DNA of 64,000 nucleotides from Yuukianura sp. NJ FZ-2021. Lineage: Eukaryota. A program made the translations under genes and the position numbers. The stretch lies in the NCBI GenBank assembly GCA_046563655.1, contig CM102290.1, forward strand, positions 12,524,001-12,588,000, written 5' to 3'. Below, piece after piece: positions 1-64,000 of this stretch (positions are counted from its first letter, which is position 1; every line of letters starts with the position of its first letter). Under the pieces are notes generated by a model. That model worked only from the letters and a program-made list of their open reading frames with translations, was not told where the DNA came from and ran no database searches.

Positions 1-2344
1 CAAGTTGAGCCGAAGTTCTGGACAACGTCCAAAGTCGCGTTCACCTCAACCTCGCCGAGAGGAACCTCGGAAGACTGAAAGTGTTCGAGATAATACCCGG
101 GATGAAGTGAGACGTTCATCAGGATCTTCAGCATCAGCAGCTACTAGCACTCACACGGCAAGGTAACTTCTAGTGGGATTCAAATAATTATGGCTTATTA
201 CTATTATAAATTCCATTCCAATAAGATACATGAATTCGTAATAGGAATCAGATATCATTTACTGCTTCTAATAAAACTTTATTTGAATTATAGGCACAAT
301 GATCGACGCTCATCTAATGACACAGGGAAGCCAAGTCATGCATTGAGAGGCAGATCTCGATCACGAAGTCCAGAGATTAGAAGACGCGATAGAAGCGTTG
401 AGAGGAGGCGGGACGATGTGAGAAGCAGCTATACCTCGGCCGGCTCATCCAAACAAGTTGTTGCAAAGCGAGCAAGATCACCTAGTCCACGAGAAAGAAA
501 TAGGAAAAGATCACCTAGCCCGCGTGAGAAACGTAGACGGTCGCGTACACCCCCTGTTCAAAAGCCCCGTTCGGAACACAAGATGGGATCAGAAACTGTG
601 ACTCACGACAAGGTTCGTCATACTTCGGGTGGCGGAACACGGACAGACAGACACTCTGATTCCAGAGCAGATTCCTCCAAACGGAAACTCGGTACAGTTC
701 CAGCGGACGATGGAAAGTCCAAACGCGGGAAGGAGATTGAACAACGAGATGAAGTGCGGTCTTACACTCCGCCACCACGTCATTCGAGCTCAAAGACTGT
801 CCCTGATGACAGAAAGAGACCAGCACCAGCAGAGGCCAAGAAAGTGGACGAATCAGATGCCAAGAGACGACATACATCAAGTGGAGAACGAGCACGGCGA
901 CCTTCTGGAGAAGACAAGCACACGAAAATGGATATTGTCAAGGCTCAAGATTCCGCCAGCTCAAACCTTTCTTCTAAAACGGAGAAGAAACCTACGGAAT
1001 CCAGACCAACGAAAGAAGCTGACAAAAGAGCCGTTCCTGTTTCCACTCATTCCGATTATGACCGAGACGTTGGCAAAAGTGGTTCTCGGTCTAAAGACAG
1101 AGAAAAGGATAAACCAAAAGTATCTGCTCCGAGTGAACGAGGAAGTGACAAGGACAAGGCGAGTACTGCAGTCATGAAATCCAAGCCAGAGATGCCACCT
1201 CCGCCTGCAGCCAAAAGAATTGCCGTTGTCAAGCCTAAACAAAAGCTCAAAGAAAAAGTGTCGACTGATTCTTCTTCCTCTGAATCATCTGGGAGCGAAT
1301 CCAGTTCATCCGATGAACGTCGGAAGAGACGTAAGAAACGAAAAGCCAAGGCAATGAAGAAGAAGCATTCAAAGAAATCCAAGAAGCACCACCGATCCAA
1401 GAAGTCGAAGAAAGTTAGCAAGAGGAAGAAACGGATGAAGGCAAAGAGTCCCAGTTCAAGTAGTAGCAGTGAAGATAGTTCAAGTAGTTCCGAGTCTTCC
1501 GATGCCTCTGACACTGGTCCACGTAAAGAGATTCCAAAGGACAAGGGTACCAAAGATGCTGCTTCCAATGGAGCAAAGTACTCTAAAACTACTTCGGAAG
1601 CACCTTCAGCCGTTCCAGCAAGTGAGACCAAGAGAGGCGATTCGGCCAAAGTAGAGGCCAAGGGCAAAGATTCATCAGCTGACATGGACTCGGGGAGAAG
1701 TGAGAAAGACAAAGACTTGGACAGGAAGCGGTTTAAGCCGATGTCAATGGAGGAGTTCCAGAAGCAGCAGAAGACTGTTCGTAAAGTCCAAGATCCGGAA
1801 ACTGGCAGAACCCGGTAAGATTCGTTTAATGCTTAAATTACGTTTTTCAAATTAAATATTTTCTTGAGACATAGGTACTCGAAAGGAGAAATTGACGTGG
1901 ACGCCTGTTAAGCAATCAGGAACATTTCAGGAATTTTCCTGAGATATCAGTGTCTCAGGAACTCTGAATATGAACTGATTGTTATAAGAGGCATCCACGG
2001 TCAGAGTTGGCAGCCCAGGCACATCAATATGAGTTCAATCTATTGATGGATAACAGCTGATTCAATGTACTGTCTACATTGACATTGTTTTAGTCAAAAC
2101 AAAGGAACGATTGATCAGTTTGTACTCAACTGGGTTGCCAACTGTTGTCATAGAGTACAACTTCGTCGGCCGGGATTCCATGTCTCCCATAAAGTTTCCT
2201 TTTTGATATAGATTGATCCGTGGGACGGGGGAGATCATCGAAGAGCCAGTTTCCCGATCCCGCCATCAACAAATCAATCGCCAAGCAACTAAAGCAGACG
2301 GAGCTTACTTCCAAGAAGTACTCCAGAAGGGCATGCGTAAGTGA
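1..2344 (+). CDS. ARL6IP4: ARL6IP4 / SR-25 family Arg/Ser/Lys-rich nuclear protein, 5' partial; exons <1-162, 294-1814, 2212-2344
   Basis: Long RS- and K/S-rich low-complexity exon. Splicing 1814 to 2212 (GT-AG, phase 2) gives KPMSMEEFQKQQKTVRKVQDPETGRTRLIRGTGEIIEEPVSRSRHQQINRQATKADGAYFQ, the SR-25 C-terminal signature. Confidence 0.85.
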
Positions 2345-3596
2345 AGTCTCCATTAACTTAAGTTCGCTGTCTCTGGGCAATATGTCCTCTCATTATAAGG
2401 GATCAAGTAAGAAATTGTAAATCCCGCTAAAATCATGCAGATCTTTACCAGTACGTTATATCAAGAGTTACGTAAGTACAGATTCCTTATTCCTTTAACC
2501 CTTTGTTGGTAATGCTAAGCTAAATACAGATTTACTGTTGTTTTTTTTTGGACAGTTTCGTAAATTGTTTAATGAAAGTACATGGTTCATTACATTTGGG
2601 ATTTTAAACGTTATTTGGTCGTTTGTTGTAATATGGCGCATTTCGTGCCTATGGAGGATCAAATTGCAATGGTCTCTACTATTTTTGTAATTGTTGATTA
2701 GTAATTGTGGATTCCGGAAAGCTGATAACTTACTAAATCGTTGTTGCTTACCTAATTTTTTGGTCTTTAGATTGGTTGATTTGGCGGACTTACAATTACA
2801 GCAGAACCTCTCCTATTGCAACTTTTTTTTTGTGGGATACCGTAAAACTAAGTTTTTGGATGGAGCTAAAAATCAATAGTTGAAACACTTTGGGTCGTCC
2901 GATACCGCTGGCTTGTAATCAGGAAACTTACGGTATCGGAGCAAGTTGCCATAAGAGATGTTTTCTGTAGCTTTTAAGAGGCATTTACGTTAATTTAAAA
3001 TAGGTAGGTAAGAAAACGTAAAAATTAGTGTTACGTGGCTATGGTTGAAGCTACTAATCGATTACTAATTGAATAATATACACAATTGCTCTGGTAATTC
3101 TATTGCAACAACCGTCAATACAAAGAAGACAAACTACTAGCTTTTCTTCGTAGGTACTTTTTTAAAAGATTTTTTTTTGAACTTTTATATCTAATGAATG
3201 TGTTAACTAAACTGTTAATTTAGAATGTCTCAAAGCTGACAACGAAATGGCAACTTGCAGTGAAATCACACAAAAGTATGGCATTGGTAAATTGTTGAGC
3301 TATAAAAATCAGTTTCTTTTTTGTTGAAGAGGAGGAAGATGTGATATAAGAATAAATATACAAATTATGTCGTTTTTGTTCTATGCCAAATCACCTTCTG
3401 GAACAATCGATTCGAAAAATCAAAACAAAGATTTAATTGCAAAAGAAGGAATGAGCAATTTGGTTATAACAGAATCTGAGGCTGAGTTATTGATTTACTC
3501 CAGTAGTATTCCACTACTTCATGCACGGAATGCGTGAAGGTTGGTTAGAGTTTGTTTTGTTACTTATAGTTTGGATTAAACTGACTTGAGTTGATG

Positions 3597-5487
3597 TTAA
3601 AAGATTTGAAGAAACTGAGTAGTTGTTCCGTCTCTCCACGAAGTGTCATCAACCACCCGAGCTCGACACATTGGACAGCTCCGTTCACCACGATCCAACC
3701 AGTTGGAAACACAGTCTTCACAGAAGATATGACCACATGACAGTTTGGTAGGACATGTGAAGCCATCATGACAAATTGGACAAAACTGCTCATTCAGTTC
3801 GTCCAGCGAAGGGACAGTACCGTAATGCTGAAATCAAAAACGAAATTGAAACTTTAGAAATTACAAATCATGGATTTACAATTGCAAATTGATGACTTAC
3901 GACTGGTTGAAGGAACTTTTGTAGAGCGAGTTTCCAAGCTACGAGGCGCTGAGACAAGTCGACCGACTTGGAAATGACGTACAATAGGCAAAGGATGAGC
4001 GAAAATATTTTGAATGTCCCATCATAGGCACCAAACAGGTAAATCAACCATGGGTTGATGGGCAGCAAGCAACGGTACATCTGTGACGTAGATTCGATAA
4101 ACATGTAGTGTTTCCCCTAAGATAACCAAAAACAATAATTAAAGTGTAGATACATAAGAGTTATGTAGTCGTAAACATCAGCTTAACAGCGGAGACTGAA
4201 CTTACTCGCTTCTGAAATAGTAACACTTCCTCTGGTAACATGATCATGAGACATTTTAGCATGACCGTCACGAATTTGGCCACAAAGTCGGTAACAAGAA
4301 CTACCCACAAAAGAGACTGGAATGATGACAGTGGGACGTCAGTTGTCAAACATACCAACCTAACCAAAAAAAAAAGCGTAGAAAGTTTTGTCTGAGTCGA
4401 AACATATAGAGTTCAGCTTACGCGGGATACAATCGGTCGGCTTCGAAGATATAATAAAGACAAAAAATGCAAATCAAGAGATTCATCATGACCATGAGGA
4501 GAAGAGGAATGCTCCGTTTGGATTGCTTTGTCACTTCACGTCGAATCAGAGTATTGGCATGACCAAAAGTTACAACCATACCCAGGAATACCGTGATTCC
4601 GCTGATATGGTCCAAGATTCCCTGCAAGAAAATTCATATTTTATAAAATGTCAAAAGACTTCGAGTAAAGGATTACCTTGAACATAAGAATCAACAGGAA
4701 AGGAAAGTATCTCTCAACGAGCACGAGGATTGTGCTTGCTTCGACTGGAATTTGTTCTGTTCCTTCTGAAACGTTGTCATGATGTCGGTCGTTGGTGGGA
4801 ACTGGTGGTGAACCGGTAGGAGGAGCTCTCCATTCATCAACATTGTCCGCAACGTCAATCACAACTGAGCCTGTACTACGACCACTGCTACTGCCAGAAC
4901 TGGAAGGAGGCGGTGGTGGTGGTGGGTACTCTATAAGAAATTGGACGTTTTAATTTGACCTGGATTATACTGTACATCTTAGATTACTTTGTACACTAAC
5001 CAGTCGTTTCGTGATCGTTTCCTGGAGATAAGTTGCCAGCGGATTGTAATCGTCGAGCGATTCGAATGACTCTGGGTGGTTGTGGCTGTGGTAGGATATT
5101 GGCGTTCAGTAGAGGAACTTGTCGAGTTTGCTCGTTGCCGATTGTCATAGAAACATCATTGACAAGCGGACTGTCCGGAGGAGCCATAGCTGCAATTGAA
5201 CCTGGTGAGTTAGAAGTAGACGACGAAGAACTACGTGGAGATGGTGATTCCGACGAAAGCGGGCGTTGGATATTCCTAATCCAGTCGTTTAGCATTGACA
5301 GCGGGAGTGGTACCCCTCCAGCGTCAGGGTTAGAAAGCCAATTCGGATTCAAGCGGAAGTCCAAATCAAATCGCCATTCGCGATCACGACGATCCGTGTT
5401 AGTACCGTCCGCCTGAGTGGATGCCGAATTGCTAGAAGTTGATGGATTTATGGGCTGAGTTGGTGGCTGCTGGGATGAACTTGACAT
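3597..5487 (-). CDS. RNFT: RING finger and transmembrane domain protein (RNFT1/RNFT2 family E3 ligase); about 6 coding exons
   Basis: S/P-rich N-terminus, several hydrophobic exons (YFPFLLILMFK, LWVVLVTDFVAKFVTVMLKCL, SQMYRCLLPINPWLIYL). The last exon (3827-3597) encodes C3HC4 RING CPICHDGFTCPTKLSCGHIFCEDCVSNWLDRGERSCPMCR followed by WRDGTTTQFLQIF*, typical of RNFT. Confidence 0.88.
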
Positions 5488-6213
5488 TCTCAGGTAACTA
5501 ACTATATCTTGACGATACTCAGCCTAGCGTTCTCTATGAAATTTTGTGTTCACTAGTAAAATAGTCTTCAGCACGTCGTACACGTGCGTCTCCAGAAGAC
5601 TAAAAAAGAACAACAATCATTAGATTTGGAAACATGTAACGTTAAAGTGATATTATTAGCCAAAGGTGACGGCCAGAGGATATTAATCAGTGGTTAATAA
5701 CCACTACTCCAGTTGTCTTACACGTTTCGTCGATTACTCCTTGTTAGTTAACTGTATTTGGTAAAAATTTTCCCACCGCTCGTCGGTAAGGTGATTTCTA
5801 GCACTGACCAGTTAGAAATCAAAGTTGTCCAGTTGACAAGCTTAGCGTTACTGCATTACGGTCGGGTCAAACTCAAACAAGCTCTTGCATCGAATAATAA
5901 CCTGCAATACGGATCGGTTTATTATTGCTTAGTTCCGCCAACTAAACAAAGGTTACCATCAATAGATAAGTAAAGTAGGACGGATTCTCACGTGACTGCT
6001 GACTGATTGGTATAACACGTACTCGATTGAACCGAACGTCACCGTCACCACATTACTTCGGAAAGGGTCGATACTAGGGAGATGATACGAACGATGATGA
6101 CGAAAAGGAAGGACAAAACGGTGTCCTTGCCCTCTAATAAGTAAAGTGCTATGACTAAAGCAAAGTCCAAAAATTGGATCACATCGCGTGATTTCTGAAT
6201 CTGCTTATCAACA

Positions 6214-6484
6214 GGGTCTGGCTAAAGGTCGGATATCGGACTCCTCAGATTTGTATGAGGGGTGCATATGTCATCTTGAATTTCTCGGGTTGTCTAGAAC
6301 GGATTCTGCGGATTTTTAAAAAATCGGTCGCGCAAACGTTAACATCCATCAATTTGAAGTTGTAATTCAATGTTAAGTTAAGGTTTTTAAAATCCTAACG
6401 TGTTCCCTATCAGACTCCACGGATTGACAGTGTGCACCCCCCATGAATTCCGAGGAGTCCGAGAGCCCACCTTTAGTCAGACCC
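6214..6484. mobile_element. MITE with ~60-bp imperfect TIRs and GGG termini (PIF/Harbinger-like)
   Basis: Left gggtctggctaaaggtcggatatcggactcctcagatttgtatgaggggtgca matches the reverse complement of the right end (gggtctgactaaaggtgggctctcggactcctcggaattcatggggggtgca). TSD not clean (aca/aaa). Partial copies at 46045 and 50967. Confidence 0.75.
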
Positions 6485-6936
6485 AAATAAACAAGATAAA
6501 AAAAAATCAACCAAAACAACATAATGCTGGTTGGGGCAAAGAGAGACGCAAAAATTGGTTTGGCGCGTAAATGTGTCAAAATACCAAATTCAAAGCACAA
6601 AAATATTTTGCCGTCGTGCCGTTTTAATTTAGATTTTGACGGAACAATCTGATGACTGACTGACGCTTCACGCTGGCTTGTGCTATCATTTTCGCTAGGT
6701 TAGTACGTACAACGTCAGAATTTGAAGCGTTTTCTTGCATTTAACGTTTTTCATTTGATAACATTTTGTACTCCAGTGTCCAGTATAAATGTTATCTCAC
6801 AATTAACGTAGCTAAGAAAACAAAGACATCTTCAAATCTACCGTTGCTACACTGACGACCCTAACGTTTCTCACACAAGGTGACAGAAACGGACGACATC
6901 GCAGTGCAACATTATTCAACCAGACAGACAAGCAAC

Positions 6937-8300
6937 ATGCAGAAGAACATACAACTTGTGATCGGCTTGAAAGGAAGTGGAAAGGTATTAAATTTCAATT
7001 AATCGTGAATTATTAATCATACCTAGTACGTATTTGAGCAACCTCGCATTTTCTTTTCAAATAGTGTAAGATTTATCGTGAAGTTAGTAATGTCGTTTCT
7101 TTTTTTCACACCTTGAATCCGCAGAGTACCTACTGTGATGCCTTATCGAAGCAAGGTGTATCTCCCGCACGCAAGTCATTGCAAGTCGTATCGTTGGATC
7201 CCACAGCAGAAGCGTTTCCGTACACGGACAGACTCAGCGGTGACATACGAACCATTATCACCGCTGAACAATTTGAAGAGGCTGAGAAAAATACAAAAGA
7301 CTATGCGTATGGAGCAGGAATAGACTTTGTGCTAAAGTATGTTTATTCAGTTGTTTATATTCGACAAAGTTCCGCGTCATCTCGTTTGCAAAATCCTATT
7401 GTGAACTAAAAGCCAAATCTCCCCATTATACGACCATTCCCTTCACTTTTCTACTCAAGTAATAATCATACGAGATTGAGTCTTCGGAACTTCGTTGACA
7501 TTTGAACGGATAGATCCAAATGGACATGAACTTAACACTGTCTGGTTTGGTTTGCCGTTGTTACCTACAGGTACCTTATTGCTAATCCGCAGTGGCTCCT
7601 CAATGCTATTGGAGGAACTGGAGGAGAGAGTGAAGAGAGCTGTCGATTTTATTTGTTTGACTTCCCGGGACATCGGACGATGTATACTCATCTCATCAGT
7701 ATGATGAACTTTGTGGATTTTCTGAAAGAAAAGGGCCTTCGAGTTTCCGTCGTAAGTTGATTTGCATCAATTATTCGTTTGGTTTCTAGTACAGTTAAAT
7801 TGTTCTAACTGTGGTTTACAGACAATGACACAAGATGCTCGCAGGGTTACTGATGGTTATAGTTTCATCGCCTGTTCCTACACACCGCTCATTTCTTACA
7901 CAAATCTTTCCTGTGCCCATATCAACATAATGATGAAGGCGGACCTAATGACAGAAGAGGATCGTTCAAGACTGCTGCTTTTTATTAGCTCAGACATAAA
8001 AGATGTTCTACGATACGAGAACAACAAACGGTAAGCAATGCGAAAATACCTTAATTACTCAAAGAATTCACCTGCTAATTTAAGTCATCTTATTATGTTT
8101 TTGAATTCTATGTTTTCAGTGGAGGAGCAGATACAAGGTTAGCTCGGCTATCGAAGACGGCAACATTCATGCTGGACGGTTACAACAGTGTGCAGCGGAA
8201 GTTCATTGTTTTGGACATCAGGGACGAACAAGAAGTTCAAGGGTATTTTGCAGTTTTAGAGGATATTCTGGGGAGCGGGACTCCCGACGACGACGAATAA
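6937..8300 (+). CDS. Divergent GPN-loop GTPase, GPN3-like, ~276 aa; exons 6937-6984, 7125-7336, 7571-7751, 7822-8030, 8120-8300
   Basis: Spliced product QLVIGLKGSGKSTYC...VVSLDPTAEAFPY...DIR...YLFDFPGHRTMYTHL...HINIMMKADL is colinear with GPN3 (QLVMGPAGSGKSTYC, VNLDPAAE, ILFDCPGQIELYTHL, VNIMTKMDL). All introns are GT-AG and the frame is intact. Confidence 0.8.
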
Positions 8301-8320
8301 TATTAACTTATTGCCCCCAT

Positions 8321-9151
8321 CCGGCACCAAAACCTAAACACTGTTACCGGATAGGGCGTGATTCGGAATAAGTCAGCGTCAGGGCCAGGAGTACTGTGCA
8401 GGCTTGCTTTTGAAATGGACCACGATGACGCTAAAACCTAAGCGTCGTGAAAAACATAAATAGCGCCAAAGGCGCTAAATCGCTCCAAAGAGTGTCCGGG
8501 AGCCGATTTAAGTACTGCCCGAAAAACGGGCTAACGTTTAGAGCTTTTGGGGCTGAAATCGGTTCCAACTTTTTGGGGCTGGATTCAGTTCCAATTTTTT
8601 GGGGCTGGATTCGGTTCCAACTGAGCTTGGGGACGAATTGCCGACACAACACGGTTTGCATAGTGCAAACCGTAAGGCAGACAAACGCTGTAGCCAAATA
8701 TCGACTAACATCAGGATTTGATGTTACAGACGGAGCGTTTACGTTTAACGCTGTTTGCCTCTCAATTTTTTTACTCTCCCTCCCCTGGGTTTCTTGAAAA
8801 CGAAACCCAGCCTAAACCCCTGAACTAATCCCAAAACTTATCCCCTAACTATCCAATATTTAGGAATTTTGCAGTTAGGTTACCACACTGGAAGCGCGCG
8901 GTGGCTTACCCGCTAAACCCGGTTTTTGGAAAGGAAAGGCTTCAGCGTAGAAGTTATAAAGCTGCCCAGAAATGATGTACAAAATCTGGCGGCTTGATAC
9001 TGCTCGAGCCCAATTAGCAAACCCAGCAGATTTTCATGTGTTTTGAGCATTGCAAAGAATCGGAATTTTGCTGTTTCGGATGATTAGTAGGGAGGTAACT
9101 GTAGGATTTTGTTGTACACTTACCTCCCGAAATAGGTTTTTGGTGCCAGGG
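8321..9151. mobile_element. Putative non-autonomous DNA transposon with short imperfect TIRs and internal short repeats
   Basis: Left at|ccggcaccaaaaccta versus right taggtttttggtgccaggg|at (imperfect ~18-bp inverted repeat, AT on both flanks). Internal repeated ttttggggctg(g/a)a(t/a)tc(g/a)gttccaa units at ~8545-8620. Confidence 0.5.
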
Positions 9152-10184
9152 ATGCGGATGTGAACGCTGGGCCACTGAGCGTGATGACTGCTAGGAAGAG
9201 TGGTAAGAAAAAGTTAAATAAGAGTTAATAAACACTCGTTAACTAAAACTAAAGACTTTCGGCGTTATTGCTTCGGTCAAGTTAACCGGACTTAAAGTTA
9301 GGTTACCTTAGCCAAGACCCCTAAAATCAAAACTGTAACAAATATGAATTAAAAAAAATCTTTTTTATTAAATTCTTTGAAAGTGGCCAAATTCTTTAAT
9401 TCAATTAAAAATACGAACGTCGTGTTAATTTTGGCTTTAGTTCACTTACAGCGTCTTTCATCCCCCTTCCACCCCCTTCCCTATTCAAATCTAACCGCAT
9501 CATAGACAACGCTTTTGTAGCTGTCAAAGTTACTAAAGCGTCACTCTAGTACAATTCATAGCTATTACCAACTATTGACGTGGAATTTGAAGTGGCTGGA
9601 GCTGGATTCAGCCGAATTCAAAGACTTCAATATTTGATGAAGCGCTGTCCCACTTCTGTCACATGCCTTCATTTTTCCATTTCAGCGTTCCGCATGGAAC
9701 GAAATGTCAAAACAAAAAATGGAATGTGAAAAGTCCTGAAGTGTTCAGAAATTCAGCTGAGACAGAGCTTGGCCGAATTCTTGATAACCACAAGAGGCTC
9801 CACCAGAAGAGGGTGGGTTGGTATGGTATATCTGTCATTTTCAAATGTAAATACATTGGAGTTCTCTAGAAACCCGAATCAAGAAAGTTGTGTCTTGTGT
9901 GTTGAAGTGGGCCCCAAATTCAGTCGGCTACTCCATCGAACCGTGAGAGGAACAATTGATTGGAACTCATTTCCAAAGGTACGTCACGGTTTAATTCATT
10001 ATTCATCAGCACAAGTATCATATTATCCAGTTCCAAACGGACATAAAGACATGCCACATCATCATCTTTATTGAAACGGTTTATCTTATTCCAGAGACAA
10101 GTCGGTTCGGACGGCTCCAGTGCAAAGATTAAGCTCAAGTTCCATTCCAGGATCATTACCTCTGTTGCCTTATCGTGTCAACAA

Positions 10185-11035
10185 ATGGCTGTGTACTGCC
10201 AGTGGTTGGACGGATCCATGCTGTTCATTGTCCTCGTCATTCTGTCCATATTCAACATCCATGTAATCGGAGCAATCAACTGCAAGGGCTGTACACCGCT
10301 GGACACTTACTCGTTTGACAAGGTCAACCTCTATTTTGATATTCAAATACTTAAAACTAACCATTTTCGATTCTACTTTGTGAACTGTGAACTTTTGCTG
10401 TCCAGGTCATTCCGAAATTCCGAGCTGTCTTGGTAAAGTTTGACGTGGCGTATCCATATGGGGAGAAGCATGATGAGTTCTCCAAGGTTGCGGAGTTGAC
10501 ACGCGGAGTTCAGGACTTGTTAGTGGCAGAGGTCAACGTCAAGGACTATGGAGAGAAGGACAATGCCGATTTGGCCGAGAAGTACGACGTCAAAGTCCGG
10601 GACTTTCCGGTTCTGAAGTTGTTTCGAAAAGGGATCAAGGAGGTCATGACCTACAAGGGAGAATTCAAAGCCGACGAAATTACGGCCTTCATTCGGAGCA
10701 GCACGGGCGTGTACGTTGGACTCCCTGGATGTATTGAGCAGTTTGACACTCTTGCTGCCGAATTCATCAAGACCAAGGACAAGGCTCGACGGGAGGAACT
10801 GATGGCTCAAGGTCGTGATCTTCTGGCCAAGGGACTCGACACACCTAAAAGTACAGAATACGCCGAGATTTACTTGAAACTGATGGAGAAGGTCATGGAC
10901 AAGGGGGATGAATTTGTCAACGGTGAAATTTCACGAGTGGAGAGTCTGCGTAAGACGAAAGTTTCCGTGGAAAAGCGGGAAAGTCTCCAGAAGCGATTGA
11001 ATATCCTCCAGTCCTTTACCCACGATGAGCTTTAA
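10185..11035 (+). CDS. ERP29: ERp29 / windbeutel ER chaperone (PDI-D family); exons 10185-10322, 10406-11035
   Basis: Signal peptide, CKGCTPLDTYSFDK|VIPKFRAVLVKFDVAYPYGEKHDEF, helical D domain, C-terminal HDEL retention signal. The CxxC is as in insect windbeutel. Confidence 0.93.
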
Positions 11036-13111
11036 AGAGATCAAACATGCAACTATTTGGTGTCGGTCTTTTGTTGTGTTGAAATCAGTGATCAAGATGA
11101 GGGCAGAACAAGAAATTATGCAATTGTGAATCTGTGATTGTTCCTATTTAGTAGTTCTTAGTATTTATTTCGTTTCTAAAATTATACACATCATCGTTTA
11201 CTTATTTAGTAAAAGGTTAACACGTTCTGGGGTTAATTGCGATTTTAATTTAGTATTCAAAGCTCTCTTTGTAATCGAAGCCATAAAGAGGGCTTTGATC
11301 CCTGGTTTGAATGGAACTTCATTGAATTTATTTTTATGATGTGCTTGGATGGATTTTCTTAAGACGGAATTGAAAGGAATACTCAATACTGGGAAGTAGT
11401 ATTCAGCGCATATTGAATAGTTGGCATTTAGGAGGGTCAATCCAGTCATCGCTTCCGTGTAGGCTGCCCTTCTCGGAGCAGAGACAATGGCCTGCATGAC
11501 GTCACGCCGGAAGAGACTTCATGCTTCACGGAACTTACCCTTTACCGTAAGTCTCCAACAGTGTGCACTTCCTTCCGCTCGTGTTCCCATGATTGCCGTT
11601 ACCAAATTTAATGAAAACGAAGACCTACCCACCATCTTAACATTTTTCAAGTATTTAATCTCTCAAATGTTTTTATACATGTGTAGACTCTTTGCTTTCA
11701 TATAAGAGTGGTACCCTCGTATCCATGTAATTTCCCCGCTGTAGTTTGTAGTTTGCAATTAATTAAGTAAGTATGAAACATAACCAGCCAGACGAGAAGC
11801 ACGGCAAAGGTTCTCTAAATTAATTAGCTCTACAGGAGAGTTGCTTCTACAACTTTGTTTCTATAATGTGTTACGGGATGGGGTTTCAGAAGTAATTTTT
11901 AGAAACTTTTCCCTTAGAAGAAATTCATTTGAACCATTGGCATGCAAGCAGCACGTCCTTAAAAACGCATCAATTGAAAGGAATTAATATCGCTATGCGA
12001 GCTTTCGTTTTCCGGTTTTTATAACGCAATATGACAGTTACAACTCAACGACAACTTGAACTCTTAACGGTATTCGCTAACCAAACGAAAGTTTAGCATG
12101 GTTTTAAAATTGGTTCAAGCGGCTTTCTCAGTAATTGATGTGATGTACTCCACTCTGCAATTAATATTGAAGTGGCATTCCATACAAGTAGCATCTGATC
12201 TGATGACGTTTGATGTTTAAAATGCCGGAAACGGCAACTTAACGAGAGCTACAATTGGAAACTCTACGGTATTCACATCTTTTTACAGCTAGAGTGCACT
12301 ATTTTTCTGAGTGGTTTCTCACACACTGCGGCTGCGACTCCTTCTACGGCCCTTCTTGCTGCTCTCATCTTTCGACTACTTCGCTACTCTGGGAGACAGT
12401 CCAACTGAACTCTGGCTCTGGACACAAAGAAACAATTATCTCCTGTCATTCGTCATCCCCAGGACATACAGTATTACCAGTGACTCAATCAGCGTCAACA
12501 CTCAATCGGTCAAAGGTCATCATCTTCCAATTCAAGGCAGCACACCAACCAATTATCAAAAATATACTCAAAGATACTCAACTCTGCTCTCGTCTCTCAG
12601 CATTCATCTCAATTCTCAAGTCAATCAACAAATTGAGCATTCATTAGGAGAAGCAGCGCTATTTACACTAGAACACTAGAAGATTATTGGCCTTCGACTT
12701 ACTCATGTAAAACAGTAACAGCTTTTGGAAGATACTGTTCTCGAGTTCAGTCAAGCTTCAACTCCCAGCGAATCAACGCAAACGACTGTCGTATTACGTT
12801 AAGTGTTGCAATAATAAGTTCGGTGGCAAGGGTCAAAGAAGAGCAAGATTGTGATTAATCAGGTGAAGATCTTCAACTAAATACGGATTTTTAATAATAC
12901 GTTTTACTTACGTATTTTACTGATTTCAGACTGAATTGAAGCAATGAGACATGGAATGGTTACCATGGGATTGGTTACCATTGTTCCAGTTTACTCGTCA
13001 GGGGTTGCTGGGCAGTGATTCTCCTGATTCTAGTCAAACCTTCTAGTCAACAGCACTGAAAAAGATGGATGAAGGCTGAGTTTATGCATGACATAGCCCG
13101 TGTGCCTGGCA

Positions 13112-16100
13112 ATGTTTCTCCGCTTGATCTCAATCATCTTGATATTCCTGGGACTACTGTCAAATACAATGTGGATTGGATCGGCCGCTTCACAGGAAGA
13201 ACCGCTAAACGATGGACCGGTACGCTCAGAAGTATTTTCTAGCTGGAATCCAATTACAAAGCACATTGACGTCCCGCCATCTCTGCACTACCAAACACAT
13301 GATGAGCAGGATGAAGGACGGGTCATGGACAGTCACACTTCCCCAGATTTGGTACCCCATCCATACATCCATACCCCGTCGACAACGCGACGTAGCCGCC
13401 TAGAACCAGAAGAGTCTCCATCAAAACCGTCATTTGTAAAACTCCCTGTCGTCAATCGACCTCTACAGGTAAGCTCAATTTCATTTTCATTCTTCTACGT
13501 AGCTACTTGGCTATTCTTAGTACCAAAATGCGGCAACATGTGCCATCAAATTATTTATATAATAAGAGGAATTTTAATTTTACTTCTCGCAAAAGCCTAC
13601 TCGAGGGGTTTAGAAATCGATTGCTAAGAGAATCGATGAAGCCTGTGAAGAGTTATCGATTCTTTTTTAGATTCTGTCCATCTTATTGTTAAATTCGTAT
13701 TGCTTTTTAAAAAAACTTGTTTGTTTGCGTCCTTGATGCTTTTATGTCGTTGTTTTTCTTGGAGAATGTTTTCATTTTCCTGTGTTTGACCGATAGCTGT
13801 TTAATCTCCAAACTTGGAATTTCAATAACCTGTAAACTAGTAGGACTAAAAACAGGATTTTAAAGTTTTAAACGCATCAATCGCTTCACTTATCATCGGT
13901 TGACCTTAAACTGTAGATGATTTCTGTTGAGGCTATTACTATTGAAGCTATTTCTGTCGAAGCTATTACTGTTGAAACTATTTCTGTTGAAGCTATTACT
14001 ACTGAAACTATTTCTCCTGAAGCTATTATTGTTGAAACTTACGATTGAAACTATTTCTGTTGAAACTATTATGTTAAAGTTCGTAAAATACTTTAGATGA
14101 TGTGGTAAACCGAGGGAACATAAAGAACAACCTTTACAAAATATGAACGGCGACATTTATTAGGTGGAGTTGGTAAAGGTTATTCTGGAAAGGGCAGTTC
14201 CTATAATTAATAATCCAAATCCACCAGTTTTCAACAATAATTTTGCATTTACTCTCTAACGACCCTCAATTCCAAATTCAATTAATGGATCAATCAATCA
14301 ATCGTGGTGGGAATCCGCACGAACAGAAAGTTACATTTTACTTTTAACTTCAGAATTACAATAATTTTATTTGCGAAACTCGGCGTCGAGTCAATAGTCA
14401 ATAGGTTAATAATACTACTGTGAAACTCAAAGCAATTCCCATTTATCCTATTGTTCCTAAACGAGGTTCCATTTTCGCAACATGATTTCTTGATCCTCTA
14501 TAGAATTCTTTAGTAACTTTACTGCTTATGAATGATTTCTTAAGTTAAGGCTTATTTCTATGCTAGACGCTAGTTTGAAGCTTACTGCTAATTACTTTTC
14601 CTTAGAAAACGTTCATAACTGACTGAAAACATCGATAACTCAAAAATTTAGCTTTGAATTTTTAACTAAATTCTGATGTGGACCCAACGCTACTAATTTT
14701 TTTTACCATGGTGGTTATGTTACATGTTAGGTTAAACTTTTTGTGCCTTTGGGATTATTGGAGCTTTGAAATTGTTAGAATTGCCAGTTACGTTTGTGTT
14801 TGTACTGTAATTGTACAGTTCCTGCTCCGTATTTGTGCTCATCCATCATTTTCTGTCACGAATAGAACGCGAACGAACATACAGTAGAAAATTGTGCTAT
14901 CTAGATGGATGGAATCCTGTTTCCTGTATTTTGATTTCCTGTGATGAGGATTAAGTAATCGGATTAATCATTTGTAATTGATGTATTTTGTAGGTGTCGT
15001 TGTTGGCTGTCATTATGACTGCGGCTGTACTGGCCAATGGGAGTCTAATTCTGAACATTAGTCGTGACAGTTTGAAGCTCAGGATGGTTCACTTCCTCCT
15101 CATCCGCCATGTTTGCATCACTGACTGCCTCGGGGCTCTTCTCGTTCTTCCAGTTCCGCTGTTTGCAGTGGCAAAGGTCAGTGTAATACAGAAAGATTTA
15201 GACTTTCGAGTTCACATAAAGATTAACTTGTGTTTTGGATTGGATCCTTAGGGCAATTGGGATTTCGGAGACAAGATGTGCTCAGCCGTATCAACGACAA
15301 CAGCCGCATGCTGGACCATGCATCTCCTCGCCGTGGCCTTGTATAGAGCGGATCGCGTCCTTGCTGTCTGGCTTCCTGCTGGACACTATCCAATTCTTTC
15401 CGTTCGAATGACGAATATTCTACTTGTGAGTGACCACAATCATCATTTATAATTTATGAATTATATTTTATAAATTATAATTTATAATAATTGGATGATC
15501 TTAATTGATTTGAACGATTGGTTGTAGGTGATAGTCTGGTGTTTGGCGGTTGGTGGGTCTTACGGGGCTACCGTTCTCTTTGGTCCCACATTCCAGCCAG
15601 CGTTGGCTCTCTGTATACCGGACGTACCGCTCATTTTCTTTGTTATCGTCTTTGCGGGTTACTGCATCGGCCTGGTGGGGCTCACCACAGGCTACGTCCT
15701 TGCCTTTGCAAGGCGTCGTCGTAGGAAGCGCAAGAAGGAACGACAGTTGGTGGGTGTGTATCCACAACTTCAAAATAATGCACCATTCGAACCCACCCCC
15801 AACAAGTACATTGACGAAGAGATTGAAGACTTTGAAGACAATAATTCCAGGTACACCAAATACTTATTACAAAATGTTTCAACGTAATCCTAACGAAGGT
15901 ATGACTATTGCAGTGGCAAAGGACGGAAACGAAGAGCCCTCAGCGATCAGTTCCCGGTTCTTAACATGCAGGCAAACGTACATGTCCAGCAATCTCCATA
16001 CAGTCATCGACGTACGTTTTCCGAAAGTGCAACTTCTTACCGTCCAACAACTATTTTCACAACTCTTGTCACCAGGAGTCATCGAAATAAGAGTCCCTGT

Positions 16101-17270
16101 CCTCCTTCAAGCCTCAACCACAGTCCATGTACGCCAACGCCTCCATCGTCGTCACATCATTCGGCCTCACTCAGCCGACCGTCACATCCGCCACCTCCAA
16201 CGTCCTGGGAAAACTTGACCTTGACTGGGAGCAGCCATGGCTACGAAAGATTGGCAGAAGACGAAAGCTCATCTTCCGAATTCTCCGCCACTGTTACATC
16301 CACGCCCGTTTATCCTACGAAACTCCTTCATTCTTTCTCGTTTGATGAAAGAGGACTCACATCCAAAGTGGAACAGCTCAGAAACAGCGCTGTTACGTCT
16401 ACTCAATCCAAGTCGTTTGATTCGGCTGACTCAATTGCCCAGAAGAGACTCAAGTTCCTCCGTTCACATCTTCTGCCATCATCGGCTACTTGTCCCATTC
16501 CCCATCAAATTCCATCTGCGACTACTTACACCACATATCCAGGTCCCACTGGCAAAGTCAAGCGCCGAGACAGAACTGAGATACAGCGGTGTTTTAGTGG
16601 CGTCCAAGCTTGGTCTCTCGATCGCAGAAGTATTTTGTCCGGCAAGAGTTCCGTGGGGGCGTTGGTGATCAACGGTCCTGGTGACAATCCATGTTTTGGC
16701 GGAAGTGAGACGAGTGAGAGTCTTCCGAGTCTTCTTCCGAGCCCGCCTAGCGATGATCATAGCTTCGTTCAGTCCTCCATGCCCCCTACGCAGCCTACTT
16801 TCCTTACTTGTTCCAAAACTCAATTGACACTGGGAGTCTCTGTACAGAGTTTAAGTCTCTGTGGTGATGGCCGGCCACCGGATGTGACGTCACTCACTTC
16901 TCGAGTAATTTCGGAGAGTCCTGATCGCGTCGTCAAAGCAATGCAGCAGCCAGTGAGGAAACATAGAACGAGAGCACGACTCAAGCATTTCCGGCCGAAG
17001 CCAAAGAAGAGTGGGCCTGCCAAGAGGGCTTTAGCTTCGTACGCCATCAGTGTTGGGCATCTTCTGCTGTATTTACCGGCAATGTTCGTGGTGGGTCTCC
17101 AAGGATCGTCTCTCCCGCCAGGAATTGCCCTCTGCTGTGGAATTGTCGTCTACTGTGACTTTTTAATTCAACCAATTGCACTCCTTCTTGTGTCTCATCG
17201 TCTGCGACTTGAAGTGGAAAAGACGGTTGGATCCCTGTTCCGTAGGAAGTCAAAGTCGTTACCGGCCTGA
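13112..17270 (+). CDS. Orphan rhodopsin-like (class A) GPCR, ~797 aa, very long ICL3; exons 13112-13468, 14994-15176, 15252-15425, 15528-15850, 15914-17270
   Basis: Seven hydrophobic segments with class A landmarks: TM1 AVLANG, TM2 HVCITD...LP, ECL1 GNWDFGDKMC, TM3 end ADRVLAV, TM4 IVW, ECL2 Cys (LALCIPD), TM6 LLYLP, TM7 LIQPIAL. GT-AG splice phases are consistent. Confidence 0.8.
13919..14080. repeat. 15-bp minisatellite (gaa(g/a)ctatt(t/a)ctgtt), ~10 imperfect copies, in GPCR intron
   Basis: Directly visible tandem periodicity; produces the spurious SFNRN/SFNSN ORF. Confidence 0.85.
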
Positions 17271-18083
17271 AGTCATTGCTGCAGTGAGATGGTTCCGATT
17301 ACTAATTGAGATGAGTTTCACTAAAATTTGGGTTATTCCGTTGTTTCGTTAAACCGGTATGACAGAGTTATGTTTGTACCTTGTTAAGCATGTCTTAAGT
17401 TATGTATTGAAGACGCTAAACCTAGTTCAGCGTTAATTTGTTTTTTGCTTACGTTTTGTTTTGTTTAAGCAATTCCAGTGTATGGTCGGTTTTGCTTCTG
17501 CATCTGCGCTTGTCTTGTGAAACAATCGAGATGACGTTTATAGTTACCCGCAAAACGTTTCAACTGCCAAGCATCCGTTTTGATTCACATTTCAATAAGT
17601 ACTGCCGCATATCACAACATAATTTATAGTATGTTAGTAAGAAAATGTTGATGATGAGCTTGAGCAGGAGAAGGTTAGTTCCTTCTTTTACGTTTGGAAA
17701 TAGATACTGATCAAGTATGGCTGCCACTGTGATAACAAAAATCCAGTATCAATCAAAGTGGGTTACCTTTACCTAATGTAGTGTTTATCATGTGTACCAC
17801 AACAGGGTTAATATTATGGAGGAGTAATAATTTATAGTGCGTCGGTGGTTGACGCTAGTCAAAACTAACTAGAAGTTACTAGTCTATTCCCAATCTCAAA
17901 TCGTGAATCAAAACGTTTTTTGAATCTTTTTTTCATTTTTGACTTTTTTTTATATACACGTTTGTACGTTTTTTTGTTATGTCACATGATTTTAGTGAAA
18001 CTCATCTTTTTAATTAATATAAGTACTTAATCTTGGTTTCAGCAAGATCAGATTCTCCGGCAGAAATCAAGGGAATATGACTA

Positions 18084-18482
18084 CAGTAGAACCTCTCATA
18101 TGCGAAACTTTTAGCTCCGCCTCTCCTGACGGGATATCGGAAAATTTAAAAAATTTTGGCGCGATTTTACTTGCAAACAAAACAAAACTTTTTTGGGTGG
18201 TGCAGTGTGTCCAGTTGTGTTGGATGGATAAAATATTTCTTCCACTCTCCTCGAAAGTGGTTGATATATCCGGATTTTATTGGTTTCTTCCGGACGAAAC
18301 TCAATTTCGGCCATCGGGGAAACAGGATTTCATCCAAAATTGTCCATTTATCCACTGGATATCATCTGGACGAAATGCTAAAAAAAGTGAATGCAACACT
18401 GCATGTGTAAGAATTTGTAACCGCGAAAAGTCTTGTTCAAATCAACCAATTAGGGCGTGTTGCTGAATGAGAGGTTCTACTG
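18084..18482. mobile_element. Tc1/mariner (pogo/Tigger-like) MITE, TA TSD
   Basis: Perfect 16-bp TIR CAGTAGAACCTCTCAT...ATGAGAGGTTCTACTG flanked by TA on both sides. Related copy at 58802-59022. Confidence 0.85.
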
Positions 18483-19433
18483 TACTGTTGTTAAACGTAA
18501 TCGTCATGAGATCTAAAAATCATCATAATTCCAGAGATAGGAGGCAGAGATGAACTGTGCACTTGAACAGCTTACTACGGAATATGAATTACTTTAAGTA
18601 ATTACCTGATTGCTTAAATAATTACTTCTGGAGGTTGGAATTTACAATTTAATTTGTAAATGTCCAATTCATTTGGATTTGGTTGGACAGGGAAATGGCT
18701 ATGGAAAAGCTTAATGCAAAGGTCACCACCATTTTGATTTTATGTAAAAAAAAAAATGAAACCGATGATAAAATCCCGAGTAACAAGGTTTGAATAGAAT
18801 TGCAATGGATAAATCATTACCAATTATGTACTAATATTTTAGTTGCTCAGTTTTTAGTAACTATAATTAGCCTCCCTTTTAGGTTTAGTTTGTATAGTAT
18901 GTCTGTATGTCGCCGAATGTAAAAAAAACGCAACTTTAGAAAATGTGTTAACTTATTGTAAAGGATTTCGTTAGTATAAAGCGCAGTACCAGTTTAGTAT
19001 GTAGGTTATGTAACTTATTTTGTTGTTATTCCCTGGTTTAGATGCACCTTATTACTAGTATTTAATCGCATTTCCCTTGCCGAAGTGCAGCTAAGAAGTG
19101 TCTTAGGTAGCTACAAAAAATGCAAAATGTAGTTTCCCAAAAGAAAAAAAAATCCATTTCCAAAAAGTGGAAATGAAAAATCTCAATTGAAATAATACTG
19201 TTGTAAAGTGATCCTCATTTACTAAGATATTAGAGTCTCCTAACAGTAAGCAACACTTGTATCAAAGAATTGTTTCATAATAAAGTCAATTTTTGTGTAT
19301 ATTCAACATTACGGAGAAGATTTGTGTAGTGTGCAGAACGTTCAGCATTTTCGTTACTTTGTACACAACATTGACTTTATTCTTTGGTATGAAATTGTAA
19401 GTACGATTTTAAAACGGAATTTTGTGAGTTGAC

Positions 19434-21509
19434 TTACGACCAAACTTCCGTTTGATATCGATTTTCTGCTACTAGTTGTTTCATGTACGCCCCCGGATTA
19501 CTGCAACCGTTTTGTCGGAATATTGACACAAAGGCTTCGGAAACGTCAATGGGCATACGCTTAGCATTTCCAGCGATATAAATAGCTCCGCCATGGTGCT
19601 CTATTAAATCCCATAGAAGTGGTCCTGCCTCTGCGATTCTGTGTTGAACATAGGTGGATCTGAAACATGAAATTTCGAATGATAGAAGGAAGTTCCAAAT
19701 TTTCGAATTTCGAAATCATGTAAAACGTACAACGATTGAGAAACCTTACCCTGCCTCTGGATTTTCCCTGGAAAAGGCCGTGAAAAGCTTTAGTTGCTTT
19801 TGGTCCTGGAGCCGTGACCATTCGTCTTCGAAGTAAAAGTCTTTGTTTTTGAAGCGACAGCCGAAAAACAGAATCAGAGGAGCAGAACATGTTCTAGTAC
19901 GTTCAGAAATGAAAGAACGAAAAGGAGCACAACCAGTTCCTGGACCGACCATAATCACTGCTTGTTTCTGAAAATATAAAAGACATTATTTTAGACAGAG
20001 TAACTGAAGGTTGAAAACGAAGGAACTTTTCAAAATGTTTAGCTCTTACGTTTTGTGCGGGAGGGAAATGGAAACTTCCAGGCTGGATCCATATCGGGAC
20101 GTCTGCTCCTGGTGAGAGACTGGCCAGCCAATTGGAACAGAGTCCTAACCGTGGTTTCTTTAGTTTCGTTCGGAAGTTGACCACGGCCACGAGAATTTGA
20201 AGTTCGTTGCCTAGGGCTGCCATGGAAGATGCAATTGAAAAAGAGCGCGGTTTGATAGGCGGAATCAAATCGAAAAGATAGTCGACTGGAATATTTGGAA
20301 GTGCAAATGGAAAATCGGCCAGTACTTCCAAAATGTTTCGCTTGGGACGATTACAGTATGAGTAGAGATCTTGCTGTCCAGCAGAAGAACTGAATTCAAC
20401 CAACTTCTCACGTTCAATGTCACTCGTCGTAAAGTGAGCCAGTAGTTCAAAGAAGTAGCGCTTAGGAATTGCTTGAATATCAAAGTAATGGCGAACTGCT
20501 TGAGTCCATGTCCATGGAAACGGATGTAACTGTTTCAATTCTGGTGGAATTTTAGCCCAGCTCCAATTACGTTTTAGAACGAACTCTTCATTGCGCTTAG
20601 CATCTAACTCCGGAAAAAGTCTGAAGAATTCTTCGACATTGTCGTCACTGTTGGAAGGTTGAATGACAGCAACGTCTCCAGGAACGTAGTCCAACCCGGA
20701 ATGGCCCAAATCAATAGAGATGAGCCGGACATCCTGGAAATGGTCCTCTGCAGTTACTCTTCTATTCTTAATAAGTTCGCACTTCCACACCGATTGATTT
20801 TCCATGACTTGATTTACCTTTTCAGTATCCAAGTCCATGTCGTCTGGACTTAGAGCACAGAATTTTGATTTTAAAAGTAAATCTTCCGGTGGTGACTTGT
20901 TATGATCCTGAATCGGAATTTGAGCCCAGAGGGCAGGCAGCCATTCGTCAATAACTGCATCAGGACCAAGTTCGTGTTGATCGTCAGCAAGAAACAGTGG
21001 AGTCATTTCCTTAGCTCCGAGTTGTTTCAATCGCTTATACAATTTCTTCGCAACGAAGTTAAACTTGGCGTACGAAGAATCCCCAAGTCCAAGAACTGTA
21101 AATGATACTTCGGACAAATACTGTAAAGAGAGACAGCGTTTCAGCAGTGACTTCCAGAATGACTTCATGTTGTCGGGTTCTTCCCCTTGCCCAGTTGTTG
21201 AGGCAATCAAGATCAATAGTTTAGCGTGAGGTAATTCACTAAAGTCAAATGCATTCATTGATGAGATATAGGGGTCAAACCCATTTCGAATTGCTTCTCT
21301 GCCTACGCGTTCAGCAACATCCTCTGCTGTTCCAGTTTGACTTCCGTACAGGACAACAAACTTTAACCCTCGGTCGGTGTAATTCGTCTGCAATAAAGTT
21401 AAAAAATCAAGTTAATTTACCATGTAAGTGTCATAATCAAAACTTAACTAATAGCTAGCAATTTAATTAACAGATTATTAACACTTTAATTGCTTACCAT
21501 ATCCTTCAT
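19434..21509 (-). CDS. NDOR1: NADPH-dependent diflavin oxidoreductase 1; exons 21509-21498, 21387-20050, 19967-19750, 19659-19434
   Basis: FMN domain VLYGSQTGTAEDVA, STTGQGEEPDNM, GLGDSSYAKFNFVAKKL; FAD domain PRSFSIAS, GLCSNWL; NADPH domain MVGPGTGCAPFRS; C-terminus YQTEVWS*. No N-terminal membrane anchor, so not POR. Confidence 0.93.
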
Positions 21510-24500
21510 TTGTGCAAGCTAATGTAACTTCGTGGGCCAAATTAGTTGAACTTACTGTCACATACGTTCCAACGTACTACAACGATTAACAATAACGTCA
21601 ATTAACTAAAAATATAATAAAAGTCATAACGCTTACCAGTAAATTGAATTTGAATTGAATGTTGAACATTGAATTTCAATTTCAGTCTCGCTTTCCCACG
21701 CCACTCTTTTTAAAACTGGAAAGGATACGCCCTCTCATCGTGGATGTCTCATAAAGATCTTTCCCAAAGAGGCTTGCAAAATTTTGTCTTTAATTTTCTA
21801 CAATTGATTTACTAAATTGTAATTAACTTTAATAATAGTGCCATTTTAATACTTAATAATAAAATATTTAATTTCCTCATCTGTTTCAAAAACTTTACTC
21901 TGTGTAAATTGAGGACTAACTTTTATTTCAAATGTAAGTTTGATTATGTTATATCTATTAACTATGTTCAGTTACTAATGTTGTAATTATTACGTAATGT
22001 AAGTTACTTAAACAACTTTACACAATGTAAGTTACATAAAGCAAAAATACATAAGGTACAAACATACGACGTTCAAACTTTTGAAGTTCAAAGTTAAACT
22101 GTTCGGCCTTCTGTAGAAGCCTTCTCAATTTGATGAAGATGACCAGAATGTAATTGGACTCGTTTAGAAAAACTTTGAAATTCAATACTTTTTTCAATGA
22201 TTTTCAAAATTTCATTTTTTTTTAATTGGACATTCTTTCTATACCATTTTAACTCCTTGACATGTCAAAGTATGAGGCTCAAGGAAAACCCTAAAATAAC
22301 TTTTTATTTAACATTTACGTGAATAGGGACTTATAAATACTTTTGACGCGTTTGCTTCTGATTGACTTTCATATTGCAGCAAATTTTGAATGGAGTGGCA
22401 AAATTCGATGGACAAAGGCCGAAGTAAGTTGACTTGCTTAAGGGCTCGTTTGAATGGAGGATCAATTCCATTGTGCGTACCTTGATTGGGGCGGGAGGGG
22501 GATGGCCCCTTATTTGTTTGTGAATGACTGTGTGTCTTTGGGAGTCCTTGAACTCCCTGGACTAAACCTGAACCGTTTAACTTAGGTTAACGTGGACTTG
22601 GTGTGGGACCCTTATCTGTTTGTATGGGCGGAGGACCCACATGGACACTTAAGTCCACCTAAGGGTCCTTAGGCCACAAGGCCTTGGATCTCTCTTCCTA
22701 GTAACCTCCCCGGCCTCCTCCGTACTAATGGAGTGCAAACACACAAATCAAGAGCAAACAAATTAAAATCCGAACCAGAACCAACTCAACAAACGAGGCG
22801 ATGTACAACGGCCAGTATACTTTCTATGCACTACATTTACCTGGAGCCCTTTAATAATTCAAGTACCCCATGCTGTCCTATCCTATCTACTCTTTACATG
22901 TTCTACCATACAAACACATAACGTAAACCAAAACATTCACCAATTAATGACGAACAAACTACTTATTCAACACCGCGGTACTCAAAAATATTAGTCAAAT
23001 CAAAATTCATAGAGTCCAGTCCCGAAAGCTTCCAAAACTTCATCAAAAGTTCAAATTTTTCTACCACAACTCAAAAAATTTGTATATTCAATCTCAAATT
23101 TTTTTTTGAACATTTTGCTCCCTTTTTAGCCGTCAGCCCTTCTTATGTTTTTTAACATTACTTCAGGTTATTGCTTTTGAAAAAAAAAGGAAAAGAAAAA
23201 GGAAATAAACTGAAAATTCGAAAAAGTGTAGTTTTGAATTCCATAGTTTTTCAACGGATTTTTGAATTCATGTAAACCTTTTCCAAGGCTTCATTCATTT
23301 TGCACCTCGTGCAGAATGAATCTCAATTTTCGAAATGTATCAATTTCATGACTTTTGTGCAATAAAATTGTCATTGTTAAAATGTGCATCTCAATTTAAA
23401 GAAACCCCAGGATTCCTTCAGATGATTCACTTTGAGTATTTTTTAACAAGCGTGTGAAAGTTGACTGTGAGACTATAAAACTGTCAAGGTGTAAATAGTC
23501 CAGCAGAGGTATCATATCCAGTACATTCGATACTTCCATTGACCCCATTCTTCCTGTTCAAGACGACCAGTTTGACCAAGGTTTTTTAAATTTGATTTTC
23601 TTTAACAGGTTGGGTAATACCTCATGTTTCTTCCGATTTTACAAGAAAAAGTGTCTTTTCATTTCAGAGCATCGTAGTCATAACAATACATACGAATCTT
23701 CTAAGTTTTGCACACTAATTGGTACCAGTTTTTCGGATTACTACCAATTGGTACTAACTTTTTGTTATTTTTCATTTTTTGTCAACAAGCGAGGCAGTAC
23801 TCAACCTGTTAAAGAGAATCAACTTTTCGTTGTCAAGGAACTTTGAGTGTGACTCAGTTCCAAAAGTAATTAAAACTGATTCAGGGATTTCCACGATTGT
23901 GTCCAATTACTCCATTCAACCAATCCTGGTTGGCTTGGTTCCAAAATTCCTGTTTTGTTGTCTGTCTCCGTGTCAAAGGTGTCCAGAACAACATAAAAAT
24001 ACAATCTTAAATTTAGTAGGTCAAAGGTCAATCAATGTTACTTTTCTATTACTTAGGATTGAATTTAAAATGAAAAAAGATTGAAATATACATGGTCCAT
24101 GGTTATGACTTTTTTGTCTAAAAACCGAATGTTGTTGGGTAAATTTAAAGACCGTCATAACAATGTTCCCAAAGTGGAAGATGGATTTGGTAGGCTATGA
24201 GGCAGATCGGAACAAAGAACAGTGGCTTTTGGCTACCACCAGACTGGAGGTTGTAAGTCATAAAATGCAGAGTAGCCTGTTAGTACTTTTTTACCTCTTG
24301 CACGGAAAGTGATCAAGTAGCTTCTGTAAATTTTCCAATTTGTGAATTTCTCAAAAAATTTAGTAAGGTAAGGTAGAGCCTTTGTGAAGGAAATGGCATT
24401 CGCATGGATCAAACCAAAAAAAAATTGTGGAAAAACAAGCAGAGAAGCAGTTCAAACTTTTTTTCGCGACTTCTACTAAAAATGTGAAGTCAAACGCACG

Positions 24501-25173
24501 AACGTCCGCGAATTGCAAAGATTTCGTTGATTTGGTTGGAAAGTTTAAAAAAAAATGCATTTTGAATCGAAAGACACAAAAAACTTAAATAAGAAAATAA
24601 ATATATTTAAAAATGGGGGAAAATGAACAAAAGAAGAAACTCGGAGTTTCAAAATTTTTCATCTACAAAAGTACAAAACTGACTAAAATTGGAATTGAGC
24701 GTGTTAACATTACAAAAAAAAATCAAAAGCGAATAGCACTGTTTTTAAAATGGAAATCCAATGACTATACGGTTACATTTCCCAGCACTTCCAAAATTTC
24801 AAAATTCAAAAGGGCTCGCCGTTTTTTAAATTGAAAATTCTGTGACTGTTCGTAAGGGCCTCCTTGATGCGGGGCCCTTAGAACCAGGGTATTTCCTCGC
24901 TTTCTGTCTACAGAAGTTTTCGGAGGGTTGTGGAACAGCTCCCTTCGGTTTTAATTCTTGAGCCCTTGAAGAGGGGTAGGGTCCAGGGGAGGGGGATGAA
25001 ATGGAAGATGTGAAGGCTCCTTTCGGTCCTAGTCTTTGTGTCTTGTGTTGGCTGAGGCCTTGGTGCGAGTCCCTTGACAGGGTCCGTAAGATCTATGCTG
25101 GGGAAGATCTGTTAGACAAGATCTCTGGTTCTACGTAGGGTCCTGGGAATAAGGGCTCCTGAGACCTAAGGGC

Positions 25174-25255
25174 CACGCGTCTGGTGGTTCGTATGTTGTG
25201 GTGGTCGCGTGGAACGGGCTCCTGGGCATCAATCCATCTTCACGAGGGGATTTTC
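25174..25255. promoter_or_regulatory. Cluster of Hairy/E(spl)-type sites and a kappaB-like site upstream of ASH
   Basis: CACGCG at 25174-25179, CACGCG on minus at 25206-25211, N-box CACGAG at 25241-25246, GGGGATTTTC at 25246-25255; all 120-200 bp upstream of the ATG. Confidence 0.5.
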
Positions 25256-25373
25256 AAATGTAGAAGGCACAGGAACAATGGAACAAGAAAGGAACCAACA
25301 CCTGGACTAGGCAGTTCAGTCCACCGCCACAGTTCAAACGGAACACATCCTGTCACGGACAGACTCCACCGTC

Positions 25374-26284
25374 ATGGCAACCAGTCCCACCAAACAGTCC
25401 CACCTATTTCCCACCAGCCCCACGGGGGCACAGAACCATCTTCTTAAGGTCGAACCGACGTCGTCTCCATCCAATCACTCCAGAAGCTCAAACACAACGA
25501 CTTCAGAAAACGACGAACCAAATTTACACGACTCCAAGTCTACCAATGCCTTTAACAAATGCAAACGGAAAATCAACTTTCCAACGTTTCCGCCACCGAA
25601 CAAACACCAACCAGCCACTGTTGCACGCCGAAATGCCCGGGAAAGGAATCGGGTCAAACAGGTAAGCTCGTTTTTCAAAAACACTTCAAATTTTTCCACG
25701 GAAGTGACTGGAAGTGCGGAAAACTGCAAATTTTCCAGCGGAAAACTCAAATTTTCCAGCAGAAAACTGCAAATTTCCCCGCGGGAAGTTTTACGCCGCG
25801 GAAAATTCAAAACGGAAGGGAAAGTTGTAATCCGCTCTTTGTCTGACCCTAGCTTAACCTTTTGCTTTAGGTTAACAATGGGTTTGCTTCACTCAAACAA
25901 CATATTCCGCCAGAGCACAGAGCCAAGAAAATGTCCAAGGTAGAGACCCTGCGTTGTGCTGTGGACTACATCCGAAGGCTCCAAGTGGCCCTTGACATTT
26001 CTCGCATGTCAAGTGACAGTCAAGGGCCCAAGGAAGAGGGTAGTGCCAAGTCAGTGTTTGGATCCATGGACTTCGCACCCTATGGAAGTTCAACCAATGA
26101 GCAGCTTTCGTTGTCCCCTACATCCTCAGATGACCCGGGAGACAAGAGGTCATATGTCAATTCATCCTTGAATCAAGGGACTGGAGCAGAGTCAAGTGGT
26201 CTCTATGACTACGACTATGATGGAGTTACCAGTGGAGATGAAGATGAACTACTTGATGCCATTTCCATTTGGCAACAATCCTAA
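25374..26284 (+). CDS. ASH: Proneural achaete-scute homolog (ASH); exons 25374-25661, 25871-26284
   Basis: b[55 protein letters not shown], upstream CKRKINF motif, and proneural C-terminal motif [15 protein letters not shown]. Confidence 0.93.
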
Positions 26285-28604
26285 ACCTCAAGACTTCGCG
26301 CCATTTTGTAAACTAAAAGGTACGTTGATTTCTCCTAGCCTCCATTTCACTACAATTTGAATTTCGGCAATTTCGCGCCGTTTGACCTTTGACCTCCTCT
26401 TTGTCAAGGGGCGAAATGTATGTAAAAATTTAAGTTATGTAATTAATGTAAAATATTTCTGATCATCCTGTTATTGTACAAGCGCAAACAACCTTTGTTG
26501 TTATTGAATATGTTATATTAGTTTTATTATAAAAATAATTATTTTTATTATATTTTTTTTCCAGAGAAAGTGGAACGAGTGAAAGTGGAGTAAATCATAT
26601 TAATTATTTTGAAACGTGATGTGACTCTGTCCTGTGTGACTCTGACCATTAAGCTGCTAAGAGACTCATCAGATTCTGTGATTGGAATCCCAAAGGGAAC
26701 CACAAGTGCCTTGACCTCTGACCTCTCTGCGTCTCTTTTTGCCCCACCGAAGTGACCCCCATGCCTTCTTGGAACATGAGACTTCGTCCTGCCTAGTCAT
26801 GGCTACTCATGGCTCCCTCGTTACACACCCTACCACACAATGTGCGTTACTGTTATAAGAGTTTATACTTTAGTTAATTAAATTTATAGTTAATTAAACA
26901 AGTTAATTTAAGTTAGGCAATCACCAATCAGGAAGCAATGAGAGAGTGCGGGACTTTTCAAATCATGACGTTATTTAAATCTGTTAATCCCAGAGAATTG
27001 GAATAAAAGTACAACAATATTTTAAATCAAACTGAAAATATTGATCGTGCTGCTCTTCCGTTTCTTAAGAATCTGATTTCAATTTTATTTTAGAAAAAAA
27101 AATTATTTTTTTATTTTATTTATTTATTTTTTGTTTAGAAAAGTGAGTTTTCCTTTGAGAGTGTTCCCATTTTGATCTTGTTTTTGAAATGAAAGACGAA
27201 ATTTAAAGGGACTCTGAGTGCATTGCTTTTTGAAGGGGTCAAAGTTACCTTGGTTTTTTTTTCTTCAGTCAACAAAGACACAAAGAAGGGACATACCGAG
27301 GACCCTTAAGGGCTCTCTCCGCTCCATTCAGCTGATTTTTACCTTAGCTATTCCATAAATTTCATCCACCGAATTTCTCAGAAGGTTTGAAATTTTCGAA
27401 CCTTCCGAAAACTGAAATTTATACATTTTGGTTCTAGTCGCCAAAAACTATCTATTCTATCTATAAATTTTCACAAAATCAGACACTTTTTTATTTCACT
27501 AAAACTCATTTTTTTAGTTTCCTTTTTTTAAATACCTATTCACTTTTGGTTTTAGTTTTAGTTAAACTTACGTTTTAGTTTAGTTATTACGATTTACTTA
27601 TTTGCTCGTTTTTTTTACCATACTTTTGTTTGTTACCTTGCACGACACTTTTCCTATAGTTTTTTTTAATCTACTCTTACTATTTTACTCCACTTTTACT
27701 TTTTAACCATGCTTTTACTTCTACATTTTTTTAGCATTTGAACGATATAGGATTTCCTTTGCCTTTGTGAGACTTAAGAGCGAGTCTTGGACTTGGAATG
27801 GATGGAGGATGAAGATGCACTTCTTTTGTTTCGTTATGTATTGTTGTTATTCCATTGTTGACGGTGGCTCCTGTGTTCCTTCAAGTCATTTCTTTGTTGA
27901 TTGAAATTACCATAAGCACTTTCCAGTCACATCTCACAGGAACTGACCCCTGTCACATCATTTTCAGAACAACCGACGACCCCAACGGCATAACAATTAC
28001 AATAAAACTGGGCTCCATGCTATGCCTTCTGCTTCTAAATGCAAACGACTTCAGCATTTGGCAATATCACCCTTCAAAACGGAAACTGATTCTCAAATTT
28101 ATTGCAAAATCATGTACTAAAAATTTATGGAAATTGGTCAAAAAGTTCCGAATTTCAATTGAAGTGGAAAACGAATTGATGCTACGCTTCCAAAACTTTT
28201 ACGACTTTACTCATTGTAATTTTTTCTCTGCGAAAATTATTTTTTAGAACAAGTGAAAGTAAACCGTTTTTTTTTTCAGGATTCAAAAATAACGAACTAA
28301 AATTGAGAATTTCGTAATTCAGAGCAATTTAATTTATCATTCGAAGATGGACTTGAGGTATCCCTTTGTGCGTGGACTAGGCTCACTGACTTAAATATAA
28401 TTATTATATTATAATAAATATTAATATTATATTAATATAAATTAATTAAGTAAAATTAATTTCAGTAATAGAGTGCACGGGACAGCTGGAGGACGGACTG
28501 GAAATGACAAAACTTTGGCAAAGCCATTAATAAACTCAAAATTAAAACTTAATTTGTTAATTAATTAACTTAATTAACATTTAAATATTTCAAAAATTTA
28601 GTAG

Positions 28605-29108
28605 TTAGTTTTCTTTGGTGTCTTTTTCGTCGTCAACGAATGGCGCATCTTCCATAGGTTCAAAAGTTCCCGCGCTTTCTTCCGTCACTTCGGACCCTTC
28701 AAGTAGTACTTTCTCCAGGCTCAAAATGTAACCTAACGCCGACCGAAGTGTGTCCACTTTTGACATGCGTTTTGTACGGAAGGGCTCTGGTAAGTGGTGT
28801 CTAAGGGTCAGGAACCCTTGATTAACCTGGGACACAACGATATTGTTAGGTTATGCTTTGACCTTTGACCTCGTTTCAATTACCTGTCGAACTCGATTCC
28901 TTTCCCGCGCGTTTCTTCTGGCCATTCTGACTATCCCTTTGGCCGAAGGCTGTTGAAGGGCCTCCTCAGCACCGCCAAGTCCCCCTTTGCTCGACTTCCG
29001 TCCACCTCCAGCTTCTCCAGTACCCTTGACCTGATGAGCTGGAAGGTCAAGCGATGAAATGTTGAATTCCTTGGGCCGCAGGACACTGGAGAGACTGACT
29101 TTGTCCAT
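28605..29108 (-). CDS. Second achaete-scute-family bHLH gene lacking the proneural C-terminal motif; exons 29108-28884, 28826-28605
   Basis: [52 protein letters not shown] with a 57-nt GT-AG intron; short acidic tail. Confidence 0.88.
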
Positions 29109-31394
29109 TATTGCTAAGGGCCAGTTGAGAACTGTCTGTGTCCTTCGCTAATCCCTTATTTCGTCTGTTGGGAATTTGAGAACTGTTGTATGACATGAAA
29201 CCCGGGAGCGGGAGCCCTTCATCGTGCCATACTCCATTTTGCCTAAACCGTAACCTAAGGGAAGGTGGAAGTGGGCCCTTAGGAATTTCGGAGGGAAAAG
29301 TTAAGCGGATACAGCACGGCCACTTCCCCTTCCACTTCCTTCCTCAAATCACCAATGAAGACCCGGTGGAAACATATGGGCTGATGTGGGGACTTCGGGA
29401 AGATCCGCATGAGCCCTTGAAGGGCCTCTGACAGCCGCTCTTTCCCAGGCTCAGTGCTAAATGCATTGGTATGTTGTTGGAAGAGTGCATTAGAAGTGGT
29501 TAGGTTAGCCTGGTAAGCATCCGAAATGGTTAGGTTAGTGTTGTTAAGGGCCACTGTAGAAGGGTTCCACGTCATAACAACCAAATCAAAAAGAGCCAAT
29601 GCCAAAAGAGCCAATTTTAAAAACGCCGATGGAGAAGCCTACAAACAAGCTTCGTTGTGAATAAAACCGCATAATATTTGCTAACTTGACCTCACTTAAT
29701 GAAATCAAACCTGAAGTTCAAAAAACCTCGTTTTCTGATGCTCTTGCAATCGGCTCTTTTTGATTGGCTCGTTTTGTTTTGGCTGTTATGACCTGGTCTG
29801 GACTAAAAGTTGGACTAGAGTGACTTTGTGTGGTGGTTGGCTGCCATTGCGATGGTTCGTGACGCTTGGTTGGTTCGAGAAGTGGTTCTTGGAAGAGCGG
29901 ATGTAGCTGAGAGTTGGAGTTCATGTCCCATGGCATTGGAATTAGAATAAAAACATAACCTAACTTGCTACTCTTCTGCAAAAGATATGGTAGGGATCAG
30001 AAATAGTAAGTACTGGATTCAATTTGGCATTGGACGTAGTCCCACAAGTTCAACTTCCCACAGCAGAACCTCAAACACAACAATCTACGCAATTGGATTG
30101 AATTTGAAGCTTAGGTGGGTTACCTAACACAGCCAGTGGGCCAGAGGAGATACCGAGGGTAGTTGGCTTCCTTCCGTTCTCCATTTTTTCCCACAAGTCG
30201 AGTCATCCGAAATTACAATCTTCAATCTTCTACATTATGGCTCATACTCACTTCTCCCCTCAATTGTTATTTCTCCAACTAAAAACATACTAGTGAAAGT
30301 ATATAAAACCTCAAAAACATACAAATATTTCAGGAAACGTATTAGCTTTCGTAGCCTACTTATTAGAAGAAGCAATTACAATTATTTTTGTAATTAGATC
30401 TCAGGTTCTCTAGATTCTTTGTATTTGAAACGATTTTTTATGCAATTGATACAAACTGAAATTAAATGGTTAGTAATATTTAGCAAGTTCATGTTTAACA
30501 ATAAGTTTAACAAATCTTGATATAAACCACTTTCACTTTACAGAGCAAGACAGAAGCGCTACTTTCGCTTTGACTTTCTTTCAACAGAGTGAAAGGTGTG
30601 AATTTTGTCACCTTTAAAAATTCTTTGTCCGCCGCCTCTTTTAGCGTGGTTTCTTTTTATCGTTGGGTTTAGCAGCGCCATCCGCCACATTTGTGCTGCA
30701 ATTGTCGGCATTCGGTTGAAGTAAACCTTAGTGAGTACAATTGTAGCCATACAGTGTAAGCCACTTTGCGTTGTGGCCTGAATGGGTGACTGCACCTTGT
30801 GACAACCAGTGTTGCCGCTTTACTTTATGTTTTTATGCCAACAAATTCTAACATAACCTAACTTTGTTGCCAGCCTAGCTAAACCATCCATTGTAGCCAC
30901 ACGAAAGGGCTACAGCGGCTCAATTGCTCTTGTTACAGTTTACCGCAACCCGGTATTCAAGTAGGCACAAAATAATGAATAGTTGAATTGACAGAGCTTA
31001 AATGTTATTTAAGTGATGTCAAATTTAATCGATATTAGTTTAAGCAATTAGTAACTACTATTTTGTTTAATGTGAACTTAATAATTTAAATTTTTGTTAG
31101 TACGTATGATATGGATAAGGTCAATTGCGTGATGATTGTGATCGCGCGTAAACAAAACCGGGTTGGCGCGAATTTGAATTTTTGAAGTTTATTGGAAAAG
31201 AGGTTTTCGGATTTCATTTTTCTTTCATTTCTTCAATTTTATGAAATAAGTTGCATGCTAATTGCTGTCTATCTTTTAAATGTTTTAACGTACCGTGAGT
31301 GTTGCACTAAGTACACGTACGATTACAATTACAAAACACGAGGAGTCTACCGGTGATAAACGTAAAATCTTACCGTGTCAAAGAATAACACAAG

Positions 31395-33604
31395 ATGACA
31401 ACAGACGAGGAAACTGCTGCCAAGGAGTCTAATGTGCCGGAAGTCGGGGGTATCGATAAGATGTACCAAATCTATGAGAAATTGAATTCAGCCGAGGATA
31501 AAGCGGCGGTACTAATTTAAACGGCAATGTTAAACTATGATGTGTTCATGTACTTACTTTAGTTTAATACGCAGTTGGAGGGGGAGTATCGCCATTTCAT
31601 GGAGGCAGCTCATCGATCCGATAAAGAGAAACGACTTGCCTCGCAATTCATCACTCGTTTTATCGAGTTCTTCCCAAAATCGTATGACGATGCCGTTGGC
31701 ACAATGTTGGATCTTTGCGACGAGGAAGATCAAGCCGTAAGCATAGCGGATAACGGATTTACAAAGCTCCGCAGGATTATTAGTATTAATGTGCTTAACT
31801 TTAACTTTAGTTGCGAATTCTTTTTGTTATAGATCCGGAAGCAAGTTATCAAGGATTTGTTTTTAGCGTGTAAAAAGGTGAAGCCTTCGGAAACGTCAGT
31901 CCCAAGGATTGTCGACGTTTTCTGCCAACTTTTGCTCACGGCGGACGTTTCTGAGACCCAGACTCTAGAAGCAAATATCCAGAGTCTGTTTAATACTGAT
32001 GCTCGCGGAACATTGGCGGGAATATTTGTGCAATTCCGTGACGGAGACGAAATTGTTCGTGAAGCAGTTTTGAAAATCCTAATTGCGAAGATTAAAGAGA
32101 ACAACCCCGACATTGCTAAGTTGCCGTTTCAGCAATCGCTGTATCAAGAAATTAAGCAAGTTGCTAAGGTACACACAATCACAATAGCATCAAGCAACTC
32201 TTATAGCAGATTCATGGTCTTAAAAAATTGTTTCCTTTGCAGTACATGACTGATGTGGAGTTGAAGACTCTGCTAGATCTCTTTCACTCCCAAAAATTCC
32301 TGCCGGAAGTAAACGGAAACAGTCAGATTGTGGATCTTCTCTACGAAAAACTTTCGTTGAAAGAAATGTTGAAGGTGGATGTCGCCTCGATCAGATCCTT
32401 GCATCAGACCACCGACAAGATCATGACTTTACTAAATGTAAGTTATTCGTGTTCGTATCGGAACTACTAGAAGTAGTAGTTTACATTCGTATTGATTTTA
32501 ATAGATTTTTCTATTTGTAGACCACCGTCCTTCCGAACACCCTAATAGTTTACTACTTTACCAAAGTTGTTCCCGTTATAACCAAGTTTGGCGGAGAAGA
32601 GAAGCGCACTGCACTTCAGCTGGATACGATGAAGAGAATTGCCGAGTTACTTCTACTCGCAAAAACTATTGAAGAACATGATGCCAAAATCTGTTTGGAT
32701 TCTGCTTTCAACTTAGCATTGGTATGTCAACTATCATCATTGTTAAATCAGCTGATCGCTCATTTGTACTTAAGTTCATATTGTTTCATGGTCTTTTGTA
32801 ATCTTAGGAACTTCTTCCCCCGGCTGATTCAGAACAAAAAGTAAATTTTTCACTGGTTGAATGCAGTTTGTTCTTTATCTATCAACTTGGAGGTCACTTG
32901 CCATCGTATATTCCTTCGTCGGAGCGAATGGACGACCTCACATCCCGTCTGGTGGCTTTTCATCGCCCAATCACTTCACACAAAGAAAATTTACGACAAG
33001 CGTTCAAAACTCACGAACTAAAACCGATGGATTTAACAGAGCTACAAAACAAGAAGAAGGTGAGTCACACCTTAGCGTCAATTTTTAAAGTTCCTGTCGA
33101 AAAGGCTTTACATGCCCCTTGTAAATGCTGTAATACTTTATTTTCCGTATTTGCTAGATTATCGCTCTCAAAGTTTTCAAAAACTTGGACATCTTGACGA
33201 GAGCTCTTTTGGAAGAGGAAATCAAGTACGGTCAGAAGATTCCACTGTCTTGGAAACCACTGACACAACCACAGCCTGCTCCTGCTCCCAAACGATCCTA
33301 TCCCACTCAAGGACACTTGAATGTAGTAGGTGGACTGAAAAATCCACGTCCAGGGAAAGACCGGGAACTCAAACGATATCAACCGCCTGGTGGCAAGTAT
33401 TCTCGCGGCGGTGCTTTCGGTAAGATCTGGTCAAAGTATAAACAATGGTGACAACAATTTCAGTTTCGATGACAAATTAATTGCGAATTAATTAATTTCT
33501 CAGGTTCGTATGGAGGAGGTGGCCGTGGTGGCGGCGGTGGATTTGGGAGGGGCGGTTTTGCAAGAGGGCGTGGCGGTTTCCGTGGAAACAACCGAAGGTT
33601 CTGA
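31395..33604 (+). CDS. API5: Apoptosis inhibitor 5 (API5/Aac11); exons 31395-31508, 31575-31736, 31833-32168, 32243-32437, 32521-32721, 32808-33059, 33158-33419, 33504-33604
   Basis: KEKRLASQFITRFIEFFP...LDLCDEEDQAIRKQVIKDL, FSLVECSLFFIYQLG, IPLSWKP, YQPPGGKYS and an RGG-rich tail match API5 landmarks; splice phases are consistent. Confidence 0.88.
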
Positions 33605-34242
33605 AGCGATTCATTCCTTTCTTTGACGCTCTCAAGACTCAAAATTATATACAGATTCTATAGTAAGTGTACACTGATTATGACCAAAAAGTCTCTTCAG
33701 TGTACACGCTAAAGTTTCATATAATGATTTTTATTTAAATTGTATATAAATAATAGCTTTTTACGTTATTCTAATTCGACATCGTTGGTTAGTTGTATTT
33801 ATTCGTACCAACAACTTCAGACATAATCTCCGGCATACCAGCAGCATCCACAAGGATATGGATTAGTTCCACTCAAGTCCAGCACTGATGCTGGCAGCAT
33901 TTTCATGCAAATGCGGAACTTTAGACAAATGCTACATAGGTATAACGTAGAAAGTAGAGGTACTGGCGAATAAGTAACGGACATCAGCACTCAACATTTA
34001 ATAAGACGAGATGCGCAACATTCTTTATTTCTCTCGTTCAGACTTTGAACCGGAAGAACTAGTGATAGTTAAGTTTCCCTTCTGGAGAAGGAGCTCAGTA
34101 TGCCCAGTTAACAGTTAAAACAGGAAGTGATTGGGCAGTTGACGGGGATTCATAAAAGTAGAATAAGGGAGCGAGTCTACGTGTTGCTGTGGGTGGGCAC
34201 TGTTTCTATGGCAACTTCGAATTGAGCGCCCCGTCTGGGCCT

Positions 34243-37200
34243 TTAAAAGTTCTGCTGTCGTTTTCTCTTGGAGTCCATGGCATCCATGATTGGTTGTCGC
34301 TTGGCCTGATACCTCTGCCTCACTTCTTCAATGTCCTTTTCCATCTCACTGTCCAAGTTACGCATGCGGCATTCCAGGTCATCGAGACTCAGAAACTTGA
34401 GCTGTAACCATACCAAGATCACAATCAATACTAACATGGTAATGTTGATCCTATAGTAATAATTACTCACAAATCCAAAGTCCATGTTGTCTATAAAGGT
34501 CTTGGAGTGCTGGGCATTGAAGGCTGCTTCGAGATTTACTTCTGGTTTAGCGTGTCGTAGGTCAACGAGGGGATTTGCGGGGCCGTTTGCCGCGTGACCT
34601 CTGTCTCCTCCGCCTCGATAACCCAGGAAGGCTGACGATACGCCCATGCCGCTGATTTGACTCAGTTGACGCTGCAATCGTTGAGAAAACTCGCGCTGCT
34701 CCTCTGCAGTCATCTGCTTCGTCTGATCTACGAGCTGAGGTTTGGAGTTAGTTGTACCTTGGGCGTTTACGTTTAGAGCAGGCGGGAGGTGGACGGGCGG
34801 GAGAGTGGAGTTCCCTCGCATATCTGTTGAGTAATGACAAGTGATTAGTGAAGGAATTAGTTAATTAGTAATTAACTAATTCAAAGCAGTGTTAGGGATG
34901 TTAGTGGTTAGTGGCAAAAGGTTAGTAGGAAAAGTCAAAGTAGACGGAACGGGACGTACTACTGGAGTTGGCGTACAGATTGGAGTTGGAGGGACTTTCG
35001 TTACCGTTCGGCTCCATTTTTGCGCCTTGACCTTGAGGCGATGTAGTGCCCTCTTTTTTGTCAAAGTGGTCCATAAAGTATGGCCTGTACGACTTCTTGC
35101 CCAAGTCCATCTCCGCCGTGTCATGACCTTTGATTTCATAAATCATTAGGTCACCATTCATAAGTGTAAATGTTACACTTATTATACGTTGTAACATACG
35201 TTTCATTGTGGAGTCGTCCTCTTCCTCACCAGAGTCCAAGTAAACTACCATTGTGCCTAAATTGGAGACTAGTGTGTTGTCGTTTTGTTCTACGCCGTGA
35301 GAAGGGACCATTGTCCCATCTTTTCCAAGCATTCCTGGCAGAAGTGTTCCTTCGTCTGCCGCTCTCATCGTCCTCTCACTTGACTCCTGGAATTTCCAGT
35401 AGTCAAAAAATATAAGAATCCAGCGCCCTTAAGTTAACGTTTAGCTACGCTAATCTTATTACAAGTTGGTACTAACCTGAAAGTGCTCGTGCACAGGCGG
35501 CGGGAGTCTGGTGGGGCAAATGTTGTTTTGAAGGTTTTCTCTCATTTCTCTCGCTTCATTGATCATGGGCAGAAGAATGGCGGGGGGTTTAGAGACTTTT
35601 ATAAAGTCGTGGTTAAGAAGCTCTTCCGCAGTGGCTCTCTTATCTGGATTCTGGAAACAGAAATAACAATTTCACCTTGTGTTTTCAAATCCATATAGAT
35701 CTTAGATGAACACTTAAGCGAAGATGTTAAGAAGAGGATGAGACACTTACCTTGACGAGACATCGCTGTACAAAGTCAATGAATTCAGGCGTCCAGAGGT
35801 CAATATTTCGAAAAGAGGGCGGCGGTTTGGATGGTATCATGAAGATCACTCGCATAGGGTGAATGTCACCATACGGAGGACGACCTTCCGCCATTTCCAA
35901 GGCCGTAATCCCCAGACTCCAAATATCAGCCACGCAGTCGTAGCCAATCTCTTGTATTACTTCGGGTGCCATCCAGAAAGGAGTACTAAAAAGTTTCAAC
36001 CCGGATGAGATCATTGAAAAAATGAGAAAGTCTGGCAATTGGCCATCAAGTGCACTGCAAGACGCAAATACGAAGTGTTCAATTACTTACCCAATGACAG
36101 TGTTTCGTTTCGCCATTGTGTCCTGATACAAAATGAAAAAATTGAGACTCAATGACCTCGATTTTTTGAAATACTAGAGTTGAATTGAAAACATTAGGTT
36201 TAATACTAACCGTAAGTTGACCTGCAACACCAAAGTCTGCTAATTTCGCATGTCCTTCACTGTTGAGGAGAATGTTGCCTGCCTTTATATCCCTGTGAAT
36301 CTTCTTCCTGGTGTGAAGATACTCCAGACCTTTGAGAGTATCTGTAAGAACTGTGGCAATCTCATCTTCTGTTAACGTCTTCTTGCGAAGGCGCATAATG
36401 TCAGAAACTGAACCCGCACCACAAAACTCCATCACAATCTGGAATTAATTCCAAAAAAATAGAACACTAGTAACTCAGGGTTGGCAAAATGACGTCATTT
36501 TCACGAAAATGACGTCAAAAACGTTTAAAACGTTAAAAACGCGTCAGAAACGTCAGGAACGTCAGAAACCTTTCCTCCAAAAATTAAAATCTTTAATTCT
36601 AAATTGCCGGTTAACCTACATTGAAAACTAGCTAACTATTCGAATATAACGTATAACCGCTGTCAGTTCTCACTGCTGTTTATTCAAAGTCCCCTTCGTC
36701 TTCCATTAGTTCTTCTACGCCGACGTTGTTGTCGTCGTTTTCATCATCTTCATCGTCCTGTTCCAGTTCCATTGCCTCGTCTGGAATATTTTGACCCTCC
36801 CATACCCACTTTCGAATTGATTGTAGTTGCTCTTTCGACGCTTCGGAATTGAGGTACTTGTACATAAATGTCAGCTTTCCCGCTTTTGTATTTCCCAAAG
36901 TTTGTTACTGGCTGCTGGATTTGGTTCTAGATCAAATTGTTCCCAGATTGGGTCTTTTCCCCGGGGCATAACGATAAAGTAACTACTATACAATTTACGA
37001 TTGACGGAAAAGTCAAAAAAACAAAAGGAGAATTAAAACTATCGACGACAAAGTAACGATTTGTTTTGTTTGTTGTGAATTCCGCTTTCAAATCATCGAA
37101 CCCCACGGGTTTCACTTAAAAATTTGAGCGCGAATGCATGGTTTTATAAAAAATGAATCTGACAAAAATGACGTTTTGTGACAAGGGGTCTTGTCAGAAA

Positions 37201-37808
37201 CGTTTATGACTGACGTTTTTGACTGACGTCATGGTCATTTTGCCAACCCTGTAGTAACTGCATATCATATGGATTGAGCCACAAGTTTAACATGATGAAT
37301 TACTTACCCAAAGGTCTGTGTTTTTGAAATATGACCCGTAGTATTTGACGACATAGGGACTGTCACATTGTTGCATAATAGAGATTTCTTTTATTATTTC
37401 TTGCAGGTCAGTGTCCACCGGGACTTGTTTTATTGCGAGGACTTGTCCTGACTCCTTATGAAGAGCCTGGAAAAGTAGAAATGCATAATTTAGAGTAGAA
37501 ATCGGTTTGCATCGACTACCTACGAATCGACAGGTTGACGATCTTGAGTATTATCCGTAATCACCCACAACAAAAGACGATTCTTTTACCTTGAAAACAC
37601 TTCCATAAGATCCTTCTCCCAGTTTACATATAATGTCAAATACTTCCTCCGGCTGTCGTGTGAGACTTTCTTCGGAGAGCTTTGTCAACTCACTACTAAA
37701 AACAAACGAAAAACAGTCAGTTAAAGCAAACTTAACGTTGATTAAACAAACGTCTGATTAACGACAATTCAACGAAACTGACCTCTTAGTTGGAGAGGTG
37801 GAAGCCAT
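34243..37808 (-). CDS. hpo: Hippo / STK3-STK4 (MST1/2) Ste20 kinase with SARAH domain; ~11 coding exons including a 32-nt micro-exon 36122-36091
   Basis: [130 protein letters not shown]. Start inferred at ATG 37808 (MASTSPTK). Confidence 0.93.
36476..37251. mobile_element. Non-autonomous hAT element (776 bp) in hippo intron
   Basis: Perfect 18-bp TIR CAGGGTTGGCAAAATGAC...GTCATTTTGCCAACCCTG, perfect 8-bp TSD TAGTAACT (36468-36475, 37252-37259), subterminal TGACGT repeats, and a transposase-tail-like fragment on minus ([17 protein letters not shown] plus acidic tail). Confidence 0.92.
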
Positions 37809-40275
37809 TTCAAAGGCTTCAGTTTCCGTCCCCGCTGATTTGTATATTACAGATGGTCGTGTTAGTCTAGGTTTAGGTGTCAGAACCGGAACCGGAGAAT
37901 CATTTCCAGTTAACGCATTTTCCACAAAAGATAGTGAGGAACCAATTGTGAGGACCTGGAGGATTGATACCAATGTGACTGTAACCTTTGAACTCGTCTA
38001 TCAGGAAACGATGGAATCAGCCACAGCGAAAACTGTTACAGTGACTACTTAAATGGATATTGCCAAGTATAGTACTCGAAACCCGTTTGTCGTTTGGTTG
38101 TTTTACGTTGATGCTGATTGGTGAAGCAGAAGTAATTGTGCGAACAAGGGACTAGATGTGGGCTGTGGCGCGGATAAAGATGCTTGAGAGTGAAGGTGTG
38201 AAGATCACAATTAGTAATTGTTTGTCATTTTAGGATATGAATGTTTTGACTATAGAGTGAAAGTGGCGATTGAAGATGGAAATTCTTAGTTTTTTTTATT
38301 CATGAGGAATTCAGCAGAATTGTAATGTTTGGAGTGAGAATGGTGACAACACCGTCCTTGTATCTTGTGTCTACAAAATCCCTCGGTTGAAGTAAGTACA
38401 AAGTTTGTACTTACGTTTGTACTACAAACGTGCATGATACATTTACCAACCTACTGATAGCAGTGATATCAAATAGTTACAATAAAGAACCCCGCGGGTT
38501 CATTAAACCACTTCAAATGGATTAATTACTCCTCATATACGTAAGATTCTTAACTAATTAATTAGCTAAATGCTGAAACGGATTTGGTTACATGGGATCC
38601 TCCGAGGCTTCCTTGTGTTCTCAACCAATATTTGTACTAATCTTCTCATCCGAATTGTTCATTGTGTGCATTGGCATTTCCTTTCTTTCTGCCCGTATAC
38701 AAAGTGACAAAAACTCAGGCTTAACACGCAAAATACAAAAATAGTGTAACCTCTTTGTGCACGATCCAGGAAAATCAAGGCTACATGAAATACATAACGG
38801 AACCCAAGCTCTTTTCCCTTGATCATCTATGTAACTTTAGATTTTGGAACCACCATTGGAATTTACAAAATAAAAACTAAACCTATGTAAAAGTACCTAA
38901 GCTACGACAATCAAATTTTGAAACACATCTTGCATTTTGCATTCACCATTCTTGTGGAGGCGTAGTTTTGGTTTTACTACAAGGTTTTTGACACTGAATG
39001 GCATTCAATAAAGGTCACTCAGGTCAAGGGACCTCACTTACTTTGGTTATCCCATACTAACAGATTGTGCAGACACAGATACGAGAAAGGAAAAGAACCT
39101 AAGGTGCTAAAATAGCTTCTTTTTTAATTGCTTTAAAAGTTATCAGGAGCAAATTGGATTTGTGAGTTCATGTTCATAAAACACGCGACGCTTCTACTGT
39201 TCCATTTGCCATTCATAATCTGATTTGTAAAGGTGGGATTGGTTTCTCATAGTTTATAGCTAATCGTTCGCGTTAAAATGCTGGGAAGTCGTAACCTTCT
39301 TTGCTTAATTAGTCTAAACTAGATGAGATTGCGGTTTTTAATTACTTTTAGTTTGAGCTTTAAAGTCATGTCTAGAAATTCACGAGTTGACATCCGCCGT
39401 ACTAGCTACACTTCATATTCCGGCATTAAAGGCTTGCACTGAGGGCGAAGTAGGGTTTAGGATTAGTGGTTGTACCCATCCTACAACCTTACTTCAACCT
39501 TCCAATGTTTACATGCTTTATGCCAATCAATTTGTCTTTATGTTTTTAATTGACACTTTCCTAACTCACATGTGATTGTCATCAGAAAAAGCGACTTTGC
39601 ATAACAATTAATTTGTTAACAACAAGTTTTTGCATCTTCCGATACGGAAAACACTGTTGCTCAAATGGGCAGACGATATTTGATCTTTCAGGAGGCCTAG
39701 GAGGATTCCACAGCCATTCGATAGGAAGATAGGATAAGGGATGCTTCTGGTTTGAAATTGCATAAACACGGAGAGGTTGGCTAATCCGCAAAGTCTTATC
39801 GCTTCTACTGCTTCTTCACTTCAACATGCTTCGAGTCCTTATAGAAGAACAGATGACAATTTACAATTCCAGCGTCTGTAACTATGATCAGTGGGTCCAC
39901 TCCTACTTCGTCAACCGTCACTGTCAGTCTCCTTGTCGCCCACTCCAGTGTAGGATCTCCTCCAGCCACGATTCTTTCCCATCTTCCTCGCCCTCGTTAA
40001 CTCCTCAAGAATATAGCTCCAGCTCAAGGTAAACACAATTAGTATTACAATTGGTATGCAATTATACTACAATATACATAAACCAATATTCATCTTAATT
40101 TTTATCCACTTCAAGTTCACGCCCTAGTACTTCTCCCTGTTTTTGTAAAGTGGCGTTAATTTTATCTTTTTTTATCTGTAGTGGCGGTTGAAGTGGTTGA
40201 CCGATGCAATCCTGATCCTGAGCTGACATAACTATCAATCGTTTTTGGAATTACTTTAAGATCAAGTTAACGACC

Positions 40276-42353
<2,078 letters not shown>

Positions 42354-42528
42354 CCTGACTACAACAATCGCTCGATCCCGTGAATAAAGTCTACGTAAAG
42401 AGTTATTTTTCCTGCAACTACAAACGGCACTGTAATACCAGCATTTCTGTTATTTATTATTGATTGATTACCGGACTGAGCCAATTGTTCATGTCACACT
42501 TATATGCAAATAATCAATCATCTTACGA

Positions 42529-44554
42529 TTAATTAGGCCCAAAACCATATATTTTACAAATATTTTGAATCAGACTTGATTTTTCGTTTTCTGGTAGGAA
42601 GCAGGACCTCGCAGCATTTAGTGTCTGAAAATGAGAAATAGATCTTTAGTGACACAACGTACTTGATTAGTAATTTAGTACACAAAACTAGCAAAGTTTA
42701 CTTACTGCTTTAACGAAATGGTGATCTTGGAGTCCCCATGCTCTGAGTAGGTTATACTCGTCGTCAAGTTGGGTTCCAGTCAGTGTAGGGTCATCTGTGT
42801 TGATTGAAATGTTGAAGTCGTCTTCAAAAAACCTTCACAATTTCAAATCAAAAGTTTAGTTTTAGTTTTTAAAAGGTTGAGTTTTGTCTAGTTTTGAATA
42901 TAAACGTTGTCCAGTATTAATAAACTTACTGAACAATGGGATGAGGCATCTGAGACACAGGAACGGAGCCGGTGAGGAGACTGGACCATGGACATGTCTC
43001 CAGATGAATGCGTTCTCGACGGATTCTGTCGTATGCTGCTTTGTCACCAGTGAGTCTGTAGCCATGTCCAATACGATTGGCCATCAACTCATCCACGGCA
43101 TGCACCACCATTTTCCCCTCTCCTGATTCTCCAGCGTGAATTGTACGAGGAATTCCAAGTCTCGCTGCCTCCAGTGCAAAATTTACTGCTTCTTTCCCCG
43201 TTGCTTTCTCCTCTATGTAGAAACATTCCAATTCAGTCATCTTATATCATCGTATATTTCTGTTGAACTATCCCTAGCAACCTAGCCTCAAAAAAACCAA
43301 GGTCCGAATTGTATTTCCTACAACTTCGAGTTATTGGACAACCTGGCGTAGAAAACGCTTTCTTTTTGTTTACGAACTTTGAAAAAAAAACCTTGGTGTT
43401 TTTCTACCGAGCAATCAGCGAAACCATGAACGCTTTTGTAAAAATCTCACAATACCCCGACCACATTGTTCGTCGTATTGTTCAAACAATTTCGGATTTC
43501 ACTGGGGTACTGTGAGATTTTCACAAAAACGTTTGTTTTTCGTTGATCGCTCAGTAGAAAGTTTTTTTCCAGTTAAGTTGCTAGGGATAAGTAGTTAGTG
43601 TGTAACTTACCTTCTGCGGTGTCAGCACACCCAGCCACATCCACTCCAACTACTCTGCCATGGTGGAAACTTTGGTCCGAAGCGATTTCCAATGACTGGT
43701 CAAACCAGTGCTGCGGTCTACCACGAATACAAGTGAGAATGAGGTTCCCCTTCGTGCCAAAGTCCGCTTGACCCCGCTCCAGCCCCTTAATAGCAGCTCT
43801 AGTAACGTCCCATACCCGATCCCTGCATTCGCCAGCATCATCAACCTACAAACATCGATCAAGTTAAAGTGAATCTTTTCAATGAAGTGAGATTTTACTT
43901 CCAGCATTTGCGAACTTACAGTTTGAAGAGGAATAAGAAGGTGCGGACAAAACCTGGACTCAAAGTACGCAACTCCTTGGTTCCTAGCGTCTTCAACTGC
44001 CTCGTACGCCATCCTCTCAATGGCTTTCAAGTCTCCGCTAGTAAACCACGAGAAAACAAATTCAAAATATACTTTACAGAGGTCAAATGTCAACATTCCA
44101 AGTACAGCAATGTTGCTTACATGAAAGGACTGAGAATAGTTTCAAATGGTTCGAGGAACTTGGCCAAGCTAATGCCCTTCGTAACGATCAAGTGCTTTCG
44201 CAAAGCAGCGAGGGATCCATCGCCTGGAAGAGGCAACCCCTTGGTCCTAAAAATATTCAAAAATCAAAAATTCATAAGAAAACAAATCAATTTTACAAAT
44301 ATTTTTAAAAAACCATGCCGGTAAAGTTTAATGCTAATGCTATGTAAGTAGTTACTTACTTGCAGAGTTCGTGAATTGTTTCGTGTCGGCAAGACCCATC
44401 CAAGTGAACGTGTAGTTCGACCTGAACAGAAAAGGATTATGAAATCAATTAATTTAGATTCGATTAACGACTTCGTTGTTGTTATTACCCGTAGCGCAGG
44501 TCTGGCTACATCGTAAGGAAGAAATGGACGGAGACCGCGATGTACCCCTTGCAT
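42529..44554 (-). CDS. ADA: Adenosine deaminase (ADA1 type); about 8 coding exons
   Basis: VELHVHLDGS, YFESRFCPHLL, VVGVDVAG, RTIHAGE, RIGHGY, HLETCPWSSLLTG, SINTDDP, LNAARSCFLPENEK; Zn ligands and catalytic Glu present. Confidence 0.92.
43272..43586. mobile_element. MITE with CCC termini and AT flanks in ADA intron
   Basis: at|CCCTAGCAAC...GTTGCTAGGG|at, plus a ~58-bp internal imperfect inverted repeat (43401-43459 vs 43502-43560). Confidence 0.7.
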
Positions 44555-45446
44555 AATGGAACGGAAAAGCTGGAATGCGACTACGATAAATTCAGAGCAG
44601 TTCAAGTGAACTGAACTTTTAAACTTAAGCCGTGCTGTAACCTCAACCTTGACTTGTTATTAACACCACTTAAAGTACTTTACTTAGTTATTGAATATGT
44701 GAGTTTAGATAACTTAGATAACTAGTAATCAAAACTAAATGATTATTAGTGCATGAAATTATATTAAACTGGAATGGTCAGTTCAATGTCAGAAAACGAA
44801 AAGAGAGAGATCGAAAAGCAGTTTTGGAAAACGCCCCAAAAGTATACCCTTCAAGGGTCTTTGAAATCTAATCTTAAAACATGAAATTTAATCTTAACTG
44901 AAAACGAATTCTTTGTTTTTGACAGAATACAGTGTAACACAAGTATCAGCATCGATGTTTTGGACTAGATTTTTCATATCCACAGGCACATGGCTGTACA
45001 AAATCCAAGCTTAAAACTTGATTATGCTGAGGCATTTACAGCCAAAAATAACTCTGAAGTCGGTACCTACGCTTGTACTGCTACGATGACAGCACACATA
45101 TCAAACAGACTACCCGGATAACCTGCAAATTGAAACTGAATTTCGATTGGCTATCAGGCCACCAGTTTTCAATTTGCAGTTAGTGACGGCATTCATATGA
45201 GAATTGAGCTTCAGCAATAATCATCATAAAAAACTTTTCAAAAATCTGTTTCATTTTAACTTCAGCAGCGGAATGAATCATGAATTTTCGGATTAGAAAA
45301 ATATCGAAACCTGCCTCCTCTAAATCACGATTCACTGAAAATTTATTCAAAACTTAGTTAGATGACACTTACATTAAGGGATAACTAAATCTGTAAAAAG
45401 ACACCTCCGCCAGGTCGTGTGATCAGTTGCTCGGCTCTTCTCGTCT

Positions 45447-45836
45447 TCAGTCAGCATTTGGCTCACAACTTTGGAGCAGAGTAATGTTGTCTCCTTTCAG
45501 TAGAATTCGACCTAAATCAACAAATAATGTTAATCATCAGTACATGATCACACAGTACAAGAACACAAAAGCAACAAACACGTTAGAATTCAAAGTAGGT
45601 ATAATAAGATATTTACCTAGCTGAACACGATCGTTGGTTTTCATGTTGACCTCACAAGCATCATCCAGAACCAGGTTCATGTACTCGTCAAAACCAATTA
45701 CTATTCCTTCCATTCTAATTTTGACATTTTCGTACAACCATACTTGGACTCGAGACCGGTTTTGAAGGTACCGAAATATGAGGTTAATCGGCTGGACCAT
45801 CACCTTCTGTAGTTTCTGAAGCGGTTTCGACGCCAT
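45447..45836 (-). CDS. SNRPE: Small nuclear ribonucleoprotein E (SmE); exons 45836-45617, 45511-45447
   Basis: [27 protein letters not shown]...[13 protein letters not shown]...[15 protein letters not shown]. Confidence 0.95.
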
Positions 45837-46044
45837 CTTCACTTTTAGTTCCTTGAGTCAACTATACAATATTAGTGTTGGTAAGCAGTAGTTCGAATGT
45901 TTACACGTAGCCCAGTCCAGCGGAGTTAGCGATGTACTAGCTGTGTAATTAATCGATTATGATAACCCGGGTCGAATAAATTGAATTGACAACTTTTCGA
46001 AATGGAAACAAACAGAACCCGCCGCCGCGATTTGCCTGTTCAGA

Positions 46045-46100
46045 GAGTCCGGCTAAACCTCGGATATCGGATTCCTCGGATCTTGTATGAGGGGAGCATT
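46045..46100 (+). mobile_element. Fragment (one TIR) of the Harbinger-like MITE family seen at 6214
   Basis: gagtccggctaaacctcggatatcggattcctcggatcttgtatgaggggagcat aligns to 6214-6268. Confidence 0.65.
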
Positions 46101-47189
46101 AGGCTTACCGATATCAGTGTATCCCCGCTGTGTAGCCACTCCGCAGTTACAGGTGGCTACTTTAGCAGGCTACATATGTTACCACTTGAGCTAAGATTTG
46201 GCTAGGTTAGAGAGGATATACCTGTTGCCACTCCGGTGTAGCATCCTGCTAATCTAGCCATGCGATGGCTAGATTAGCCACACTGTGTGGTTACAATTAC
46301 TACTATTAGCCCGCAAGTCAACCCAAAATTTGGAACAACGAAGTGTTGAAGTACGCTGTAACGACACTTATCGTATCCACATCGGGTAGCCACAGCCATT
46401 GGTATGACCTTTTCATCTTTTGTTCGCCACCGAATAAATCTATAATTTTCTACAAATCTCTTATTTTCTCGAAAAGGTGGCGTCTTTTGCAAGCATCATC
46501 ATCAGCATCAACTCAAAATGCTCAAACAAATTAAAATTACTGGCAGTAGAACCCCAAAAAGAACTCATAGAATGTCTTAATGAAACGCGATTCTAGATTT
46601 TATTAACTTAAGCGAGTTCAATTTATACAACGATTGTATTTGTATTATAATGAATACACTACCTAGTTATTATTTAATTTTTGCCTTCTCAAAAAATTTC
46701 ATTTTGCTCTGAAGGGCTTCTCTCTCACACTTGTAAGCAGAGGTTATAACTTTGCGTACTACCTTTAAGGGTTCGGTGACGATTCAAGATTCGTACAAGT
46801 TAATTATAGGGAATTAGTTGGTAGTTAATTGAAACTTATGACTGTTAACTAGTATTTATAACAAAGGGGACGAGCCAAACATAAAGAAAAGACTTAACTG
46901 ATTGAGAGACAAGCGGAAGAAAACACCTTCAAAGGATACAGCGAGTAGTCAAGTATTATTTTTTCACCTGAGTCATTTAACTATAACTAATTAGCTACAC
47001 AGTATTTGTAGAAAATTTTTCATGAAATCCATTGTCTAGTAGGGAAATATTTGTTGGGTTTGGTACCTTGGGAAGGTAGGTATACCAGGATTAAAAAAAA
47101 TTCGAATAGAAAGAAGAGGAGACCAGGATGACTGTCGTAGTCCATCTCCCGACTCCCGAGTAAAACAAATCATTAAGTTTGAACGGCGA

Positions 47190-47665
47190 CGCATAATATT
47201 GCGGCAGCAGGTATGGTATCTGCATAATATTGTTGCAGCAGGTACGCTAACTGCATAATGTTGTTGCAGCAGTTATGTTTCTGCGTATTGTTGAAGCAAG
47301 CATAATATTGTTGCAGCAGGTATGTTTTCTGCATAATATTGACAGAAAGTATACTTTCTGCATAATATTGTTGCGCCAAGTATGAGTTCTGCATAATATT
47401 GTTGACAGTAGGTATGTTGCCTGCATAATATTGTTGCAGCAGGTATGCTTTGTGCATAATATTGACAGAAAGTATGCTTTCTGCATAATATTGTTGCGCC
47501 AGGTATGCTACCTGCATAATATTGTTGACAGAAGGTATGCTTTCTGTATACTAGTATGGGCAAAAGTTACGCTAACTGCATAATATTGTTGCAGCAGGTA
47601 TGGTTTTTGATTAATATTGTTGACAGAAGGTATGATTTCCGGTTAATATTGCTGCAGACGGTATA
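47190..47665. repeat. ~30-33-bp minisatellite (gcataatattgttgcagcaggtatg...), ~14 units with variant subtypes
   Basis: Directly visible tandem array; yields repetitive ORFs (LLQQYYA, CCNNIMQ, AATILC) in three frames. Confidence 0.9.
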
Positions 47666-48169
47666 AGGTTAGTACAATGAATGTATCCGCTTGAGATTAG
47701 ATGGAAAATTGCACGAAAGTACTAATTACTTACATCATTCCGAAAAACGATGAGTCTGACGTTAATTTCCAACTACCACAATGGCAGTAAAACGACGACT
47801 AAAAAATAACGTGAAAAGCGAGAGCGGGGGTTTTTCGAAGGACCGAACAACGAGAAATCAGGGGCTAAAGAAGGGTTCAGGACAGGAGCCATTGTCAAGT
47901 CAAGTTCAACTTAATATGAAATCGTTTTACACGCCACAATGATTCGTAGTGGTTTACGGTATTTCAGGACTTGAAGACAGGGACTCTCAATTCCTACGTT
48001 AAAAGGAGAAGTTGTGTCATACTTAGGTCACGTAATGCTTATCTATCCATAACCCATAGATTAGCCTAACTAATGCGCCCCTCACTGTCCCATCATCTCT
48101 AATTGTAGAACAACGAGATGAGATGGGTGTCTGGAGGGTATGATTTTGCGATTAAAAAGTTTATCTACT

Positions 48170-49698
48170 TCAAAGTTCCATGTCTCGGGCTTCATCTTCG
48201 GAGTAATCGGACATGGAACTTTCATCCGACGACAAGCTTCCGCTCTGCTTGTTCTTCTCCGCCGATTCTTGCTCCTGTTCTTTCAACGCATCTTCTGTAG
48301 CAAACTTTCTCACGTACTCTACAGCAACAGAGAAAATAGGTTTGATTTGATAAACGTCAAGTTCAAGTTACGATAGTCACTCCATCATTATAATTACCCG
48401 AGACTTTCTTCTTGTACTCCTCTGGTTTGTGGAGGTACATGGCAGCAGCATCACCATTCAGGGGATCTATTGGATTTGGATACGTCAAAAGCTGAGGAAG
48501 AAAGGATTCGAAGATGTTAGACAGGTCTGAAACAGAAAAACAGTTAACGATGGATTAGCTCTACAAAACGTGTTTTCTACGGTTATGTTCAATTCATTTT
48601 AATCTTGATTTAGTAAGTGCATTACCGTAGAGCGCTGTCCACGCTTGATTAATAACATCAAGGCACACAGTCCCGGACACTTCGTCAATGTTTGGATGAT
48701 AAACTTTATTCATAAATCCAATTGATGGAGACTTAAAAGGGTAATGCTCTGGCAAATGAACTCGAACTTTCCAGATTCCACCTTCATATGGAGCTGGAAA
48801 CAGAGATCATGAAAAAACAAACATTGCATTGACAGCACAAAACTTTGACCTCACATCATTTGACGTTAGTATCTGTAAACATTTATATTTTCTCATCTGA
48901 TCCTTACTTCCTCGGGGGCCATAAAACTTGACACAAAATTCGTTTAGTCCGCCCAAAATCGTCACTTCATGTTTGGATTCAATTCTAAAAGTAAACAAAG
49001 CATTTAGTACATAAGTCCATATCTGGAATTGTAAGTTTAGCAATTGAAAGGAATGAACGAATGGTAATGGTAAACGCTTTAGGGGAAACTTAAAGTAACA
49101 AAAGCCAATTCTAGCAAAACATCTCCCGTTTAGCTTTTGCATATGCAATTCCATGTTTAAAAAAAAGTATTAACACGAAAAATGTTGCATCATCAACGTG
49201 ATAAATGTGAATAAAACTGGATTCAAAAGACGAGCAATTAATACTTTAGATTGCTTGTTTTTGTTTCTTTGAGATACTCCACACAATTCCAAATATAAAA
49301 AACCTCATTACAAATGTACAATCGTTAAAAACTTCTACTTCAAAACCAATACGCACAATTCATGAAAAAAGATTTGGCTAAATAGCCACAAGCGATTGCA
49401 ATGAAAATACGCCTCAACCCCAAACCATAACTTCACTTCATGCCTTTGATTTCCTCATCACAAATCAATTCATACTCAAACACATGCTAAAATTCTGAGA
49501 AGCGAGTCTTCCTCATGATCATTTTACAACCCAATGTTGCTTTACAATGAGACTACAGTCAACATTTAGAGATCAGCTGATCAGCATTTCATAAGAAAAT
49601 CGTTTCCTGTCGTTAATTTAATTACAAAATAATAAATCTCCTTACAGTTTGATAACGTCTGTATCCATTCGTCGTTTCCCAGCACTTGGTGACGACAT
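48170..49698 (-). CDS. UBE2H: Ubiquitin-conjugating enzyme E2 H; 5 coding exons
   Basis: [41 protein letters not shown]...[72 protein letters not shown]...[16 protein letters not shown]. Confidence 0.95.
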
Positions 49699-50966
49699 TT
49701 CTGGAGCTAAGTACACCATTCACCTTCGGACACTCGAATGATTCACAGATTCACTTGGTAGCTGGGAAAGGAATGAAGTGGCTCGTGTTCAGGCACAACA
49801 ACATTGTCATTCGTTGTGACGTCAACTCAAGGCTACTGACCCACATTTTAGTAACATTCCACTGTAAAAAATATAAGCCACACAGAAACTACGTTCTGCT
49901 GTGGAGAATCACTCGCTATGATGCTTTGTTTACTTCGCAGTAGCATCATCAATGTGCTTAAATGCATTAGTATTTAAGCAAATACTAATATAATAATAAA
50001 AATATAATAATAATATAAAAATAAAAATATAATAATAATATGATAACGCGTTTAAGCAGAACTGTAAGTATTAACAAATATTTTAAATTAACTATTTCGC
50101 GACCCTTCTATTACTGCTACTACACTACAATGACAATTTTATAGATTTTGAGATTTGATTGAGACATTTTGTGTAATTAAAATTTAACTTTCAATCAATT
50201 TTTTTTGTTTATAGCGGTTATCTGCATGATACCAACCAAAAATTAAATTTTGATCCTGTTTGACGTTGTGCAAGATTTACATAACCTGGACTGGAGCAAG
50301 AATTTTGAATGTTAAAATTTAGTAACTTGAAGGCATCAACCTCAGTATTTTTTCATTTGCTAAAATTGAAGCCGTTGGTTGAGACGTAAGTAGTGCGTGA
50401 CTAATTCTTGGTTTCGAATAAGGTGGGGGAGGGACTAGGAGGACGAGGGAGGGCATCTGCCTTTAGGACTTATCGTCCACAGCTGTTTGTCCTTTGCTCT
50501 CAGACACTTATGTACGCAACATCCTGTTGACATAAGGAGAAATGAGATCAACTGTAACCTTCCGTCTGCAATAGTTGTACCCACGTAATGTAATGGCTAG
50601 GTGGTTTGGGGTTTTAAGCTTTTACTGGGAGTTTTTAGCCCAAAGGTTTCTAAATTAACTAAGAATGATGGTTATGTAGTGTTAACCTATTCTACTGTAG
50701 CGGGGTATAATAATGTTATGTGCTGAGATCGGTAACTCTTTTAGGTATTTCCTAGAAATATGGTTACAATGGTTACAAGTGTCATGGTATATCCTAATTC
50801 CAACCCACCCTTCATCTCTTCCTCATCCGCACCCACAACACACATCTGTGATACACTTTGTTCTTTTGCTGTGCTAACACTCACCCATAGTTGTGTGTGA
50901 ATGAGGAATGAGGCCTTAATCTTAGTAATAAAGAGCAATGTCTGTCGTGTGTGTGTCCTCTCTGCG

Positions 50967-51005
50967 GGGTCTGGCTAAAAGTCGGATTTCGGATTCCTCG
51001 GATTG
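50967..51005 (+). mobile_element. Fragment (one TIR) of the Harbinger-like MITE family seen at 6214
   Basis: gggtctggctaaaagtcggatttcggattcctcggatt aligns to 6214-6252. Confidence 0.65.
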
Positions 51006-52092
51006 CTATCCACCCTCTGTTCGCAATTTACTCCTTTTATAAAACTCAAGGGTTGAAGTAAACTAAATACTAACTAATTGTACCCAATTTTGGTTGGTCG
51101 ATCTTTTTGTTAATCCAACGATTGATTGGGATATCGTTTTTTTAAAATTAATACGTTAAACTGGTACGTACGCAACAGTCAAGAATCTTTGGCTGGCCAA
51201 AGGCCAGCCAAGATTCTTGTTTCTAATAATTTACTGCTTAAACGCTCATAAATTGTTCAATATTTGTCCTGTAAACTAATTAAGTTCTATATTGGCTTCT
51301 GATTTAATTGGTTTACGTTCAACAGGCTAGATTTCCCTGGTGCAAATTCCGTATCCGCACCTTAAACTTCAAATTCAATTGCGTTTACGATTTCCTGTTT
51401 ATCTTAGTTTTAGTCACTCCATTTCAAATTATTTTGCCGCGAAGGAAAAAGCTAGAAAAGGTAGGTGAATTTTATTTGTAAAACCGAAATAAGTTAAGGT
51501 CAAAGGTCAATCATCTACATTTTGCTAAGGTTGAAAACGTTTCCTTTGAAGCAGGACAACAGAAAGAGCGGAGTCACAAGTATACGACGTCAGTAAAGGT
51601 AAGCGATCGGCGATGCTAATTTATTAATCCGATTCTAATTCGATTAAACCTTATGTTTATTTCAAGGTTAGCCCAGTTTTTCATGCAAATACACTATAAA
51701 GATGAATGCATTCAACTATCAAGCCGGAAAAACAAGACGGATTCACTATTGGCTGAAGAACGTGCGCAGTGCATGTACCATTACTTTTTATGACTTCTCT
51801 CACCGTATCCATGACGGCAAAATGACAACAAACGGTGGTTACCCTGTCTCAGTAGTTACAATACCAGCCCCAATAGTTGACTCCACACTTCCAAATCTAC
51901 AATCTGCGACCTATCATTATTACGCACCTATTCGACTGAATCGTGAGTCTTTTACAAGTAATTTCAGTCCCTTATTCAACGTTAAGTAGTATTGATATTT
52001 CGCAAAAGGCTAACGTTGGAATTAGGTTTGGTATTTCGGATTCGCTTTTCATTTATGCACTTGAATCTCTCCGACGACGCTCCTGATACAAA

Positions 52093-52964
52093 ATGGTAAG
52101 CATTAAACGTTGCTCAGGACAAGTAATAGTGGAAATTAGCAACTTTATTGGAATATTAACATAATATGTTATTATTCTTCATCTTATTGATTTTTTTTTC
52201 GACAGGGTTTGCTATCGTTGTTGAAGAAGTTGGCAGTACATTCATCAAGTCCCGGCGGAGCGACTCAATTTCGTATACTGCTCCTGGGGCTTGACAATGC
52301 TGGCAAAACGACGCTCCTGAAGATGCTAGCAAACGAAACAGATGAACAAACAAAGACAAGTCCTACTCGTGGATTCAATGTAAAGACAGTGCAAACCGAG
52401 GGTGGGTTCAGACTTAACGTCTGGGACGTGGGTGGACAGCGAAACATTCGCCCTTACTGGACCAACTACCTCGAGAATGCAGATGCCCTTGTACGTATGA
52501 TATCCTGATTTAAAAAAAAATCACCTTTGTTATAAATTGAAAATTCGAGTATTCACTAGTGTCATATTATATTTTGCAGATCTATGTGATTGATAGTGGT
52601 GATCAGAAGCGATTGGATGAAAGCGGGGAAATTCTATTTGACTTGCTCGAAGACGAGAAAATGAGCGGAGTTCCCCTCATTATCTTTGCCAATAAACAGG
52701 ACTTGTCAGAAGCTGCAACTACGGCAGAAATTGCAAGAGCCCTCAATCTTCATACTCTGCGGGACAGGGCGTGGCAAATACAAGGATGCTCGGCTATCAC
52801 AGGAGAAGGTGTCAAGGTATTCACAAAGTTCAGTCCAATCTCTTTAGGAATATGAGACTAACACAAGTTTAAGTTTATTTTAGTCTATTGGTTTAGAGAA
52901 AACTTAAGACTTTGTTTTCTAGGATGGTGTTGAGTGGATCCTCCGGACAGTTCGAAAGAAATAG
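52093..52964 (+). CDS. ARL3: ADP-ribosylation factor-like 3; exons 52093-52095 (ATG only), 52206-52490, 52580-52816, 52923-52964
   Basis: [10 protein letters not shown]...[17 protein letters not shown]...[21 protein letters not shown]...FANKQDL...[30 protein letters not shown], colinear with ARL3. Confidence 0.9.
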
Positions 52965-54300
52965 GACACTTAATATGCCAATATGAGCACATCTACATCT
53001 ACATCTTGTCTTCACATTGTGCCGAGGAATCAGATCATGTTGGACGTATTCTTTAGTCAACGCTAGTCTCCTACGGTCACCTTATTACAAGTGCCGAATA
53101 TTAGTTATGGAAAGCGGGTGTAGTGGAAAAGCTTCCTTCGAAATCCGTCACAAAACGTAAATGTTTCGAATTTTCGTATGGGCGCCTACCAATGTTTTTG
53201 GATCTGAAGGGGAACATGAAGGTCGAATCAAGCTTATTTTATTTACGCCTTTAGTAACTTTGTTTACGTTAGTTTTTAGTGCACTGTAAAAAATAAAAGG
53301 AATAGTCGTGGATATTCCAGTCTTCAATTGGACGGTTATTTCGGAGGTTCATAAGCATAAAGTTATAATTATTTACAACCTAATTGCAATGAATTCTGCT
53401 GTATAAACAAACTTTACGATGGCGTTCCAAGTATTACGCAACTCTAATTACCTCCAAAACTCACCCCGACTAACACGCAGTGCAAATATTGTAAAAAATG
53501 ACGTTCCTGGTAAAAACCTAACAGTGACATTGTGTAATACGGCGACAACTATGACATGGAAGCGACGCTTGGAATTTTCAATGTTTTTTTAACCTAAATT
53601 GCAGCAGCTTTGCATCATATCGTGAACAAACTCCATAAATTTATCATCTTGAAAGCTATTTAAAGCAGTTACGATCTTAATTCTGGTTCGAATGACATGA
53701 TTAAATTTTGCTGAATAATGATGTAAAATAGTACAGTTTTAGCGTGTTCCACTGAAAAGTTGTCTTGTCAGTAGTATAAGGGTAAGATTCGCGTTGTCCA
53801 TGGCAACGAGAATCTCCCATACTCTTTCCCTATACCTCCTTACACGTGAAATTCCCATCTTTTAAAACGGCTCTTCTCCCTCCTCACTAGTTACTACTGT
53901 GTACTCTGTAAATTATAGCAGAATCGTAGTATGTAAATGTGAGTCCAGATTCTGGAAGGCTCAGTCAAGAGAATCGTCGACAGTGAAGAGGGTAGTCTCA
54001 TCACTGTCACAGATCGTCACACGCCTTCCAGTTGATTCAACATTAGGCCTTATTCGGTTTGACCGTCGGTCGTGTCAACGTCTTTTTGAAGTAAGTATAG
54101 GAAGACAATACCCGGTAGAATCTCATCTTCGGGAGTCGACAACATCTGATTTTCGAGTAATTTCGTCAACCGAGGTATTAGCAACGGATTTGAGACGTGG
54201 TTAACGTCTTCGTCAGCATCGTCAGTATCAGTGCGATTTTCCTTATTGAGAAATCGCGTGATCCAGGTCATCGTCTCCAGAACCACACACCACCATTACC

Positions 54301-57300
54301 ATGGCCATTCTTGAGACACTTCTTATCCTTATCCTTATCGGTCCAGTGTCATTCTTCATCGGAACGGTCTTCGTCCTTGCAGCTCTTGGCAAATCATTCG
54401 GATTCCGAAAGAAGTATGTCCACTTCCTCCTCTACTTTTTTGAGGTAAGGTCACGTATTTATGGAATTAACTTAATTAAGACATAACGAACTCATAAAGT
54501 GAAAGGTCATAAAATTGTTGCCATTACTAATCAAAATGGTGTCTCTATTTGAAGCCTTGAGCTTCACCCAGACACAATTTTGACAGGAGTGGAGCCTGAC
54601 CTTGGTAATTCGATCCTGCCCTTGACCTTTCCTTTGTTCAAAGGCCACTAAAACGAGAGCTGAACAATGCATGTGGACATGACACGAGTCACATCAGTTC
54701 GTGTCATGCTCATTACTAATTCGTTGCTAAAGGCTTTTTAGTAGTTCCTAAAAAGTATTTTTGGAATCAATTTCAAAACACATCGGGACGCGAACGGGAT
54801 TTGAATTCGGTTTTTTAAGATGAAAGCTTGGAATGGATTTTGGAAATTCAAAATTTAAGTGAAAACGATCACAATTTGCGTTGGTTTGGTATTAACGTTA
54901 ATGCTAACAATAAGTAACTTGAGTTAAGTGGATTGTTATGGTAGGTAATGGCGCACTCCTTTTTTTAAGCTTTGGGAGAAAAACTTGGAATAGTTTCATT
55001 GTTAATTGGAACTTCCAGTTCCAAATTGGCACTTCCAATTTGAGTGATGTTTGTGGCTTGCTTGTGGGCATCCCTGGAACTGGAACTGGTATACTGTGCA
55101 AAAAAAATTTCCATTCTCTCATCAGTCATTTGTATTTTTATCTACAAAACTCACGAAATCTCGTCAAGGGCAAAATTTTACAAAGACCAAGACAGCCACC
55201 AAAAGTTAAGGTCAAGCAGAAGTTGTTGTTCGTTGCATATTGTAGGAATCACAGGATTTTACAACAACCTGATCTGTAATTACGTGTAACATTACAAAGT
55301 AACGTCCGCACGCCTACATCTAATTACTAATCGCAGGAATTGGTTTAGATTTCTTGAGGCACGTGACGACCACGAAGAATCAAGCATCATGGACGGAAGT
55401 ATCCGTTGATTGTTGTACAGACATTTGTCAGTTGACAGTCGATTAACTAAACTGGGAACCTTACTAAATTAAAACTAAAGTTCATCTCCATCACCAGAAT
55501 CCAGATGAACAGAACATGAACTTGACATGTGAACGCAGGAGATAATCTGTTGGACATAAAAGTCCAGCTTATCCTCTTGTCCAGAGTGCATTAATTCATT
55601 CCCCTCCAACATCTCCATTCGCCTTCCACTAAAATCTAAAATGTCAAGTGGTTTCTCCACTTTTTAAAATGAATTCCATTGAATCCATGGACCGACATAA
55701 GCCATTTTGTATTGAGCGGCGTTGGATCTGGATGTTCTAAATTTAAAGTGCAATGAAATGTTTTATTGAAGTTTTAAAAAATGGAGTTAATTTTTATGCT
55801 AAGAAAAGTAGACCATACGCGGTTTTAATTTTAGTTTAACTGTTGAATATGTTGAATTCTTGAAGTTTATTAATTTTGCTTTGGTTTGTTTGAATTCCAG
55901 TATGGAAGAAAACGGATAGAACATGCACAGAGGGCGAAGGATAACGAACGTATTGATGAGTTCGCTCATGAAGACGACGATTTCATAATGCCGGAGAGGA
56001 GGTCAACTCTGGAAACAGTTATGCAAGAAACGAAACGACGACTGAGCTTCTCCGACGTGAACCAGAATGGAAGAAGAAGAATCAGGAGTCGAAACTCGTC
56101 TTCGGTAAGTAAATCCAGAAAATTCAAAGTGAAATGCTTAAATACAAGTGTATTAATTGATTAATTGATTTGTTTGTTTTTAAATTAGGACTGTGGTGGG
56201 ATAATAACAGAAGAGCGTGCGGAGTTTGCATTGTGTGACGTTTTTGAATTTGCGCAATCCGGAATCGAGTCGATTGTGCAGGACCAGGTCACGCAGAGAT
56301 TTGTGGCTGAAGAACTCAAGGTGAGAAAATCGTTCTATTTTTGTTGTTAATGATTTTTTGTTGTGTTTTGGAAAACCAAATCAATCAACTTCAGTGCATA
56401 AAAAAGCAGTTTTTTTTTACTTTCACGAGTGCCGGATTAACTTTCATGTGGTTGCATTGACTGATAATTAGTATCAGCCTGTTGTTTTGGAAATTGTATT
56501 TGGAACATTGGAATTGGATCTCGAGGGGAAAAGTTTCTTTTTTATCTTTAGCATAAGCTGACTTGATGCAATTTGGTGTCAAAGTGCGAAATGCACCTAA
56601 GATAATTAGGTATTAGGAAATAAGAAAGTCATGTTCACAGAGTATGGTAGGACTCATGACCTGGAAGTGTTCATGGAATCATACGAAGTAAGAATTGAGG
56701 TCATAGTTCAATAGGTCCACCACATTCACGACTTTGACGCATGAAACCACATGGAAGAGCAAGGTCATTGTGAACTGTACTGTACTTGTACATTGATTTT
56801 GAATTTGATAACCACGTCCCCGTATTGTTTTCTTATGTTTGTTGAAATAACATAACCTTAATATATTAATCAATAAATTATTAATTTTGTTTATGTATTA
56901 CTGTGGTTGAGGTTAACCTTTGAATTGTTTCCATTTCAGTCCTGGAATTTGCTGACCAGAACCAATCGTCACTACGAATTTATCTCCTGGACGCTTTCAC
57001 TTATATGGCTGGTTGGGTTTTTGCTGCGATACTGCGTCATGCTTCCTTTCCGCGTCGTCATTTGCTTTGTCGGTGTAAGTCCGATTCTCCTTAATTCTCA
57101 ATTTCGTCGGAAAAGTAGGCAACAAAGGTCAACTTGTTGAGTTTGTTTACCAAAAACAAAATGTGATGTAATGTCATTGACTGCACCCATTTGGCATGTC
57201 ATAGTTAAAAGCCTGTGGGTTTCTAAAGTTATAGGTCAGTTTTTTAATTGCGATTTGTTTTGTTTTTGCAGACAACGACTCTGACGACCTTAACGTTCTT

Positions 57301-59274
57301 CATTGGATTACTTCCAGAAGACTGGCGCATCAAAAAGAAACTGAACAACCACGCATCCAAATTTTCGTTCAGACTTCTATCTCGAGCCTTCTCGGCCATA
57401 GTCACATATCACCAAATTGAAAACAGGCCGCGCAAAAATGGAATTTGTGTGGCCAACCATACGTCACCTATTGATGTCGTCCTATTGGCCTGTGATACTT
57501 CTTATGCTCTGGTGAGACTCCATTTGCACGAGTAGCGTGTTAGTTTCCATGCTCATGACTGCTCGGCTTTTATTTTGGCGGGGTTTGTCAATTTTCATTT
57601 CCTTGCAGCTTACGATCCTTCCTGAATTCTGGTTTCCTTCTCCTGTTCCATCCCGCTGCGATCCATTGCTTTTTAAACGTTCTGGAGTGTACCGAGTTCA
57701 CATTCACGTTGCAAAAATATGCAAAACGGTGCAAAATAACGTTGACATGGGTGTCAGATCCACTGGATACGTCTGGACCGCATTGGTGTTGGGGCTTGAG
57801 AACATGAATGTAGTTGGTACAAGGTGAGCTGTTGGTATGATGCAATCATAAGATAGGAATTAAGTAACTAATTAATAATTGTGCTTCCATAATTAATCTT
57901 GCAGCTTTTTGTTGTTTTCTGAACTTTCACATAATAATCGAATGAGCTTTGCTAAATCTGATTAATCGTAAGCCTAACGTGAGAGTTCATTGGCCAAAAT
58001 GCTTGAAAAAAACTAACTAATGCTATGTTGTGCCCGAGCACATTGGATATTAAGTGATCAGTTATGGTTGTTAACAATATTTATTTCTGTTTTAATAGAT
58101 CGGGCAAGTTCATGGAGGATTTCTGGGCATACTGCAACGAGCGCTTGGCCGAGCATCGTCACACATTTGGTTCGAGAGATCAGAAATGAAAGACAGAGAG
58201 GCTGTGGCTAGACGGTAAGTCTCCAAGTTTACTTTAGAATTTCACACACTAAAAGCCACTACGCAATTATTTGGTAATTATGAAGTAATTAGTGCTCGAG
58301 TTAATCGTGGATTTGTTGATGTCTTTTAGACTGAGGGAACACGTCGAGGATGCCAGCAAGTTGCCGATTTTAATATTTCCCGAGGGAACCTGCATCAACA
58401 ACAGTGCCGTTATGCAGTTCAAGAAAGGCTCATTTGAAGTAGGCGGTGTAATTTACCCTGTGGCCATCAAAGTAAGTCCAATTTCTAGTGTTGGCAAAGT
58501 GATTCTGACTGACGTTATATGACTGACGTTAGTAACTTTATGACAGGACCCCTTGTCACAATGCGTCAAAACCATTCGGATTTTTAATTTGTCTTTGTTT
58601 TTTACAGTATGACCCCAGGTTTGGGGATCCATTCTGGAACTCCCACGAGTACTCGATGCTCCAATACCTCTATATGATGATGACATCCTGGGCAATTGTC
58701 TGTGATGTTTGGTATCTCCCTCCCATGACACGCTTACCAGGCGAGTCGTCAGTTGACTTTGCAAACAGAGTGAGTGTCAGATCCCACAACTTTGGAAAAT
58801 ACAGCGGAACTTCTCATTCCGCAACTTTTAGCTCCACCTCTTCAGATATCGAAATATGGTGGAACCTATAGTTTTGGAGGGATTCACTTGTAAATGAAAC
58901 AAAACGCTTTCCTTGGTACAATATATATCAAATGTGTTTGAATTTGACAGCTTATGTTAGCCGCGTAAGTTTGTATTCAAAACAACCAATCAGCGTGTAT
59001 TGCACAATGAGAAGTTCCACTGTATACCGTTTATGTCAAAATCCGATTCAGTATCACTTATTTTGGTTGAATTTCTGTGCAGGTAAAAGCGGAAATAGCC
59101 AGGAAAGGTGGACTAGTAGACCTTGATTGGGACGGACAGTTAAAACGAGCTCCAGCGAAACGAGAATGGAAAGAAAAGGAGCAACTTAAATATTCCAGAA
59201 AATTTACAAGAGCTGTAAGGCGGATTGTTCCTCCAGGAGAGAGCCAAATGGACAATCCAAATCCCAGTACCTAA
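54301..59274 (+). CDS. GPAT4: Glycerol-3-phosphate acyltransferase 3/4; exons 54301-54444, 55901-56104, 56189-56320, 56940-57074, 57272-57511, 58099-58214, 58330-58471, 58608-58769, 59083-59274
   Basis: N-terminal TM; EELK|SWNLLTRTN; acyltransferase motifs ICVANHTSPIDV, HIWFERSE, ILIFPEGTCINN, IYPVAIK|YDPRFGDPFWNS; GGLVDLDWDGQLKR. Confidence 0.93.
58802..59022. mobile_element. Shorter member of the TA-TSD Tc1/mariner-type MITE family, in last GPAT intron
   Basis: ta|CAGCGGAACTTCTCATT...AATGAGAAGTTCCACTG|ta; both subterminal regions align with the 18084-18482 element (acttttagctcc(g/a)cctct; caaccaat). Confidence 0.8.
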
Positions 59275-59843
59275 AGTACCCCTTCATCTCCGTCTAAATT
59301 ATTATATGCTCAAATGCTGCCAGGAGAGGACCAATGGAAGAGAAGAACCCAGGGAATGCCAAGTTATTTTCGTATGTGTCTCAAGTCGGATCTGTTGTCC
59401 TCTCCCTTTAATGTAAGGGCTATCTCAATTTTGCAAGAATCTGTAGAAAGACTCCTCAGGAATTGGCATGTCCAATACTTGGGGAAGTTGCGGATGATCG
59501 GAGAAGCATCGGGGTTCTAATTACAAGACTAATGGAAGTTACATCTCTGTTAATAATTTTCTAATTAATTATAGTTTCGTACTCTCCATAACGTATTTCT
59601 CATCCTACATATTATATGATACAATACTTCCCAAAAAAACGAAACCCTTGAAAGACTTAACGGAAAATTAGAGATTGAATTGGAGGAAGTTACGACGAAA
59701 GGTGGAAATTAAAAAGAAACAGATGAGAAATTCAATGATTTATCGAAATTTGGGTGGTTTTAGTTATGTTGTTGTGGGAAATTGGAATTTGGGAGAGGCA
59801 ATGCTGGCAGTGTACTGGATTTGGTTGATTGAGTTGTGTCTGT

Positions 59844-61671
59844 TTAGTAGTCGGGTGGAAAGTGTCGAGTGGCCAAGCGCAGAAGTTCTTCATCAATTGG
59901 TGGGCGTGGTGGTGGGGGTTTGCGTGGACCGCTTTCTTCAATGACGATTTTGCCGTTGGCAAGACGAAAAATTATCAAGTTCTGAAGACGTAACCAGTCA
60001 GGCACTTCTACGGTCTCCTCTGCCCGTTCTCCGAGTCGCCTCAATGTCCGTGGCATGTCTCCTTTGACCTGGAATTTAGAAAAAACGTTTTGAAATGAGG
60101 CTTCTCTTGGTTTAGGATTTGGAAATTGAAAAAATATTGGTGGAAACCAAGGTTCCTTGACAACCAAAATAAAACAAATAACAACAGGTTGTCCAATACC
60201 TCAGGGTTTCCAAAAATCTTACTTCAATCAAATTTCTGCACCAACCCCATTTACATTACATGCAAAAAAAAAATAGCATAGAAAGGCAGATTTTTTTAAA
60301 CAAATTGAACTTCCAGTTACTGGACAACATGTTGTAGAAAAAGTTTTTTTTTGTTCAAGAACTTTGGGGGAAAACATACCGTGAGAAATGGTCGTTTGAA
60401 GTAAAATGAAATTTCGTGATCCTGGAATCTCTCCATGTTGATGATACAGCGGAAGCGATGAGGAACCCAGTTCTGTTTGTAGTCCAAATTTTCTCTGGAC
60501 AAGAACAAGATATTTCAACACTTTATGTTAAATGTTAAAATTATGTTAAAACTTACTTGAATTTTGTAGAGTCATAGCCTTCGGCAAAACAGTTGCCAAC
60601 AGTGCTGTTGAACACGTTTTGATGAGTGACGAGTCCATTGAGGATATGGAGTTCCCTTGGTTCATTTGGATTATTGGGATTTCCTGGTGGCTGCAGGTAG
60701 AAATCGCTGTGCATTGATTCTGGCATGCTGATTGAGTCAATCGACGGAAGTGGCACGGGGAAGTCAGCCGATGAAAGCAACTTCGGTGGATGCAGAATGA
60801 GTGGAACCGGTTTGAACTTGAAGTTCGTCTTGAGCCACTTGGCGACATTTCGCATAGCAAAGTTAGCTTTTGGTGGTTTCGGAAGTTGTGGCAACAAAGA
60901 TGGTGGTGACTTGTAGGCTTGTGGTAGTGCCGGTACCGTCTTGGCTCTATCGCCAACAACGTTTCCTAGACTAAACGTGGTTGTACTGGACGGGGATGCT
61001 TCGGACATCCTTTGCCGAATGCTGCCGGGAGTGATCGGCCGAGTGTAAAGAATCTCTGCTTGTTTCGGATTCGGTTTTTGACGTGGCGGAGCAGGCATGC
61101 GCATGAGCCGTTTTTCTTCTTTCCGACATTCTTCCTCGGCCTTGGCACTCACCCATTTCAGTTTCTTGGAATGTTGAAGAAATGGCTGAGATAGTCGTCG
61201 TTCTTCTTGTCGGAGATACTCGGTGGCTCGGTAAAGCTTGTAGGGATCCAAATGTTCAAAGTCAATCGGTTTGAAGTCCTGCGGAAATGGGAAGTGCGGA
61301 TGTTCTGGATCTTCTTCGCTTTTGCCCTTGTCAAGTCCTTCATCTCGGTACACAAGAGCAACAAGTCTGGCTTCACGCTCCGCCTTTCGACGAGCAATGA
61401 ATTCAGCAGCTTCACGTCTCAGTCGTTCCGCAGCTTCTGGCCATTGGATCTCCACATTTTCGTTAAACTTGACCTAAAAACGACAAAAAAAAAATTAAAA
61501 TTTGGAAACAATTCATGTTAAATGTAATGAATTTTGATTTCAATTTACCTGTTTCCGTGATTTCGGTTGAGTAAACGTTACAATTACGGACTCTTCTGGC
61601 TCTGGAAGCGTCTCTTTCAATAATGCTGACAAGTTACTCTCTAGAGCAGCATCCAACTCGTACTTTTCCAT
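59844..61671 (-). CDS. Uncharacterised ~459-aa protein with probable C-terminal alpha-crystallin (HSP20-like) domain; exons 61671-61549, 61473-60557, 60494-60380, 60068-59844
   Basis: Four exons join with GT-AG sites in consistent phase (0, 2, 0). Charged helical N-terminus, Pro-rich middle, and C-terminal HRFRCIINMERFQDHEISFYFKRPFLTVKG...EETVEVPDWLRLQNLIIFRLANGKIVIEE with alpha-crystallin-like spacing. Confidence 0.7.
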
Positions 61672-61838
61672 GTCGAAAAACTACACCGACACTTCGGCCA
61701 GCATTTACCAATTTAAGGATAACCAGAGAAGAAAAAATTTAGAAGCCTCAACACAACTTCACACACGAATTTTCCACTTTTCAAAACGAGTATGTTTCAA
61801 AATCATTGTTTTCTTCATTTCGCATGTTATCAGTCCAT

Positions 61839-61852
61839 GTTGCCATGGAAAC
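61839..61852. promoter_or_regulatory. RFX X-box GTTGCCATGGAAAC
   Basis: Exact match to consensus GTHNYY-AT-RRNAAC, ~170 bp upstream of the ATG at 61671 on the minus strand. Confidence 0.6.
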
Positions 61853-62009
61853 AAGTTAATTAAAATTAAAACAACTACAGTAAGAATTATATTGGTGTTT
61901 TTTTTTGTTGGAAAATGGGAATATTTTTTTGGACAAATTACCATTTTTTTTCTTATCGTCAAAAGAGTAATTTAGAACTTACGTAGTATTACTAAATATT
62001 TCATTTGCG

Positions 62010-64000
62010 TTATGAAAGGATGTTGCTGTTGCCTTTGATGGATTTGGGCTCTTTCGTTTTCAGTTCTTCAACTGAATTCAGTTCATCAAGCAAAATATTT
62101 TTAAAAATTTCATCCTCCTCCTCGTCTTCTCCAGTTTCACTCTCATCAGTATCCGGTAATTCGAATCCCTTAGCATCCAAATACCTGACAGCACGATCAA
62201 AGTGACTCATACTGAAGGTTTCGGTGGCAATCAGTTCCTCCAAAACATCTTGTTCTTCCTAAAATCATGGAAAAGAATGTCATATGCCATCTTCGATTGG
62301 TAATCGTTTTATGTGTTTAAGTTTACGTCTGATTCAGCGAAAGGTAACTCCAGGCACGCCTTGTTTATTTCTTGCATCTCTTCATCTGATAGTTTAGGTT
62401 CGTTTACCTCCGCTAAACTATGCAGCATGCAACCGGTTTTTTCTAACGCCTTCATACAGATATTTGTACAGTAATCAGTCGTGTCGCCCAACACTCTCCC
62501 GCACGGTTCAAATAACATTTGATCCGGATCCTGAAAAAAAAGTGAAACAGTACTGCACTACTTTGCTTACTTCACGAACGATTACGTGAACTTAACTGGT
62601 GTAACTTACGTTGAGGATGTGGGTTTTGCAGTAATCGGAGAAAGGTAGGGGCAAGTTAATACAATTAGACGAATCCTCACTGAAGACACAAGTCCGTTGA
62701 GATGGAGTGCCGGAATATATGTTTTTGTCCAGAATATCCGTCGTCACTACCTTGTCCGCCCTGATGGGCAGCGGACGAATGATAGATTGGACCAGATTAT
62801 ACGGATTTTCAACACAGTTTTCAAATATTATGTCTCCAGGAGGCAAACTTTCGTCACGAATCTGTAATGCTGCGTACTTCTAAAACAAAAGTTTTCAAAA
62901 TTTAAAAATCAATGAGCTACAACTAATTTCACGGTATGCTTACCTCGTTTTCCTTCATTGCTTGAAGTAGAACGACCTTCTTGGCTCCACAGCGATGGCG
63001 GTACCTCATGAGTGCTAGGCTTCTCTCTCGGTTCTCCATCTCCTCTTCCTTGTACTTGTCCGTTAGCTGTAGGTTCCTTCTGTAACTGATGAACTTTGGA
63101 TCTGATGTGAAGCTGAACTTGAGTAAATCGTTTTCCTCTGATTCATCCACACATCGCTGTCGACAGTCCATATATGCATCTTTAAGGCCACTAAATTGAG
63201 ATTTGTAAAGAGACCGCAACTTGTCAAGTCTGGACCGGTAGATTGAAATCACTTCGTCTGTGGAGTAGTAGCCAGCATGTCTACACAGAGAAACAAATAA
63301 CAGGAATGTTCATGCACCATTCAACAAACAATGAATCATAGTCGTAGTAAATGCAATAAAATGTTATGCTTTATAGTACTTGAGCGGGTCTTCGTCACCA
63401 GTCTCGACGTTGTCCTCGTCAGAATCCTGGTCAGGTTGAAACCGGGAGAGGAGTTGGAGGTCCCTTGATTGATGTTCCAGTAACTTCGTATCGAAGTCCG
63501 AAAAATAATCTTTGAGGTCGTCCTTCTCTTTTGTTTCTCTTTCGTGTAACACTGGAGAGGGAGGGGTAGGTACCGTCTCTTCTATAAACAACAAGAGTAA
63601 GTCAGTGTCGAGGTGAATCAATCAAACCGGTAAATCATAAAAGAAAGCTCACGTCCATCGCCTCCCGGAGACGCAGAAGGTGACGGAGGGAATGGAGGGT
63701 CGCTGCCTATTATTCGCTCCAGTTCTTCCATCAACGAGTCCATACTGTCCTCGTCATCGATTATGATCTGTTCTTTCCTCTGCTTACGCAGTCTTGTGGC
63801 GGTTACACACGCCGAATGAACTTCGCAGAATTTACTGTCCAAAATCAAACAAAATGTTAGAAGAATCCAGGAACACTTTGCTCAAAGGGAGAAAATTAAC
63901 GTCAATCATGCCACTGATTCTTACAATTCCCGCTCGTCCTCCCCATAAACAGTTTTCTTGCAAGGTTTGAGGCTGAAAGGATCGGTGTAGATGCACTGAG
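62010..64000 (-). CDS. KANSL2: KAT8 regulatory NSL complex subunit 2, 5' partial; at least 7 exons
   Basis: DPLK|HAGYYSTDEVISIYRSRLDKLRSLYKSQF, ALMRYRHRCG, and zf-C3Hc3H CVFSEDSSNCINLPLPFSDYCKTHILN|DPDQMLFEPCG...C...CMLH match KANSL2 landmarks. Confidence 0.82.

Follow-up and report, generated by a model that had tools for sequence, protein, structure and literature searches.

We found that the window, by which we mean the whole 64,000-nucleotide stretch of Yuukianura sp. NJ FZ-2021 DNA analyzed here, carries a single-copy, spliced, conserved gene with an exact X-box of the kind used at cilia genes in the source genome. The explanation that we consider best, with a probability of roughly 45%, is that this gene is driven by RFX and encodes a ciliary or flagellar scaffold whose crystallin domain is degenerate and which may also carry a PP1-docking motif.

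The four minus-strand exons that the earlier note had joined into a protein of ∼459 amino acids form one open spliced frame, with a total coding sequence of 1,380 nucleotides that translates into 459 amino acids with no internal stop (Table 1). Introns 1 to 3 measure 75, 62, and 311 nucleotides, and every one is of the GT..AG type. Contigs were compared over positions 57000 to 64000 of the window for four of the five listed runs. Contigs of run X4 skip all three introns exactly as modeled and also skip 11 listed introns of the two neighboring genes; these introns are not skipped in the contigs of X2, X3, and X5. Although X4 is labeled “DNA?,” we took it to be RNA derived on the ground that 14 listed GT..AG introns are missing from its contigs, and the splicing support for the gene is that of one run and one sample, with no tissue or sex recorded. 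The X-box gene is a real spliced protein-coding gene, and its predicted product is basic, with a mass of 53 kDa and a pI of 9.1. Searches of its own genome covered 98.7 Mb in 22 contigs, and three such searches matched this locus alone; the genome also holds 41 matches to arthropod cuticle proteins (PF00379). The repeat within intron 3 has 39 other copies (77 to 85%) among the 40 scored of 366 genome-wide candidates and carries imperfect inverted arms.

Table 1. Features of the X-box gene and its surroundings (window coordinates)
Feature	Position	Strand	Remarks
Exon 1, residues 1-41	61549..61671	-	X4 junction; first 14 amino acids 71% identical in L025
Exon 2, residues 42-347	60557..61473	-	Conserved helical block at 42-170; linkers variable and rich in Pro/Ser; further conserved blocks at 246-275 and 313-347
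Exon 3, residues 348-385	60380..60494	-	Putative beta2-beta5; 115 nt in both species; 58% identity with L025
Exon 4, residues 386-459	59844..60068	-	Putative beta7-beta9, then a Pro-rich linker, a terminal helix, and the stop; 48% identity with L025
Degenerate alpha-crystallin-like domain (putative), residues 361-428	59940..60454	-	Spliced across intron 3; fold inferred
Interspersed high-copy repeat in intron 3	60145..60365	.	Depth peak; missing from the orthologue's 82-nt intron
Exact palindromic RFX X-box, GTTGCCATGGAAAC	61839..61852	.	168 nt 5' of the ATG; overlapped by the 3' transcript end of the upstream gene
Candidate PP1-docking RVxF plus hydrophobic-pair motif, residues 40-52	61441..61554	-	Motif scan; spans intron 1; lead only

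The gene had previously been called an orphan, which is too strong a word. A word search with exon 2 returned one protein, P0001 (44%), and an exhaustive phmmer search with the same exon against 1.84 billion representatives returned three relatives, P0001 (E value of 7e-62), P0002 (8e-27), and P0003 (1e-5), all of them unnamed singletons in which no Pfam family reaches the cutoff. P0001 is encoded on metagenome contig L025, where the syntenic orthologue is modeled as a protein of 465 amino acids with three introns in the same positions and phases and an exon 3 of the same length; we infer that its splicing follows the pattern of the window gene. Its neighbors are conserved too, with a zf-C3Hc3H gene upstream and an acyltransferase gene converging from downstream. 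P0003 (22% identity) has three N-terminal blocks in common with the window protein and stops where the exon 2 frame stops, which hints at a shared intron. Viral and prokaryotic collections contained no relative, none of the longer proteins was matched by an exon 4 profile, and exon 4 had no usable match in the ESM Atlas, where the best score (0.79, for P0003) is at most a lead. Judged from these comparisons, the X-box gene is a member of a small unannotated family, and the N-terminus of its product is not just linker sequence.

Conservation between the window protein and the L025 orthologue is uneven along the exon 2 part, with identities of 57% (residues 42 to 170), 27% (171 to 245), 67% (246 to 275), 27% (276 to 312), and 63% (313 to 347), and stays high in the C-terminal part, at 62% (348 to 360) and 56% (361 to 430). 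The N-terminus is thus charged and Pro rich, as the earlier note had it, yet it also contains three conserved blocks of 57 to 67% identity. Likewise, the residues quoted there for the structured C-terminus are present, but its length is ∼70 amino acids (361 to 430), or ∼80 if the conserved stretch 352 to 360 is included, rather than ∼85. An AlphaFold model of exon 2 built from four rows (pLDDT of 51.7) has predicted long helices at exon 2 residues 11 to 46 and 77 to 125, with low confidence beyond them, and Foldseek returned nothing for it at E values up to 0.001. The exon 4 model, built from two rows (pLDDT of 61.5), contains three short strands or a beta-hairpin at low confidence; it had no Foldseek or VIA-align match, which for half a domain at this confidence says nothing either way. 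A profile of exon 4 found only chance-level ETS matches among PDB sequences.

Across the junction of exons 1 and 2, the protein reads K-Q-V-K-F (residues 40 to 44) followed by V-x-I-x-W. We scanned for such motifs with the RVxF regular expression, and the strict match at residue 40 is the only one in the protein, with ∼0.02 expected per 459 amino acids (1 in 24,840 residues of long frames from the same genome). This raises the alternative that the protein is a PP1-targeting subunit, whose N-terminal motif would recruit PP1 while the rest of the chain tethers it; given a working X-box, this would take place in cilia or flagella. An RVxF motif followed by a hydrophobic pair is the common PP1 docking mode according to PMC9813921, and the orthologue keeps V-K-F and the hydrophobic pair followed by x-W (VKF plus V.[IV].W), with an alternative in-frame donor yielding K-R-V-K-F. 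With the other donor, however, the orthologue has no basic residue there, the motif segment is unmatched in the PDB at E values up to 10, the hydrophobic pair is described in PMC9813921 as hardly recognizable from sequence, and the motif was noticed after the fact. We regard a PP1-targeting subunit as decidedly unlikely, and as compatible with the scaffold reading rather than exclusive of it.

The C-terminus is probably a beta-sandwich derived from an alpha-crystallin domain, and if it is a crystallin domain, then it is a degenerate one. Standard searches count against this. PF00011 (HSP20) was matched neither by five exon pieces of the window nor by exons 3 and 4 of the orthologue, in a scan of separate exons, and the genome's 23 PF00011 matches do not include the window locus. 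The lack of an HSP20 hit, which the earlier note had said would refute its proposal, is thus what Pfam returned on separate exons. We built a crystallin profile from 16 of these 23 matches, after dropping one near-duplicate and six partial ones. An HMM of the 16 domains did not report the window protein and gave the orthologue 0.6 bits. A position-specific scoring matrix (PSSM) of the genome's own domains scored the two-row C-terminus at −5.6, compared with 70 to 112 for true domains that were left out. Among 600 shuffles at a time, 74 reached this score when columns were permuted, and 253 and 349 did so when blocks were. Apart from these tests, the genome contains tandem runs of six (C4:1628018-1631565), five (C7:1793110-1795122), and three (C7:7829222-7830372) alpha-crystallin matches.

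Profile-to-profile alignment and the spacing of the hydrophobic core point the other way. Against the crystallin profile, hhalign aligned 68 to 72 columns, from beta3 to beta9 and nearly without gaps, with a score of 17.4, an E value of 0.012, and a probability of 3.5%. None of 235 column shuffles reached this score; block shuffles did so 17 times in 237 and 7 times in 173, though never over 60 columns or more. A core pattern of 22 positions taken from the 16 domains is met at 17 positions in both sequences and at 18 in the window protein, in a register of 66 ungapped residues and a 12-residue loop equal to that of the profile. A core score of 17 was reached in 0, 0, 0, and 1 of 2,000 shuffles. 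Because the crystallin hypothesis had been chosen by eye before testing, these and the other chance counts for the domain are flattering. Among 273 natural stop-free frames, many of them noncoding, 17 was the peak once and 18 was never reached; the 16 true domains themselves score 13 to 22 of 22, in sample.

The same core could belong to another small beta domain of an RFX-driven ciliary or sperm gene, with the crystallin likeness due to convergent beta-strand periodicity. The negative Pfam, HMM, and PSSM results, the hhalign probability of 3.5%, and the absence of several crystallin signature residues would all agree with such a domain. Real fibronectin type FN3 domains (20) and CS domains (5), however, reach only 10 to 14 of the 22 core positions, and against convergence stand the ungapped 66-residue register, the profile's 12-residue loop, and the retention of Pro behind beta7 and of Gly in the turn between beta8 and beta9. 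We consider this alternative unlikely. CS/p23-like proteins (PF04969) include NudC and dynein assembly factor types, several of them ciliary, and their domains belong to the same beta-sandwich superfamily as crystallin. In hhalign, the window C-terminus scored 11.1 against FN3 and 9.0 over 12 columns against CS, the latter a weak control with five poorly aligned rows, against which true crystallins score 12.2. On the crystallin profile, a score of 17.3 was reached by none of 40 FN3 pairs and none of 15 CS pairs. The alpha-crystallin assignment made in the earlier note therefore has modest support from the core pattern and from hhalign scores above those of CS and FN3, but none from Pfam, the HMM, or the PSSM. 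We also considered whether residues 240 to 360 contain another crystallin domain, in split form, which is unsupported (hhalign E value of 0.76).

In detail, the window protein shares with metazoan small heat shock proteins (sHSPs) of PF00011 the beta3-beta9 hydrophobic core spacing, a Pro following beta7, and a Gly in the last turn; several other signature residues are missing. Glu403 of the window protein and a Glu of the orthologue occupy the position of the Arg that forms the beta7 dimer salt bridge, a site that we take to be Arg120 in alphaB-crystallin numbering; two divergent tandem PF00011 domains of the same genome (L021 and L022) also have Glu there. The salt bridge role of this Arg is described in PMC8913478; its partner in alphaB-crystallin is D109. 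Unlike some sHSPs, the protein lacks a C-terminal I-x-I after the domain and an N-terminal SRLFDQ; the L025 orthologue has a single I-x-I at its extreme end, which is not common to the window protein. It further differs from them in escaping Pfam and HMM detection, in a 350-residue N-terminus with conserved blocks of its own, in the absence of a heat shock element upstream of its gene, and in its mass of 53 kDa, compared with the 14 to 43 kDa given for sHSPs in PMC8913478. It is a probable, highly diverged variant of the HSP20 kind, which from its sequence we would not file as a member.

We confirmed that the X-box reported ∼170 bp upstream is exact and stands 168 nucleotides from the ATG. The window contains three X-box-like sites (six strand matches with at most one mismatch) versus 0.95 expected, and none of 100 shuffles had as many. 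The other two, at 33576-33589 and 34202-34215, lie between the convergent 3' ends of the API5 and Mst1/Hippo-like kinase genes. Genome-wide, GTTNCCATGGNAAC occurs in 125 copies versus 5 for its reversed control, a 25-fold excess. Exact X-box copies also occur inside duplications, namely, L027/L031 (582 nucleotides, 99.7%) and L028/L035 (377 to 431 nucleotides, 92 to 95%, in a tandem repeat array), and these duplicated segments slightly inflate the genome-wide count. We determined the gene context from the 10 longest frames at each of the first 15 sites listed, a nonrandom set. Four of them stand 171 to 341 nucleotides 5' of frames for IFT74 (named from a PDB match), a KIF3-like kinesin, a DUF4470/DUF4471 protein, and a kinase; we take the third to be DNAAF3 and the fourth, which had no match at 1e-25, to be CDK20. 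Two sites fall inside housekeeping frames (urocanase and HMG-CoA reductase), and the remaining nine are without a clear cilia gene, one following an adenylate-kinase-like exon and four of the other eight making up two duplicated pairs. In the source genome, the X-box is in all likelihood meaningful. The identified sites precede general ciliogenesis genes, and the gene may serve either sensory cilia or sperm.

The genome has two strong RFX domain matches as well as radial-spoke-3 genes, and RFX control of the X-box gene is probable, judging from the site and its genomic company. At the radial-spoke-3 loci L070, L076, and L075, the DNA examined contains relaxed matches but no exact X-box, which gives no link between exact X-boxes and sperm tail genes in this genome. 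One such relaxed site, at positions 2458-2472 of L075, is palindromic. A search for Hydin gave no match and is uninformative, as its controls were likewise unmatched. According to PMC2375033, an X-box alone is not predictive of RFX control. The window gene resembles the Drosophila RFX regulon (PMC2375033) and the mouse RFX2 targets (PMC4498915) in having a restricted-consensus X-box a short way 5' of its start codon, with a possible counterpart at the matching place in a second species. The earlier note had asked for X-box conservation in related genomes: L025 has no exact X-box, but an unguided alignment places GTTGTCACGGGAGC (positions 3875-3888, 260 nucleotides before the ATG) in register with the window site. 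This counterpart is degenerate, as 4 of its 12 half-site bases differ, and a relaxed site arises by chance in 82 of 500 shuffles (16%). On its reverse strand it fits the Drosophila consensus GYTNYY-N1-3-RRNRAC, within the rule of “at most 4 of 12 differences” given with that consensus in PMC2375033. In contrast to the established regulons, the second-species site only just satisfies this rule, and RFX dependence is putative here.

A degenerate L025 site would also suit the alternative that the protein is a degenerate sHSP derivative with a general or nonciliary role (in stress, muscle, or cuticle) and that the X-box is incidental or unused, e.g., as part of the upstream gene's 3' untranslated region. 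The spliced contig of the upstream gene does cover the X-box, ending at 61791, ∼220 nucleotides beyond the stop (61791-62010), and the sHSP set of the genome is expanded and divergent, with tandem domains. In a locus so compact, however, an upstream transcript running over the X-box is compatible with its use as a promoter element; positions 61693 to 61790 appear uncovered in X4, a gap that does not point to a start site. Against a nonciliary role stand the 25-fold excess of exact X-boxes over the control and a position and spacing like those at cilia genes. Heat shock elements (at most one mismatch) are absent from the 339 and 511 nucleotides upstream in the window and L025, compared with matches in all five ordinary sHSP loci within 1,500 nucleotides, a weak comparison given the longer flanks. 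We consider a nonciliary sHSP derivative doubtful, though somewhat less so than the alternative of another beta domain.

Under the preferred scaffold reading, the promoter X-box would put the gene into the RFX program that builds cilia and flagella, and RFX would turn it on in ciliated neurons or spermatids. The product would be a basic 53-kDa scaffold that runs from a helical N-terminus through short conserved blocks, connected by Pro-rich linkers, to a beta-sandwich at the C-terminus. Its helical N-terminus and degenerate beta-sandwich would bind structural partners, and in sensory cilia or the sperm tail the domain would most likely serve to dock or assemble partners of the axoneme or basal body. 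We propose docking rather than the role of a stress-induced holdase because the domain has lost the Arg that is canonical for the dimer as well as the I-x-I at the C-terminus. Such a protein would act like ODF1 in spirit, without being an ODF1. In mammalian ODF1/HSPB10, the crystallin-type domain follows an extended N-terminus and the protein has a structural role in the flagellum (PMC9499666 and PMC8913478), and the window protein is possibly alike in this. In contrast, ODF1 is a 27- to 28-kDa, Cys-rich protein with C-X-P repeats, whereas the window protein has three Cys residues, its orthologue one, and neither a C-X-P repeat; ODF1 was returned by none of the searches for relatives among proteins and the PDB. 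The analogy to ODF1 drawn earlier amounts to functional speculation, and the window protein may be an ODF1 analogue at most. RFX2 drives spermiogenesis genes in mouse, Odf1 not being named in the main text of PMC4498915. Our literature searches, with most subscription papers outside their scope, found no publication joining the X-box or RFX with sHSPs and cilia and none on a testis-specific structural sHSP of the insect sperm tail.

If the inferences about fold and cilia are both true, the gene would represent a second, independent recruitment of an sHSP domain into a ciliary or flagellar structure. This would fall in a lineage, the Collembola, whose sperm axoneme is described in PMC7140630 as having no accessory tubules. 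It would also mean that crystallin domains diverged past the reach of Pfam reside in unannotated genes. At the far end of such scenarios, and with only a slim chance of being right, the gene would belong to an old unannotated arthropod family that combines a crystallin domain stripped of its chaperone signatures with a PP1-docking N-terminus under RFX control, making it a structural protein that anchors phosphatase in the cilium or sperm tail and that arose independently of ODF1. Should the fold fail, a conserved, unnamed cilia gene candidate would remain, which is useful but ordinary.

Besides the two strong RFX domain matches, the genome contains 41 weaker ones, many of them in frames of 1,000 to 1,400 amino acids. 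The one copy that was scanned for domains (L074:1225-4560, minus strand) is a frame of 1,112 amino acids with a weak PHD finger, an RFX DNA-binding domain (E value of 2e-11), and a reverse transcriptase (E value of 1e-20). We found no publication on an RFX domain retroelement, again with most subscription papers outside the scope of the search. The matches in long frames suggest a multicopy retroelement with an RFX-type domain.
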